Virus record (IMG/VR): IMGVR_UViG_3300033073_000160
Span: 1 to 64,000 of that record
Direction: 5' to 3' (one strand)
Source: a virus
Taxonomy: Duplodnaviria; Caudoviricetes
Length of the DNA stretch: 64,000 bases
Part shown: positions 1 to 64,000 of the stretch, in pieces
Layout: each line of letters starts with the position of its first letter
How positions within the stretch are numbered: the stretch's first letter is position 1
Position numbers and translations under genes: made by a program
The notes under the pieces: generated by a model
Seen by the model: the letters and a program-made list of their open reading frames with translations, nothing else
What the model was told of the DNA's origin: nothing
The model's database searches: none

Positions 1-2096
1 CGACATTTACTAATAACGCACCAGAAATTGTTCCTGTACAAAGTGCTATTCGTGGATACATTGACAAGCGTTTAGGTCTAGACCACGGTGGTGGCCCAAT
101 TGCTGCAAGTAACTTAGTTGGTCCCGGCTATATGGCGCTGAATGGTGCTCTAGCCATGAAGGGCAACATGAACCTTAACAGCTTTAAGATTATCAACTTG
201 GCTCCGCCAGTTGATACTACTGATGCTGCTACTAAGTTATACGTTGACAATTTAGTTGGTCAACACGACGAACTATCAGAATTATTAGACGTTGGAGTGT
301 TTACTCCTGTTAACGGCGACTTGGCTGCGTTTGTTGGCGGTAGCAAAGCAATGATTAGTGCAACAACTAGTGGAGATCTATCTTCAACTGTTACAATGGC
401 TGCTCCTACAACATTAGCTGTTGCAATTAATAGTTTGTTAGCCGTTGATGTTTCAACTATTACAGTTGCCAACGCCAGCGGTTTCCCAAGTGGCCCAGGT
501 TATATTAAAGTTGGTAACGAGATATTTGCTTACTCAACTGTAAACTATGGTGCTAATAGATTTGATGCTGTTACAAGATTGTCAACATTTGCCGACGGTC
601 AATTTGGTAGCTCAACTGGCAATACTGCGTCATTACACTCAGTAGGTGCTACAGTTATTAGTTTAGATTCTGCACAGGTTAATTTCCAAATTAATCCAAA
701 CGTAATTGTTAACGCAGACGTAAATTCTAATGCTGGCATTTTACAAAGCAAGCTGGCAATGAACGCAGCAACTACAAGAGCAAATGCTACATCAATTACA
801 CAAGCTGATTTAGGTCTTGCAAGTTTTGACTCTGCTAACTTTGACATTACCGACGGCTGGGTTGGAATTAAGGCAGGAGGTGTTGCACTAACTGAAATTC
901 AAAATATTGGTAACGGTAGTGTTTTAGCTAACTTCACCGGCGGATCAACATATCCGAGAGAAGTTACTGCTAGCGCTGTTTTAGATGCTGGTTTTAACTT
1001 GAAGTTTACAACCAATGCAGGTGCAGTTACTTACGGTGGAACAAGCGGTAGTGCTACAATTACAGCGGTTGCAACAGACGGAAGTCCGAACGCACTAGCC
1101 AAGTATGGCACAACTGGCGAACTAGATACTAAACAACTTAAAGTTGATGGATTTAAAACATTAGATACTGCATCTAACGTTCTTGAATTCTATGCTCCAG
1201 CAGGTTATAAGTTCTTAACTGCTAGCGGTTCGGGAATTGGTAACGCTGTTTCTAGCGCACTTGGAACATGGGACTTTACTGGCGGAACATTAAAAGCTAC
1301 TACAGTTACAACAGGTAGCGCTGCTACTGCCGGAACTATTACAGGTCAGTATGCAGTTCAGTCTAGCAGCCAGATTGATTTTAGTTTAGGCACATTAAAG
1401 TCAACAACATTAACTGCTGGTGCTGCGTCAACAAACGCAACGTTAACTGGACAATGGTCATTAGCTGCTTCAAGTCAGTTTGACACAACTAGCGGAACGT
1501 TAAAGAGTTCAACACTGACAACTGGTAGTGTAAGCTCAACTGGAACCATTACAGGTGCATGGAGTTTAAGCACAACAAGTAGTTTAACATTAGGCACTGG
1601 ATCAATTGATGCTAGAACTGGAACATTGTATAGCACTTCATTAAACGCAGGTTCAAGTAGCGCCACTGGAACTATCACAGGTAACTGGGGTATTAGTGGA
1701 CAACTAACTGCTACTTACGGTGCTGACGTTGCTGAATGGTATAGTGCCGATAAAGAATACGAGCCAGGAACTGTTCTAGTATTTGGTGGGGAGAAAGAAG
1801 TAACTACAACTTCAACTATCAACGATACTAGACTTGCAGGTGTAGTAACAACTAACCCGGCATATGTCATGAACGGACAATATGCAGAAGGTGGAGCTTG
1901 TATTGCACTAGCCGGACGCATTCCATGTAAGGTATTAGGCCGAATTAAGAAAGGTGATATGCTAACAACATCAGGAATCCCAGGAGTTGCTGTTAAAGCA
2001 CTTGATCCTAAGTTAGGCGCTATTCTTGGTAAAGCACTAGAAGATAAAGAAACAGGTGAAATATCTGTAATTGAAATTGCTGTTGGGAGAGCATAA
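1..2096 (+). CDS. Tail fibre/structural protein, 5'-truncated, with C-terminal intramolecular-chaperone (peptidase G2-like) domain
   Basis: Frame is open from nt 3 ([13 protein letters not shown]...) into the listed 132 Met. Gly/Ser/Thr-rich repeats. C-terminus [45 protein letters not shown] is typical of phage fibre chaperone domains. Confidence 0.75.
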
Positions 2097-5000
2097 TGGC
2101 TAGACAAATTATTAACATTGGTAGATCTGCAAACGATAAAACAGGTGACCCGTTAAGGGTTGCCTTTCGGAAAGTAAATGAAAACTTTGCTGAAATATAT
2201 GCAGGAGGGTTTGGCGGCGGTGAACCGGGGGCAGACGGTGCAAGTGCATATGAAATAGCAGTTGCCAATGGATTTGTCGGTAATGAAGTTGCATGGCTAG
2301 AAAGCCTAGTTGGGGCCACAGGTTCCGTTGGACCTACAGGGCCCGCAGGTGCTACAGGGGCAACTGGCGCTACAGGAGCAAAAGGCGACAAGGGCGATAC
2401 AGGGGCAACTGGCGCTACAGGAGCAACTGGACCTACAGGTGCTACAGGGGCAAAGGGCGACACTGGAAATTCTTTTAGAATAATTGGAACATACAGTGAT
2501 GGCAGATATACAAACGGGCCGTTTGGAACTGTAGCAGGACGAGCAGGCGATGCAATATTATATACAAATCCACCTGGGGACTTAGCGGTATGGGATACTG
2601 ATACAAGTCTTTGGGTAGTTCAAGGTAATATATTAGGACCACAAGGCGCTACCGGACCACAGGGCGCCACAGGTGCTACCGGACCTACGGGGGCAACTGG
2701 ACCACAAGGCGCCACAGGGGCAACTGGACCTACAGGTGCTACCGGACCTGCTGGAGCAGACGGGGCCACTGGACCTACAGGGGCAACTGGACCACAGGGC
2801 GCTACCGGACCACAAGGCGCTACAGGACCGGCAGGGGCACAAGGAACTCCCGGAGCAAAGGGCGACAAAGGAGACACTGGTGCTCAAGGTGTAAGTGTTA
2901 CACTACAAGGAACAAAGGCAACTATTGCCGATTTACCGGCAGCACCTGTTGATTGGAATACATTTGCCGGACACGGTTGGATTGTTACCACAGGTGACGG
3001 CCTAACACACTTAGATGGTAGCTTATGGTTCTGGAACTTAACAACGGGCGAGTGGAATGACGTTGGTCCAATTGTTGGGCCGCAAGGTGATGCTGGTCCG
3101 CAAGGACCTGCCGGCGCAACTGGTGCTACAGGACCACAGGGCGCTACAGGTGCCACGGGGCCAGCTGGTGCAGATGGTGCTACAGGTGCCACGGGGGCTA
3201 CAGGACCAGCAGGACCAACTGGAGCTACGGGACCTAAAGGGGATAAAGGCGATACTGGTGATACAGGACCAGCTGGTCCGACTGGGGCTACTGGACCTGC
3301 AGGGGCAGATGGTGCTACTGGTGCTACTGGGCCGAAGGGAGACAAAGGCGATACTGGTGATACAGGACCAGCCGGGGCAGATGGAATTTCAGCGGTATTT
3401 AATTTCCAAGGGGCATGGAACGACACCACGCAGTATGTAAAAAATGACGTTGTTACATACGCAGGATCAAGTTATGTTGCTACATCAACAACTATAGCTG
3501 CTGGTCCAAACACGCCTGACGCAAATCCCGGAGACTGGCAAGTAGTTGCTGAAAAAGGTGCAGCTGGTAATGATGCTAATACTGGTAATTTTACATTTTC
3601 TGGAGACACATTAACTGCTCCTAACAACGCATCTATAACTACTGCCGGCGGCCCAATTGATATTCGTGTTCCAACAAATGCTTTTGATCCTAATCCAGGA
3701 GATGTTCTATCAGGCGGACTTTATGTAAGCGGCTCACAAGTTACTTTATCATACAGTATAGCAAACCCATATGGTCCGGGCGGCCTACCTACATTTAAAC
3801 AGTGGGACTTTCATCCTATAAGTGGCGAGTTCCAGATGCCCGGCGGCATTAGATTCCCAGACGATACTGTTCAGAATAGTGCATTTAAAGGGTGGACTAT
3901 CGATGCTTCAAATCATCTAAATCCAATAACAGACAACTTACAAGACATCGGAACCCCAACTGCTCGTGTGCGTCACATTTATGTAGGTCCAGGTTCTGTT
4001 ACCATTGGTGACTCTGTTATTAGTGAATCTACTACAGGTAAACTAGTATTGCCAGGTGTTACTCGTGCTACTGCACTATTTGCTAACGAAGTTGAAGATA
4101 CCGGCGACCAAACATTTCAGTTTCTAGGATTACCGCGTCTTTTAGATAACACTGAGTTCTTAAATAGAAATGGACAATATGTTCCATCAGGAAATTATGT
4201 GGCCGCAGTATATGAAGCAGATTCATTAGATAACGATGGCTACATCGACGGCATTAGTGTAGTTTCCGGCGGCACATTTAATCAAACTGAAGCTGATAGT
4301 GCTCGTAATAATCAAATGTGGGCAAGCACTAATCCAAACGCATTTACTACCTGGAACGCAAACGACTGGTTCCAAATTCCATTTATTGTTCGTTCTAAAG
4401 CAAACGATGTTGAATATGAGTTCAACACAGGAGGTGGTGGTGGAGCAAGTAACTTATCAGAACTAGGCGATGTTGAAATTAGTGACCCCGCTGACGGGGA
4501 AGCACTAGTATGGGACGCTAACAGCGAAGCTTGGCGAAATCAAAGCCTAGGAAGTATTGCGGTTGATTTAAGCAATTATCAAGACACTACAAATGGAATT
4601 AGATTAGAAACTACTGTTGACTTTACAATTCTAACAGATGGTGTAACTGGTATTGACAGTAGTGAAAATACATTAGAACTATATTCTAATAATTCTCGCA
4701 TTATATGGAATGGCACTGATTTTAAATTGCCATCCGGTTCCGACATTACACGCGACGACGGTAATGGTAATTTTGTTAGTGTGCTAGGCGGAGGAGGCAA
4801 TGCCAACACAGCTAACTTCCAGTTCACTACAGGCAATATCGGTTACACAGGACAAGCAGAAGCGAGCTTTGGTAATATAAAAGCTAACCTAACACTTAAC
4901 GATAGCTATCCTAGTCTAAAGCTACAGGCTAACAGCACAAGAACTGCTAGTTTTAGTTCGCCTGCTTGGGCTGAAGCTGTTTGGTCTGATCAAAACGGTG

Positions 5001-6163
5001 GTGAGATTCAATTAGCTGGCATAGGCCCAGAATTACAAACTTGGGTCGAAGGACTAAGTCAATATGCTCGCGTGTATATCAATATTGACGGATTTACTAC
5101 ATCTTATAGCGGTGTCGGATACGGTGGCGGCAATGCTACTATATCTACATATGATGCACCTGAAAATGGTGATCAAGTCATTAGTGATCTCAGTTTTTCA
5201 GCAGAGTTTGAAAACAGATTAGTATTTGACGCAGACGAAGATGAATACGGAATCCGTTTAGCCGGTGATGATTTTAATATTCAAACTGGTGACAAGCGTT
5301 TTACATTTAGTTCTAACGGTGCTTTTAGATTACCGGCAGGCGGTGACATTTTAGACAGCAATGGTCAATCAGTGTTAGGCAGCGGTGGCGGAGTTGCTGG
5401 ATTAACAGGCGATACTAGTTTTACCCCGGCAGCTGAAGGCGACTTAAAATACTCACTGGATATCAATGGAGATATCAGACTACGCACATATCAACCAGGT
5501 TCTGGTGCAGAAGACTTTGGTCCTGGTATAGTATTAGGTGAGGCCGGAAATAGACATCGTAGTGGTGTAGTTGCTATTGGTATAGACGATGTTGGCTACA
5601 ACTCTAAGGCAAAGGGTGTGTATATTGGTTATGCCGCAGGTTGGAACGATACAGAAGATCCACAAGGCGAAAACGCTATTGCTATCGGTGCTAAGGCCGC
5701 ATATACATTTGCCTATGACAGAACTATTACACTAAATGCTACCGGAGAAAACTTAGACCCAGAGCAAGAAGATAGTCTATATATCAAACCTATCCGTGAA
5801 GAACAATACGACGATATTGCGCTTTATTATAATCCAACATCCGGTGAAGTAACTTATTCTGCTAACACCGGCGGTTCAGGTGTAATTATTAGTGAAACTG
5901 CTCCAGAGTCTGGAAAACTATGGTTTAATTCACAAGAAGCTCGTATGTATGTTAAGTATAACGAGCAGTGGGTTGATGCTAGTCCAACAGTTTTACCACC
6001 GCCAGATACTAACCCCACTCTAGAATCAGTAACATTTAACGATAATACGGTGCAGACAACTGCCTGGAAAGGCACATTTAGTTACAACGACCTAACAGAT
6101 AAGCCTATTACTAGCCTATTTGTAGGCGGTGGTAGCGCGGCTACATGGCTGACAGCAGAATAA
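2096..6163 (+). CDS. Collagen-like tail fibre protein
   Basis: N-terminal [26 protein letters not shown] (T4 gp9/gp10-like baseplate-attachment motif), three G-X-Y tracts, and a [20 protein letters not shown] carbohydrate-binding-like module. Confidence 0.8.
2310..3390 (+). repeat. Coding collagen (Gly-X-Y)n repeats: GAT/GPT/GPQ/GDK triplets in three tracts
   Basis: Near-identical DNA units such as ggggcaactggaccacaaggcgc; boundaries approximate. Confidence 0.9.
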
Positions 6164-6170
6164 GGTAAAT

Positions 6171-6371
6171 ATGATTATGGCGATAACATTTCCCACAGAT
6201 CCAGCTCTAGGGCAGGAATTTTTAGCAGACAACGGTGTTACATACAATTGGATGGGCACCTATTGGTCTAACGCTGTTCCTACAGCGGCGGGCACAGCAT
6301 TTTATACAGCAGTTGGCGGTTCGGCTGCTACAGAAACATTTAACAACACCCTAGACGGTGGACACGCATAA
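6171..6371 (+). CDS. Small virion-associated hypothetical protein (start may be 6177)
   Basis: 66-aa ORF filling the gap between fibre genes; AITFPTDPALGQ motif resembles fibre modules. Confidence 0.6.
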   Translation: MIMAITFPTDPALGQEFLADNGVTYNWMGTYWSNAVPTAAGTAFYTAVGGSAATETFNNTLDGGHA

Positions 6372-6380
6372 GGATGAAAA

Positions 6381-9300
6381 ATGACAACTAGAATTAAACT
6401 ACGCAGAGATACAGCCGCTAACTGGCTATCAGCAAATCCAATCTTGGCCGCAGGTGAACCAGGTCTAGAAACAGACACTGGCAAGATCAAATACGGTGAC
6501 GGTGTAACAGCCTATAGCTTACTACCACATGCCGGCGGTGATTTGCTATCCAACGATGCTGCTATTACAGTTCAAGCAGGCGATGCTACTAAGTGGTTAG
6601 CTGAGATGGCCCGCACTGAAGACTGGCAGGGCAACTCTTATCAGGGCATTACTGCTAATTGTGCGATCTATGACAATGCGGGCAATATTATCGTCGTAGG
6701 GGGCATCGACCAATCTGTTGTCACAAACTTGTTTGTGGCCAAATATACCCCAGCAGGCGTTTGTGTATGGAAAAAATCATTCGTTGAAATATCCAATAAT
6801 ATTCAAGTCTATTTAGAAAATGGTATTGCTATTGACAGCAACGACAACATTATCATCAGTTTTGCATACAACGCACCCGGTTTTAGCTTACTCAAGATTG
6901 ACGCCGATGGCAATTCCGTATGGGAAAGAAACTATGCCAGCAATGAGCCTTCTACTGTAATCTCGGGTATCGCGGTTGATAGCAATGACCACATTTTTAT
7001 GACCACATGGGTGGCAAACGAAAATGGTAGAATAGGTATTACTAAAATCAATAACACTACAGGTTCTATAATTTGGAGTAAATTCCTAGGTAACCTGGGA
7101 GTTAAATGGGCAGAAGCAGCCGGTTGTGCTGTTGATTATCTAGGCAACGTTATTATCTGTGGTTATCAAGAAACTGTTAATGAGCAGGCTTCAGCAGATA
7201 TTGTTGTGGCCAAGATTGACAATGATGGCAACTTAGTATGGAAGAAGACGGCTATAATGCCTGATTCAGCAAAAGATCTCAAATATGTCAATCCATCCAA
7301 CGTTCAAACAGACGCACTGGGCAACATCTACATCACTGGTAACTATACTGTTGAAAGTCCAGCACAAGATAGTTTTGGACAATTCAAGATAACCTCAGCA
7401 GTTTATGTGGCTAAACTAAACACCGCTGGCGTAGTTCAATGGGCTCGCCGCGCTGGGCCAGGCCCTTGCGATTGGACTGGTTTAAGTGTCACAGTAGGCG
7501 CAGATGGCGACCTATACCTGTCAGCCGCTACGATTACTCGCGCATGGGGCGAAGGTGCTCTAGGTGATAATAAAAACTACGAAAAGGGTGACTACGAGCA
7601 CAACCTAGTTATTGCTCGTTACACAAGCGCAACAGGTGATGTAGTATGGCAAAAGTATTTTAACAACGAACACAAACAGATCTTTGCAGGTGGAAATGGT
7701 GAATTTGGTGCTGCAGGCAATCGCAGTATTGACATTATAGATGACAAGTTTGTGATCTGCGGTGCTAGTCAGGCAGCAGAAGACACCGGCAATAATCGTC
7801 AATCAAATAGTTTCAGCACAGCATGGGTAGCGCAGTTGAGCACAGAAAGTGGTGTTGATTTTGACCTAGGCGGGTTTAGCTTTGTAGACAGCCGTGTGCC
7901 AGGTAAGAAGATCAACATGACTACTACTGCCAACACAGATCTAAGTTTAAGCAACGGCGACTTTACTGTTGCCGATGGTAGCGACGTCAACGAAATGATC
8001 GAAGCTCCGATCTCAACTCGCACAATCCGTAGTAAGTCACACACTTGGACCTTTGACAGTGAAGGCACATTAAAGGCTCCTGCAGAAGGCAACATTGTCC
8101 TAGATCAAACAGAACTAGGCTATGTGAATTTTATTGGATATGAATATAACGATGAAAGCGATATTTGGCTACAGTCAGTGGTAGCCGACGCAGATGGCTA
8201 TACTTATGCTGTCGGTGCTGACTCATGGAATACACGCAGAACTACAATCTACAAGTTTGATCCTACAGGTAAGACTGTATGGGCCGTTCAACTACACTCA
8301 GGTAGTGGTGCCCAGTTTGATCTCAATAAAGACAACGGTGTATATACCATCACTAACCTGTCCAACAGTGGTAATCACTACAAGGTAGGCGATACAGTTC
8401 GTATTTCGGGAGGGGACCTTAACGGTTCTAGCCCAGAGAACGATCTAGTTATTGAAGTTCTAACTGTGGATAATTTCTTTGGCAATATTCAAACTTATGA
8501 AATTCAAAGCGGTGTAGCAAGTGCAGGTTATAGCGACTTCTATAACCAACAAGACTACAACGATGACGGCGAAAGCAGACCAAGTTCAATCACCATTGAT
8601 CCAGCAACTGGTAATCTAGTGATCGTTGGTGAACAGTATGTGTGGGACGGCGGCAATACTAGCGTGATCACAGTGATGGTAGACAGTGAAAGCGGTGCCG
8701 TGCTTAATACCAGCGAACTACACTATGCTGGTCGAGATATGTATCCGTATGATGTTCAGGTCAACTCAGCAGGATCACCGGCTATTGTTGGACAAAGTTA
8801 TGGTGAAATAAAGAATATAGCTTCTATTGATCCAGAATCTTCAAGCAGTCTAGGATACATGATTGTAGGCAAAGAATCTATCACCACTGCTGAAGGTAAT
8901 ACCGCAGGCGTATATCCGGGCCACCTTGACAATGGCAGTGATTGGTATGTAACTGGCACAGGTATTACAGGTCGTGCTTATATTCAAGGCAAGAACAAAT
9001 ACTATAATATTCCAATGACTGTGACAGTAGGTCAGGGAACTCCTACATTTGATATTACAGGCAGTGGCGGTAGTTATACTAACCCTGTTGTAACTAATGG
9101 TGGAACAGGTGGATACCTAGTTGGACACAGATTAAAGATCTTAGGTTCGACCCTGTTTGGTGTTGATGGCACAAACGATGCCATACTAGAAGTGTCGAGT
9201 GTAGATGCCGGCGTTATTACTGGTGTAACTGTTGTTAGTGGAACATCAGCCGGTGATGCAGCTTATGTGAATGTGACAGCAACTAACTACCAAACAGGTA

Positions 9301-10982
9301 GTGGTGGCACAGTTACTCTGAATTTTGACGCAGAAACTGGCCAACTCTATGGCTATGACCTAACTACCAACGGTGACAACTATACATACGGTGACATACT
9401 AACAGTTGCGGGCACCGCATTTGCTGGTGGAACAAGCCCAGCAAACGATATCACATTGAGTGTGAATTGGACCAGCTATGGTGGCGCGGGCACACGCGGC
9501 CCTATTCAAGGTCTTGCATTGGGCAATGCCCCTGCTATCAGCACAGAGTGGCTAAGCATGGAGATTCAAGGTTACTCATCAACTGACTTTACTGGAGCTG
9601 GCACATGGACATTGAGCCAAGGCCTACAAGGTGAAGCGTTTATTTGGACTCCTGAGTTCCAGAAGGTATTTGGCGGATTCAACAACGACTGGTTTACAGC
9701 AGTTGCTTGGCAAGGCACTAACACAATCTTTGCCGGCGGAACATCATGGAACTACAGTGACGAAAGAGATGAACCCCTGATTGTTAAAATGGCAGCAGAT
9801 GGCACAGTGGCTTGGAAGAAGAAACTAGTCCATGCTGATTATGCCGGTAACAATTTCAACGTTCGTCACATTGCCGCTGATGCCAACGGTGTGGTAGTCA
9901 TTGGTCAGTGCTATGATACTGACATCAACGCCGATCCAGCAATCATGTTCAAGTTAGACAACGCAGGGGACATAGTATGGCACAAACATATTCGCATGTG
10001 GGATAGTAGTCCAAATGACATTACCCTAGCTATTGATCCAGCTACGGGCGATATCCTTACTGCTATCAGTGCTTATAACAACTCAGTTGATTGGAACATT
10101 ATCTATCTAAACAAGTTCGATCAAGATGGCAACATCTTGTGGAAGAGAAAACTTTACTCAGCGGGCGGCGATGGTTTTAACGAAGATAATGGTAATCGAT
10201 CCCTACATATCGCAGGCGACAGTTTCTACTTAGCAGGCGACACATATTGGATGATGGACTATGCTCAAAACGCATTTGCGGCTCGCTTGCCATTGGATGG
10301 CACCGGCATTGGTGAATGGGGCATTTGGTCATACGAAGAAAACGATGACAACAATGTTAGAACCTATGACAAACTAGGTGAAACTACAACTTCTAACTCA
10401 GGTGTAGAAGTTCAAGTTAGCACTAGCATTTCAACTGAGAATACTCGCTACTTCTATACTGATTGGCCGGTTGATCCATTCCCAGTCATTAATCAAGTAG
10501 TTCGTGACGAAAAGGGTGGGGCTATTGTATTCCCAGATGGCACACGACAAACAACTAGTGCGGCCATTAGCCAACAGGTCAAGATAGGTCGTGAATACAC
10601 TATTACTCCTAATGACAGCGGAGCACATATCTTTATTGATCCGTCACACAGTGATGGCAATGCTTATGTGTATATTCCATATTGGGAGTTTGTCAAACTG
10701 CCAGTGGGCTTTAAGTTTACCATTATCAACGCTAGCAATAACAACTGCTACATTCAAATTCAGGGTGGACCTAATTCTACTGGTCAAATTTACGGTAATA
10801 GTAGTCGTGGCCAAGGCTCATACGAAGAATGGTATATCCAAGGCAGTGGCGGATACGCTAACTCAGTTGATTTAATCAAGGTTAGAGAAGGCTTCAATGA
10901 TACTTGGCTCAATGAAGGCGATATGTGGGTCATCCGCGGTGAGAGCGGTCCTAACGGTGACTACTACTGGTCTAACTGGTAA
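6381..10982 (+). CDS. Large receptor-binding/tail protein with Mtd-like N-terminus and beta-propeller repeats
   Basis: MTTRIKLRRDTAANW..NPILAAGEPGLETDTGKIKYGDG N-terminal module; many repeats of the type (I/V)AxDxxGNI...K(I/F)DxxGNxxWxK. Confidence 0.8.
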   Translation: MTTRIKLRRDTAANWLSANPILAAGEPGLETDTGKIKYGDGVTAYSLLPHAGGDLLSNDAAITVQAGDATKWLAEMARTEDWQGNSYQGITANCAIYDNAGNIIVVGGIDQSVVTNLFVAKYTPAGVCVWKKSFVEISNNIQVYLENGIAIDSNDNIIISFAYNAPGFSLLKIDADGNSVWERNYASNEPSTVISGIAVDSNDHIFMTTWVANENGRIGITKINNTTGSIIWSKFLGNLGVKWAEAAGCAVDYLGNVIICGYQETVNEQASADIVVAKIDNDGNLVWKKTAIMPDSAKDLKYVNPSNVQTDALGNIYITGNYTVESPAQDSFGQFKITSAVYVAKLNTAGVVQWARRAGPGPCDWTGLSVTVGADGDLYLSAATITRAWGEGALGDNKNYEKGDYEHNLVIARYTSATGDVVWQKYFNNEHKQIFAGGNGEFGAAGNRSIDIIDDKFVICGASQAAEDTGNNRQSNSFSTAWVAQLSTESGVDFDLGGFSFVDSRVPGKKINMTTTANTDLSLSNGDFTVADGSDVNEMIEAPISTRTIRSKSHTWTFDSEGTLKAPAEGNIVLDQTELGYVNFIGYEYNDESDIWLQSVVADADGYTYAVGADSWNTRRTTIYKFDPTGKTVWAVQLHSGSGAQFDLNKDNGVYTITNLSNSGNHYKVGDTVRISGGDLNGSSPENDLVIEVLTVDNFFGNIQTYEIQSGVASAGYSDFYNQQDYNDDGESRPSSITIDPATGNLVIVGEQYVWDGGNTSVITVMVDSESGAVLNTSELHYAGRDMYPYDVQVNSAGSPAIVGQSYGEIKNIASIDPESSSSLGYMIVGKESITTAEGNTAGVYPGHLDNGSDWYVTGTGITGRAYIQGKNKYYNIPMTVTVGQGTPTFDITGSGGSYTNPVVTNGGTGGYLVGHRLKILGSTLFGVDGTNDAILEVSSVDAGVITGVTVVSGTSAGDAAYVNVTATNYQTGSGGTVTLNFDAETGQLYGYDLTTNGDNYTYGDILTVAGTAFAGGTSPANDITLSVNWTSYGGAGTRGPIQGLALGNAPAISTEWLSMEIQGYSSTDFTGAGTWTLSQGLQGEAFIWTPEFQKVFGGFNNDWFTAVAWQGTNTIFAGGTSWNYSDERDEPLIVKMAADGTVAWKKKLVHADYAGNNFNVRHIAADANGVVVIGQCYDTDINADPAIMFKLDNAGDIVWHKHIRMWDSSPNDITLAIDPATGDILTAISAYNNSVDWNIIYLNKFDQDGNILWKRKLYSAGGDGFNEDNGNRSLHIAGDSFYLAGDTYWMMDYAQNAFAARLPLDGTGIGEWGIWSYEENDDNNVRTYDKLGETTTSNSGVEVQVSTSISTENTRYFYTDWPVDPFPVINQVVRDEKGGAIVFPDGTRQTTSAAISQQVKIGREYTITPNDSGAHIFIDPSHSDGNAYVYIPYWEFVKLPVGFKFTIINASNNNCYIQIQGGPNSTGQIYGNSSRGQGSYEEWYIQGSGGYANSVDLIKVREGFNDTWLNEGDMWVIRGESGPNGDYYWSNW

Positions 10983-10987
10983 TCAAC

Positions 10988-11818
10988 ATGGCTTATAGAT
11001 TATTAGAATCATTAGGCCCACAAGGCGATAAAGGCGATCCCGGACCGAGAGGTCCGCAAGGAGAACAAGGGCCGCAAGGCCCTGTTGGTCCACAGGGTGA
11101 GCGCGGAGAAAAAGGCGACCGTGGGGATCAAGGTCCTCCCGGTGAAGTTATCACAGTAGAAGGTAAAGTTGTAACTGGTCCACAAGGAGTGCAAGGTGAA
11201 CGAGGCGAACAAGGTCCTGCTGGTCAGGACGGCAAAGATGGTAAAGATGGTGCCGACGGACGAGATGGGCTTCCAGGCCGAGACGGTGTCGATGGCAAAG
11301 ACGGACTTCCAGGAGAAATGGGTCCGCAAGGCCCAGCCGGAGTTCAAGGCCCTAAAGGTGAAACAGGTGCTCAAGGTCCCGCAGGACCAGCTGGTAAAGA
11401 TGGTAGTATCGGCCCCGCAGGTCCGCAAGGTCCGGCAGGACCCGGTCCTGTAGCATACAAAGGTGTATGCGTAGACGACGGTGTTCCAGTGCAATTAGAC
11501 AACATCATAGTTCAAATGTCAACCAGCGGCAGTCGTAGTTTACAGTTTAAAGTTGCAACCGGCACATTAAATGTTAGAATTTCAGGAGAGATTTACTGGT
11601 CTAACGGTAACTGGGCAGGTAACTATGGTGCTAGCTATTGGAACGGTGATACCCTGAACACTAATTGGCAACAGATATTTGGCTGGAGTTTTCCATGGGA
11701 AGGCGACAAAGCAACTTATCATGTAATAGATAGGTCTAACAAACGTTTGTATAGAATTACTCTAATCATTGGCGGTGGCTACAAAAACAACTTCATCGTA
11801 ATGGAACGATTAGTTTAA
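10988..11818 (+). CDS. Collagen-like fibre protein
   Basis: Long G-X-Y tract (about 11012-11450) followed by a Trp-rich globular C-terminal domain. Confidence 0.8.
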
Positions 11819-11845
11819 CGGTAAATACACTAAAGAGAATATAAC

Positions 11846-12361
11846 ATGGCATTTACAATACCAACAGAACTGCAATTAAACCTAGGTAGCTATCCCAATG
11901 ACGGCACGGGTGACGATTTATATACTGCTTTTACTAAAGTAAAAGGTAGCATTGATCTAATCAGCGGAGGTATTGATGCAGTTACAGGTCAAAACTTAGG
12001 ACTAGGAACTAAAATCTATGTCGACAATACGTCAAATGTATTGCAATTTAAGACATTAACTAGTAACAATTTAACAATTACTAATACAACAAATACAGTA
12101 AACATTGAAGGGTTGGGCGAATTAGCTGACGATACTAGCCCGAGACTCGGCGGAACACTAAGTTTAAACACTCATGGTATTACCGGAACAGGTAGTATTA
12201 TTATTACAGGTAATATAGATACACTCGCTGGAACATATAATGGTGTTAATATCCAAGAATTACGAGATATTGTTTATGCAGGAAGTGGAAGCGGTGGGGA
12301 TGTAGACTTTGGCACATTTGATACGCCGCGGCCCGGTGATACAGATTTCGGGTCATTCTAA
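11846..12361 (+). CDS. Short baseplate/fibre protein
   Basis: NLGSYPNDGTGDDLYTAFTK motif shared with the 2096 protein; upstream TAAATA. Confidence 0.7.
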   Translation: MAFTIPTELQLNLGSYPNDGTGDDLYTAFTKVKGSIDLISGGIDAVTGQNLGLGTKIYVDNTSNVLQFKTLTSNNLTITNTTNTVNIEGLGELADDTSPRLGGTLSLNTHGITGTGSIIITGNIDTLAGTYNGVNIQELRDIVYAGSGSGGDVDFGTFDTPRPGDTDFGSF

Positions 12362-12378
12362 GAATTCAGGAGATATAA

Positions 12379-14238
12379 ATGGCATTAAGATTAAGACGCG
12401 GGACAGAGGCTCAACGAGCAGTAATTAGACCGCTTGAAGGTGAATTAATATACACAACTGATACTAAAAGGTTATATGTAGGTGATAGTCTCGACGGTGT
12501 TACTGGAACATTAGGCGGCAATGGAGTAAGTGCTCCTGTGACTAGCGTAAACGCAAAAGTAGGTGCAGTTACTTTAACCAGTGATGATATTCCGCAAGGC
12601 ACTGAGAATTTCTTCTATTCAGATAACAAGGCATTAGACGCAGTTGGTGCAATGTTTCAAGCAGGAAGTCATACTAATATATCGTTTTCTTACAATTCAA
12701 CTACTAACACTATCTCAGCAGTTAGCGCCGGTGCATATACAAACAATGATGCGCTAGATGCAGTTGGTGCTGCACTATTAGCCAGCAACGCTTCAAATAC
12801 AGGAATTACATTTACATATAATTCTACAACTAATGCAATTACCGCAGCCGTTAGTGGAGCAGGAACAGTTAGTTCAGGAAATGCAACTAGACTAACATAT
12901 TATGCTGCAACTGGAACGACAGTTGGTCCAACTGACAGTTTAACATGGAATGATTCTTCAAATATTTTAAAAGTCTACAATGGAACATTCACGGTTACTG
13001 CTGACGGTAATAGTGGCAGAGATATATTACAGTTAACAACTGCTGCTAACAGCGCAGCTGATAACCAATTAACTTTTAGAAAGTCAAGGGGAACTGAGGC
13101 TTCTCCAACAATTATTCAAACAGGCGACGGATTGGGAACAATTCAGTGGTTAGGTTATACTGGGGTAGGAAACACTCCAGCATTTCAGATTGTGGCTGGC
13201 GCAGTTGGTAGTATTGTTCCAAGCGTTACTACAACTGGCGCAAGCGGTGACGGCACAACTGCAACATTAACGTTTGCCACACAAGCCTCGGCACCTTATG
13301 CCAACGGTAGCACAATTACAGTATCGGGTGTTACTCCATCTGGCTACAACGGATCATATGTTGTTACAAATTGCACAACATCAACTGTTTCATACTTGAA
13401 CACTACTACTGGCTCACAAACTGTAGCTGGTAAGATCGATGGAGTTGTAAGAGGACTTGTTACTTTCAATACCCCAGATTCAAGCGGAATACTAAGACCG
13501 CAATTCAGATTCCACCCAGACGGAACTGCATACATTGGCCCGTTTAACAACTTTGACAATGCGACAGGACAGTTACGAGTTACTCAACAAGAATCGTCAG
13601 GTAGCGGAAACGCAACTGTAGCTTTTAGAAATTACTTCAGTGACGCCAATGGCTCGAACATGAGTATGGTAAAGGCGCGAGGAACATTCTTAAATCCTGT
13701 TATTGTTCAAACAGGGGACGTAGTAGGAACTATTAATGCATTTGCGTTCGACGGCACCAATGTTAACTCAAGAGCTGCCGGTATTTCGTTTACTGTGGAT
13801 GCTAGTCCAAGCACTGGAAAAATTCCAGGTGCTATTACATTGCGAGTAGCAAATTTAAACGGTGCATTTGCAACAGTATTAAAAGTTGCTAACCCAACTA
13901 CTACATCATCAGGTGCTGTAACTGTTACTGGTAGTCTTACAGCAACAGGAGCAATTTCATCTTCCGGAGCAATTACTGCAACGGGTAGTGTAACTGCTAG
14001 CGAATATATTACTACAGGTAGCGGTGCAGGAACTGTTACTTCTCCAACTACTTTAGATCTATCGGCGCCCGTTGCTGTAAGAGTAATTGGTGGCGGCACA
14101 TTTAGATTACCGCTATTAAATTCAACTGAGCAAACTGCACTTTCAGCAGTTAACGGCGATATGATTTATAACACTACATTAAACAAAGTCCAGGCATATC
14201 AAAATGGTTTCTGGATTAACTTAGATGGAACTGTATAA
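12379..14238 (+). CDS. Tail fibre protein with Mtd-like N-terminus
   Basis: MALRLRRGTEAQR..EGELIYTTDTKRLYVGD; duplicated (K/R)SRGT..P..VQTGD..G modules; AGGAG SD. Confidence 0.75.
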   Translation: MALRLRRGTEAQRAVIRPLEGELIYTTDTKRLYVGDSLDGVTGTLGGNGVSAPVTSVNAKVGAVTLTSDDIPQGTENFFYSDNKALDAVGAMFQAGSHTNISFSYNSTTNTISAVSAGAYTNNDALDAVGAALLASNASNTGITFTYNSTTNAITAAVSGAGTVSSGNATRLTYYAATGTTVGPTDSLTWNDSSNILKVYNGTFTVTADGNSGRDILQLTTAANSAADNQLTFRKSRGTEASPTIIQTGDGLGTIQWLGYTGVGNTPAFQIVAGAVGSIVPSVTTTGASGDGTTATLTFATQASAPYANGSTITVSGVTPSGYNGSYVVTNCTTSTVSYLNTTTGSQTVAGKIDGVVRGLVTFNTPDSSGILRPQFRFHPDGTAYIGPFNNFDNATGQLRVTQQESSGSGNATVAFRNYFSDANGSNMSMVKARGTFLNPVIVQTGDVVGTINAFAFDGTNVNSRAAGISFTVDASPSTGKIPGAITLRVANLNGAFATVLKVANPTTTSSGAVTVTGSLTATGAISSSGAITATGSVTASEYITTGSGAGTVTSPTTLDLSAPVAVRVIGGGTFRLPLLNSTEQTALSAVNGDMIYNTTLNKVQAYQNGFWINLDGTV

Positions 14239-15788
14239 TGAAAGAATATATTGTCAGCCTCAACGCAGGTGTTGATTACGATGCCTTCTGGAATGAAATA
14301 GAAAATGTAAGCGACACAGACTCATTTGTTCCAGGGCGCGGCGTCGAAATTGTTAACGAACGTCCTGGAAGTTTAAGAAGCTGCCATTACGCACTAACTG
14401 ATGAGGAAGCAGCTACTTTAAGAAATGATCCTAGGGTATTTTCAGTTGAAATCCCACCCGATCAACGAGAAGACATTCAAATTAGTTTAACTGCAACACA
14501 ATCAGGTATTTTTGATAAGTCTGGAGCTATTACTAATCCTGCAATCCTTAACTGGGGGTTGTTTAGGAACAACGCAGACACTAACGTAATGGGTAGCAAT
14601 ACTTCGGTTACAAGTGGTTATAATTATATACTTGACGGAACAGGTGTAGACGTTGTTATTCAAGATAGCGGAATTCAGGCAGATCATCCAGATTTTAATG
14701 ACGCAAATGGGGTAAGTCGTGTTCAGCAAATCAATTGGTATAGTGCTAGCGGACTTCCTGGCACACAATCAGTAAATCATTATAGAGACTATCACGGCCA
14801 TGGAACACACGTTGCAGGAATTGCAGCAGGTAAGACATACGGGTGGGCAAAGAATTCTAGAATATATTCTGTAAAAGTAAGCGGTTTAGAGGGTAGCGGA
14901 GATTCAGGAACAGGATTTAGTGTTAGTGACTGTTTTGATGTTATTAAACTATGGCACCGTAACAAAGCAGTTGACCCAACTACTGGTTACAAAAGACCAA
15001 CTGTTGTTAACATGAGCTGGGGATATATTTCTACATTCTCTGGTATCACCGGAGGTAACTATAGAGGAACTCCTTGGACAGGTTCTACTAAAAATGCCAG
15101 CTACGGTATGATTGGAAACGGATTTGGATATTTTGGAACACGAGTTGGCTCAGTAGATTCTGACATTGCAGAATTAATTGCAGAAGGTGTTATTGTTTGT
15201 ATTGCAGCTGGAAACTATTATCAAAAGATAGATGTATCCGGTGGGTTAGATTACGATAACTATTTTACAAACGGATTTGGAAATCAATACTACAACAGAG
15301 GCGGAAGTCCCACAGCGGACGGTGCTTTAATAGTTGGTAACATCGGGGCTAGTATTTTAAGCGGGTTAGAAGCTAAGGCATCATCAAGTGAGTCGGGGCC
15401 AAGGGTAGATGTGTATGCTGCTGGAACAAATATCATGAGCACCTGCTCAACTACAAATGCGTTCTCGGGCTACGTTACTAATTATCCTGCAAATACTTCT
15501 TATAAGATAATGAACATTAGTGGAACTAGCATGGCTAGTCCGCAAGTATGCGGAGTATGTGCATTGCTATTGCAGGTATATCCAACTGCAACTCCTGACA
15601 AAATTAAATCAATGATTATTAGTGATGCTGCAACAAATTTAATGTATTCAACAGGCTCTGACACCGATTATTCTAATTCAAGTAGTCTACACGGGTCACC
15701 TAACAGAACTTTAAAGAATAGATTTAATACTGCAAATAATGGCACTACATCGGGCGCGGTTACATTTACAAATACCGTATTGAGATAA
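14238..15788 (+). CDS. Subtilisin-like serine protease (S8 family)
   Basis: Complete catalytic motifs: VDVVIQDSG (Asp), HGHGTHVAGIAAG (His), AAGN (oxyanion), ISGTSMASP (Ser); N-terminal prodomain-like segment. Confidence 0.92.
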   Translation: MKEYIVSLNAGVDYDAFWNEIENVSDTDSFVPGRGVEIVNERPGSLRSCHYALTDEEAATLRNDPRVFSVEIPPDQREDIQISLTATQSGIFDKSGAITNPAILNWGLFRNNADTNVMGSNTSVTSGYNYILDGTGVDVVIQDSGIQADHPDFNDANGVSRVQQINWYSASGLPGTQSVNHYRDYHGHGTHVAGIAAGKTYGWAKNSRIYSVKVSGLEGSGDSGTGFSVSDCFDVIKLWHRNKAVDPTTGYKRPTVVNMSWGYISTFSGITGGNYRGTPWTGSTKNASYGMIGNGFGYFGTRVGSVDSDIAELIAEGVIVCIAAGNYYQKIDVSGGLDYDNYFTNGFGNQYYNRGGSPTADGALIVGNIGASILSGLEAKASSSESGPRVDVYAAGTNIMSTCSTTNAFSGYVTNYPANTSYKIMNISGTSMASPQVCGVCALLLQVYPTATPDKIKSMIISDAATNLMYSTGSDTDYSNSSSLHGSPNRTLKNRFNTANNGTTSGAVTFTNTVLR

Positions 15789-15790
15789 AC

Positions 15791-18640
15791 ATGGCATTAA
15801 ATGTTTGGACACAACCATCCGGATACACGTTCGGAACGTTCCAAGAACGTTTACAACGTAATTTGCCGTTGCCTGTTGATAACGTTCCGTCTGGAACAAC
15901 ATTTACAGTAATTTCTGGTTCGTTGCCCGCAGGACTTAGAGTTGAAAATCAATCTATTTTAGGAACGCCGGGCGAAGTTGCTAGGGAAACTACATATTCT
16001 TTTTGCATTAGAGCAAGCCATACTACGGGCATATCTGATAGAACTTTTAAAATTACAATAGTAGGGCCAGACGATCCTACTTTTATCACAGCAGCTGGGA
16101 ATCTAAAAGTCAATAACAATGATCAATTGTATGTGCTAGATAGCTCATATGTAGATTACCAGATTGAGGCAATTGATGCAGACACCGCAGCGGGACAAAT
16201 ACTAAGTTATTTTATTGCCAGCGATGACGGCGAACTGCCGCCCGGTTTAATATTAACACAGGATGGTCGGATTACAGGATTTGTCCAACCTGCATTATCA
16301 ATTAAGGTTGCTGACGGTGACGGTTCTTATGATAACACATATTACGATAACGTTGCTTACGACTTTGGTTATCGTCCAACGAACGGATACGATTCATACA
16401 TCTACGATTTAGTCTACTACGACTTTGCATTACCAAACAAACCACCAAAGAAATTAAATCGCAACTATGAATTTATTGTCACTGTCACCGACGGTGACAG
16501 TATTGCAAAAAGAAAGTTTAGAATATTTGTTGTAGGAGACGACTACTTCCGTGCTGACAATATTGCGTTCCCCGTTAACTCAGGGTTGTTTACAGCCGAT
16601 GTAAACTACTTACGTGCTCCTATATGGACTACTCCTGCTAATTTAGGAACTAGACGAGCTAACAATTACATTTCTTTTATATTAGACACATTCGATGCTG
16701 TTACAGCCGGGGTTATAATCTATAGCATGACCGAAGAAGAAATTGCTAAACTTCCCCCCGGAATGCAATTTGATCCAACTACTGCTGAAGTTTTTGGAAC
16801 AGTTCCTTACCAACCTGCTATCACTAAGACTTATAGTTGGACTATAGTAGCTACAAGATACGGCACTAATGATGATGTTGTAACAACTGAAAGAACATTC
16901 TATGTAGACATCATTGGTGAAATTGACAGCGTTATCACCTGGAATACTGATAGTAATTTAGGTTCGATAGATGCTAATTTTATATCAACATTGAACCTAT
17001 CAGCTACAACTACAGTCACAGATGCTATTGTTGTGTATACACTCCAGACAAGGTCATTACCAGTAACTGTTGAGATTAATCCCGAAACCTCTGGTGTTCA
17101 AACTACTGGATGCGGAGATTCAGCATTTAATAAAACACTAACTGTTAGCACAATAATCAACGGAAAAAACAGTTACGTATACGATACCTGGAACATTTCG
17201 TGGACAGGATATTACTGGACATTTAGACACACCGGTCAAGACGAATATTATAAATCGTTAGACGATGTAGAATTTCCATGGCAAGCAACTACATGGACGC
17301 CGGAACTAGGCGCAAGCGAAACTGTTCCAGTGTTTAGTCAACACGGTGGTTTGGCAGGTAACGGCACTGACACCACTTTAACATTTCCAGAACAGTTTGT
17401 TCCACCTTACGCTGTAGGATCAATGATAGCAGTAACTGGCATGAGTGTGCCGGCATACAACGGAACATATTCAGTTCTAAGTTGCACAACTACATCTGTT
17501 ACATATAGAAATTCTACAAGGCTTCCTGCATTATCTGGGACCGTGAGTGTTGCTAACGGTGGTTTCCCTCCAGGGTTAACTTTAGACCTTAGCGGTGAAA
17601 TTGTAGGCAAAGTAAATCAATATAATAACGAAGACGGTCCTGGATTAATTACTTTTGATTCGAATTTATCTACTGACTTCTTACTAGATGGCGGAACTAC
17701 TACTGTTGATCGTTCATATACATTTGACGTTAAAGCAAGAGATCAATTTGGATTTAGTGCAAGTGTTAAAACATTTACTTTAAACGTAACTACCCCGAAT
17801 AATAGATTATACAGTAACATTTCCATTAAGCCACTGTTAAAGTTAGACCAACGTGCAATATGGAAAAACTTCATTACTGATAGCACAGTATTCACTCCAA
17901 CTAGTATCTATAGACCAAATGATCCAAACTTTGGAATTCAACGAGATTTGAAAGTTTTAATTTATGCAGGCATTGAGACTTCTGAGAGTGCGGCATATGT
18001 CGGAGCCATGGGGTTAAACCATAAACGCAAGACATTGCAGTTTGGTGAGATTGCTAAAGCAGTGGCAGTTATTCCAGGGACATACAATCAAGTATATGAA
18101 GTAGTTTACATAAAAATGATTGATCCGCTAGAACCCAGCGGAAGAGTTCTTCCGCAGAGACTTGAGCACCTTGGACGACAAACTGAGACTATAAAAATTG
18201 ATAATAAAATAAACTTCTGGGATGTTCAACAAGATAGTTTAGAAGAAGATCGACCTTATGCTGAACGCCCTAGCATGAATATAAACATTAATAGCACTGG
18301 CTACGTAGTATCAGATCCTCAAGCAGCTACTTACTTTCCTAATAGTGTAACTAACTGGAAGCGTAGACTAAAAGGTGTAGGTGCGACCGAACGTAATTAT
18401 TTGCCGCTTTGGATGCGTAGTATTCAACCTGGCGGTAAACAAGAATTAGACTTTCAACTTGCTTTGCCAATTTGCTATTGCAAAGTTGGCACAGCAGACG
18501 ACATTATTTTAAACATTAAATATAGCGGATTTGACTTCAAATCCCTAGAATATACTGTAGACCGATACATAATTGATGCAGTAGACGGCTACGCACGAGA
18601 TAAATATCTCGTATTCAGAAACGATAGGATAACAATATGA
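15791..18640 (+). CDS. Ig-like repeat structural (baseplate/tail) protein
   Basis: Repeated LP(P/A)GL.L...G.I.G putative-Ig motifs. Confidence 0.7.
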   Translation: MALNVWTQPSGYTFGTFQERLQRNLPLPVDNVPSGTTFTVISGSLPAGLRVENQSILGTPGEVARETTYSFCIRASHTTGISDRTFKITIVGPDDPTFITAAGNLKVNNNDQLYVLDSSYVDYQIEAIDADTAAGQILSYFIASDDGELPPGLILTQDGRITGFVQPALSIKVADGDGSYDNTYYDNVAYDFGYRPTNGYDSYIYDLVYYDFALPNKPPKKLNRNYEFIVTVTDGDSIAKRKFRIFVVGDDYFRADNIAFPVNSGLFTADVNYLRAPIWTTPANLGTRRANNYISFILDTFDAVTAGVIIYSMTEEEIAKLPPGMQFDPTTAEVFGTVPYQPAITKTYSWTIVATRYGTNDDVVTTERTFYVDIIGEIDSVITWNTDSNLGSIDANFISTLNLSATTTVTDAIVVYTLQTRSLPVTVEINPETSGVQTTGCGDSAFNKTLTVSTIINGKNSYVYDTWNISWTGYYWTFRHTGQDEYYKSLDDVEFPWQATTWTPELGASETVPVFSQHGGLAGNGTDTTLTFPEQFVPPYAVGSMIAVTGMSVPAYNGTYSVLSCTTTSVTYRNSTRLPALSGTVSVANGGFPPGLTLDLSGEIVGKVNQYNNEDGPGLITFDSNLSTDFLLDGGTTTVDRSYTFDVKARDQFGFSASVKTFTLNVTTPNNRLYSNISIKPLLKLDQRAIWKNFITDSTVFTPTSIYRPNDPNFGIQRDLKVLIYAGIETSESAAYVGAMGLNHKRKTLQFGEIAKAVAVIPGTYNQVYEVVYIKMIDPLEPSGRVLPQRLEHLGRQTETIKIDNKINFWDVQQDSLEEDRPYAERPSMNININSTGYVVSDPQAATYFPNSVTNWKRRLKGVGATERNYLPLWMRSIQPGGKQELDFQLALPICYCKVGTADDIILNIKYSGFDFKSLEYTVDRYIIDAVDGYARDKYLVFRNDRITI

Positions 18641-19242
18641 GCACTTTAAATTACGCAGCGATCGACGAAACTTACCCGGTAGCAGGGCAGGACAACAATA
18701 GCCAGGGCTTCCGTGGAAACTTTGCTGCCATTAAGAACGCTATTGCACAAGCAGAAGCAGATATTACTACTTTAGAAACTAATACTGCTAAGAAAAATGC
18801 AACTAATGATTTTAATGCTAACACTCTTACTAACGCAACTTATAATAAGTTCTACGGAGCAACTTATGTAATTCCTAACGGTGCTGCCACACAAGAAGTT
18901 AGCTTAGCCAATGGCCCTTTGCAAGCAGTTGGATTTAACGTCGACAATCGCGGAATTCAATTTACCAATTGGCCCGCATCTGGCAAGTATGCTAAGATTC
19001 GTGTTCACTTGTATAATACAAATACTTCATCAGATATTAACGTAACTGTTAAAACAAACAACAGCGGAGCAATGTATATTACTAGCGATATCGATGTAGA
19101 CGGATCTAATATTCCAACATTTGTATTATCGCAAGACGGATCACCTGTTGTGATCGAAGCATGGACTTACACTGGCAGTGATTCTACACCAAAAGTATTT
19201 TTAAGAAAATTGGGTGAGTTCGCAGATGCATCCACTCGCTGA
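18637..19242 (+). CDS. Virion structural protein
   Basis: IDETYPVAGQDNNSQGFRGNF N-terminus followed by a coiled coil; upstream GATAAATA. Confidence 0.6.
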   Translation: MSTLNYAAIDETYPVAGQDNNSQGFRGNFAAIKNAIAQAEADITTLETNTAKKNATNDFNANTLTNATYNKFYGATYVIPNGAATQEVSLANGPLQAVGFNVDNRGIQFTNWPASGKYAKIRVHLYNTNTSSDINVTVKTNNSGAMYITSDIDVDGSNIPTFVLSQDGSPVVIEAWTYTGSDSTPKVFLRKLGEFADASTR

Positions 19243-19456
19243 TAGCTTATCAAATCTAAAAGATAACGAGTTAGAAAATAAAATACAAGAACTAACTCGT
19301 AAATACTTTATGACTTCGAACTACGAAGTTCAACACCAAATTACTATGCTGTTGGACTTGTATAAAGAAGAACTCGGCCAACGTCAGGCAAAGATGTGGC
19401 AAAATCAATTCGAAAAACGCAATAAAGATCTTGACAAATTAATCAATGTAAGCTAA
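19226..19456 (+). CDS. Hypothetical coiled-coil protein
   Basis: ATG at 19226 (MHPLADSL...) preferred over the GTG at 19214. Confidence 0.6.
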   Translation: MHPLADSLSNLKDNELENKIQELTRKYFMTSNYEVQHQITMLLDLYKEELGQRQAKMWQNQFEKRNKDLDKLINVS

Positions 19457-19459
19457 TAT
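19431..19459 (+). promoter_or_regulatory. sigma70-type promoter
   Basis: TTGACA-17nt-TAATAT; ATG 7 nt after the -10 box. Confidence 0.6.
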
Positions 19460-19465
19460 AGCTTA

Positions 19466-19981
19466 ATGCGTCTAGACAAATACTCTAACCCAATCTTTAA
19501 CGAACAGGATTTATTCGATGCCTTATATACTGGGCATCAATTTACTCCTCGCGACATTGTTTTTGTTGAGGAACGCAGTCCAGCAATTCTAAGTTTTGAA
19601 GAAACTACTGGGCATAGATTTTTTGAACCAATTGTGAGCCCAACGTTAACCGTTGAAAAACTCGACCAGGCATGGCACGAACAATGGAAAATGCCCGATG
19701 AGTATAAAACTCTAGACATAGAAGCGTGGATTATACAGCAATGCCCACCGTGGGATCCGGAAGCAACGAGAGTAGCAGAAGAATTAGCTGCTTTTAAAGA
19801 GCGCAATATGCTAGATCTACTACGCTGGCTCAAATATTTTGTAGATACAATGCGGGCTAATAACTTAGTTTGGGGTGTAGGACGTGGGTCCAGCGTAGCT
19901 AGCTATGTTTTATACTTAATTGGCGTTCATAAGATTAATAGCATCAAATATAATTTAGACTGGCAGGAATTCTTGAGATAA
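19466..19981 (+). CDS. Stand-alone fragment of DNA polymerase III alpha (DnaE-like, GRGS region)
   Basis: RVAEEL..F...LRWLKYFVD.MR...VWGVGRGSSVASYVLYLIGVHKINSIKYNL matches the DnaE G.GRGS.AGS.V.Y.L.IT..DP..Y.L segment; only 171 aa. Confidence 0.85.
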   Translation: MRLDKYSNPIFNEQDLFDALYTGHQFTPRDIVFVEERSPAILSFEETTGHRFFEPIVSPTLTVEKLDQAWHEQWKMPDEYKTLDIEAWIIQQCPPWDPEATRVAEELAAFKERNMLDLLRWLKYFVDTMRANNLVWGVGRGSSVASYVLYLIGVHKINSIKYNLDWQEFLR

Positions 19982-20008
19982 GTAATACTATAATCCAAGG
20001 AGATTAAT

Positions 20009-20287
20009 ATGGCAATGAAAGAACAACAACGCACAATTTACCGATCAATGCAGGGTAAGGAAGTTGACATGGCTAAACTAGCCTTACAAAACGAAAATAC
20101 TGTAGCAGTAGGTAATGTTCGTGTAAATGCTCGCGGTGACGAATTAGGTCCCGGCGGCAAAATTATTAAGAAACGTGAAGATGTTTTAAAAGAATACTAT
20201 CAGGACAATCCAACTGCTCCTAAAGAAGAAGTTGTGACTCGCAAAGAAGTAGCTATTCAAAATATGGATCCAGAAGGCAACGAATAA
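20009..20287 (+). CDS. Hypothetical protein
   Basis: AGGAG SD, upstream TAAGTA late-like motif, coupled to groES. Confidence 0.7.
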   Translation: MAMKEQQRTIYRSMQGKEVDMAKLALQNENTVAVGNVRVNARGDELGPGGKIIKKREDVLKEYYQDNPTAPKEEVVTRKEVAIQNMDPEGNE

Positions 20288-20673
20288 TGAACGTAGTTAA
20301 AGGTAGAATAACCCCACTTCATGATAAAGTAATGGTAACTGACATGCACTTCGGTGCTCAAACTACTAAGAGTGGAATCTTTATTGCATCAGACGATGGA
20401 AAAAGTGAAGGTGTTAGACCTAGGTGGGGCAAAGTATGGGCGGTTGGCCCGGAACAGCATGATGTTAAAATCGGTGACTGGATCTATGTAGAACATGGTC
20501 GATGGACTCGTGGTATAACCGTCGAGGATGAAAATGGTAACGAGATTATCATTCGAATGGTTGATACTAACGCAATTATGCTAGTATCAGACGAAAACCC
20601 AGGTGAAGCTGCTTTCGGAATTGAAACCCATCGCGTTGAAAACAACTTTGACTTTAGTAAACCGTCTTTTTAA
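20287..20673 (+). CDS. groES: GroES/Cpn10 co-chaperonin
   Basis: ITPLHDKVMV...TTKSGIFI...GKVWAVGP...VKIGDWI. Confidence 0.88.
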   Translation: MNVVKGRITPLHDKVMVTDMHFGAQTTKSGIFIASDDGKSEGVRPRWGKVWAVGPEQHDVKIGDWIYVEHGRWTRGITVEDENGNEIIIRMVDTNAIMLVSDENPGEAAFGIETHRVENNFDFSKPSF

Positions 20674-20690
20674 TTAAAGACACTTTGAAC

Positions 20691-20729
20691 AATAGAGCTC
20701 TTGACGAGCTCTATTCTTTTCTGTATAAT
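20691..20729 (+). promoter_or_regulatory. sigma70 promoter whose -35 box is the loop of a 10-bp inverted repeat
   Basis: AATAGAGCTC-TTGAC-GAGCTCTATT-CTTTT; TTGACG(20701)-17nt-TATAAT(20724). Confidence 0.8.
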
Positions 20730-20735
20730 ACGAAG

Positions 20736-21146
20736 ATGAAAACAGGATTTACTTGCTCTACGTTTGACCTTTTCCATGCAGGTCATATCATGATGCTCCG
20801 AGAAGCAAAAGAACAATGCGACTATCTAATTGTCGGCTTGCAAACAGACCCAACGATTGATCGTCCAGAAAAGAATAAGCCCATCCAAAGTGTGTTTGAA
20901 AGATTCATACAATTAAAGGCATGTGTATATGTTAACGAAGTAGTAGTGTATGCAACTGAAAAGGATCTAAGAGACATACTGCTGTCCTATCCTATTGATG
21001 TTAGAATACTAGGGGAAGAATACTACGAGAAAAAATTCACAGGCGATGATATCGAAATGGAATTTTATTTTAACAGCCGCAGACACAGTTTTTCAACTAC
21101 TGAATTAAGACAGAGAGTTGTAGAAGCGGAGAATAACAAAAAATGA
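20736..21146 (+). CDS. Glycerol-3-phosphate cytidylyltransferase-like (TagD-like)
   Basis: GFTCSTFDLFHAGH (HxGH), LIVGLQTD, FSTTELR; ATG at 20736. Confidence 0.85.
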   Translation: MKTGFTCSTFDLFHAGHIMMLREAKEQCDYLIVGLQTDPTIDRPEKNKPIQSVFERFIQLKACVYVNEVVVYATEKDLRDILLSYPIDVRILGEEYYEKKFTGDDIEMEFYFNSRRHSFSTTELRQRVVEAENNKK

Positions 21147-21865
21147 TGTTTTGGAAACAGTCACCTAAGTTAGAACTACGCTGCTATACTGCAAGTCAAG
21201 AATTAATTGACTTGTTTCCTATTACCGAAGCCAGGCAGTCATTCCCAGAGTGGATTGAAAAAATTCCCCCAACTGTTAAATTAAATCCGCATCACGAAGT
21301 TGAAACATTAAGAGTATGCCCCGGAGTAAATGATTTTTACAAGCGGGGAGTAACATTACCGCTGTGGCAAGATCACAAAGTTGTTTGGGATCATGAAAAG
21401 TTAATAACTGTCACTACTCCTAGCGCACGACACAACGAAGTTTGGAACTCACACCCCGACTATCAATACCCGGGCGGTTTAAATGCTCAAGTAAATGTTA
21501 AACTAACTAGCCCTTGGTTTTTTGAAACTGACAAAATGGTTCCTTTTGTTATGGTTGATCCTGTTTGGCACAAGGTTGACCCCATGGCATACGTCATACC
21601 TCCGGGAAATATCGAATTTAGATATCAACGGTCAACTAATGTTATTATGTTCTTACCAAAGGTGGACACTCCTACTGAAATAACATTACGAGCAGGTCAA
21701 CCAATTGTTAACTTTATTCCGCTAGATAATGTTAATATTAGTATTAAGCATATTGTAATGACCCCGGAAGAGTTTGCTAAACAACGCAGTTGGCAATGGA
21801 CATTTGATAGATTATATTTGAGAACTAGAAGATTATTGGAGAAGAAGAATGGAAGTCCAACCTAA
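21143..21865 (+). CDS. Hypothetical protein, paralog of 22927..23688
   Basis: TLRVCPG..D...G..LP.W.D, KL.SPW and GQPIV..IP motifs shared with 22927. Confidence 0.7.
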   Translation: MMFWKQSPKLELRCYTASQELIDLFPITEARQSFPEWIEKIPPTVKLNPHHEVETLRVCPGVNDFYKRGVTLPLWQDHKVVWDHEKLITVTTPSARHNEVWNSHPDYQYPGGLNAQVNVKLTSPWFFETDKMVPFVMVDPVWHKVDPMAYVIPPGNIEFRYQRSTNVIMFLPKVDTPTEITLRAGQPIVNFIPLDNVNISIKHIVMTPEEFAKQRSWQWTFDRLYLRTRRLLEKKNGSPT

Positions 21866-22016
21866 GGATACAAGCAAGGGACATTTTTATGTTAGCCTTG
21901 TTAAGAGTTTTTTACGCATCGCCGCAGGCGTTGCACTTTGCATTTACGGCTTGCCTATTGTAGGTGGGTTGTTTATTGCCGCAGAAGTATTAGGCGTAGT
22001 AGAGGAATTAGTATGA
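21849..22016 (+). CDS. Small membrane protein (55 aa, below ORF-track cutoff)
   Basis: MEVQPKDTSKGHFYVSLVKSFLRIAAGVALCIYGLPIVGGLFIAAEVLGVVEELV*; ATGA overlap with the next gene. Confidence 0.7.
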   Translation: MEVQPKDTSKGHFYVSLVKSFLRIAAGVALCIYGLPIVGGLFIAAEVLGVVEELV

Positions 22017-22927
22017 AAGAATTATGGGTAGAAAAATATCGTCCTAACACATTAGACGGCTATGTGTTTAAAGATGAACAACAAAAAGGCCAGATTGAAA
22101 ACTGGATCAAGGACGGTAGCATACCGCACTTGCTGTTTAGCGGTAATGCCGGTGTAGGTAAGACTACACTTGCTAAGATCCTTATTAACAAGTTAGACAT
22201 ACAGGACACAGATGTGTTGTATGTAAACGGCTCTAAAGAAGGTCGAAAAGTTGAGTGGATTGATAAACTTATTGGGTTTTGTTCAACTATGCCGTTCGGT
22301 GAGTTTAAAGTAGTATTAGTTGATGAAGCTGACTATATGAACGTCAACTCTGTGCAGCCAGCTCTGCGTAACCTAATGGAAGAATATAGTTCAAGTGTTA
22401 GATTTATCCTAACTTGTAATTATCCTAATAAGATCATTCCTCCGCTACACAGTCGTTGCCAACGTCTGCATATCGAAAAAACTGACTTAACAGAATTTAC
22501 AGCCCGTGTTGCCACTATTCTAGTCGAAGAAAACATCGAGTTTGATCTAGAAACATTGGATACTTATGTTAAAGGCACATATCCAGATCTGCGTAAGTGC
22601 ATTAACAACTTGCAAATGAATAGCCTTGATGGTAAGTTAATTATTGCAGAAACGGCAGACGATAGCTCCGACTATCGTGTTGAAATGGTTCGTCTTTTTA
22701 AGGAAGGCAAAATTAGCGATGCTAGGAAACTTGTATGTAAGCAAGCTAGTCCTGAAGAGATGGATGATATCTATCGATGGCTATATGACAACATCGAAGT
22801 GTTCGGTGATGAAGCTAAACAAGATAAAGCAGTTTTGATTATCAAGCAAGGGCTTGTTGATCACACACTAGTTAGCGACCCGGAGATTAACTTGGCCGCT
22901 ACTATGATTAGATTAGGAAACTTATAA
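22013..22927 (+). CDS. Clamp loader AAA+ subunit (RFC small subunit / T4 gp44-like)
   Basis: LWVEKYRP, Walker A GNAGVGKTT, Walker B VLVDEADY, SRC motif; start MKELW at 22013 with GAGG SD. Confidence 0.93.
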   Translation: MKELWVEKYRPNTLDGYVFKDEQQKGQIENWIKDGSIPHLLFSGNAGVGKTTLAKILINKLDIQDTDVLYVNGSKEGRKVEWIDKLIGFCSTMPFGEFKVVLVDEADYMNVNSVQPALRNLMEEYSSSVRFILTCNYPNKIIPPLHSRCQRLHIEKTDLTEFTARVATILVEENIEFDLETLDTYVKGTYPDLRKCINNLQMNSLDGKLIIAETADDSSDYRVEMVRLFKEGKISDARKLVCKQASPEEMDDIYRWLYDNIEVFGDEAKQDKAVLIIKQGLVDHTLVSDPEINLAATMIRLGNL

Positions 22928-23688
22928 TGTGGTGGCCATTTAAGAAAAAAGAAAAACATCAACTATATTTTACATGCGATGAATGGGCTATTAGAAAGTA
23001 TGCCCCTATTCAACCTGCTAAGAACTTCCTGCCGCCTGCTCTTAAAGAGATGGATACATTCTTAGTTCGTAAGAAACATCTGCTAGATAGTGTTAAAACT
23101 ATTAGATCTTGTCCTGGAATCCTAGACTACTGCGGTGCAGGGTTTGTAATTCCAGCATGGTGCGACATTGAAATGATTCCTACACCGGATGGACAAAAAG
23201 TTAACGTAAGATATAGCCATCCCAAGTTTAAGCAAGGATTTCATCCACCTGCCGTTCTACAAAACTTTATGAATAACAAGTTTGGCGTTAGAATGACTGT
23301 TAAACTAGATAATCCCTGGTCAATGTGGGCGGCAGAAGATTACAGTCTAATGTATCTTCCTATGTATTACTACGACGACAAGCGCAACTGGGAAGCAATC
23401 CCCGGCTGGATCGACCACGACATTGGTGCTGTATCGAGTCCGTTAAACATTATGTTGAAAGAACCTATTCCAACATACATTAAGATGGGCGAGCCAATTG
23501 TGCAAATTGTCCCCATCAAGCGTGAAGCAATTACTGCCTACACAGGCGATCATAACGATGTCGCAACAAAGAGATACAACGGTCTCTCGTATCTACACGA
23601 CATGTCTTTTAGCGGATGGATTAAGCACATGCGGGATAAGAAGTCTTATACTGTTGATGCACACGATACTGAATTACCCATTAAATGA
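22927..23688 (+). CDS. Hypothetical protein, paralog of 21143..21865
   Basis: TIRSCPG..DY...G..IPAWCD, KLDNPW, GEPIVQIVP. Confidence 0.7.
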   Translation: MWWPFKKKEKHQLYFTCDEWAIRKYAPIQPAKNFLPPALKEMDTFLVRKKHLLDSVKTIRSCPGILDYCGAGFVIPAWCDIEMIPTPDGQKVNVRYSHPKFKQGFHPPAVLQNFMNNKFGVRMTVKLDNPWSMWAAEDYSLMYLPMYYYDDKRNWEAIPGWIDHDIGAVSSPLNIMLKEPIPTYIKMGEPIVQIVPIKREAITAYTGDHNDVATKRYNGLSYLHDMSFSGWIKHMRDKKSYTVDAHDTELPIK

Positions 23689-23749
23689 TTACAGGCCCGT
23701 AGGCCTGTAATCTATGACATTCTAAAATAAGGGCACCCGCCCTTATTTT
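23687..23749. terminator. Two tandem hairpins between convergent genes; the second is a bidirectional intrinsic terminator
   Basis: GATTACAGGCC-CGTA-GGCCTGTAATC and AAAATAAGGGC-ACCC-GCCCTTATTTT. Confidence 0.85.
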
Positions 23750-24472
23750 TTATTGGTCTCCATAAACCGCTAACACCTCCTTCACGGCATTATGGCGTTC
23801 GATGTCTCTTGCGCTGAATTCAATACTATCAATGTATTTGAGCTTGCTAATATTTTGCATGAGTTGGCAAAATTCTGATAATCCGTTATTATCAAGCCGG
23901 TCAGCTTGATTTAAGTCACCAGTGACAACCATCTTGGAATTTTCCCCGAGTCTGGTTAATAGCATTTTCATTTGATTCGCAGTTGCGTTCTGCATTTCGT
24001 CTGCTATAATATAAGCATTTTTAAAAGTTCGGCCGCGCATATAAGCTAACGGACTAATTTCAATTACACCCTCTTCTAGCATCTTGGCAATGTCCCTTGC
24101 CTGATAATACTCTCCTAATACATCAAAAATAGGTCTAGTCCATGGTGCCATCTTTTCATTAAGCGTCCCTGGTAAGAATCCTAGATCTTCATCTACACTC
24201 ACGGCGGGTCTTGTAACAATGATCTTGTCGACAATACCTTCCTGAAACAACTTGATTCCTGTTTGCACCGCAAGCAATGTTTTACCTGTGCCAGCTGGGC
24301 CGATAGCAAAAACAATGTTCTTGCTGTCATCTTGTAGCTTCTCTAGGTATTCTTTTTGCGTGGGGTTACGTGCATACAGGCTTACTCGCTGCTTTTTCTG
24401 TGGAAGATACGTATCGAAATCTATCACATTCACGTTCGAAGTAAAACGTTTTTTCACTCGGTTTTTACTCAT
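23750..24472 (-). CDS. phoH: PhoH-family ATPase
   Basis: GPAGTGKT, TRPAV..E.LGFLPG, PLAYMRGRTF, IADEMQN, GDLNQAD. Confidence 0.95.
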   Translation of the reverse strand: MSKNRVKKRFTSNVNVIDFDTYLPQKKQRVSLYARNPTQKEYLEKLQDDSKNIVFAIGPAGTGKTLLAVQTGIKLFQEGIVDKIIVTRPAVSVDEDLGFLPGTLNEKMAPWTRPIFDVLGEYYQARDIAKMLEEGVIEISPLAYMRGRTFKNAYIIADEMQNATANQMKMLLTRLGENSKMVVTGDLNQADRLDNNGLSEFCQLMQNISKLKYIDSIEFSARDIERHNAVKEVLAVYGDQ

Positions 24473-24480
24473 TGTTGATT

Positions 24481-24554
24481 GTCTCCTACTTTGGGGAAAA
24501 TAGGACGACTGTAGTGACCGCCCGATAACTACCGTTCGTCCTACATAGTATTTA
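24481..24554 (-). promoter_or_regulatory. Late promoter (TAAATA) and structured 5' leader of phoH
   Basis: Minus-strand GTAAATA at 24549-24555, then the UAGGACGA...UCGUCCUA hairpin and an AGGAG SD. Confidence 0.65.
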
Positions 24555-24599
24555 CAGTTCTACCCTAAAATCAATGTAATATACTATAAAAACACAACG

Positions 24600-24607
24600 G
24601 ATAAATA
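24600..24607 (+). promoter_or_regulatory. T4-like late promoter motif GATAAATA
   Basis: TAAATA recurs upstream of genes at 6166, 11822, 18601, 24602, 27948, 33193, 37665, 54494 and 60823. Confidence 0.7.
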
Positions 24608-24631
24608 TTAGATAGAAAAGAGCCCTTCATT

Positions 24632-25216
24632 ATGCACGATATTTTAGATGTAATTAAAAACGTTCAAGACATATACGAAAATAACACTAGCTTAGGCGTC
24701 TTAAAAGACTTTGAGCGTGTGCTAGACGAGATGGACGTATATGTATACACAAACTGGTTAGACGGTGAACTTGCTATAGGTCCTAAAGTTGAAAGACACT
24801 GGATTAGTTGCGGTTTCCTATGGCCTCGAGATAAGATGCCAGATCCAGCTGGCGGCCGTAGATTGCTAGAATTAGGATGCAAAATTACCTACGAAGAAAC
24901 GCACTTAATTGAGCCCCGTAAGATACGCAAGCCAGATGATTTCCGTCCTGGAACTAAAAAAGGCAAACTTGATCATCAGCCTATGTGGCTTGTTACAATT
25001 AAAATGCCTAAGAAGCTAGCATTTGATGTATATAAGGGTTATATGGATAAAATGAAGGGCGAAGCAGAAGTAGCTGATGCAACTAAAGAATCTACCGATC
25101 AACCGATGGATACAGCGGCCACTGCACAGGCAGCGGGTCCAGCAGCGGGAGGCGCAGCACCGGCAGCACCTGCACCGGGTGGAGCACCAGCGGCACCGGC
25201 ACCGGCAGCAGCATAA
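24632..25216 (+). CDS. Hypothetical protein with Ala/Pro-rich tail
   Basis: 194-aa ORF downstream of a late promoter. Confidence 0.7.
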   Translation: MHDILDVIKNVQDIYENNTSLGVLKDFERVLDEMDVYVYTNWLDGELAIGPKVERHWISCGFLWPRDKMPDPAGGRRLLELGCKITYEETHLIEPRKIRKPDDFRPGTKKGKLDHQPMWLVTIKMPKKLAFDVYKGYMDKMKGEAEVADATKESTDQPMDTAATAQAAGPAAGGAAPAAPAPGGAPAAPAPAAA

Positions 25217-25225
25217 GGATAGACT

Positions 25226-25945
25226 ATGGCATTAAGAGCTAACGACTTACAAGGTCTAGTCAAAAATATTTTTGAAATAGACTCATTTAAAAGTAAACTA
25301 GGCGATGACGACGAAATCGTCGTCCTTAGTTTTACAGTTGACTACGCAGATCCAGCACACGACCTTGAAAACTTTTTTGAAATGGGTTACGAATTTGTGC
25401 TAGATGCTGATGTTACGTCCGGGGAAATGGATGACGGAAACTACAAAGTGTTTGTAGAAATTGAACGTAATAGAAAAATTGCAGAACAAATTACTTCGCT
25501 ACTCGAAGGTTTAGCAGAGCTTACTGGAATTGAAAGATTTAAATTTAGATACCATAAGAGTTTTAAGAGCTTTGAAGCTACAGAAGAAAACTTAGATTTG
25601 ATAGTTCCTAAAAACGGATCAGAATATGAGATTTCAACTAGCCGTGATAAGTTGAATAATTTTACAAATTTCTTTAGCAATAGTTATTCAGACGAAGTAA
25701 CAGTAAATGAAGATATTATTAGATTCCGTAGACACAATTCTGCACCATTAGAATTTAGAATTATTGATAACGGGAACAAATTTGAAATGTGGGATCTACT
25801 AGACGGTCCTATATTATTAGAAAGCAAAGCAATGGCCGAAGTTATGTTTTTAACAAAAACAATTGGTAACTATAACATAACAAAGGTCGGAAACAGATTT
25901 ATTTTTGAGAACAGCAATTCAGCTGTGATATTGGAGAAACTATAA
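25226..25945 (+). CDS. Hypothetical protein
   Basis: 239-aa ORF with AAGGA SD, coupled to the endolysin. Confidence 0.7.
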   Translation: MALRANDLQGLVKNIFEIDSFKSKLGDDDEIVVLSFTVDYADPAHDLENFFEMGYEFVLDADVTSGEMDDGNYKVFVEIERNRKIAEQITSLLEGLAELTGIERFKFRYHKSFKSFEATEENLDLIVPKNGSEYEISTSRDKLNNFTNFFSNSYSDEVTVNEDIIRFRRHNSAPLEFRIIDNGNKFEMWDLLDGPILLESKAMAEVMFLTKTIGNYNITKVGNRFIFENSNSAVILEKL

Positions 25946-26577
25946 TGGCAGACGGATTTGAATTTAACTTTACACAAGATAAGCTAGGACAAATTATTCC
26001 CGGCAATCCATACCTTGATCATTGGTATGAAGCCTTGTGTAAAATTTTACCTGACTATGATATTAACACAGTTCCACGAGTTGCTGCGTTTTTAGCGCAA
26101 TGCGCTCACGAGTCGGGCGGATTTAAAGCATTAAAAGAAAATTTAAATTATCGTGCAGTAACACTACGTAAGGTATTTCCTAAATATTTTCCAGATGATG
26201 CTATTGCTAATGCATACGCACAAAAACCAGAGATGATTGCCAATCGCGTATATGGCGGACGTATGGGCAACGGTGACGAGGCATCCGGTGACGGTTTCCG
26301 TTACTGTGGCCGCGGTTTGATTCAGTTAACTGGTAAAAGCAATTATCAAGCATTTGCTGAATCGATTGAAACACCTGTTGAAGAGATTCCAGAATTTTTA
26401 GGAACGTTTGAAGGTGCTATCCAGTCTGCCTGCTGGTTCTGGGAAAGTAACAACTTAAATCAGTATGCAGACAACGGTGACATTCTAACAATGACAAAAC
26501 GCATTAACGGCGGAACCATTGGTTTAGAAGATCGTAAAAAGCATTACGCACACGCAATGCACGTTCTAGAAGGTTAA
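25945..26577 (+). CDS. Endolysin, glycoside hydrolase family 19
   Basis: AAFLAQCAHESGGF..LKENLNY, YCGRGLIQLTG..NY, SACWFW, TKRINGG..GLEDR. Confidence 0.93.
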   Translation: MADGFEFNFTQDKLGQIIPGNPYLDHWYEALCKILPDYDINTVPRVAAFLAQCAHESGGFKALKENLNYRAVTLRKVFPKYFPDDAIANAYAQKPEMIANRVYGGRMGNGDEASGDGFRYCGRGLIQLTGKSNYQAFAESIETPVEEIPEFLGTFEGAIQSACWFWESNNLNQYADNGDILTMTKRINGGTIGLEDRKKHYAHAMHVLEG

Positions 26578-26581
26578 TATT

Positions 26582-27202
26582 ATGAGCCAAGTCGGTTGGA
26601 TGATCAGTCTTATTCCCGATAGTATTCTTATATTTGTTTACTATCTGCTGTTGTTTGCTGGCTTTGGTTTATACGTTGCTAGTAAGCTAATTAAATGGAT
26701 TCCTCTAATGGCACAATACAAAGTGCCAGCTGAGTTAATCGGTGTTGTTCTTTTAGTAGTTGGCTCATACTTTTACGGTGGATACGGCGTTGAAATGTCT
26801 TGGAGAGATCGTGTCAAAGAATTAGAAGCTAAACTAAAGATAGCTGAAGAGCAAAGTCAAAAAGTTAACACCGTAATAGAAACAAAAGTAGTTACTAAAA
26901 TTAAAGTAGTCAAGGAAAACGTTTATGTTAATAGAGAAATTATTAAAGAAGTTGCAGGTAAGCAGTTGGATGCTAGCTGTTCTTTGCCTAAGTCTACTGT
27001 CAGCTTGCACGACAGCGCCAGTCGTAATGAAGTGGCCGGACGTGCCGCCGCAACTGATGGAACCCCCAGCGAAGTTAAAGCCAGTCAACTCCTCGACACA
27101 GTAGTTCAAAATTACGGTGCTTGTCACGAAAATGCAGCCAAGTTAGAAGCGTGGCAAGAATGGTATCGTGAACAAAAGAAGATTTTTGAGAGCGTTAAAT
27201 GA
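26582..27202 (+). CDS. i-spanin (Rz-like)
   Basis: N-terminal TM helices, periplasmic coiled coil, position after the endolysin, and an embedded lipoprotein gene. Confidence 0.8.
   Translation: MSQVGWMISLIPDSILIFVYYLLLFAGFGLYVASKLIKWIPLMAQYKVPAELIGVVLLVVGSYFYGGYGVEMSWRDRVKELEAKLKIAEEQSQKVNTVIETKVVTKIKVVKENVYVNREIIKEVAGKQLDASCSLPKSTVSLHDSASRNEVAGRAAATDGTPSEVKASQLLDTVVQNYGACHENAAKLEAWQEWYREQKKIFESVK
26925..27104 (+). CDS. Embedded o-spanin lipoprotein (Rz1-like, 59 aa, missed by ORF track)
   Basis: +1 frame: MLIEKLLKKLQVSSWMLAVLCLSLLSA|CTTAPVVMKWPDVPPQLMEPPAKLKPVNSSTQ*; LSAC lipobox, Pro-rich mature part, AAGGA SD. Confidence 0.85.
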   Translation: MLIEKLLKKLQVSSWMLAVLCLSLLSACTTAPVVMKWPDVPPQLMEPPAKLKPVNSSTQ

Positions 27203-27954
27203 TACTCCGAGAGTTGTGGACTGAAAAGAAGCCTTCTTCACAAGTTCCAGGGTCTGCAATAGTAGTAGACAAAACATATAAAGATGTTACTAGTCAGCCT
27301 GTTAATCAGGCTGCTAGACCTATGCCCAAGACAACCGCAAAAGCAGAGCCTGCCCCGTTTGTTCCGTCTACATTTAAAGATCAACTTATTAAAATTGCAA
27401 GAGCAAAGGGTATAGTAAAGACTTCAGACTTATCAAGTTTTTTAGGACAGTGCCAAGTAGAAACTAGTAACTGGGCCAAGGCTGCAGAGAGCTTTATGTA
27501 TAGCGACCCTGTAAGAATTTATAAAGTTTTTACTAGTAACTTTCCGACCCCCAAACATGCAGAACCATATGTTGGTAATCAAGTAGCATTAGCAAATCGA
27601 GCATTAGCTAATAAAAACGGTAATGGTGACGAATCATCGGGCGACGGATGGAAGTATAGGGGTCGAGGATTTATTCATATCACCGGTCGAGAACTGTATG
27701 CAAAAGCAGGTGCGGCTGTTCATCCCGAAAATCCAAACATTTATATTGATAATCCAGAATTGCTATCGACAAATCCTAAAGAAGCAGCACTATCATCTAT
27801 TTGGTATTTTAAAACTAAAGTAGGGTTAGGTAAAACAACTAAGCAGGCAACAAAAACAGTTAATCCTGCAGGCCTTAAGGGCAACGAACGTAACCAAGCT
27901 GCACAAGCAATAAAGCAGCAGTTAACTAAAAAACCACAGAAAAAAGTTAAATAA
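27199..27954 (+). CDS. Second GH19-family muralytic enzyme, possibly virion-packaged
   Basis: FLGQCQVET, GNGDESSGDGWKYRGRGFIHITGRELY; N-terminal MILRELWTE leader. Confidence 0.82.
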   Translation: MILRELWTEKKPSSQVPGSAIVVDKTYKDVTSQPVNQAARPMPKTTAKAEPAPFVPSTFKDQLIKIARAKGIVKTSDLSSFLGQCQVETSNWAKAAESFMYSDPVRIYKVFTSNFPTPKHAEPYVGNQVALANRALANKNGNGDESSGDGWKYRGRGFIHITGRELYAKAGAAVHPENPNIYIDNPELLSTNPKEAALSSIWYFKTKVGLGKTTKQATKTVNPAGLKGNERNQAAQAIKQQLTKKPQKKVK

Positions 27955-27979
27955 ACACATAGCTTAGAAGGAGCGAGCA

Positions 27980-28546
27980 ATGGCAAGTTTAGTAGAGTCA
28001 GTATTAAATTTAATAAACAAACAACCAAAAGATACAGATGCCCCAAAGGCACCTGTAGGATCACGTTCAGAGCGTGAAGCAAAATTAAAAGATAAAGCAG
28101 GTATGGTTATTTCTGTATTTGCATTGTTACTAGCAGTTAATGCATGGTATGGTGGTAAGTTAAGTTCAACAGTTCTTAACAATACACTAGGTGCTAATAA
28201 CACATGGGCACAGTATCAAGCAAAGGCAGGTCGCGGCGTTAGTTATGAAATCGCAGCTAAGACAAATAGCGATCCAAAATTAAAAGCAGAGTTCATGGCT
28301 GAAAAAGAACGCATGGATAGCGATAAGAAAGAACTTGCTGAAAAAGCAAGAGCTATGGAGGCTGTCCGCGAAGAGGCTAAAAAGTCTAGCCCGTGGATCG
28401 GTTATGCTTCAACCGCATACCAATTAGCTATTGTTGTTCTATCAGCAAGTATTCTTGCAGTTAGTATGGCGATGTTTTGGGGAAGTTTTGCAGTAGCAGG
28501 TGTAGGAATACTATTAAGTCTTAATGGTCTATTCCTTTGGTTTTAA
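27980..28546 (+). CDS. Membrane protein (DUF4337-like)
   Basis: TM - NTWAQYQAK coiled coil - QLAIVVLSASIL - TM architecture. Confidence 0.65.
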   Translation: MASLVESVLNLINKQPKDTDAPKAPVGSRSEREAKLKDKAGMVISVFALLLAVNAWYGGKLSSTVLNNTLGANNTWAQYQAKAGRGVSYEIAAKTNSDPKLKAEFMAEKERMDSDKKELAEKARAMEAVREEAKKSSPWIGYASTAYQLAIVVLSASILAVSMAMFWGSFAVAGVGILLSLNGLFLWF

Positions 28547-28568
28547 TTAAACAGTCAGGAGCGAATAC

Positions 28569-29108
28569 ATGACAGATCAAGTAGTGATGAGCGAAAGCGA
28601 AAAGAAAAAAGAAGATTGGATGAACAGTAAATGGCGTCCAATGATGGGTTGGATGTATATGTTAGTGTGTATCACTGACTTTGTTCTATTCCCTGTATTG
28701 TGGAGTCTGTTACAAGCCGTTATGAAAGTTGGTCAGATTACACAATGGAACCCATTAACACTTCAAGGTGCAGGTTTATTCCACATCGCAATGGGTGCAG
28801 TTCTAGGATTAGCAGCATTTGGAAGAACACAAGAAAAGATTGCAGGAGCAAACAATGGCGGCATACAAGCACCAACAGCAGGATTTGCGAGCGGGTTTGC
28901 AGCACCTAGCGCACCTTCAACAGGATTCGCTGCACCAACAGGTGGCTTTGGTTCCCCAGCTCCAGCAGCAACACCATCACCGCTTGCAAGCGGATTTGGT
29001 GGTAGCGGATTCGGCGGAGCACCAATTACAGGTGGAACAAAACCAGCGCCAGTAATGGCCAGTAACGGTAAGTTAGGACCTGCACCGCAGGAAGATCCAG
29101 TTCTATAA
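28569..29108 (+). CDS. Holin (3TM/GTA-holin-like) with low-complexity tail
   Basis: WRPMMGWMY...TM...LGLAAFGRTQEKI motif in the lysis cassette. Confidence 0.7.
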   Translation: MTDQVVMSESEKKKEDWMNSKWRPMMGWMYMLVCITDFVLFPVLWSLLQAVMKVGQITQWNPLTLQGAGLFHIAMGAVLGLAAFGRTQEKIAGANNGGIQAPTAGFASGFAAPSAPSTGFAAPTGGFGSPAPAATPSPLASGFGGSGFGGAPITGGTKPAPVMASNGKLGPAPQEDPVL

Positions 29109-29118
29109 GGAAACTAAA

Positions 29119-29328
29119 ATGAAAAAACTATTAGCACTTTTAGCATTATGCGTAGCCAGCACAGCGTTTGCCGGTGGCGAAACTAAAGAAGTATGTAAGG
29201 ACAAAACTGATAAAGCTGGCAAAGTTGTAAACGGTAAAGACGGAAAACCGCAACAAGTTTGTAAGAAAATCAAAGTCCATAAGAAAGTAGAAGGTGAAAA
29301 AGTTCCAGAAGGCACTAAGAAAAAGTAA
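29119..29328 (+). CDS. Small secreted basic protein
   Basis: Sec signal MKKLLALLALCVASTAFA; two Cys in the mature part. Confidence 0.7.
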   Translation: MKKLLALLALCVASTAFAGGETKEVCKDKTDKAGKVVNGKDGKPQQVCKKIKVHKKVEGEKVPEGTKKK

Positions 29329-29336
29329 CCAAAAAC

Positions 29337-29390
29337 TTGACAGGGTAAGCGTTAGATAGTATAATTACTATATGACCTTACCCTATTTTT
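29337..29390 (+). promoter_or_regulatory. sigma70 promoter nested in a terminator-like hairpin
   Basis: TTGACA(29337)-17nt-TATAAT(29360); arms AGGGTAAG/CTTACCCT and ATAGTA/TACTAT, followed by ATTTTT. Confidence 0.8.
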
Positions 29391-29404
29391 ACGACTATGA
29401 ATGA
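29372..29404 (+). CDS. Putative leaderless uORF MTLPYFYDYE overlapping the dnaJ start
   Basis: ATG 7 nt after TATAAT; ATGAATGA overlap with dnaJ, which has no SD. Confidence 0.4.
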   Translation: MTLPYFYDYE

Positions 29405-30254
29405 CCTATACCAAACACTTGGCGTAGACTCATCGGCTACGCAAGACGAAATTAAATCGGCCTACAGAAAATTGGCTATGAAGCATCACCCGGATAGAAT
29501 GGGTGGCGATGATACAAAATTTAAAGAAATTCAAAATGCTTATGCAACACTAAGTGATACGCAAAAGAAAGCAGAATACGACCAAATGCGAATGGGCGGT
29601 GGACCGCAAATGCATTTTAGAACCGGTGGAGGTTTCCAAGATTTTGCTGATATCTTTGGACATGCGGGCCCGTTTGCACAACATCCATTTGGCGATATAT
29701 TTGGGCATAGACGTGTCCAAAGAAACAGAGACCTTAACATTCAGTGTCAAATTACCCTAATGGATGCCTTTAATGGTAAACAGTTAGAAGCAAGCTATCA
29801 ATTACCAAGCGGTCGTATGCAAACCGTTGTAATTAACGTTCCAGCAGGCATCGAACACGGTGCAACTATTAAGTATGCCGGATTAGGAGATGATACTCAT
29901 CCTAGTTTACAGCGTGGCGATTTAAATGTTACTATACTTGTAATGCCCGATCGAAACTACAGACGTGAAGGCAATGATGTTATTTCAACATTAGAAATAT
30001 CGCCAATTGAGGCAATGATCGGTTGTAGAAAACAAATTACAACGTTAGGTGGACAAGTCCTAAGCATCGACGTTCGTGCAGGGGTAGAAACAGGAACAGA
30101 GTATGCAGTTGGCGGGCATGGATTCAATGTTGTAAACAGCAACCTCCGTGGTAGATTCGTAGCCCAAATTAAGATCAAATCTACTGAAGTCCTTGATCCT
30201 TCAATTGTGGAAAAATTGAAACTAATTGATCACGAAATTAGTAGACAACGCTAA
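29397..30254 (+). CDS. dnaJ: DnaJ/CbpA-type J-domain co-chaperone (no zinc finger)
   Basis: DLYQTLGV..EIKSAYRKLAMKHHPD, G/F-rich linker, C-terminal DnaJ domains. Confidence 0.92.
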   Translation: MNDLYQTLGVDSSATQDEIKSAYRKLAMKHHPDRMGGDDTKFKEIQNAYATLSDTQKKAEYDQMRMGGGPQMHFRTGGGFQDFADIFGHAGPFAQHPFGDIFGHRRVQRNRDLNIQCQITLMDAFNGKQLEASYQLPSGRMQTVVINVPAGIEHGATIKYAGLGDDTHPSLQRGDLNVTILVMPDRNYRREGNDVISTLEISPIEAMIGCRKQITTLGGQVLSIDVRAGVETGTEYAVGGHGFNVVNSNLRGRFVAQIKIKSTEVLDPSIVEKLKLIDHEISRQR

Positions 30255-30270
30255 CGGCTTAATGTATAAT
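30242..30270 (+). promoter_or_regulatory. sigma70-type promoter for clpA
   Basis: TAGACA-17nt-TATAAT with extended TG. Confidence 0.65.
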
Positions 30271-30295
30271 AGTATTAAACTTCATAGGAAACACA

Positions 30296-32566
30296 ATGGT
30301 TGAACCAAGTGATAATTTACAAGCAGTATTTGAAAAAGCAATTGAAACTGCCAGACATCTTAAACACGAATACTTAACAATTGAGCATTTACTATTTGCA
30401 ATGCTATGCGAAGATTCGTTTAGTAACTGTCTGCAAGGGTATGGTGTCGACCCGGAATACATTAAAAAGAATCTCGAGCATTATCTTAAAAATAAATGCG
30501 ACGAGATTACAGTTAACGAAGTCGTAGTAAAACCTAAAAAAACACAAAGCGTTGAACGTGTGCTCAATCGTGCATTTACGCAAGTTCTATTCAACGGACG
30601 TCAACGTATCGAACCAAGCGATGTATTTTTATCAATGATCGGAGAAAAACGATCATGGGCATATTTCTATATCCAACAAGCAGGTGTTGACAAAGATAAA
30701 TTTGCCGACTACCTTAATAACTCATCAGAATCACCAGACGAAGAAGATATGCCAGATGCCGCAGGAGAAAAAGCTCTTAGATCATTTACAAGCAATTTAA
30801 ATGATGCAGTTAAAAAAGGAAAGATTGATCCTGTAATTGGTCGTATAGAAGAGCTAGAGAATATTTCCCTAGCATTAGGTAGAAGAAATAAAAATAACGT
30901 GATCCTAGTTGGTGATCCGGGTGTAGGTAAGACTGCTATAGCAGAAGGACTTGCCTATAATATCATTAAAGGTGCAGTCCCGGATTTCCTAAAGGACTAT
31001 ACAGTTTATAATCTAGACATTAGTGCAATGCTTGCTGGTAGTAAGTATCGCGGCGACTTTGAAGAACGTTTTAAGTTAGTTATTAAAACACTTCAAAAGA
31101 AAGGTAAGACTGTATTGTTTATCGACGAAGCACACATGATTAGTGGTGCAGGGTCGGCAAGTAACTCTGCCAATGACCTTGCTAACATGATGAAGCCTGC
31201 ATTGTCGAAAGGCAACATTAAAGTAATTGCATCAACCACTTGGGAAGAATATCGCAAGCACTTTGAAAAGGATCGTGCATTGATGCGACGTTTCCAACGC
31301 ATTACTGTTGACGAGCCTACGCAAGAGGTTACACTACAAATCCTTAAGGGTATTAAAAAGTATTACGAGCAACATCACAATGTTAAAATTAAAGATGATG
31401 CGCTCAGTGCAGCTATTAAATTGTCAGTAAGATATCAAGCCGATAAGAAGTTGCCAGATAAAGCTATCGACTTAATCGACCTTGCTTGCTCACGTTTTAA
31501 TTTGAAACTTGCAGACGAACGTGTAATTGGAGAATCTGAAATTCAATACGAGCTTGCAAAGATGATTCAAATTCCTGAAGAAGTAGTTGCCGAGCAAGAA
31601 AGCGAAAACATTGCAACCCTTGAAACAAAGATTCAAGAAGAAGTCTACGGGCAAGATTCAGCAATTACTGAAGTTGTCGACAAAATTATTGTAGCTCGTG
31701 CCGGATTGAAGCCTGCTAACAAACCTGTTGGTAGCTTTGTATTCATGGGTCCAACAGGAACAGGTAAAACGGAAACTGCTAAAGCTATCTCTAAGCACCT
31801 TGGATCTAAGTTGCTACGATTTGATATGTCAGAATATCAAGAAAAGCATAGTATTAGTAAACTAATTGGTAGCCCTCCGGGTTATGTTGGTTTTGAAGAT
31901 AACGCTGGACAGCTTATTACTCAAATTCAAGAGAATCCAAATGCGGTGTTGCTATTTGACGAAGTTGAAAAGTCGCATCCAGATGTTGCAACTGTATTAC
32001 TACAGATGATGGATAATGGTTTTATTACTGGTAGCAATGGCAAACAAGCCGACTGCCGTAACTTGATCCTTATTCTTACTACTAATGCTGGCGCACAATC
32101 TGCTGAAAAGAATGCTATTGGCTTTGGGTCACAAGAAAAAGCCTACAGTGACGCAGATTTGAAAAAGTTCCTAACACCTGAATTCCGTAATCGTTTAGAT
32201 GGCATCATTACCTTTAACAAGCTGGGCAAGCCAACTATGACTAAGATTGTTAATAAATTCTTAGACGAACTACGTGAACAAGTTAAAGAAAAAGCCATTC
32301 GTATCAAAGCTGACAAAGATGCAATCGAATGGCTGATTGAAAAAGGATTTGATAGCAAGATGGGCGCTCGCCCACTACAACGTGTTATCGACAAGGAAAT
32401 TAAGCGTGATCTTGCTAAGATGATGCTGTTCGGGGACTTGAAGCAAGGGGGCTGGCTAACTATTAGCGTAGTCGACGACAAGCTGGTGTTGGTTGCAAAG
32501 CCAAAGACTCCAAAGGTTCCGCTATTAGTTTCAGAAGTAAAAGAAAATGCTAGTCAAGAAGACTAA
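30296..32566 (+). CDS. clpA: ATP-dependent Clp protease ATPase subunit ClpA
   Basis: Clp N-domain (HEYLTIEHLL), two AAA modules (GDPGVGKT; GPTGTGKT), no middle coiled coil, IGF loop (AIGFG). Confidence 0.93.
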   Translation: MVEPSDNLQAVFEKAIETARHLKHEYLTIEHLLFAMLCEDSFSNCLQGYGVDPEYIKKNLEHYLKNKCDEITVNEVVVKPKKTQSVERVLNRAFTQVLFNGRQRIEPSDVFLSMIGEKRSWAYFYIQQAGVDKDKFADYLNNSSESPDEEDMPDAAGEKALRSFTSNLNDAVKKGKIDPVIGRIEELENISLALGRRNKNNVILVGDPGVGKTAIAEGLAYNIIKGAVPDFLKDYTVYNLDISAMLAGSKYRGDFEERFKLVIKTLQKKGKTVLFIDEAHMISGAGSASNSANDLANMMKPALSKGNIKVIASTTWEEYRKHFEKDRALMRRFQRITVDEPTQEVTLQILKGIKKYYEQHHNVKIKDDALSAAIKLSVRYQADKKLPDKAIDLIDLACSRFNLKLADERVIGESEIQYELAKMIQIPEEVVAEQESENIATLETKIQEEVYGQDSAITEVVDKIIVARAGLKPANKPVGSFVFMGPTGTGKTETAKAISKHLGSKLLRFDMSEYQEKHSISKLIGSPPGYVGFEDNAGQLITQIQENPNAVLLFDEVEKSHPDVATVLLQMMDNGFITGSNGKQADCRNLILILTTNAGAQSAEKNAIGFGSQEKAYSDADLKKFLTPEFRNRLDGIITFNKLGKPTMTKIVNKFLDELREQVKEKAIRIKADKDAIEWLIEKGFDSKMGARPLQRVIDKEIKRDLAKMMLFGDLKQGGWLTISVVDDKLVLVAKPKTPKVPLLVSEVKENASQED

Positions 32567-33164
32567 AAGGCTATTTCACGGGAAATATCAATACAAAGCT
32601 GTATTGATAGTTCCTGCAGCCGCTTGGTTTAGAGGTTGTAATTTAGACCACGCAATCGAAAAGCTAATGTCGTTTAGCTTTTCAAATAAAAAGACATTTG
32701 ACAACAAACTAAAGACGCCGGAAGATTTAGCCTACTGTGTTAAGCTAGCCAAGGCGCTTGATAAGTTAGAAAACTTTGAAATCCGTGTCGAAAGTCCACT
32801 TCTGAGTTTTTATACAAATAACAAAGCAGATGTTGACAAACTAGTTAAACTAGACGTCGATCGTGTAAAATATACAAGTGAACCCGAAGATTCTGCATCG
32901 TTAGTTGCAGGAACTATTATTCTTCCAAAGATTCCATTTGATTACCGAGTAACTATGGGGAGGACTCGTCAAAGTCACGATGCTTTTATTGAATGGGCAG
33001 CAGCTACAGATAAAGTAAAGCTAACTAGGAGTTGCGAGGATGCGCTAAGTCGCAATCATAGCTGGGGCGGCACATATTTCTATGTTAAAGGCGATAACAG
33101 CCTACTTATGGCCCGTATGATGCTTGGCGGAGGCATCAATAAAGTAGAAAAAATCATAAAATAA
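32547..33164 (+). CDS. Hypothetical protein
   Basis: 205-aa ORF overlapping the end of clpA. Confidence 0.7.
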   Translation: MLVKKTKRLFHGKYQYKAVLIVPAAAWFRGCNLDHAIEKLMSFSFSNKKTFDNKLKTPEDLAYCVKLAKALDKLENFEIRVESPLLSFYTNNKADVDKLVKLDVDRVKYTSEPEDSASLVAGTIILPKIPFDYRVTMGRTRQSHDAFIEWAAATDKVKLTRSCEDALSRNHSWGGTYFYVKGDNSLLMARMMLGGGINKVEKIIK

Positions 33165-33240
33165 TAACTGATTGCACGATTTGCTTACAAGATAAATACT
33201 CTAAGACATCGGCTTATTGTCAATTTATAGCGGGCAAAAC

Positions 33241-33585
33241 ATGCGTATCACAGAATTAGTAGAAAATATAGATTTAGAGCTAGATAAAAAAGACGGATTA
33301 GACTTCGATCTAGTTGACGATCTATTCTTTTATATGAATCACGACGATGACACTTATCGTCGCCACACGTATCCAAGCATTGTAAAATATAAAAAAGCAA
33401 GAACTAACGGTGACGATACTGATCATTTATTGTTTGGATCAGCTGTTACAAACGCATACAAGAAATACTGCGAAGAATTTAAAGAAAAGCGATTACCTGA
33501 AAAGTTACCGCGTGATGTTTTAAATAAAATTTGCCATAAGCTTCATACTGAAGAAGGCAACAATATAGACGACGGTGCTTATTAA
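33241..33585 (+). CDS. Putative head-internal protein
   Basis: ATG at 33241 (MRITELVE) downstream of GATAAATA at 33191. Confidence 0.65.
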   Translation: MRITELVENIDLELDKKDGLDFDLVDDLFFYMNHDDDTYRRHTYPSIVKYKKARTNGDDTDHLLFGSAVTNAYKKYCEEFKEKRLPEKLPRDVLNKICHKLHTEEGNNIDDGAY

Positions 33586-34811
33586 TGCGTTTAAGAGAAC
33601 TTTTTTCCTTAATGGAAGCTAAGAAGGATGCAGGCAATGATGTCGGCATGGAAAAATACGGCCGTCCATTTAATCACCCAGAACATTTAGTCTTCTTTAA
33701 AGGCTCAGAGGGAACACTTGAAGCATTAAACCACTTTAAAGAAATTGCTGCTGAAAAAGCAGGCTCTACTAGCATCCGTCGTAAATGGGACGGCAATCCC
33801 CAAGTATACTGGGGTAGAGAAACAAAAGGTGGTCCACTAATCTTAGCAGGACACAATCAATGGAGCAGAGGTGTTAAAGCAACTAGCGCTGAACAAGTAT
33901 ACGACTTTATTGCAAATCAAAGTGGCAAACCTCCTAAGAACGTTGATGAGCAACGAGCTCGTCAAGCGTTTGCACAAAACTTTTCTAACCTATATCCACT
34001 ATTTGATGCAGCTACGCCTAAAGACTTTGTAGGCTACGTCTATGCAGATAGTTTATACGGTGTTGATCCTAGCCTAAACAAAAAGTTAGGTGGTGCTAGT
34101 AAAGAATATCCTAAGGGCATATGGACGTTTTGTCCTAACCCTAATAGTAATACTTGTTATCACGTAGATGCAGCAAGTGAACTAGGTCAAAGAATTGCAC
34201 AGGCTAAAGTTATGGTCGTCGGTCATGCAACCTTTGATACGTTTGGTGCACCAGATAGAGAACAACAACCCCTTGACGACTTCGAAATGTTTAATCAAAC
34301 TCCTGGTTTGATTGTTCAAGGTCCAATCTATACAGATGAAGCCCCTGGCATAGATTTAACACCAGTTGACGAAATGATAAAATATGTCAATCAACACGGT
34401 GCTGCTATAGATGGATTTATGAGTAGTTTACCTGATCCTGATAAGAATGGTATTTTTTATCCATTCTTTAATAGCATGAGTGGTTCACACGCAAGAGGCG
34501 AAGCAGACTTTAATGCAATCTCAGGACATACATTTATGGACTGGATGACAAAGAAAGGTGTTAGTCCAAAGAAACAACAACATATTGTTGATATGATTCA
34601 GCAATACCCCGGCGGGTTAGATGCTATATTCTTTTTAATTAAAGGTATACGCAACATGAAGGATCAACTTGATGCTGCAATTAAACAGCAACCACGTAAG
34701 GAAATTTGGGATACTAACGGAGAAGGACACGTTCGTTATCCGCAGGCTCATCACAAATTTGGTGCAATGAAATTTGTTCCAACTACTTGGGCACCAGGAA
34801 GAAAAGAATGA
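33585..34811 (+). CDS. ATP-dependent ligase-like nucleotidyltransferase (KxDG; DUF6267-like)
   Basis: RRKWDG (motif I), GYVYADSLY (III-like), GEGHV (IV-like), MKFV (V-like); MRLRELF leader. Confidence 0.6.
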   Translation: MRLRELFSLMEAKKDAGNDVGMEKYGRPFNHPEHLVFFKGSEGTLEALNHFKEIAAEKAGSTSIRRKWDGNPQVYWGRETKGGPLILAGHNQWSRGVKATSAEQVYDFIANQSGKPPKNVDEQRARQAFAQNFSNLYPLFDAATPKDFVGYVYADSLYGVDPSLNKKLGGASKEYPKGIWTFCPNPNSNTCYHVDAASELGQRIAQAKVMVVGHATFDTFGAPDREQQPLDDFEMFNQTPGLIVQGPIYTDEAPGIDLTPVDEMIKYVNQHGAAIDGFMSSLPDPDKNGIFYPFFNSMSGSHARGEADFNAISGHTFMDWMTKKGVSPKKQQHIVDMIQQYPGGLDAIFFLIKGIRNMKDQLDAAIKQQPRKEIWDTNGEGHVRYPQAHHKFGAMKFVPTTWAPGRKE

Positions 34812-36793
34812 AATTAAGACAATTATTCAACACTAGACAAAACGAATCAGTTGCATCGGCTGCAATCGGCGGTGCAATTGGAAGAGAAGTCGGTAAAGAA
34901 GCTGGTAAAGAAGCCGGGAAGGTTGCAGGTAAAGTTGCAGGTAAAGAAGCCGGCACAATGTCAAAGACAGTATCTAGGGCAAAAACTATAGCAGGGGCAG
35001 ATACTCTTAGTAAAGAAAAAGAAAAAAATAGCACATCGATTGGTGTCTGCTTTGGTCGTTGGAATCCTCCCCACAAAGGGCATCGTGCTGCTTGGGAAAT
35101 TGCAGCAAGGAATGATACATTCTATGTTGGCACTAATAAGAATACAGAAGGCCCGAATGATCCGTTACCTTATGATGTAAAACTAAGTTGCATGGAAACA
35201 ATTTGGCCTGAGATTAAAGGGCACGTTGTTCCCGAACAAAGTTTGTTTACCCTAGCATCTAAAGTATATGCTAAACACGGCGAAGACGTTCATTTAAAAG
35301 TAGCAACAGACGAAGATTGGTTAACTAGCTCTCTTGTTAAGTATAACGGTGTAGCAGGTGCGCACGGCTTCTACAAGTTTGCTAGTATTGAGCAAGTTCC
35401 AACACCTCGACTAAGTAGTGCAACACAACTACGTGCGGCAGTTCGTGCAGGTGACAGAGATGCGTTTGCAGAAGCAGCAGGTGTTGATGCAAACACACCA
35501 ATTCGTGTTGGTGCAAAAGCAGTTCCGTTCTTTGATCTAGTTGCACACTATCTTGCTAAACATCCTGAAAAAGTTAAGAAGGTTAAGAAAGTAGACGAAG
35601 TAACTCCGGTGCAACCTGCCTCAGTTCCTGTTCCAGCACTACCAGCTGACCAAAGGCCTTATCAAGGAAGCTGGGCTAAGGTAGTGCCTAATAAAGATAT
35701 CGGGTTTGATGTTGTAGACTTTGACGGGAATGTTTCGTTAAAAGGTGCAAAATTAGCTGATGCAAATGCTGAAGCAAAGATTGTTGATAAAGAAATCGGT
35801 AAAGTTGCAATAGAACTAGGGTCATCGATTCGAGTAGATGAACATAAGAAAGGTGTTCGTGCAATGAAATATACTAAGAAGCCAGTTAATCCTTCTGCAC
35901 AACATCAAAAAGCAAAGGAAAAGTTTCAGCCGATTAAGCCAGGTGTTGAAAAGCAAACTGACGAATGTGCAGGCGTTGGAACTATTACAAAACAAAATTC
36001 AACTGCCGATGTAAACAAAGGCACGCCTTATAAGAATCTAAAAGCCTTTAATTTAGTTAAGGAAGGTCGTGCAAATACAAAGGCAGTTAGAACAGGATTG
36101 TCAAAGCGTGAAAAGAAAGCAGATCCAACTATGGATGCAAAGAAACAATCGGAGCAGGATGCCGCTTGGGAACGTTTACAAGCACACATGAATAAGCCAG
36201 AAAATATGGATGTGTTGAAACGTCTAGCAACTAAAGAAGGCATTTTCGATAGTAAACCTAAAGTAGACTTCAAATCTCGTGCTAAAGAGTTGTTTGCTAA
36301 AGGATTAACAGAACAACAAGTATTACAGCAATTAATCAAAGAAGGTTGCCCGCCAAATCAAGCGGCTGTATTTGTGCAAGGAGCACAATTAGAAGAATCC
36401 TCACTAGACACTTATATGGCAGAAAGAGCAGCGTATCTTGCAGAAACTGGCATGAAAAAGATTGACAAAGCTGCTAAAGGCGCTATGAAAAATGCGTCGA
36501 CGTTACCAGCATTGAACCAATCAACTGGTAGTGCTTATATGAATTATCGCATGAGTATTGCACTAGCAGGTGCTCCCGATTATCCTACAAAGATGGAAGC
36601 AGACAACTGGATCGGCGGTGACCCATTATTGTCTACATATACTGAAGAAGAGTTTGAAATGATTAAAAAAGCAGCGCAACAAGTTGGCGCTGGCACTATT
36701 CAAAACTGGTCAGGTAAGCGTAGTCAAGAAATGGCAGATGTTAATAAGACCAGTGCGGTTGCAAAGATTAAACGTAACAAATACGGTGTGTAA
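34808..36793 (+). CDS. HxGH nucleotidyltransferase (cytidylyltransferase/NMNAT-like) fused to charged modules
   Basis: GVCFGRWNPPHKGH, NDPLPYDVK, RLSSATQLR; ATG at 34808 (MKLRQLF). Confidence 0.75.
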   Translation: MKLRQLFNTRQNESVASAAIGGAIGREVGKEAGKEAGKVAGKVAGKEAGTMSKTVSRAKTIAGADTLSKEKEKNSTSIGVCFGRWNPPHKGHRAAWEIAARNDTFYVGTNKNTEGPNDPLPYDVKLSCMETIWPEIKGHVVPEQSLFTLASKVYAKHGEDVHLKVATDEDWLTSSLVKYNGVAGAHGFYKFASIEQVPTPRLSSATQLRAAVRAGDRDAFAEAAGVDANTPIRVGAKAVPFFDLVAHYLAKHPEKVKKVKKVDEVTPVQPASVPVPALPADQRPYQGSWAKVVPNKDIGFDVVDFDGNVSLKGAKLADANAEAKIVDKEIGKVAIELGSSIRVDEHKKGVRAMKYTKKPVNPSAQHQKAKEKFQPIKPGVEKQTDECAGVGTITKQNSTADVNKGTPYKNLKAFNLVKEGRANTKAVRTGLSKREKKADPTMDAKKQSEQDAAWERLQAHMNKPENMDVLKRLATKEGIFDSKPKVDFKSRAKELFAKGLTEQQVLQQLIKEGCPPNQAAVFVQGAQLEESSLDTYMAERAAYLAETGMKKIDKAAKGAMKNASTLPALNQSTGSAYMNYRMSIALAGAPDYPTKMEADNWIGGDPLLSTYTEEEFEMIKKAAQQVGAGTIQNWSGKRSQEMADVNKTSAVAKIKRNKYGV

Positions 36794-37080
36794 TGAAACA
36801 GTATAGGATCACAACACAGGATTTGATACAAGATAGCGACGATGATTGCTACTTGGCGCCAGACGATCCTATCCATGAGATGAAAGCATTAGCTGGATTA
36901 GGTGGACTAGGTGGACAAGCAAGACTGCACGAATACCGTGCAAGTTTAGGTAGCAATATTAGTGTTACAGGCAATGAGAACGGACGTATACAACGAGAGC
37001 AAAATATTAAACCCGGAACTCCAGAATGGTTTCAACTATGGTTTAGTTTGCCTTACATGACTGGAGAAAAGAAAACATGA
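36793..37080 (+). CDS. Hypothetical protein
   Basis: Coupled ORF; NIKPGTPEWFQLWF. Confidence 0.65.
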   Translation: MKQYRITTQDLIQDSDDDCYLAPDDPIHEMKALAGLGGLGGQARLHEYRASLGSNISVTGNENGRIQREQNIKPGTPEWFQLWFSLPYMTGEKKT

Positions 37081-37667
37081 AAATCAATGAATTAGTTGAA
37101 GGTATTTTAGACGAAGTTAGTTTAAAAGGCTTTGGCACTTATGCTAAAAAAGCGCAGATGGATAGAGCTCTATCGCAAATGGGATCAGCATTTGCTGCCA
37201 GCCCTGAAGAGCGCGAAAAGAATCAAGCTAGGGCTGCAAGACGTGAGAAAGGGCTTGCTAGGCATAAAACTCGTGTTGACAAATACTGGGCTGAGAAAAA
37301 CGCAAGAGATGCTGCCGAGCGCGAGCAAGCAATTCGCGATAAGTTTGCAGGTGTAGATATCGATGACGAAATTGCAAAATTGAAGCCTGCACAGCAACGT
37401 GCATATCACGATTATCAATACGGTGCTAGAAACACTTATAGTCAAGCACACGATGAATATAACCGTATTAGTGCTAAAATCCAAGAACTAGAACGTGCTA
37501 AAAAAGTGCTAGGTGGGCTAGATGAAGAAGCAACAGCGGGCGGAACTAGCGCAGGCATGATGAGTATAGGTGCTGTGCATAAAAATCAAAGCCCTAAAAT
37601 GCAAAAACCAACAGATAACGCTTTAGACGGTGATAATTTGATGACCGGCGGAAGCATAAAACGCTAA
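37077..37667 (+). CDS. Putative head-internal protein
   Basis: MKINELVEGILDE leader; highly charged. Confidence 0.65.
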   Translation: MKINELVEGILDEVSLKGFGTYAKKAQMDRALSQMGSAFAASPEEREKNQARAARREKGLARHKTRVDKYWAEKNARDAAEREQAIRDKFAGVDIDDEIAKLKPAQQRAYHDYQYGARNTYSQAHDEYNRISAKIQELERAKKVLGGLDEEATAGGTSAGMMSIGAVHKNQSPKMQKPTDNALDGDNLMTGGSIKR

Positions 37668-37691
37668 ATATACTAATAACGGAGTTTAACC

Positions 37692-38846
37692 ATGCAAGAC
37701 ATGCAACCAGACAATTCAGCAATGCCAGTCGACAACGAAGGCGCTATGGCCAAGGCTGACCTATATAAATTAGCTAACTATAGTTTCAAACTGTTTAAAC
37801 AGATCGACGGCAACGCTCAACTTGAAGGTTGGGTCCAGGCTAAGATTACAAAAGCTGCCGATTACATCGCTAGCGTATACCACTACATGGAATACGAAAT
37901 GAAGTTTACTGAATACGGTGAACAACTTGAAAATAGCGAAATGTATTCAGAGAGTGAAAAAGCCGTATTAGCTTCTAAACTAATGGAAGCTAAAGAAAAG
38001 GTTAAAGAGCTTAAGAAAAAGACTGCTGATAAATTAGCTAAAAAAGACATGCCAGTTAAAGAAGAAAAATCTTCAACAGGTGGTGAAATTGATCGTTCAA
38101 AGAAAGGTGTAACAAGACACACCCATAATCCTGATCGTTTTAGCGACGAACCTCACGGCGAACCAGCAAGCAAGGCTAAGTCTCAATCTGCTGCTGAAAA
38201 AGCCAAAGACAAAGCTGCTGATAAAGCTGAAGAAAAAGAAGGTAAGAATTGGGAAAAGCGTTTTGGTAAAGGTTCTGTAACTCGTGTTAAAGATGGTAAG
38301 AAAGTAGACGAAGCGTTAGACCCCGTAGGTAAAGAAGACGACGACGTTAACAACGATGGTAAGAAAGATAAATCTGACGCTTATCTAAAGAAGCGCCGTG
38401 CCGCTGTCAGTAAGGCTGTTGGTAAGAAAGGCAAGCTAGAAGAAGCCGACAAAGGTGACATGGATAACGATGGCAAGGATGAACCAGATTCAAAAGAATA
38501 CATGGACAATAAAGATGCTGCTATCAAAAAGTCTGTTGCTGACAAAAAGAAAAAAGTTAAAGAAGCAGTTACTAAAGCAAAGGCCAAAATGGAAGGTTCT
38601 ATTCAAGGCGGTGTTTGGGTAAGTAGCCCAGATAAAGGTGTTGCGCCACCAAAGAACGATGACCAGGGAACTTTGAAAAAAGTTACACCTAAGAAACCAG
38701 CAACTGGCACACCTCCATACGTTCCATCAAAAAAATCAGGGACTAAGAAAGCCGAAACTGAAACTGATACAGCAGTTGCAGAAAGTTTAAAAGAATCAGC
38801 TGACTTAGGTCGTATGAAGCAATTCTTAGGTCGTCTCTTAGGATAA
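37692..38846 (+). CDS. Putative scaffolding/head-internal protein
   Basis: Lys/Glu-rich; repeated [LVM]xE sites; DxNNDG/DxDNDG EF-hand-like repeats; TAAATA at 37665. Confidence 0.65.
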   Translation: MQDMQPDNSAMPVDNEGAMAKADLYKLANYSFKLFKQIDGNAQLEGWVQAKITKAADYIASVYHYMEYEMKFTEYGEQLENSEMYSESEKAVLASKLMEAKEKVKELKKKTADKLAKKDMPVKEEKSSTGGEIDRSKKGVTRHTHNPDRFSDEPHGEPASKAKSQSAAEKAKDKAADKAEEKEGKNWEKRFGKGSVTRVKDGKKVDEALDPVGKEDDDVNNDGKKDKSDAYLKKRRAAVSKAVGKKGKLEEADKGDMDNDGKDEPDSKEYMDNKDAAIKKSVADKKKKVKEAVTKAKAKMEGSIQGGVWVSSPDKGVAPPKNDDQGTLKKVTPKKPATGTPPYVPSKKSGTKKAETETDTAVAESLKESADLGRMKQFLGRLLG

Positions 38847-38852
38847 TCTAAA

Positions 38853-39500
38853 ATGGACATGAAGAAAATTCTACAGGCCTTAGACGGTGCTTCGACAAAG
38901 CCCGTAGAAGGTTCTGCTGACATGTCTAAATTTCTTTCTATTGTTTCCGGGACCAACACTTCAATCTTACAAGAAGGAAAGGGCCCGGGCAATACGCTAA
39001 CTACTGCTGAGACTATGGTGTATATGAATACGCCAAAAGTTGAACCTGTTACACTTAAAGAAGGTCCAAGTATTAGATCATACTTACAATTAGTTGAAGC
39101 AGAACAAGTTTCTAAAGAAGACGAACTAAGAGCTAACTTAGAAGAATTATTAAACGAAGTTAAAGAAGAACCTCCAAAGCCACGTAACTTTGTAGCCAAA
39201 CATGCTAAGACAGGCGGTGCTGGCGCACACAAAGATAAAAAGAAAGCTGAAAAGCAAGGCGATGTAAAGCACAAGAAGCAATCAATTCCCATGGATGAAA
39301 GTGAACTTGCAGAACGTTCTGTAAGCCAAGCACAAGCACATATTATGGCTGCGGCAGCACACAATCCAGAATTTGCTAAAAAAGTAAAAATTAAACCATC
39401 TGTTGCTAAAGAATTTAATCGTGCCGATAAAGGTAAGAATATTAAGAGTTTGCCACAGCGTGTAGTTAAAAAAGAAACATATGACGAAGGCGATGAGTAA
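38853..39500 (+). CDS. Putative head-internal protein
   Basis: MDMKKILQALD leader; repeated xxE sites. Confidence 0.6.
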   Translation: MDMKKILQALDGASTKPVEGSADMSKFLSIVSGTNTSILQEGKGPGNTLTTAETMVYMNTPKVEPVTLKEGPSIRSYLQLVEAEQVSKEDELRANLEELLNEVKEEPPKPRNFVAKHAKTGGAGAHKDKKKAEKQGDVKHKKQSIPMDESELAERSVSQAQAHIMAAAAHNPEFAKKVKIKPSVAKEFNRADKGKNIKSLPQRVVKKETYDEGDE

Positions 39501-39940
39501 TGGACGAACTAAAACAAGCACTTAAAGTAACACACGCTTCTACTATAGCCTTTTACATGAAAGCACACAACTTTCATTTTAACGTAGAAGGTCCTAACTT
39601 TCCTCAATATCACACATTATTTCAAACCATATACGACGAAGTATACGGTAGTGTAGACCAGTTTGGAGAAGAAATCCGTGCGTTAGGTTCTTACACTCCA
39701 ATGAGCCCTGCACGTATTGCAGAGCTTTCAATTTTAGACGAACCTCAAATTCCAATGCCTGCACAAGAAATGCTACAAGCACTTGGACAAGATAATCAGG
39801 CATTATTAGAAGTATTAAAACGTGTATTTGAAATTGCAAATTCAAATAACGAACAAGGTCTTGCAGACTTTATTGCAGGACGTTTAGATGCACATAAAAA
39901 ACATGCATGGATGCTCCGTGCAACTAGTAAACCAGGATAA
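39500..39940 (+). CDS. dps: Dps family ferritin-like protein
   Basis: KAHNFHFNVEGPNFPQYHTLF..IYDE....DQFGEEIRALG and C-terminal KHAWML. Confidence 0.92.
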   Translation: MDELKQALKVTHASTIAFYMKAHNFHFNVEGPNFPQYHTLFQTIYDEVYGSVDQFGEEIRALGSYTPMSPARIAELSILDEPQIPMPAQEMLQALGQDNQALLEVLKRVFEIANSNNEQGLADFIAGRLDAHKKHAWMLRATSKPG

Positions 39941-39943
39941 GAC

Positions 39944-41824
39944 ATGGACTTCAGAAATATACTATCAAAACTTTCTTTATTAGAAGCAATTACAATAGAT
40001 GACGTAAGAGCAGCTATTGGTCAAGAGCAAGACGAACAAAAACGTGCTGCCATCTTAAATGACTTAGCATGGAAAAATAACTTACCAGGTCTTTACGATC
40101 CGGTTAGCGGATATTTTGTGGCAAAACAAAGTCAGCCTACTCCCGGCGAAGGTCGTTATAGTATTGCTGCTACTGCTCGAGAAGCTGACACCCAAGCACT
40201 TGCTAAGATGGGCCTAGTTCCACAAACTGCTAAAACTAGTGCATTAGGCGGATTAGTAGGAACAGGTAGTTTATTTGGTAGCAGCGCAGATAATGCCAAA
40301 GCTGCTCAAGCTGTTAAAGATACAAGTAATAAATTTAATGCAGATGCTACTAGCTCAAAAGTTAACGGTGCAAATGTTAGAAAATTAAACGACTTAGTTG
40401 CTAAACTTACAGGAAAGCCAACCGCTGGGGATAAGATTGCTGCTGATGCCGCAGCATACGATGCTGCCAAAGCAGGAACAGTTCAGCAAGGCGCACAAAA
40501 AGTTCAGCAAGGCGCACAAGCTGCACCCGGTGCAAAATTACCTGCTGATGCAAGAGGTTGGGACTCACAAGTTAAAGAATCATTACACGCTCAGTTGTCT
40601 AATTTACTAAACGAAGAGTTTGGCATTGAGGAGAGAGTTGTCGGCGGGGAAGAAACTCCACCGGGGATTAATCGTTTAACAGGTAAACCTATTGAGCCGC
40701 AAGCTGCGCCATCTGCGCCTGCTGATACACCGGCAGTTGTTCCATTGAGCAAGCGCTTTGATCCTAGATTTAAAAATGGTCCAGAGCCATATACAATCGA
40801 CATCGACGGAACTGTATACAAGTTTGCAGGACGAGACAAGTCTGCACCAGGTGGCGGTGAAGTTATTAAAGTTCCAGCGGCAGTCATTGGAATTCGCGGT
40901 TTAGGTGCAGTTAGCGTAGAGTTAGGCAAAGATGGTTTATACTATGCAGCACCGCAACAAGAATCATTAGCTGAAACAATGGGGTCATTACGTGACTTGT
41001 TAGCAGAGTTAAATGAAGGTCCTGTTGCTAGAGCAACCGGTCGCGAAGTTGCTAAGAAAGGCGCCGAAGTAGCTGCTAAAAACATTGATGACGTAATTGA
41101 CGTTGAAGCAAAATGGATTACAGATCCATCAATGAAAGAAAAACTAAAACAATGGATGGCTGCTAATCCAGGCAAGACTGTTGCTGCTGGTGTAAGCGCA
41201 TTAGGTTTAGCAACTGCGGCCGGTTTAGATGCAAGCGGACGTAAAACTGGAGCCACAGATCCGCGTGTTGCAGGTAATACTCCAGCCGGTGCAACACCTC
41301 CGGCAGCTGGTGCAACACCTCCAGCACAAGGGGCGCAAGCTGCTGATACAGGTGCTGCTACTTCAAGAGGTGCAGCAACAGGTTCGGCTCCGGCTGCAAC
41401 TGGTGGTGCCGATGGCCCAACTGGACAGGCATTAGCTAAGTTAGGCGTTACAAAACAAAATAGACTTGATCAGGCATTTGTTGATAAAGCACTTGGTGCA
41501 GGAAAATACAAAGCAGGAACTGCTCAATCAAACTTAGCACTTCTAGCCCATTTTAAAGCAACCGGTGGTAATAAGCCAGATGCAGCTAAACCAGATGCTG
41601 CGCCAGCTCAAGCCGCTCAGGCAGCACCAACGGGCCCAACACCAGAACAGGCTGAACTAATTAAACAGATTCAAGCTGTAATGATGGACTTGCAAGGTAA
41701 TGACGATGATCCAGTTATTGCCAAAGCATTAAGCGATGCTCAGGCAGCTATTGATAGCGTAGGAAAAGCTCCAGCGGCAGCGGCAGCGCCTGCGGCAGCG
41801 CCTGCGGCAGCACCAGCGCCATAA
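39944..41824 (+). CDS. Ala/Gly/Pro-rich putative virion-internal protein
   Basis: MDFRNILSKLSLLE leader, several xxE sites, AAP-repeat tail. Confidence 0.6.
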   Translation: MDFRNILSKLSLLEAITIDDVRAAIGQEQDEQKRAAILNDLAWKNNLPGLYDPVSGYFVAKQSQPTPGEGRYSIAATAREADTQALAKMGLVPQTAKTSALGGLVGTGSLFGSSADNAKAAQAVKDTSNKFNADATSSKVNGANVRKLNDLVAKLTGKPTAGDKIAADAAAYDAAKAGTVQQGAQKVQQGAQAAPGAKLPADARGWDSQVKESLHAQLSNLLNEEFGIEERVVGGEETPPGINRLTGKPIEPQAAPSAPADTPAVVPLSKRFDPRFKNGPEPYTIDIDGTVYKFAGRDKSAPGGGEVIKVPAAVIGIRGLGAVSVELGKDGLYYAAPQQESLAETMGSLRDLLAELNEGPVARATGREVAKKGAEVAAKNIDDVIDVEAKWITDPSMKEKLKQWMAANPGKTVAAGVSALGLATAAGLDASGRKTGATDPRVAGNTPAGATPPAAGATPPAQGAQAADTGAATSRGAATGSAPAATGGADGPTGQALAKLGVTKQNRLDQAFVDKALGAGKYKAGTAQSNLALLAHFKATGGNKPDAAKPDAAPAQAAQAAPTGPTPEQAELIKQIQAVMMDLQGNDDDPVIAKALSDAQAAIDSVGKAPAAAAAPAAAPAAAPAP

Positions 41825-41840
41825 TTAGTTACACTCTAAG

Positions 41841-41867
41841 AATGGCAGATTTATTCTGCCATTTTTT
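41841..41867 (+). terminator. Intrinsic terminator ending the late block
   Basis: AATGGCAGA-TTTAT-TCTGCCATT-TTTT. Confidence 0.88.
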
Positions 41868-41886
41868 ACGACTTTTTATTCTTGGG

Positions 41887-41916
41887 CTTGCTTTTGCAAG
41901 ATAATTAGTATATAAT
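41887..41916 (+). promoter_or_regulatory. sigma70-type promoter for the replication operon
   Basis: TTGCTT(41888)-17nt-TATAAT(41911); CTTGC-TTTT-GCAAG inverted repeat over the -35 box. Confidence 0.7.
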
Positions 41917-41937
41917 GTTACATCAAAGGAGATACTA

Positions 41938-42195
41938 ATGTCTGGACGTAGTTACGGAGCCGAAGAAAAGGCAAAATTAGAAAGATTAATTAGCGAAGGT
42001 TCTACTGTATTGAGAGAAGTAGAAGACTTGCAAGAAGGGTTAAAAGAAACTGTTAAGGCAGTTGCAGAAGAGCTTCAAATTAAACCAAGCGTTATTAACA
42101 AAGCAATTAAGATTGCCCACAAAGGCGATTGGGCTGCTTACAACGAAGATTGGGAAGAGATTGAAGCTATCTTAGATATTACTAAACGCATATAA
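41938..42195 (+). CDS. Small dsDNA-binding protein (T4 DsbA/GapR-like)
   Basis: Helical LREVEDLQEGLKETVKAVAEELQIKPSVINKAIKIAHK pattern. Confidence 0.6.
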   Translation: MSGRSYGAEEKAKLERLISEGSTVLREVEDLQEGLKETVKAVAEELQIKPSVINKAIKIAHKGDWAAYNEDWEEIEAILDITKRI

Positions 42196-42491
42196 TGATT
42201 GACACTATCTTTGGGCCAACTATACAATGGATAAAAGATGATTGGGCATCTAACCGTTTACGTTTTATTATTGAGCTCCTTGCTTGGGCTATCTCAATTG
42301 GATGTAGCATCACAATGGCGGTCACGGTTCCCAATCCTCCACTCCTTGCTCTATATCCTATTTGGATCACTGGTTGTGCTATGTATGCTTGGGCTGCTTG
42401 GACTCGTAAATCTTTTGGCATGCTCGCTAATTACATTCTGCTCACCACAATTGATAGTGTTGGGCTGGTAAGGATGCTAAATAATTTATAA
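42195..42491 (+). CDS. Small membrane protein
   Basis: Three hydrophobic segments. Confidence 0.7.
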   Translation: MIDTIFGPTIQWIKDDWASNRLRFIIELLAWAISIGCSITMAVTVPNPPLLALYPIWITGCAMYAWAAWTRKSFGMLANYILLTTIDSVGLVRMLNNL

Positions 42492-42494
42492 GAA

Positions 42495-42551
42495 AGGTAA
42501 GCGGGCCATAAACCGCAATGTGGTATTTGCAAGCCATAAATTGCATAGGAG
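42495..42551 (+). promoter_or_regulatory. Tandem hairpins with identical GCCATAAA loops abutting the polB SD (candidate translational operator)
   Basis: GCGG-GCCATAAA-CCGC (42501-42516) and TGCAA-GCCATAAA-TTGCA (42528-42545), then AGGAG and a TTG start. Confidence 0.65.
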
Positions 42552-42557
42552 AAAAAT

Positions 42558-45224
42558 TTGAGTTACGTTGACGCATGGTTCAACCGCGATGACGATGTCA
42601 TCAAGATTGTTGAACGCAATAAAAAAGGTGAACGTGAATACAGGGACATCCCCGTAAAGCACACGTTTTACTACAAAGACCCAAAGGGCAAACACCAATC
42701 AATTTACGGAGATCCACTTAGCAGGATTGTCTGTAAAAACACAAAAGAACTACGCAAAGAACAAGCTATCAATTCAGGTAAGCAATTATTTGAAGCTGAT
42801 ATCAATCCGATCTTTGTTTGCTTGTCAGAAAACTATCTTAATCAAGATGCACCAAAACTCAATGTAGCGTTTTGGGATATTGAGGTGGACTTTGATCCAG
42901 AACGTGGCTACGCATCGCCGGATGATGCGTTCATGCCAATTACTGCGATTGCTGTTCACCTACAATGGTTAGACACCCTAGTTTGTTTGGCAGTTCCGCC
43001 AAAAACTATGACTATGGACCAAGCTAAAGAAGCTGTTGCAGAATTTCCTAATACATATTTGTTTGAAAAAGAATCGGACATGTTAGACATGTTCTTAGAT
43101 TTGATTCAAGATGCAGATATCTTAAGTGGTTGGAACAGCGAAGGCTTTGATATGCCGTATACTGTCAACCGCATTACAAAATCACTAAGCAAAGAAGATA
43201 CACGTAGACTATGCTTGTTTGACCAATTTCCTAAGAAACGTGAATACGAAAAGTTTGGTCGCGAGTCAGTTACATACGATCTAGTAGGTCGTGTCCATTT
43301 AGATAGTTTAGAGTTGTATCGCAAATACACATACGAAGAACGACATAGCTATCGACTAGACGCTATTGCAGAATACGAACTAAACGAACGTAAGACGCCA
43401 TACGAAGGATCGCTAGATCAACTATACAATCATGATTTTAAAAAGTTTATTGAATATAACAGACAAGATACTGCGCTGTTGGATAAACTAGATAAAAAGC
43501 TAAAGTTTATTGACCTTGCTAATACGCTGGCACACGAATGCACAGTATTGCTACAAACTACAATGGGCGCTGTTGCCGTTACTGAGCAAGCTATTATTAA
43601 CGAAGCGCATCGTAGAGGATTTCAAGTTCCCAACAGAACTAAAATGGACGATCGAGAAAGCAGCCAGGCGGCAGGTGCTTATGTTGCTTACCCTAAAGAA
43701 GGCATTCACGACTGGATTGGTTCGTTAGATATTAACAGTCTTTATCCGTCAGCTATTCGTGCCCTTAACATGGGGCCAGAAACTATTATTGGTCAGCTAC
43801 GGCCTTCAATGACTGAAGAATACATTCAAGGACAAATGGCTAAAGGCAAATCATTTGCGGCAGCATGGGAAGGTATATTTGGCTCATTAGAGTATACTGC
43901 TGTTATGAATCAAGAAATTGGAACAGAAATTACCATTGACTGGGAAGACGGTTCTAGTGATATGTTGAGTGCCGCAGAAGTATACAGGTTAATCTTTGAA
44001 AGTAATCAGCCGTGGGTAATCAGTGCTAATGGCACTATCTTTACATATGAAAAAGAAGGTATTATTCCCGGATTGCTAAAGCGTTGGTATGCAGAACGTA
44101 AAGAAATGCAGGCCAAACTCAAAGACGCTATTAAAGCAGGTAATAAGATTGAAGAAGAATACTGGGACAAGCGTCAATTGGTTAAGAAGATTAACCTAAA
44201 TAGTTTGTATGGTGCTATTCTTAACCCTGGATGCAGATTCTTTGATAATAGGATCGGACAATCAACTACGCTAACCGGTCGTCAGATTGCAAAGCATATG
44301 GCTGGAAAGGTCAATGAGATCATCACCGGAGAGTTTAATCACGTAGGTAAAGCTATTATTTACGGTGATACTGACTCTTGTTATTTTAGTGCATACAAAA
44401 CATTGCAGAAAGAAATTGATAGCGGGCAATTACCCTGGACTAAAGAAAGTGTTGTTCAACTCTATGACCAGATTGGAGAAGAAGTAAATCAAACTTTCCC
44501 ACAGTTTATGTTAGATGCTTTCCACTGTCCAAAGAGTCGCGGCGAAGTTATCAAAGCAGGACGTGAAATCGTTGGCTCAAAAGCATTGTTCATTACTAAG
44601 AAGCGTTATGCTGTTCTTTACTATGATAAAGAAGGCAAGCGTAGTGACGTAGATGGCAAGCCAGGTAAGATCAAAGCCATGGGTCTTGACCTAAAGCGTA
44701 GTGATACGCCTGAGTTTATCCAAAACTTCTTAAGTGATGTTCTTGAAATGGTGTTAACTGGTAAGACTGAAGAAGAAGTCCTTGATCATATTAGCGAGTT
44801 TAGACTAAAGTTTAAGAGTAGACCGGGTTGGGAGAAAGGTTCCCCGAAACGTGCTAATAAGATTACTGAATACGAAGCTAAAGAAAAGAAAGCAGGTAAG
44901 GCAAATATGCCCGGACATGTTCGTGCTAGCATTAATTGGAATACATTAAAGCGAATGATGAACGACAAATACTCAATGAGTGTTACTGATGGCGCTAAAG
45001 TTATTGTTTGCAAACTTAAACCTAATCCTATCGGGTTTACGTCAGTTGCATATCCGGTAGACGAATTGCGATTGCCGCAATGGTTTAAAGATCTTCCGTT
45101 TGACCATGCAGAAATGGAGCAAACTATTATCGACAACAAGTTAGATAACTTGATCGGTGTATTGAAGTGGGACGTTACTAGCACAGAGGAGAAGAACACT
45201 TTTAATAGCTTGTTCGAGTTCTAA
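42558..45224 (+). CDS. polB: Family B DNA polymerase (T4 gp43-like)
   Basis: ExoI WDIEVD, ExoII GWNSEGFD, ExoIII YNRQD, motif A DINSLYPS, motif B KINLNSLYG, motif C YGDTDS, KKRY. Confidence 0.97.
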   Translation: MSYVDAWFNRDDDVIKIVERNKKGEREYRDIPVKHTFYYKDPKGKHQSIYGDPLSRIVCKNTKELRKEQAINSGKQLFEADINPIFVCLSENYLNQDAPKLNVAFWDIEVDFDPERGYASPDDAFMPITAIAVHLQWLDTLVCLAVPPKTMTMDQAKEAVAEFPNTYLFEKESDMLDMFLDLIQDADILSGWNSEGFDMPYTVNRITKSLSKEDTRRLCLFDQFPKKREYEKFGRESVTYDLVGRVHLDSLELYRKYTYEERHSYRLDAIAEYELNERKTPYEGSLDQLYNHDFKKFIEYNRQDTALLDKLDKKLKFIDLANTLAHECTVLLQTTMGAVAVTEQAIINEAHRRGFQVPNRTKMDDRESSQAAGAYVAYPKEGIHDWIGSLDINSLYPSAIRALNMGPETIIGQLRPSMTEEYIQGQMAKGKSFAAAWEGIFGSLEYTAVMNQEIGTEITIDWEDGSSDMLSAAEVYRLIFESNQPWVISANGTIFTYEKEGIIPGLLKRWYAERKEMQAKLKDAIKAGNKIEEEYWDKRQLVKKINLNSLYGAILNPGCRFFDNRIGQSTTLTGRQIAKHMAGKVNEIITGEFNHVGKAIIYGDTDSCYFSAYKTLQKEIDSGQLPWTKESVVQLYDQIGEEVNQTFPQFMLDAFHCPKSRGEVIKAGREIVGSKALFITKKRYAVLYYDKEGKRSDVDGKPGKIKAMGLDLKRSDTPEFIQNFLSDVLEMVLTGKTEEEVLDHISEFRLKFKSRPGWEKGSPKRANKITEYEAKEKKAGKANMPGHVRASINWNTLKRMMNDKYSMSVTDGAKVIVCKLKPNPIGFTSVAYPVDELRLPQWFKDLPFDHAEMEQTIIDNKLDNLIGVLKWDVTSTEEKNTFNSLFEF

Positions 45225-45225
45225 T

Positions 45226-45999
45226 ATGAAAATTATAATCGCAGGGTATGGATTTGTTGGCAAGGCAATTGCCAACGCCCTAAAACCAACACACGATGTA
45301 GTTATTGTAGATCCACAATATACTACAAACGAAATTAAGTATCATCACGATGCAGATGGGTTAATTATATGCGTTAACACTCCTACAGGTGAAAACGGTA
45401 TCATCGATGCTAATAATGTAGCCAATGTGTTAGATAATGTGCCGGTGTTCATGCCGGTGCTGATCAAAAGCACAGTAACTCCGGCAATCATAGATGCATT
45501 TGATGAAATATATCCCGACCTAGCTATTACGTATAGTCCAGAATTCTTACGTGCTAGAACAGCCAATGAAGATTTTTTAAACCAAAAATATGTTGTGCTA
45601 GGCGGAGAAGATCCGGAATGCTTCTGGCAAGAGCTATTCCAATCAACACTACCTAATTGTAAACTAGTTTTAAATTGCACAGCCAAAGAATCCGCTATGG
45701 TAAAGTATACTATAAACTCATTCCTTGCTCTTAAGACAAGTTTCTTTAATCAAATAGCAGACATTTGTGATAACAACGGTTTAGACTATGACATTGTTAG
45801 ACACATTGTTAGCAACGATACACGTATCGGTGCTAGCCACACTATGGTCCCAGGACCAGATGGTGAAAGAGGATGGGGAGGTGCTTGTTTCCCAAAAGAC
45901 ACAGAAGCATTTACACAATGGGCTAGAACTGTTGAACACCCTGTCACTATTTTAGAAGAAGCGATAAATTATAATCGCCGAATTAGAAAAAATGCTTGA
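45226..45999 (+). CDS. UDP-glucose/GDP-mannose dehydrogenase family (short form lacking C-terminal domain)
   Basis: GYGFVG, ICVNTP, IKSTV, SPEFL, GWGGACFPKD. Confidence 0.9.
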   Translation: MKIIIAGYGFVGKAIANALKPTHDVVIVDPQYTTNEIKYHHDADGLIICVNTPTGENGIIDANNVANVLDNVPVFMPVLIKSTVTPAIIDAFDEIYPDLAITYSPEFLRARTANEDFLNQKYVVLGGEDPECFWQELFQSTLPNCKLVLNCTAKESAMVKYTINSFLALKTSFFNQIADICDNNGLDYDIVRHIVSNDTRIGASHTMVPGPDGERGWGGACFPKDTEAFTQWARTVEHPVTILEEAINYNRRIRKNA

Positions 46000-46024
46000 C
46001 CTTTGTCAAAAACCTAAGTATAAT
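45996..46024 (+). promoter_or_regulatory. sigma70 promoter with an inverted repeat over -35 and an overlapping TAAGTA late-like motif
   Basis: TTGAC-CTTT-GTCAA; TTGACC-17nt-TATAAT. Confidence 0.75.
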
Positions 46025-46044
46025 CATAACACATGGAGAATCAT

Positions 46045-46776
46045 ATGAAAGATATTTTACAAGACCTAGTAGCACATACTCACAGCCTAGGTTTCTTACC
46101 ACTAGTTAAAATTACTGGTGCAGAAGATGCAACTCAAATTGAGTCGATGGCCGAAGACCGTTCAGTTGTTGTTACCGCTAAAACTCACACCCCTGTTGAA
46201 GAATTCGAAGGCACATTCGGTATGCCTAATTTAGAAAAACTCAACATTCATTTAAAGTGTCCAGAGTATAAAGAAGATGCTAAGATTAATGTTGTTCGCC
46301 AAACACGAAATAACGAAACTATTCCAACAGGTATTCACTTTGAAAATGCCGCAGGTGACTTTGTTAATGATTATCGTTTTATGAACGCAGAAATTATTAA
46401 CGAAAAACTTAAAACAGTTAAGTTTAAGGGCGCTAAGTGGGATATTGAATTCCAGCCAACAGTTGCTAATATTCAACGCTTAAAGTTTCAAGCAAACGCA
46501 CATAGCGAAGAAACAGTCTTCCAAGTTACAACTAAAGACGACAATTTAATTTTTAGTTTTGGTGACGCAAGCACACACGCAGGTTCATTTACATTCCAAA
46601 GCGGTGTAACTGGTAAACTAAAGCAAACATGGTCATGGCCTGTTGTGCAAATTATGAGTATCCTATCACTGGCAGGTGATGTTACTATGCGTATTTCAGA
46701 TATTGGCGCATTACAAATCACAGTTGACAGCGGTCTTGCTGAATACAACTACACACTACCAGCACAAGCCAAGTAA
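46045..46776 (+). CDS. Probable DNA sliding clamp (gp45/PCNA-like)
   Basis: About 243 aa with a two-domain beta-alpha-beta pattern, next to polB, with a clamp loader in the window; start MKDIL after GGAG. Confidence 0.55.
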   Translation: MKDILQDLVAHTHSLGFLPLVKITGAEDATQIESMAEDRSVVVTAKTHTPVEEFEGTFGMPNLEKLNIHLKCPEYKEDAKINVVRQTRNNETIPTGIHFENAAGDFVNDYRFMNAEIINEKLKTVKFKGAKWDIEFQPTVANIQRLKFQANAHSEETVFQVTTKDDNLIFSFGDASTHAGSFTFQSGVTGKLKQTWSWPVVQIMSILSLAGDVTMRISDIGALQITVDSGLAEYNYTLPAQAK

Positions 46777-48311
46777 TGAATAAGAACCTGACAGCAACAC
46801 AGAACGACTACGCATACTTCTTGCCGGCTACGTCAGGTTTCTACTCAACTTTCATAGGTAAACAACGCTATGGAAATTACGTAGATCCTGCTAGAATCCC
46901 GGCAAGTTTTGCTAATGGCGTCGAAAGTCTAAATTACTTAGATCCAGATAAGGGTGCGTTCTACTACGACCATTGTTTGTATTCAGCAGGTCACGCAAAT
47001 TTAGATCTCAACAAGCAAGACGACAGCGAAGATATGTTCCGTAACAGGAACAGAGGAAATAGTTGGGTGTTAGGCGACTCAGGTGGATTCCAGATTGGTA
47101 AAGGTGTTTGGCCTGCTGACTGGAAAGATCCTAATTGCCCTAACGCTATGAAAAAGCGTAGCCAAGTATTAACTTGGATGGACACGCTCATGGATTACGG
47201 TATGATTCTTGATATCCCTGCTTGGGTTGCTCGTAGTCCTGCAGGGTCTAAGGCCACGGGTATTACAACTTACGCAGAAGCTGTTCAAGGAACTTACATT
47301 AATAACGACTATTTTATTAAGAATCGTAATGGCAACTGTAAGTTTTTAAATGTATTACAAGGCGAAAATCATGCGGATGCCGAGGATTGGTATCAACGTA
47401 TGAAGCATTACTGCGATCCTAAAAAGTTTTCTAATCATTTTAATGGTTGGGCAATGGGCGGACAAAATATGTGTGATATACATCTTGTCCTAAAGCGTCT
47501 AGTAGCATTAAGATTCGACGGATTACTAGAGCAAGGTAAACAAGACTGGATGCACTTTTTAGGAACAAGTAAATTAGAATGGGCTGTATTACTAACAGAC
47601 ATTCAACGTGCTGTTCGTAAATATCATAATCCTAACTTTACAATTAGCTTTGACTGTGCCAGTCCATTCTTGGCCACAGCTAACGGACAAATTTATATTA
47701 ACACAGAAACAGACGATCGTGAAAAGTGGGTATATCGTATGCAGGCAAGTGCAGACGATAAAAAATATGCGTCCGATACGAGACTGTTTAAAGATGCCGT
47801 ATTACAAGATGGTATTTTTAATAAATTTGAATCTAGTCCAATTATTGATCAAGTAGCTATAAAAGACATTTGTATATATGGGCCAAATGATGTTAATAAA
47901 CTAGGTAAGGTTGGAAAAACCTCCTGGGATAGTTTTAGCTATGCTATCATGATGGGGCATAACGTATGGATGCACGTTAATGCAGTTCAAGAAGCCAACC
48001 GTCAATATGACGCAGGACGCATTCCAAACATGCTAGTTCAAGAGCAATTTGATCAATTGTTCTTTAAAGATATTGTCGACGCAATATTTGCAACTAGCAA
48101 TCGAAGTGAAGCGGATGCAGTAGTTGAAGAATACAACAAATTTTGGATGAGTATTATTGGAACTCGTGGAGCAACCGGCAAGAAAACGGTTAATGCTCAA
48201 ACATATTCTGGTATTCACTTTGATATCGAAGCAGATTTATCGGACATTAAAAAGCCAGCCAAAGTAGAAACACCAGTCGTTAATACTTTTGCCAATCTAT
48301 TTGACGAATAA
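46776..48311 (+). CDS. dpdA: tRNA-guanine-transglycosylase-fold protein, DpdA-like DNA base-exchange enzyme
   Basis: GDSGGFQ, MILDIP, NVLQG, GWAMGG, MHFLG and SFDCAS TGT motifs in order; no C-terminal Zn-binding CxCxxC; co-occurs with folE/queE. Confidence 0.82.
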   Translation: MNKNLTATQNDYAYFLPATSGFYSTFIGKQRYGNYVDPARIPASFANGVESLNYLDPDKGAFYYDHCLYSAGHANLDLNKQDDSEDMFRNRNRGNSWVLGDSGGFQIGKGVWPADWKDPNCPNAMKKRSQVLTWMDTLMDYGMILDIPAWVARSPAGSKATGITTYAEAVQGTYINNDYFIKNRNGNCKFLNVLQGENHADAEDWYQRMKHYCDPKKFSNHFNGWAMGGQNMCDIHLVLKRLVALRFDGLLEQGKQDWMHFLGTSKLEWAVLLTDIQRAVRKYHNPNFTISFDCASPFLATANGQIYINTETDDREKWVYRMQASADDKKYASDTRLFKDAVLQDGIFNKFESSPIIDQVAIKDICIYGPNDVNKLGKVGKTSWDSFSYAIMMGHNVWMHVNAVQEANRQYDAGRIPNMLVQEQFDQLFFKDIVDAIFATSNRSEADAVVEEYNKFWMSIIGTRGATGKKTVNAQTYSGIHFDIEADLSDIKKPAKVETPVVNTFANLFDE

Positions 48312-48329
48312 AACCTAGACTGTTATAAT
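48301..48329 (+). promoter_or_regulatory. sigma70 promoter, probably leaderless transcript
   Basis: TTGACG-17nt-TATAAT; ATG at 48336. Confidence 0.75.
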
Positions 48330-48335
48330 CAAAAC

Positions 48336-48581
48336 ATGACATTACCAGACGAAAGATATCGAGCAGTATTATATACTAAGCAGTTCTTACAAGATTTGCT
48401 AGTCATGCCTCGTGTTTCAAAAACAATCAAAGATCATGCTCGGTCTTGTCTTCGACATTACCCCGACACTTGGGATATGCAACAAGCCGCTGAGGCTTGC
48501 CCTCATGTATTTGCAGAACGTATGGAAGAGGTAACTAGACTCTTTAAAAAATACGAACAAGGTAAAATAAATGAAACGTGA
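48336..48581 (+). CDS. Hypothetical protein
   Basis: MTLPDERYRAV...LRHYP. Confidence 0.7.
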   Translation: MTLPDERYRAVLYTKQFLQDLLVMPRVSKTIKDHARSCLRHYPDTWDMQQAAEACPHVFAERMEEVTRLFKKYEQGKINET

Positions 48582-49095
48582 TTATGCCGACGGTGTAAAA
48601 GATGATATTATCTTCTTTATTGGCACAGAGATTGAACATACTCCTGCATACGGGTTAAAAACATTGTTTGTCACTGGCGTTCAAGAAGTTGATCAAATTG
48701 CATTCCATGCAATCGGTAATGAGTGTGAGCACATTTTCTTTGGTGCTAATCATAGTTTTAATCCTGCGTTCAACGATTATGCTGGTTGGAAAAAGTGGGA
48801 AGATATGATTGAGTATTTTCTAAGCGAAGGCTATCTGTGTAGTCTTGATATTCCACTAAGCGCAGTCGAAGAGTTTAATGACGGCGGCTTGAACGATTAT
48901 AATAATTTTATTCCACAGATAAGAGTTCCAATTCCGTATATTAAATTATGGAACTATAATACAATGCTTAAAATCGATGACAAAGATTTTAACGCTACTA
49001 ACCCCGGTGTATGGTCACATAGCCTACATACCCTTAAAGACCGTAGCAAGTTCACACCTTGGACAGCCTACAAAAACGATAAAGTATTAAAATGA
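48571..49095 (+). CDS. Hypothetical protein of the deazaguanine cluster
   Basis: Lies between dpdA and the T-fold gene and is coupled to the latter; FFIGTEIEHTP and HIFFGANHSF motifs. Confidence 0.7.
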   Translation: MKRDYADGVKDDIIFFIGTEIEHTPAYGLKTLFVTGVQEVDQIAFHAIGNECEHIFFGANHSFNPAFNDYAGWKKWEDMIEYFLSEGYLCSLDIPLSAVEEFNDGGLNDYNNFIPQIRVPIPYIKLWNYNTMLKIDDKDFNATNPGVWSHSLHTLKDRSKFTPWTAYKNDKVLK

Positions 49096-49481
49096 TTATT
49101 AAACAAGATATCCGTCCTAATAAAATGATTTGGGTTACCTTTCAAAAAGAAGGTATGCACAAGTATCCGGCCGCACTTACAGATCCAGCACTTGCCACAG
49201 GTGATGAATATGATGTAAGTTTTCTAGGCTATCCGCATCGTCACATCTTCCACTTCAAAGTTTGGATCAGTGTCACACACGACGATCGCGATATTGAGTT
49301 TATTCAATTTAAACGTTGGTTGCAAAATCTCTACGCAGATGCTACACTAAGTTTAGATTTTAAAAGTTGCGAAATGATGTCACAAGATTTATATGACAGC
49401 ATTTCACAAAAGTATCCAGGCCGTGAGGTTTGGATTGAGGTCTCCGAAGACGGAGAAAATGGTTCATTTATCAAATATTAA
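49092..49481 (+). CDS. QueD-like T-fold protein with LxxxHRHxF signature (DpdL-like)
   Basis: FLGYPHRHIF in place of the QueD CxxxHGH; also HKYP, DRDIEF, SCEM and VSEDGENG. Confidence 0.75.
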   Translation: MIIKQDIRPNKMIWVTFQKEGMHKYPAALTDPALATGDEYDVSFLGYPHRHIFHFKVWISVTHDDRDIEFIQFKRWLQNLYADATLSLDFKSCEMMSQDLYDSISQKYPGREVWIEVSEDGENGSFIKY

Positions 49482-49491
49482 AGAGGCTATT

Positions 49492-49770
49492 ATGGCTAAA
49501 AATTATAACGATTATAGTTATTTCGAAAATCGTCCCGACGTTGTTAAAATCTTTGATGATCTAGACAAGCTGTTGGATTTCTGCAGAATCGAAATGCTTC
49601 CATATAACCCCGCTGATCTCTATAACAGAGAGAGCCAAGTATGGAAATCGTTCGAGTGGAGTCGTCGTCCTAAGAAAAACTGGAATGGCGAAAAGAAACC
49701 TTGGAATGGCGAACGCAAGCCATACTTAGGTAAGAACCCTCGTCCAAACTATAACAGACAAGATAACTGA
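49492..49770 (+). CDS. Hypothetical protein with basic C-terminal repeats
   Basis: ATG at 49492 after GAGG; KKNWNGEKKPWNGERKP. Confidence 0.65.
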   Translation: MAKNYNDYSYFENRPDVVKIFDDLDKLLDFCRIEMLPYNPADLYNRESQVWKSFEWSRRPKKNWNGEKKPWNGERKPYLGKNPRPNYNRQDN

Positions 49771-49771
49771 T

Positions 49772-50842
49772 ATGACAGTTTTCCTTGTTGACTTAGAATC
49801 AGTTGACACTAGGTATACTGGGCAGTGGAAAACCCATGTGCCTAGTTTACTTAGAAAGGCAGGACACAATGTTCAAATTATATCTGGTCCTACAGATATT
49901 CCTAGTGCGACCACTCCTGGCGCTTTTCTTAATTTTGGTGGCACCAATATATATAAGTCTAGCCAAGTTGAGCAAATGGGCCGTTTATTTTGTAACGGAG
50001 CCGTTCATCCCGGCGATCACTTTATCTTTACTGATGCTTGGCACCCTGGTATCATCAATCTAAAGTATATGAGTGAGCTACTAGGTATTCCTGTAGTTAC
50101 ACACGGACTATGGCATGCTGGCAGCTATGATCCCCAAGACTTTTTAGGACGACTTGTCGGTGATAAGCCGTGGGTCAGACACGCAGAGAAGAGTTTCTTT
50201 AATGCGTTTGATCATAATTATTTTGCTACAGAGTTTCATATTAACATGTTTGGTAAGAACTTACTTGACACTAATATTGGAACTATGTATAACTATAAAA
50301 CATCTGGAAAAATTATTCGCACTGGATGGCCTATGGAATACATGGACTCAACTTTGAACATGTATAAAAATATGCCCAAGCGAGATCTTATTCTATTTCC
50401 GCATCGAATTGCTCCAGAAAAACAAGTAGAAATTTTTAGAGATTTAAAAGAGCACTTGCCTCAATATGAGTTTGTTGTTTGTCAAGATCAATATCTAACA
50501 AAAAACGAATATCATAATCTACTCGGCGAGGCAAAACTAGTCTTCAGCGCTAATTTACAAGAAACACTTGGAATTAGTTGGTATGAGGGCGCAATAGTTG
50601 ATGCTATTCCTATGGTGCCAGATAGGCTTAGCTATAGTGAAATGGCATTTGATACTTTTAAGTATCCTAGCAAGTGGACTGAAAGTTTTGAAGCATATAC
50701 CGTATATCGTCCAGATATTTGTAAGGTAATCATAGAACATATGGAAAATTACAAAACTAGACTGCCAACTTTGCGAAAACAAACGGAGGCATTAAGTGAG
50801 CACTACTTCAGCGCAAGATATCTCATCGATAACATTCGATAA
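49772..50842 (+). CDS. GT-B (GT4-like) glycosyltransferase
   Basis: ILFPHRIAPEKQ and the E-x7-E motif ETLGISWYE; WHAG. Confidence 0.8.
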   Translation: MTVFLVDLESVDTRYTGQWKTHVPSLLRKAGHNVQIISGPTDIPSATTPGAFLNFGGTNIYKSSQVEQMGRLFCNGAVHPGDHFIFTDAWHPGIINLKYMSELLGIPVVTHGLWHAGSYDPQDFLGRLVGDKPWVRHAEKSFFNAFDHNYFATEFHINMFGKNLLDTNIGTMYNYKTSGKIIRTGWPMEYMDSTLNMYKNMPKRDLILFPHRIAPEKQVEIFRDLKEHLPQYEFVVCQDQYLTKNEYHNLLGEAKLVFSANLQETLGISWYEGAIVDAIPMVPDRLSYSEMAFDTFKYPSKWTESFEAYTVYRPDICKVIIEHMENYKTRLPTLRKQTEALSEHYFSARYLIDNIR

Positions 50843-51191
50843 TCTCGACACAATTACCCTTACAGGAGCAGTTGGCTCTTCTTGGGATACGTGCGGAACA
50901 TACACTATCTCAACTTCAAGTATTCCAACGTCGTCACATACATACTCGTCAGGTATGACTGTTGGTGGTTTAAGTTCTGCACAAATCTGTAGTATTAGCA
51001 GTATATCAATATCGGATATATCTTTAAATTGGCCCGATGAGTGGGTTAACTCATTTCCAGAATGGGGACGCATTGAAAAGATGTGTGAAGAATACCCTGG
51101 ATTGAAAATTGCATTTGAAAAATTTAAAACAGTTTATTATCTAGTGAAAGACGATTATGATACTCCAAAAGATAAAAGACCACGTCCTTAA
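50796..51191 (+). CDS. Hypothetical protein (Ser/Thr-rich N-terminus)
   Basis: GTG start with GGAGG SD; C-terminal MCEEYPGLKIAFEKF. Confidence 0.55.
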   Translation: MSTTSAQDISSITFDNLDTITLTGAVGSSWDTCGTYTISTSSIPTSSHTYSSGMTVGGLSSAQICSISSISISDISLNWPDEWVNSFPEWGRIEKMCEEYPGLKIAFEKFKTVYYLVKDDYDTPKDKRPRP

Positions 51192-51633
51192 TTGGTTAGA
51201 AGCGCACGATCGCAAGCGTATAATTATGGATCGGACATGTAACGAGCCATTGCTTACACGTTATTATCTATTTTTGAAGGATCGTAAACTATTTCCATTT
51301 AATGTATTCTTACATAAGTTCCATAAGGGTGATCCTGACGATGTTCACGATCATCCATGGCCGTATGCTACGCTGATCCTTAAAGGCGGTTACTACGAAT
51401 GGACTCCTATCTTTGACAAAGATGGTATTAAAATAGCCGAAACCTGTGCATGGCGGGGGCCAGGTCATTTTAGAATTTGCGGTGCTACTTCATACCACAG
51501 AATTGAATTGGATCCCAATGTTGTTGCATGGACATTGTTTATGCCGGGTCCACAAACGAGAGAATGGGGGTTCCTCGTAAAGAATAAATGGATACACAAT
51601 GAGTTATATCTCCAACAACGGCAGCAGCGGTAG
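51157..51633 (+). CDS. Cupin-like protein
   Basis: LHKF..D.DDVHDHPW...LILKGGYYE...YHRI..WTLF. Confidence 0.7.
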   Translation: MILQKIKDHVLNWLEAHDRKRIIMDRTCNEPLLTRYYLFLKDRKLFPFNVFLHKFHKGDPDDVHDHPWPYATLILKGGYYEWTPIFDKDGIKIAETCAWRGPGHFRICGATSYHRIELDPNVVAWTLFMPGPQTREWGFLVKNKWIHNELYLQQRQQR

Positions 51634-51979
51634 TTTTCTTACAACTACAGGAATGAATGGATCGAGTTATACTACTTCCTGGGCAAGTCCAAATACCAAT
51701 TTTACTAGCTCAAATCAAAAAGCTATATTAACTATTCCCCACGGGGAAGACAAGGTAGTTTTAAACAAAGAGGCAACACTCGAAGTTAACGGATCAGTAA
51801 AAATTAATGGACTTGACTTAGAAGAACGGCTAAAGACAATCGAAAGACTCTTGCAAATTCCAGAAAGAGATGCTACAATGGAAGCTAAGTATCCTAGTTT
51901 AAAGAAGAAGTTTGACGACTACATCAATACACTAGAAAAATATAAAACATTTGAACGCATTAAAGGCGATTATGACTGA
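51599..51979 (+). CDS. Hypothetical protein
   Basis: Ser/Thr-rich N-terminus; KYPSLKKKF coiled coil. Confidence 0.6.
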   Translation: MSYISNNGSSGSFLTTTGMNGSSYTTSWASPNTNFTSSNQKAILTIPHGEDKVVLNKEATLEVNGSVKINGLDLEERLKTIERLLQIPERDATMEAKYPSLKKKFDDYINTLEKYKTFERIKGDYD

Positions 51980-52226
51980 AGAAAACAAACCCCTCAAAAT
52001 TGAGTTTGCACCTGGGTGCTTTGATAATTTTGAAGGCACACAAGAAGAACTTGATGAGCTAATTGCCGAAATACAACGTATGTTCGAAAGCGGTGAGATT
52101 CAAGAGAACGCAACCGAACTTGATCTTGATGCGCTCATGGAAGAAGATCCAGAGTATGCAGAAAAAGTTATACAAGCTCTTCAAAGCGATGATATCACCG
52201 ACGGTCCTAAAAGAAACTTACAATGA
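51972..52226 (+). CDS. Acidic hypothetical protein
   Basis: ATG at 51972; FAPGCFDNFEGTQEELDEL. Confidence 0.65.
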   Translation: MTEENKPLKIEFAPGCFDNFEGTQEELDELIAEIQRMFESGEIQENATELDLDALMEEDPEYAEKVIQALQSDDITDGPKRNLQ

Positions 52227-52765
52227 AAAAAATCTATTACAATTGGTCACAAATTGAAGGAGCAGTATTAGATATTGCTCGTCAATTACAGGCAGATAAT
52301 TGGCGCCCAGATTATATTGTGGGAATTACTAGAGGCGGGTTAATTCCCGCTAATCTTTTAAGCCAATACACTAATGTTAAGATGTATACCCTTAATGTTA
52401 GTCTTAGAGACGGTGACGGTGGAGAAAGCAACCTGTGGATGGCTGAGGATGCGTTCGGTTACATTGATAAAGAACGTCGAGAATACGAGCATATCCCTTA
52501 CAGCATTACTAAGGTAAAGAATATTCTTATCATCGATGATATTAACGACGAAGGCAATACTATTGCGTGGATTAAGAAAGACTGGCAAACTAGTTGTTTA
52601 CCTAATGATGAGAGGTGGGATCATGTTTGGGGCAATAATGTTCGTTTCGCCACACTTACTAATAATATAGCCAGTAAAGAAACTGTTGACTACTCTGTAT
52701 GGGAAGTTAATAAAGCAGAAGAAGACTGCTGGCTAGTTTATCCTTGGGAGGATTTTTGGTTATGA
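52223..52765 (+). CDS. Type I phosphoribosyltransferase (xanthine-guanine PRT-like)
   Basis: IVGITRGGLIPA, PRPP loop ILIIDDINDEGNT, WLVYPWE. Confidence 0.88.
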   Translation: MKKIYYNWSQIEGAVLDIARQLQADNWRPDYIVGITRGGLIPANLLSQYTNVKMYTLNVSLRDGDGGESNLWMAEDAFGYIDKERREYEHIPYSITKVKNILIIDDINDEGNTIAWIKKDWQTSCLPNDERWDHVWGNNVRFATLTNNIASKETVDYSVWEVNKAEEDCWLVYPWEDFWL

Positions 52766-52914
52766 CACGAGATGAAATTCAAGCTAAAATTAGTCAAGTT
52801 GACGTAGACTTAGAAAAATTAAAAGATGTTGAAAACTCCGATAAAAAAGGAGAGATGCTAAGACAGTATAGAGATTATCTACTAGAACAACTTAGCCAAG
52901 TAACAGATGAATGA
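52762..52914 (+). CDS. Small coiled-coil protein (50 aa, below cutoff)
   Basis: MTRDEIQAKISQVDVDLEKL...QVTDE*; GGAGG SD; overlaps both neighbours. Confidence 0.6.
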   Translation: MTRDEIQAKISQVDVDLEKLKDVENSDKKGEMLRQYRDYLLEQLSQVTDE

Positions 52915-53275
52915 TTTAGAAAAGGCACTAGATGAAAAACGAGCACCATGGACTTCAATTGAATTCAGATCAAAAGACTTTTGGATCTTCAAAGATGCAT
53001 ATCCAGTTACCCCAGGGCATTTGTTATTTGTGCCTACCCAAGAGCAAAGTCATAATCTCTGGGAATGCTACAAGGCAGCATACAAATGGGGATTCGAGGG
53101 TATCGAAGGAGAACGGTGGGACTCTTTTAACATCGGACAAAATGTTGGCGAGGCTGCTGGACAAACAGTAATGTATCCTCATGTGCATATGATTCCTAGA
53201 CGCAAGGGCGACATGGAAGATCCTCGTGGTGGAGTTCGCCATGTTATTCCCGAAAAAGGTAATTATAAAAAATGA
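52907..53275 (+). CDS. HIT family nucleotide hydrolase
   Basis: DAYPVTPGHLLFVP, NIGQN.GEAAGQTV, HVHMIPR. Confidence 0.92.
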   Translation: MNDLEKALDEKRAPWTSIEFRSKDFWIFKDAYPVTPGHLLFVPTQEQSHNLWECYKAAYKWGFEGIEGERWDSFNIGQNVGEAAGQTVMYPHVHMIPRRKGDMEDPRGGVRHVIPEKGNYKK

Positions 53276-53478
53276 CACCAAGTGATCACGAAGTTATTGT
53301 AGATTGGAATAATCAACATAATGAATGGTGGAATGAAACATGTGCGACTATTGTTGAAGTGTTTGGTTTACCTGGAAATCGATTTGTCTATTCTCCGAGC
53401 GTAGACTTCATGACATTTACCTTTAAATCTAAAAAAGATGCAGAGTTGTGTCGGATACTAATAAGTGAAAAACTATGA
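53272..53478 (+). CDS. Hypothetical protein
   Basis: Coupled ORF; EVFGLPG. Confidence 0.6.
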   Translation: MTPSDHEVIVDWNNQHNEWWNETCATIVEVFGLPGNRFVYSPSVDFMTFTFKSKKDAELCRILISEKL

Positions 53479-54041
53479 CAGTCTTATTTGAAAACGGTTG
53501 GGAAACTTTTGAAACATTTGATTTTAGTAGCATAATAACTTCTAACGACCAAGAGCTTGCAAAGGCAGATATTAAACAAGTAATCGCCGAGGGCAAATAT
53601 TTTACTAATAGCCCCCGATATCAAACTAACATTAATATCTTTAATTACCCCGGTGAACATTGGCTAAAATTTAGACAAAGTTTTATCATGAGCTGCTTTA
53701 TGTATTTGAAAGCAGAAGTAAAAATCGAGCAAATACAATCGTGGAGTTTTATGACTTCGAACAAGATTGTTGAAAATAGAGATGATCTATGGCACACTCA
53801 TCAATATGGTAATGAGCGCACCTTATCGGGCATTTACTACTTGCACATACCCAATGATGTTAATGATAAAGCAATGTGTGGAACTGAGTTTGCACTAAAT
53901 GGAACTAAGTCGCCAGAAAGATATATTGCACCTGTTTTAGATTATACTTGGTTAATTTACCCTGGTAAGACTTGGCACAGACCAATGCCGCCGCAGTCAA
54001 GTCAGGATCGTTTTGTAATTGCGGCAGATATGGTATTTTAA
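53475..54041 (+). CDS. 2OG-Fe(II) oxygenase-like protein
   Basis: WHTH...LSGIYYL, GTEF, IYPGKTWH, DRFVIA. Confidence 0.75.
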   Translation: MTVLFENGWETFETFDFSSIITSNDQELAKADIKQVIAEGKYFTNSPRYQTNINIFNYPGEHWLKFRQSFIMSCFMYLKAEVKIEQIQSWSFMTSNKIVENRDDLWHTHQYGNERTLSGIYYLHIPNDVNDKAMCGTEFALNGTKSPERYIAPVLDYTWLIYPGKTWHRPMPPQSSQDRFVIAADMVF

Positions 54042-54051
54042 GGAGAAAGAA

Positions 54052-54285
54052 ATGAAACTACATGAATCAATTGCTCACACTAAAGTTGAAGCTATCATTA
54101 AAGAAAGCGAAGGTTTTCGCTTACGTATGGAGAAATGGGAATCTATTAATCCTAAAGGATTATTTGCTGTCGATTTAATCCAGGAAAGCCTAGACGAAAA
54201 AGGTAACGTAGCTTACACTAGCACATATAATTTTAATATGACTAGAGATGAACTGCAACAACTAGCATACGCTTTAACAGCATGA
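54052..54285 (+). CDS. Hypothetical protein
   Basis: ATG at 54052 after AGGAG. Confidence 0.65.
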   Translation: MKLHESIAHTKVEAIIKESEGFRLRMEKWESINPKGLFAVDLIQESLDEKGNVAYTSTYNFNMTRDELQQLAYALTA

Positions 54286-54500
54286 AATTACCAAATGCAG
54301 TCATTGAAGTATCAATAGTTGTATTTTTGTTCTGTGCAATGTTCGGAACAATGTATCTAGCAGGGTCTGGGCTAGGAAGAAAAGTTGTAATTAATTGCGA
54401 CATTTCTGAGATTAGTCCAGATTTCACCAATGAAATGCGTGAAGCGTGTCGCCAAGCTCGGGCAAATAAGATTAATAAAGACTTGCAAAAACCTAAATAA
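54282..54500 (+). CDS. Small membrane-anchored protein
   Basis: N-terminal TM; INCDISEISPDF..MREACR. Confidence 0.6.
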   Translation: MKLPNAVIEVSIVVFLFCAMFGTMYLAGSGLGRKVVINCDISEISPDFTNEMREACRQARANKINKDLQKPK

Positions 54501-54511
54501 TAGTGTATACT
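54483..54511 (+). promoter_or_regulatory. Composite sigma70 and late promoter for folE
   Basis: TTGCAA-17nt-TATACT with TAAATA (54494) in the spacer. Confidence 0.7.
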
Positions 54512-54556
54512 TAATTGTGTATGGCAATCCACTGCCTTATCATCGGAGAAATATAA

Positions 54557-55261
54557 TTGGACACAAGTAAAAATCTATCGCAAGTAATCCGCGATAAAAT
54601 GAAAAGAGATAACAAACGCTTCTGGGCAGGCGACAATATCTCTGACTATCTCGACCAAGACGGTTACGATAAAGAACAACTAATTAACGAAGCAACTGTA
54701 GCATTTGAAAAGGTGCTAGATGCGTTGCTGATTGATCGTGAAAACGATCCCAACTCACACGGCACAGCAAGACGCCTTGCCAAGATGTATTTTAATGAAA
54801 TTATGGCAGGTAGATATGATCCAGCACCAGACGCAACAGCATTTCCAAATGACTCGGAGGACCGTTACGAAGGTATGTTGGTTGTTCGTAGTGAGCTTCG
54901 CAGTATGTGTAGCCATCATCACCAACCCGTTGTTGGCGTTGCTTATATTGGCATTATTGCCGCTCAAAAACTTATCGGACTTAGCAAATACACAAGAATC
55001 GCACAGTGGTGTGCAAGACGGGGCACTCTCCAGGAGGAGCTTTGTAACGACATTGCTAGGGAAATCGAAAAAGCAACCGGCGCAAAAGACTTAGGTGTTT
55101 ACATCCAAGCCACACACGGTTGCTGTGAGAATCGTGGTATTATGGCGCATAGTAGTTTAACACAAACTACAGTCTTAAAAGGTGCATTTAAAGACGATCC
55201 GGGAACAAAGAAAGAGTTCTTTGACAATATCAAAATGCAACAAGAATTTTCACCGAGGTAA
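54557..55261 (+). CDS. folE: GTP cyclohydrolase I
   Basis: SMCSHHH, IGLSKYTR, LQEE, ATHGCCENRG; TTG start after GGAG. Confidence 0.95.
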   Translation: MDTSKNLSQVIRDKMKRDNKRFWAGDNISDYLDQDGYDKEQLINEATVAFEKVLDALLIDRENDPNSHGTARRLAKMYFNEIMAGRYDPAPDATAFPNDSEDRYEGMLVVRSELRSMCSHHHQPVVGVAYIGIIAAQKLIGLSKYTRIAQWCARRGTLQEELCNDIAREIEKATGAKDLGVYIQATHGCCENRGIMAHSSLTQTTVLKGAFKDDPGTKKEFFDNIKMQQEFSPR

Positions 55262-55263
55262 TT

Positions 55264-55467
55264 ATGGCAACACGTAAAAAGAAAACTGAAGAAGCAACAG
55301 TTGTTAAGGGTAGTCACCTTACTGTAACAACTTACCCAGACGGTCGCACTGAACTCGAATGGGATGACGAAGCACTTATGCGAGATGTGCAAGAAGCAAT
55401 CGCAAGTGTAGAACCAATTCAAGGAGAAACAAATGGCAAAGCTAGAAAAACTCGCAAAAGTAAATGA
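55264..55467 (+). CDS. Hypothetical protein
   Basis: GAGG SD; in operon. Confidence 0.6.
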   Translation: MATRKKKTEEATVVKGSHLTVTTYPDGRTELEWDDEALMRDVQEAIASVEPIQGETNGKARKTRKSK

Positions 55468-55624
55468 ATCGATTACTATTAATCGTTACGACAACGGTTG
55501 GATGATCGAAATCGGTGGACGCGATAAGAAAGAAGACTGGAAAAATACAAAGACCATGTGTAATACAGAAGACGAACTTATTGCTGTAGTCAAAGAATGG
55601 AACAGTAAAGAACTCGACAACTAA
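55433..55624 (+). CDS. Hypothetical protein
   Basis: AGGAG SD. Confidence 0.65.
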   Translation: MAKLEKLAKVNESITINRYDNGWMIEIGGRDKKEDWKNTKTMCNTEDELIAVVKEWNSKELDN

Positions 55625-55634
55625 GGAGAACACT

Positions 55635-56195
55635 ATGGCATGGCCCAACGGACCCGATGATAATCCAGGAACACAGGAAGAAACTGTTACTACTTGGACA
55701 GTAAGAACATACTATAAAAAATCATGTGAACAGCATGAGTATTTTACCCACTCTGACTGGAACGGTCCACTTAAAGTTACGGACGGTTTCAGATCAGCAT
55801 CTTTCTACATTGATACTAATGATGGCAAGATTCCTAACTTTGAGTTTACAGAGGTTCCCGGTGGCAATGGTGCCAAGGATAGTGTAAACTTGTTTAGTTG
55901 CGAAGCTAATAATATTGTTGGATCAGAGCTTATTGAAATGTGGGACGGCGGTTGTTGGGGTGGTTGGGAATTTCCGGAGGACATGCCTGAAGAAGAACAA
56001 GAGCGTCTAGACGAATTTATCAGTGAAAATGGCACATACGCCCTAGAAGATGAAGAAGGTTGGATGCTCGACGAAACAGAATGTTGGGTATGGGGTCCTT
56101 TGGAAATCAGCGATGCAGATGGTAACGTTGTTGCTATCATCGAAGCCGACGATGAAGGCAACGTTGCAATTAAACAGCCTAAAGACTATGAGTAA
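55635..56195 (+). CDS. Very acidic Trp-rich protein, paralog of 56188
   Basis: KKS, WEFPEDMPEEEQERL, W.LDE...GPLEI. Confidence 0.7.
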   Translation: MAWPNGPDDNPGTQEETVTTWTVRTYYKKSCEQHEYFTHSDWNGPLKVTDGFRSASFYIDTNDGKIPNFEFTEVPGGNGAKDSVNLFSCEANNIVGSELIEMWDGGCWGGWEFPEDMPEEEQERLDEFISENGTYALEDEEGWMLDETECWVWGPLEISDADGNVVAIIEADDEGNVAIKQPKDYE

Positions 56196-56736
56196 AGTAT
56201 ACTTAATTAAACCCCTTGAAAAGAAAAGCATTTGCTGGCACATTGAAATGTTCCGCGAAAATGCGGACGGTAGCATTAGCTGGTTTAATATCGACGATCA
56301 CTATCGTTGGGGGCAAGGATTCATAGAAGAAGATATGGATTGTAATTTGCCCTTAGAAGGTGATCAACAAGCTCATGCTCGAACAGACTGCGGGTGGGGT
56401 GCGGAGTTAGATGACCAACACGCTTGTTGGTTCGAGTTCAGTGATGACATTAGTGAGGAAGAACAAGAAGAAATCAAACGTTGCTACCTAGAGGGCGACG
56501 GTGATGAAGAGTGGGAACGCTCCGGTGCCGCTTGGTTGTTTGACGCAGAACACGACTGGCAAGTTGAAGACGATTACCTGATCATCGATGCGCCTTACAA
56601 AGTTAGTCTTTGTGAAGACGACGGAACAGTAGTTGAAGAAAATGTTAAACTACGCACAAGAGAACAACTAGCTGAAGATGTAAAAAAATGGCAGGCTGAA
56701 AATACTAAATGGCCGTTTGAAGGAGAAGTTAAATGA
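56188..56736 (+). CDS. Very acidic Trp-rich protein, paralog of 55635
   Basis: Start MSKVY at 56188; KKS, FEFSDDISEEEQEEI, WQVED...APYKV. Confidence 0.7.
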   Translation: MSKVYLIKPLEKKSICWHIEMFRENADGSISWFNIDDHYRWGQGFIEEDMDCNLPLEGDQQAHARTDCGWGAELDDQHACWFEFSDDISEEEQEEIKRCYLEGDGDEEWERSGAAWLFDAEHDWQVEDDYLIIDAPYKVSLCEDDGTVVEENVKLRTREQLAEDVKKWQAENTKWPFEGEVK

Positions 56737-56948
56737 ACTCAGTAGACATGGCTAATAATTTAATCTTTAGAGCAAAGAACTTGCAAGAGTTTATTGTTAC
56801 TACAGATGTTCCTGAAGACTTTAGATTCAATGGAACTATTCCGTTTGATATGGAAATTAAAGAAAATGTAATTTATGCAAAAGTGTTTGGAATTGATTTT
56901 GACGAAGCAGTTACTACACTTAACAATTGGCTGGAGACTTGCAAATGA
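56733..56948 (+). CDS. Hypothetical protein
   Basis: AGGAG SD, coupled. Confidence 0.65.
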   Translation: MNSVDMANNLIFRAKNLQEFIVTTDVPEDFRFNGTIPFDMEIKENVIYAKVFGIDFDEAVTTLNNWLETCK

Positions 56949-57112
56949 ATGACAAAGAACCTTTGTATAGTATTAAATGGACACAGTCTTATCCGGGGTA
57001 TAGTCACCAAGAGGCGATTGATGCTTTAACTGAGTTACTAGTAGAATCATACCTTGAACAGGGTTGGTTCGATGAGGCAAATGCAGAAATAAAAAGGATC
57101 ATGAAGTTATGA
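56945..57112 (+). CDS. Hypothetical protein
   Basis: ATG at 56945 after GGAG; ATGA overlaps. Confidence 0.55.
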   Translation: MNDKEPLYSIKWTQSYPGYSHQEAIDALTELLVESYLEQGWFDEANAEIKRIMKL

Positions 57113-57450
57113 AATGGTTTGATAAATGGTTTTACAAACAGGCTAAAAAGGCTTGGGAAAATAAAGATCGCTACGAAATAGAAGAAGAATCAAAGCGAAT
57201 TCTAAGCGCAACAGAAAAAAGGACTCTTAATATGGCAATCGGTGGACAAGCAATGGTAGAGCGCGGTCGCGCTGAAGGTGAAGATCGTGTTACATTCGAA
57301 CTGACATCAGCAGTGGGCGGACGTATTCTTAACGTGCGCCGGTTTGATAATCGTAAAGACATGCACGATTCACAGACTTACGTTATTCCTAGCGGGGAAG
57401 ATGTTGGGGAACGAGTAGCTAAGATTATTAATTTGGAACTGCTTAAATAA
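57109..57450 (+). CDS. Hypothetical protein
   Basis: Coupled ORF; SAVGGRI. Confidence 0.65.
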   Translation: MKWFDKWFYKQAKKAWENKDRYEIEEESKRILSATEKRTLNMAIGGQAMVERGRAEGEDRVTFELTSAVGGRILNVRRFDNRKDMHDSQTYVIPSGEDVGERVAKIINLELLK

Positions 57451-57794
57451 TGACTCCACAAATTCCAGCAGAAGGCATCCTTAAACGCAACGATTGGGGC
57501 GATTCTAAAATGTATCAAGTCGTCTGCGGATGCGGGCAACCCGATCACGATCATAATGTTTGGATAGAAGCAGATGATGGCAACATTAGTGTCACTATAT
57601 ATGTCACTGCTAAAAGCAAATGGTGGGAATTAAATCGGTTTAAACAACTGTGGAGTTTGCTCAGTAAGGGCTATATCAAATGTGAAACTGATGTTATAAT
57701 GTCAGAGCAGCAGGCCATTAACTATGCGGAAACATTAAAGTCTGCGGTTAACGATAGTAAAGAATTTAGGAAAAAAAGAAATGTCAAAAATTAA
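57450..57794 (+). CDS. Hypothetical protein with CxC..H motif
   Basis: VVCGCGQPDHDH. Confidence 0.65.
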   Translation: MTPQIPAEGILKRNDWGDSKMYQVVCGCGQPDHDHNVWIEADDGNISVTIYVTAKSKWWELNRFKQLWSLLSKGYIKCETDVIMSEQQAINYAETLKSAVNDSKEFRKKRNVKN

Positions 57795-58635
57795 AATCGC
57801 AGAATTATTTTATTCAATCCAAGGTGAGGGGCGCTATATGGGTGTCCCTTCGGTGTTTCTGCGCACATTTGGCTGTAACTTTAAGTGTGCCGGCTTTGGT
57901 ATGCCTAAAGGAGAGTTAAGTAATGAAATTGAACCTATTGCACAACGTATTGCAGAATTTAAAAGTTATGAAGAGCTTCCGCTTGTTAGCACAGGTTGTG
58001 ATAGTTACGCTAGTTGGGATCCTCGTTTTAAAGATCTCAGCCCGATGCTTACAAGCGATGGCATTGCAGAACGTATCTGCGAAATCCTTCCGTTCAACGA
58101 GTGGCAAGATGAGCACTTGGTAATCACAGGCGGTGAGCCATTACTTGGTTGGCAACGTGCTTATCCGGACTTGCTCAATCATCCTAAGATGAAGAACTTA
58201 AAAGAGATTACGTTTGAAACTAATGGCACTCAAAAGCTAACTCCAGAATTTAAAGAATTTTTAATTGAGTGGCAAATGCCGCATGTAGATTTTACGCCCG
58301 AAGTTACGTTTAGCGTCAGTGCTAAACTAAGTTGTAGCGGAGAAGCAAGACACGAAGCAATTCGTCCAGACATTGTATGTGAATATGAGGAGGTTGGCTA
58401 CACTTACCTTAAGTTTGTAGTAGCAACAGAAGAAGATGCAGAAGAAGCAATTGAAACAGCAGACATTTACAGAGCCGAAGGGTTTACAGGACCCGTTTAT
58501 CTTATGCCAGTTGGTGGGGTGGAGTCTGTTTATACTCTTAATAATCGCAGGGTCGCTGAACTAGCAATGAAAAATGGCTTACGCTATTCAGATCGTTTGC
58601 AAGTTCCATTATTTAAAAATGAGTGGGGAACATAA
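57781..58635 (+). CDS. queE: 7-carboxy-7-deazaguanine synthase (radical SAM)
   Basis: ELFYSIQGEG..GVPSVFLRTFGCNFKC...GCDS, VITGGEPLL, FETNGT, RLQV. Confidence 0.92.
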   Translation: MSKIKIAELFYSIQGEGRYMGVPSVFLRTFGCNFKCAGFGMPKGELSNEIEPIAQRIAEFKSYEELPLVSTGCDSYASWDPRFKDLSPMLTSDGIAERICEILPFNEWQDEHLVITGGEPLLGWQRAYPDLLNHPKMKNLKEITFETNGTQKLTPEFKEFLIEWQMPHVDFTPEVTFSVSAKLSCSGEARHEAIRPDIVCEYEEVGYTYLKFVVATEEDAEEAIETADIYRAEGFTGPVYLMPVGGVESVYTLNNRRVAELAMKNGLRYSDRLQVPLFKNEWGT

Positions 58636-59090
58636 TGATCAAAAAACTTTTTAGAAAAATTACAGGACTCGAGGCACTAGATAATGCCAAAGAGGCAGCA
58701 TTAGAAGAAGCAAGAGCAGCCGTTAAACTTGCGGCACAAGCGCAGGCTGAATTAGAAGCTGCCAAACTAGCAGAGGAGCAGGCAAAATTAAGCCCAAAAG
58801 AGCGTGCAACTGCCCAAGGGATGCCTTATGTAGCTGTTTTAGATACGCACGTAAATAAGGATAACATCCGTAATGGCTTCTTTGAGCTTGACTGGAACGA
58901 GGAATTTATTATACAATTAAAGGCAGCAGGGTATGGCTTTGACGGCGACCCTGAAGAAGAGATTGTAGATAGATGGTTTAGAGATTTGGCGGCTAATATG
59001 CTAGTTGACGAAGGAATGGACCCGTCTAGGCATACAGCAGGTTTTATTAACGTTGTTCCATTATCAAAAAATAGATCAGAGGTTTCATGA
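58635..59090 (+). CDS. Hypothetical protein
   Basis: ATG at 58635; coiled coil then GFFELDWN. Confidence 0.7.
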   Translation: MIKKLFRKITGLEALDNAKEAALEEARAAVKLAAQAQAELEAAKLAEEQAKLSPKERATAQGMPYVAVLDTHVNKDNIRNGFFELDWNEEFIIQLKAAGYGFDGDPEEEIVDRWFRDLAANMLVDEGMDPSRHTAGFINVVPLSKNRSEVS

Positions 59091-60106
59091 CATATATTCT
59101 AGTTGATACAGCTAATACGTTCTTTCGTGCTAGACATGTAGTTCAAGGTGCTGCCGATATTAAACTTGGCATGGCGTTTCATATTACATTTAATAGCATT
59201 AAGAAAGCGTGGAACGACTTTGAAGGCAAACATGTTGTGTTCTGCCTCGAAGGTCGTTCGTGGCGTAAAGACTTTTATAAACCTTATAAAGCTAATCGTG
59301 CTGAAAGCCGTGCGGCTATGACTGTTAAAGAACAAGAAGAAGATAAATTGTTCTGGGAAGCATTTGATGAGTTTAAAAAGTTCATTAGTGAAAAAACTAA
59401 TGTAACAGTCTTGCATCATCCGCAACTCGAAGCTGATGATTTGATTGCGGGCTTTATTCAAATGCATCCAAATTCACAGCATGTAATTGTTAGCACAGAC
59501 AGCGACTTTCACCAATTACTAGCATCAAACGTAAAACAATATAACGGTGTTGCCGACGAGACTCATACTATTAACGGCATCTTTGATAAAAAGGGTAAGC
59601 TAGTTAAAGATAAGAAAACAGGCGAACCAAAAGTTGTTCCAGATCCAGAATGGATTCTGTTTGAAAAGTGTATGCGAGGTGATAGTAGTGATAACGTGTT
59701 TAGTGCATACCCCGGCGTTAGAACTAAAGGCACAAAAAATAAAGTTGGGCTCACTGAAGCGTTTGAAGATCGTAAAAGCAAAGGCTTCTCTTGGAACAAT
59801 CTCATGCTTCAGCGTTGGACAGATCACAACGGCGAAGAGCATCGCGTTCTAGAAGACTACAATCGTAATGTCACTTTAGTAGACTTATCAGCACAACCTG
59901 CAGAAATTAAGCAAATTATTCGTGAAACTATAGATAGCGCAGCCGTTCCTAAAGATGTAACACAAGTAGGCATTCGTATGCTTAAATTCTGTAATACATG
60001 GGACATGAAAAAGATTGCTGATAACATTCAGCAATACGCAGAACCGTTCCAATCTAAATACCCAGAGACAGATGTTACATGGCGAAAACTTACACAGGAA
60101 ATTTAA
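59087..60106 (+). CDS. rnh: RNase H / 5'-3' flap exonuclease (T4 rnh-like)
   Basis: ILVDTAN, SWRK..Y..YKANR, EADDLI, STDSDFHQL, RGDSSDNV. Confidence 0.92.
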   Translation: MTYILVDTANTFFRARHVVQGAADIKLGMAFHITFNSIKKAWNDFEGKHVVFCLEGRSWRKDFYKPYKANRAESRAAMTVKEQEEDKLFWEAFDEFKKFISEKTNVTVLHHPQLEADDLIAGFIQMHPNSQHVIVSTDSDFHQLLASNVKQYNGVADETHTINGIFDKKGKLVKDKKTGEPKVVPDPEWILFEKCMRGDSSDNVFSAYPGVRTKGTKNKVGLTEAFEDRKSKGFSWNNLMLQRWTDHNGEEHRVLEDYNRNVTLVDLSAQPAEIKQIIRETIDSAAVPKDVTQVGIRMLKFCNTWDMKKIADNIQQYAEPFQSKYPETDVTWRKLTQEI

Positions 60107-60107
60107 A

Positions 60108-60590
60108 ATGACAGAGATTCACGCAAAACCAATTATTGATGGCAAGTTTTGGATAGTTGAACAAGACGGAACTAAGGTTGGATTACTACATAAAAAAGAA
60201 AACAATAAATTTATGTTGAGTTCCACCGAAGGTGAGATTATGTTTAATAAAAAAGATGACTTAACTAAAAAGTTTGGTAAGGGATTCTTTTTAAAAAATA
60301 CTAAAGTAAAAGTTAGTGCAACCGAAGAAGATAAAGAATGTCACGGCTTTCCTACAAGTTGCACACCTTATAATGCAATGTATGATGTTAGAAGACGGCT
60401 TCCTCTTTTTACAAAAAGTGATAAGTCGAAGAGTCTATACTGCGCAGGTTATTATGTAATTAAGTTTGATAAAGGTTGGGTTAAATCATTTTGCCCTAAG
60501 GCTATTACAATTGAGCGCTATCCATTTAAAGGTCCGTTCACTAGCGAACTAGAAATGAAGGTAATGTTAGCAAATGCAAAATCAGATTAA
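60108..60590 (+). CDS. Hypothetical protein
   Basis: ATG at 60108 (MTEIHAKP) after AGGA. Confidence 0.7.
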   Translation: MTEIHAKPIIDGKFWIVEQDGTKVGLLHKKENNKFMLSSTEGEIMFNKKDDLTKKFGKGFFLKNTKVKVSATEEDKECHGFPTSCTPYNAMYDVRRRLPLFTKSDKSKSLYCAGYYVIKFDKGWVKSFCPKAITIERYPFKGPFTSELEMKVMLANAKSD

Positions 60591-60819
60591 TTTAACACCC
60601 ATACAGCAATTCATACAGCAAGTTAGAAGTGCAGAACTAACTAATGCTAAACAAATTACAATGGATATGCAAAAGGCAAGATTATTAACTCTTGCCTTAA
60701 CAGAGTGCATTGATAAGATGAATAGAGACTGGGAAACATTATATCATGCACTTAAACAAAGTGCAAATCCTTCAGTTATTAGTGTTGAAATGGATGGTGG
60801 TGGTTTCGAGGACAAATAG
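60574..60819 (+). CDS. Hypothetical protein
   Basis: Ends EMDGGGF. Confidence 0.65.
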   Translation: MQNQINLTPIQQFIQQVRSAELTNAKQITMDMQKARLLTLALTECIDKMNRDWETLYHALKQSANPSVISVEMDGGGFEDK

Positions 60820-60854
60820 AGATAAATATATACGTATATTTCTGGACGTATATA

Positions 60855-61139
60855 ATGAGCAGACCGAAACCAAAAGTGTTATTAGAGAACATTAATAAAA
60901 AGACTTACAAAGCCGAACAGATTTTGGAAGCAGATGCCATTTGGGCGGTCTTCTACAAGGGCGAACCTTTTAACTTAAAGTCATTTAATAGTCTCACCAG
61001 CTATCCCGGTCCTAAGTATAAGAAAGTATCTTTTAGTAACCCGGGTCATGCACACAATCTTGCCAAGAAATTAAATCTAACATTTGGATCACAGGATTTC
61101 CAAGTAGTTAAATTAACCCAAGGTGAAATTATAAAATGA
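60855..61139 (+). CDS. Basic hypothetical protein
   Basis: MSRPKPKVLLE...YPGPKYKKVSFSNPGHA; GATAAATA upstream. Confidence 0.75.
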   Translation: MSRPKPKVLLENINKKTYKAEQILEADAIWAVFYKGEPFNLKSFNSLTSYPGPKYKKVSFSNPGHAHNLAKKLNLTFGSQDFQVVKLTQGEIIK

Positions 61140-61546
61140 TAGCCCGAGATACATTGACTAAAATATTTTTAGCACAATGGGGTAAGGGCACAGATGATAC
61201 TAACGTAAAGTTATACTCGCGGACTTGGTGGCAGTCAACGAGGGTAGGTAAACAAAATGCCTATCGATTAAGCGAAGCAGGATTTGAATTCTTAACTACA
61301 GAATTAGATCTTAAATGCTACGAAATTCCATTTACAGAACAAATTGAATTGAGTCCTCAAACTATTGTGTTTTTGGAAAGATACGTAGACTGCCCATATT
61401 TTTTAACTAGCCAAAGTATCACAGTATTCTCCGAACGAAAGAGCTTTGAGCTAATGTTGTTTTCAGACGACATTCGCCGATTTGGGCTAGTTAAAGCGAT
61501 GACTGAACGCCAAAAAGAAATGGATAAGCTAGCCCAAAACTCCTAA
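61136..61546 (+). CDS. Hypothetical protein
   Basis: Coupled ORF. Confidence 0.7.
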   Translation: MIARDTLTKIFLAQWGKGTDDTNVKLYSRTWWQSTRVGKQNAYRLSEAGFEFLTTELDLKCYEIPFTEQIELSPQTIVFLERYVDCPYFLTSQSITVFSERKSFELMLFSDDIRRFGLVKAMTERQKEMDKLAQNS

Positions 61547-61554
61547 AAAAGTTG

Positions 61555-61591
61555 TTGACTGCGGTAGCAAAGATGTGTATAATAGACACAT
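61555..61591 (+). promoter_or_regulatory. sigma70 promoter with -10 in an inverted-repeat loop
   Basis: TTGACT-17nt-TATAAT; ATGTGT-ATAATAG-ACACAT. Confidence 0.8.
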
Positions 61592-61626
61592 AGACAGCAA
61601 TTTTTAACTTTTTACACGGAGTATAT

Positions 61627-62715
61627 ATGAGTGAAGTTATTTCCCGCACAGTAGGCCCTAAGGGCGCCAAAAAAAGTCTGCGCAAGGCTTTTAAAAATAA
61701 ACGCCCGGTGTTCCTGTGGGGGCCTCCCGGTATTGGTAAATCGGACATTATCAAGCAGTTGGGTGCAGAGCTTGACGCTCATGTAATTGACGTTCGTTTG
61801 TCTCTTTGGGAACCTACCGATATTAAAGGTATCCCGTATTTTGATAGCAATACAGGCAAAATGGTTTGGGCTCCTCCGCTTGAACTTCCTGATGCCGAGC
61901 TTGCATCCAAACATAAGCAAATTATCCTGTTCATGGATGAAATGAACTCTGCGGCACCTAGTGTGCAGGCGGCGGCTTATCAGTTGGTGCTGAATCGTCG
62001 TGTTGGCACATACGAGCTTCCAGACAATGTTGTAATGGTTGCCGCTGGTAACCGCGAAACTGACAAGGGTGTTACTTATCGTATGCCTGCTCCGTTGGCT
62101 AACCGTTTCGTTCACTTGGAAATGACAGTGGATTGGGATGACTACTTTGAGTGGGCTACTGAGCAGAAGATTCATAAGGACGTAGTTGGTTTCCTTACTT
62201 TCTCTAAGAAAGATCTATATGACTTTGATCCGAAGTCAAGCTCACGTGCATTTGCTACTCCTCGCTCTTGGTCGTTTGTTAGCGAGTTGCTTATTGACGA
62301 CGACACTGACACAGACACTCTTACTGACTTAGTTTCTGGTGCAATCGGTGAAGGTCTTGCTGTTAAGTTTATGGCTCACCGCAAAATTGCATCCAAAATG
62401 CCTAACCCAGAAGATATTCTGAGCGGCAAAGTTAAGAAGATGGATTCAAAAGAAATCTCTGCAATGTATTCTTTGACTGTTAGTCTGTGCTACGAACTCA
62501 AGGATTCAAACGATAAGAAGGCTAAGAACTGGAACGATCAAGTTAACAACTTCTTCGAGTTCATTATGAACAACTTTGAAACTGAGTTAGTTATTATGGG
62601 CACTAAATTGGCGTTGTCTAGCTACAAACTGCCGCTGGATCCAGACGAGATTGCTTGTTTTGATGACTTCCATGCAAAATATGGCAAGTATATTTCGGCT
62701 GCAACTGAAAAATAA
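61627..62715 (+). CDS. MoxR-like AAA+ ATPase
   Basis: WGPPGIGKS, LFMDEMN, AAGNR, PLANRF, TPRSW. Confidence 0.88.
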   Translation: MSEVISRTVGPKGAKKSLRKAFKNKRPVFLWGPPGIGKSDIIKQLGAELDAHVIDVRLSLWEPTDIKGIPYFDSNTGKMVWAPPLELPDAELASKHKQIILFMDEMNSAAPSVQAAAYQLVLNRRVGTYELPDNVVMVAAGNRETDKGVTYRMPAPLANRFVHLEMTVDWDDYFEWATEQKIHKDVVGFLTFSKKDLYDFDPKSSSRAFATPRSWSFVSELLIDDDTDTDTLTDLVSGAIGEGLAVKFMAHRKIASKMPNPEDILSGKVKKMDSKEISAMYSLTVSLCYELKDSNDKKAKNWNDQVNNFFEFIMNNFETELVIMGTKLALSSYKLPLDPDEIACFDDFHAKYGKYISAATEK

Positions 62716-62731
62716 ATTGGTATAGCACCAT

Positions 62732-62760
62732 TTGACACCGCCCTGGGGCGGTGTTATACT
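62732..62760 (+). promoter_or_regulatory. sigma70 promoter whose spacer is a GC-rich hairpin
   Basis: TTGACA-17nt-TATACT; ACACCGCC-CTGG-GGCGGTGT. Confidence 0.8.
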
Positions 62761-62787
62761 ATATACTATAGCAAATAAGGAATACAA

Positions 62788-63990
62788 ATGGCACACGCAG
62801 ATCCAATTATTGATAAAATTATTGTAGCACGAGTCGGCTTGCTACTTCGCCATCCATTCTTTGGCAATATGGCTACTCGCCTTAAAATTGCAGATGGCAG
62901 TGACTGGACTACTACTGCGGCTACAGATGGTCGCACCATCTACTTCAATCGAGACTTCTTTAGTCCGTTGACTACTAAACAAATCGAATTCGTTATTGCA
63001 CACGAAATTATGCATAATGTGTTTGATCACTTGTCGCGTCGTGAAAGCCGTGACCCTAAACTGTTTAACATTGCTGCCGACTATTGTGTTAACGGACAGT
63101 TGGTGCGTGACCGCATTGGCGACTTGCCTCCTAAAGAGCTTAAAATCTTCCACGATACCAAATACTACGGTAAAAGTGCAGAAGAAATTTATGACGAGTT
63201 GTATGATCAATACGATGACGAGCAGTTGCAAGCACTAGGTCGCTTGCTCGATGACCACGTTGATTGGGGTAACAGCAACGGTCAAGACGGCAATGGACAA
63301 AACGGTAATAAGCCTTCTTATACCAAAGAAGAACTTAAACAGATCCGTGACGAAATTCGCGAAGCTACTATGCAGGCAGCGCAGGCTGCTGGTGCAGGTA
63401 ATGTTCCTGCAAACATTGCTCGAATGATTAAAGAGTTGACCGAGCCTAAAATGAACTGGCGTGAAATCTTGCGTCAGCAAATCCAAAGCACTATTCGCAA
63501 CGACTTTACATTCCAACGTCCTAACCGTAAAGGTTGGCATATGAGTGCAATTTTGCCTGGTATGAATTATGACGAGACAATTGATATTTGTGTATCAATT
63601 GATATGTCAGGATCTATTGGTGACGAGCAGGCTAAAGATTTCCTAAGCGAAATCAAAGGCATTATGCAAGAGTATAAGGATTTTAAAATTAAACTCTGGT
63701 GCTTTGATACTAGTGTATACAACGAGGCAGACTACGACGGCTACTCAATGGACGAGTTCGACGAGTATGAACCTCAAGGCGGTGGTGGCACCGAGTTCGA
63801 TGCAAACTGGGAATACATGAAAGAACGTGATATTCAACCTAAAAAGTTTATCATGTTTACTGATGGTTACCCATACGGTAGCTGGGGCGATGAGAACTAC
63901 TGCGATACTGTATTCATCATTCACGGAAACAACACGATTGTTCCGCCATTCGGTGAGTATGCTTACTACGACAATTCCGATGCAACTTGA
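62788..63990 (+). CDS. HExxH metallopeptidase-like plus VWA domain protein (DUF2201-like)
   Basis: TAATDG, AHEIMH, NIAAD; MIDAS DMSGS, GGGGTEF, MFTDG. Confidence 0.88.
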   Translation: MAHADPIIDKIIVARVGLLLRHPFFGNMATRLKIADGSDWTTTAATDGRTIYFNRDFFSPLTTKQIEFVIAHEIMHNVFDHLSRRESRDPKLFNIAADYCVNGQLVRDRIGDLPPKELKIFHDTKYYGKSAEEIYDELYDQYDDEQLQALGRLLDDHVDWGNSNGQDGNGQNGNKPSYTKEELKQIRDEIREATMQAAQAAGAGNVPANIARMIKELTEPKMNWREILRQQIQSTIRNDFTFQRPNRKGWHMSAILPGMNYDETIDICVSIDMSGSIGDEQAKDFLSEIKGIMQEYKDFKIKLWCFDTSVYNEADYDGYSMDEFDEYEPQGGGGTEFDANWEYMKERDIQPKKFIMFTDGYPYGSWGDENYCDTVFIIHGNNTIVPPFGEYAYYDNSDAT

Positions 63991-64000
63991 TTTAGATTCA

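Follow-up and report, generated by a model that had tools for sequence, protein, structure and literature searches.

The DNA considered here (the window) is a stretch of 64,000 nucleotides from a 115.9-kb IMG/VR record, which is rated about 31% complete and must therefore derive from a giant phage. It carries polB, a gene for a family-B DNA polymerase that is about 26% identical to T4-type gp43 and whose nearest named relatives are found in Sinorhizobium phage Phosso (51%), Atu_ph07 and Rak2-like jumbo phages. The polB leader (positions 42496-42551 of the window) consists of two hairpins with unlike stems and a shared 8-nt loop, GCCAUAAA. A GGU stands 5' of each hairpin, and the second hairpin closes 1 nt ahead of the Shine-Dalgarno (SD) sequence of polB (Table 1). 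Each hairpin together with its GGU is referred to as a unit. This arrangement had been pointed out in a preliminary description of the window and is borne out by the coordinates as well as by the ViennaRNA centroid structure of the leader, which is made up of precisely these two hairpins. The UUG start codon proposed there for the polymerase gene is also right, because most relatives have ATG at this codon. The reading frame is recognised by Pfam.

Table 1 Coordinates of the polB leader elements and of polB in the window
Feature	Position	Strand	Evidence or remark
Stop codon of upstream ORF	42489-91		
Unit 1 GGU, 5' strand of pseudoknot helix S1, partner GCC 42505-07	42496..42498	+	Upstream GGY in 428/430 GCC-loop hairpins
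Unit 1 linker AA	between GGU 42496-98 and stem 42501-04		
Unit 1 stem, 5' arm GCGG	42501..42504	+	4/4 core pairs covary (137 sequences; GC/AU/CG/UA types); RNAalifold, unbiased set
Unit 1 loop GCCAUAAA: GCC, 3' strand of S1; AUAAA, A-rich loop L3	42505..42512	+	Family consensus GCCAYAAN
Unit 1 stem, 3' arm CCGC	42513..42516	+	ViennaRNA fold, covariation, RNAalifold
Spacer between unit 1 and unit 2			5 nt
Unit 2 GGU, 5' strand of S1, partner GCC 42533-35	42522..42524	+	Invariant in window clade
Unit 2 linker AUU	between GGU 42522-24 and stem 42528-32		
Unit 2 stem, 5' arm UGCAA	42528..42532	+	Three inner pairs covary, e.g. CG/UA, AU/CG/GC
Unit 2 loop GCCAUAAA	42533..42540	+	Family consensus GCCNNAAN
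Unit 2 stem, 3' arm UUGCA, 1 nt from SD	42541..42545	+	Window sequence, ViennaRNA fold, covariation
Shine-Dalgarno sequence AGGAG, 6 nt 5' of start	42547..42551	+	GGAG kept at same place in relatives
polB, family-B DNA polymerase, 888 aa, UUG start 42558	42558..45224	+	Pfam DNA_pol_B 2e-36 and exo domain

Within the window by itself, the element is not above chance. The leader folds with an unremarkable energy (z = +0.47), and the 8-mer GCCATAAA occurs three times in the window against 3.6 expected occurrences. It is conservation and covariation, as read from aligned relatives, that raise the element above chance. An ORF of 511 aa was recognised by neither Pfam nor PHROGs.

Relatives were collected by a search that was anchored on PolB and blind to the RNA, which yielded 80 viral contigs with PolB proteins 82-93% identical to that of the window. 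When their leaders were aligned and a covariance model was built, the element proved to be present in all 80, and the model matched each locus once, just 5' of polB. Overall, more than 260 distinct leaders carry the element. In 137 distinct leaders, 93.7% of the cells are paired, compared with 25-39% when the partners are slid against each other, and changes on both sides were found for eight of the ten hairpin pairs. Changes among GC, CG, AU and UA are seen at every core position of hairpin 1 and at the three inner positions of hairpin 2. RNAalifold predicted both hairpins from the unbiased PolB-anchored set, with double changes in six of nine pairs. The IMG/VR database was also scanned with the frame of hairpin 2 as the pattern, leaving the three inner pairs free. 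The full stem was formed in 108 of the 119 viral matches, nearly all of which also had hairpin 1 and a PolB start. When bacterial and archaeal genomes (596 Gb) were scanned with the same pattern, the stem was formed in seven of the 120 matches examined, which equals the chance rate, and the element in its polB context was absent. Of the AUAAA segment in the loops of the window, only the AA at loop positions 6-7 is invariant across the family. Loop positions 4-5 of unit 2 and the linker L1 of unit 1 vary freely; the distance between unit 2 and the SD is 1-3 nt. G-U wobbles, including the U-G pair in GGU:GCC, occur on the + strand only, and the molecule under selection is therefore the RNA of the + strand. 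Selection is thus acting on RNA structure, as judged from stems that covary while the loops stay fixed, and on this point the preliminary description was correct.

It had also been suggested that the GGU segments pair with the loop to form pseudoknots, and this pairing indeed covaries. Among 430 hairpins with a GCC loop from 284 distinct leaders, 428 have an upstream GGY (GGU in 329 and GGC in 99 cases), which is located 3-10 nt and nearly always 6-8 nt 5' of the loop start. AGU was found only beside a GCU loop, and every GCU loop has its AGU, namely in unit 1 of leaders L083, L117 and L186 and in unit 2 of L261. On a FastTree phylogeny of 252 distinct PolB proteins, AGU:GCU needs four changes, or conservatively three, given that L083 and L117 lie close to each other. 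A G-C pair of the helix S1 was therefore replaced by A-U in three to four lineages, and replacement of C-G by U-A was also seen: Leader L269 combines GGU with an ACC loop, whereas its near relative L263 has GGC and GCC, and in unit 2 of L075 an ACC loop is again preceded by GGU. On the same tree, there are about 30 alternations between GGU and GGC. There are two exceptions to the S1 pairing, L018 with UGU and L013 with the loop UCC. The compensating changes in S1 fall within one unit and never across units, and an arrangement with swapped or kissing loops is therefore excluded. A fourth pseudoknot pair, between the base 5' of GGU and loop position 4, was considered and rejected, as these positions are paired in just 47% of cells. 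Note that L345, one of the two GCC loops listed without GGY, is a parsing artefact and does not represent a genuine unit.

Because the GGY:GCC pairing covaries, comparative analysis shows each unit to be an H-type mini-pseudoknot. S1 comprises 3 bp, L1 1-3 nt, the hairpin stem S2 3-6 bp and the A-rich loop L3 5 nt, while the junction L2 has zero length. In the tandem leader S2 measures 4-6 bp. The first three loop bases, GCC, pair back to GGY, and the A-rich remainder of the loop (AYAAN or NNAAN) crosses the resulting 3-bp helix. The invariant AA of L3 would be suitably placed for minor-groove contacts. These features bear on the idea that the element acts at the DNA level, whether as an origin, as a palindrome bound by a protein or by terminating the gene upstream. 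Its intergenic position just past a stop codon would fit such a role, but the stem sequences change freely as long as pairing is kept, the crossing helix covaries, wobbles are confined to the + strand, a U-run is missing and a terminator scan was negative. We consider a DNA-level element extremely unlikely.

Further insight came from a sister clade with 102 distinct leaders, whose PolB proteins are about 64-66% identical to that of L117, the motif-bearing relative used as the query. A single unit is present in 85 of the 102 leaders, and in 84 leaders another hairpin, which differs from it and also covaries, stands 5' of the unit, with stems such as GCUC/GAGC, GUUC/GAAC and GCCC/GGGC. The stem of the sister-clade unit is frequently just CCG/CGG or CCA/UGG, and its 3' arm continues straight into the SD (CGGAG or UGGAG), often holding the first two Gs of the latter. 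In 62 of 96 one-unit leaders the SD begins within the 3' arm. Intermediates with two GCCAUAAN units also exist (L252, L254 and L258), and unit 1 of some relatives shares the UG...CA frame of unit 2. The single unit of the sister clade, with a 3' arm containing the SD in 62 of 96 cases, is what argues for a duplication and for a translational role: These leaders support the view that the unit constitutes the functional core, which was probably duplicated in the clade of the window as the preliminary description had surmised, and that its fold would compete with ribosome binding.

The element is specific for polB. A model of the tandem arrangement gave a single match in the 115-kb record. Five large relatives, among them a complete genome of 372 kb with terminal repeats, likewise had one match each. 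Relaxed scans for single units in the own record and in the complete 372-kb genome gave, beyond the polB leader, no more matches than shuffled sequences. The possibility of a regulon was therefore dropped, as covariance-model and relaxed scans of the 115-kb record and the complete 372-kb relative led to the polB leader only. An antisense look-alike near positions 6725-6750 of the window lies inside an ORF of 1533 aa and is at chance level. The motif is absent from the named relatives Phosso, Atu_ph07, RaK2 and Vibrio jumbo phage 2.275.O.

The element always precedes either polB itself or a small ORF in front of it. In five leaders (L107, L108, L131, L099 and L075), a cysteine-rich ORF of 57-63 aa separates it from polB, and in the first four of these the small ORF overlaps the polB start by ATGA. 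The element of L075 lies about 110 nt upstream of polB because the small ORF is inserted. An ORF of 205 aa takes this place in L201. A good SD is missing in three of the four leaders L107, L108, L131 and L201, where another ORF follows the leader. L128 retains unit 2 only. In a subset of relatives, an extended -10 element resembling TGnTATAAT is located 5-8 nt 5' of GGY, while no good promoter was found directly 5' of the leader in the window itself.

What function could this RNA fulfil? We put the probability at roughly 55% that the polB leader, with its two tandem mini-pseudoknots, acts as an operator for autogenous repression by PolB. Excess DNA polymerase that is not engaged on DNA would bind to one or both pseudoknots next to the SD and would block binding of the 30S subunit, such that the enzyme would limit its own synthesis in the manner of gp43 from T4, RB69 and RB49 with their hairpin operator. 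Two units might confer higher affinity or cooperativity, and where a small ORF lies between leader and polB, control might be passed on through translational coupling. PolB is favoured as the effector because of the polB-specific single-copy distribution, the position next to the SD and the precedent of T4, RB69 and RB49. Arguments to the contrary are the low identity to T4-type gp43, the absence of a pseudoknot from the T4 operator, the T4-related polymerases that lack autoregulation, and the leaders L107, L108, L131 and L201, which stand before another ORF. In the clade of the window the SD itself is unpaired and repression would therefore have to be steric. The conserved bases GGY, GCC and AA can all be explained by the architecture of the pseudoknot, and thus none of them points to a particular ligand.

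In principle, the structural evidence and the adjacency to the SD fit equally well with an operator for a different trans-acting protein, be it a phage translational repressor, a protein of the replisome such as SSB, or a protein of the host, for instance ribosomal protein S1. Nothing singles out PolB as the binder, and when PolB alignment columns were compared with loop variants by independent contrasts, an underpowered scan, no association above that of control traits emerged. A general repressor, however, should have several targets, and a single locus is present in the complete 372-kb genome. Moreover, no gene of the RegA family (PF01818) was found in G000 or G001, which is a weak argument as the control genomes were silent too. 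Taken together, we regard a protein other than PolB as an unlikely effector.

The leader might also be a constitutive element without any effector, i.e., a stabiliser of the mRNA 5' end or a ribosome standby or enhancer module for polB, as the fold on its own accounts for all conserved bases. The -10 elements found shortly before GGY in some relatives agree with this, for transcripts starting there would begin with the pseudoknot, but the window has no comparable promoter directly upstream. A generic stabiliser would furthermore be expected on other messages and not on that of polB only, and where stem and SD overlap, as in the sister clade, inhibition is more plausible than enhancement. A constitutive role thus appears rather improbable.

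A small-molecule riboswitch, in which each mini-pseudoknot would be an aptamer for a nucleotide-pool or 7-deazapurine metabolite and the ligand would stabilise an SD-masking fold, comes to mind because the topology is that of tiny pseudoknot riboswitches, which adopt an H-type fold with an A-rich loop, place the SD within or beside the 3' helix and are at times arranged in tandem. In the sister clade, a 3-bp stem combined with a 3-bp S1 is marginally stable and holds Gs of the SD, as would suit control by a ligand, and a QueE-like gene, the identity of which was confirmed, resides 13 kb downstream of the leader in the window. Still, Rfam 15, including its preQ1 classes, returned zero families for the leader of the window at E-values up to 10 and for six relatives at E-values up to 1. 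With L2 = 0 there is no unpaired junction that could serve as a pocket, variation is unconstrained in L1 of unit 1 and at loop positions 4-5 of unit 2, the SD is not sequestered in the clade of the window, and among the gene contexts and cellular genomes examined the element turned up nowhere but in front of polB. A riboswitch is therefore quite unlikely in our view, and we deem it very unlikely that the unit of about 25 nt forms a new class of mini-pseudoknot riboswitches gating polymerase synthesis on a dNTP-pool signal or on a 7-deazapurine precursor for DNA modification, in which case tandem copies might sharpen the response.

None of the papers searched describes the element. To our knowledge, autogenous control of a replicative DNA polymerase at the mRNA level has been described for T4 and a few close relatives only, and the RNA involved there is a plain hairpin. 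What appears to be new here is a pseudoknotted and duplicated RNA in the operator position of a phage polymerase leader, with a putative operator role. A different and much better conserved RNA, a pseudoknot of 25 nt that is either single or duplicated, occupies the same place in giant phages that form a very large, uncultivated group in environmental metagenomes. The motif is compact, validated by covariation and a candidate for catalogues of RNA families. It offers a clean system for studying RNA recognition by a B-family polymerase or another effector and can serve to mark where polB begins in jumbo-phage metagenomes. Should a metabolite prove to be the effector, the element would represent a new class of riboswitches controlling replication.

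Several known regulatory RNAs invite comparison. RegA-type operators are A-rich sites at the start regions of many early genes and go together with a regA gene. Unlike these multi-target operators, the units described here occur at one locus only in the complete 372-kb genome. The guanidine-II (mini-ykkC) riboswitch resembles the polB leader in that two hairpins follow each other in tandem, share one conserved loop but differ in their covarying stems, and the downstream hairpin lies beside the SD. However, its loops are ACGR tetraloops and not 8-nt loops of the type GCCNNAAN, and there is no Rfam match. Furthermore, the loops in the polB leader pair in cis with the upstream GGY instead of kissing each other, and the sister clade manages with one unit. 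With the preQ1-I riboswitch (RF00522) and other mini-pseudoknot riboswitches, the unit shares a size of about 25-34 nt, the H-type fold with an A-rich third loop in the helix groove, an SD in or beside the 3' helix and occasional tandem copies. It differs from preQ1-I in that the covariance model gives no match, the helix lengths are reversed with an S1 of 3 bp, and L2 = 0, i.e., a junction with a ligand-reading C is lacking and the stem arm enters GCC directly. The gene 32 leader of T4, T2 and RB69, which mediates autogenous control by the single-strand binding protein gp32, likewise has a small H-type pseudoknot before a phage replication gene. That pseudoknot is located a long way 5' of the gene and is the nucleus from which binding spreads cooperatively over an unstructured A/U-rich tract, whereas the knots in the polB leader adjoin the SD.

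Finally, the gene 43 operator of T4, RB69 and RB49 is the system after which the proposed PolB operator is modelled. T4 gp43 represses its own mRNA via a hairpin and SD-proximal sequence, the operator loops contain UAAC in T4 and RB69 and UAAA in RB49, and the 3' AC or AA bases of the loop matter for binding (PMC3014915). The T4 operator does not form a pseudoknot, and autoregulation is not shared by all T4-related polymerases (PMC3014915). The polB leader departs from this operator in that its hairpins are locked by the GGY:GCC pseudoknot, which has no known counterpart in gene 43 (PMC3014915). In addition, the unit is duplicated in tandem in the clade of the window, polymerase binding is putative here, and outside the A-rich loop no similarity to the T4 or RB49 leaders can be aligned. 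When read directly, the T4 gene 43 leader shows a 5-bp stem with the loop AAUAACUC, and in the leader of RB49 the 3' arm of the stem is the SD and the loop is GUAAAU. Both loops of the window, GCCAUAAA, contain AUAAA, and this short A-rich match to the UAAC and UAAA of the gene 43 loops could be due to chance. Common to both systems are a stem of about 5 bp, an A-rich loop of 6-8 nt, a single site per genome and, in 80 of 80 relatives here, a location 5' of homologous genes for family-B polymerases, in whose leaders the RNA adjoins or overlaps the SD.

In the polB-leader locus L128, a GC-rich hairpin with a U-run after it, terminator-like in appearance, stands in place of unit 1, and unit 2 and the SD are retained; this leader is a natural one-unit variant inside the two-unit clade. 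Another such locus, L261, falls with the sister clade by PolB, but its unit, which uses the variant pairing AGU:GCU, resembles unit 2 of the window clade and is separated from polB by a 14-codon upstream ORF. Leader recombination is possible in this case. Sister-clade leaders (L259-L298, L300-L372) also bear a second conserved hairpin 5' of their single GCC unit, which was found in 84 of the 102 distinct leaders and in which GAGUCG is followed by a stem (GCUC/GAGC, GUUC/GAAC, GCCC/GGGC and others), an ACNNNAC-type loop and AUG.

The pseudoknot leader does not always abut polB. In some relatives a Cys-rich ORF of 57-63 aa with the pattern CxxC...C.C is inserted between the two, and in L107, L108, L131 and L099 it shares an ATGA overlap with the polB start. 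The ORF of L108 matched no family in Pfam or PHROG. In L201 a 205-aa ORF separates leader and polB, so that the gene directly following the leader is one other than polB.

Coordinates of features in the window and in polB-leader loci of relatives
Feature	Locus	Position	Strand
Inserted Cys-rich ORF	L107	4646-4816	-
Inserted Cys-rich ORF	L108	2045-2227	-
Inserted Cys-rich ORF	L131	409-597	-
Inserted Cys-rich ORF	L099	4839-5009	-
Inserted Cys-rich ORF	L075	upstream of 3001	
Variant leader, terminator-like hairpin	L128	95-168	-
Window-like unit	L261	~45-120 nt upstream of polB	
Second hairpin	sister clade	~30-80 nt upstream of polB	
85-aa ORF	window	41938-42192	
Small ORF before polB	window	42195-42491	
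Sigma-70-type promoter	window	42199-42228	
Alternative small ORF	window	42238-42471	
257-aa ORF	window	45226-45999	
511-aa ORF	window	46776-48311	
284-aa ORF	window	57781-58635	

In L008-L010, L018-L026 and L060, the first pseudoknot is immediately preceded by an extended -10-like box, TGnTATAAT, located about 5-8 nt before the GGY of unit 1, and transcripts may therefore begin at the knot in these loci. In the window, a near-consensus sigma-70-type promoter (TTGACA, 18 nt, TACAAT; 11/12 matches) sits at the very start of the small ORF before polB. Since the alternative ORF starts just downstream of it, the annotation of this small gene is uncertain.

The deazaguanine context of the window is only partly verified, because the 284-aa ORF is QueE-like (phrog_2076, 1.6e-52) and the 511-aa ORF has no match in Pfam or PHROG. 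Directly after polB, the 257-aa ORF belongs to the UDP-glucose/GDP-mannose dehydrogenase family and comprises the N-terminal and central domains only. Two genes before polB, the 85-aa ORF matches the phage transcriptional-regulator family phrog_639, together with a weak Pfam match to DsbA; the Sinorhizobium phage Phosso, a named PolB relative, encodes a 'DNA binding protein' at the equivalent relative position.
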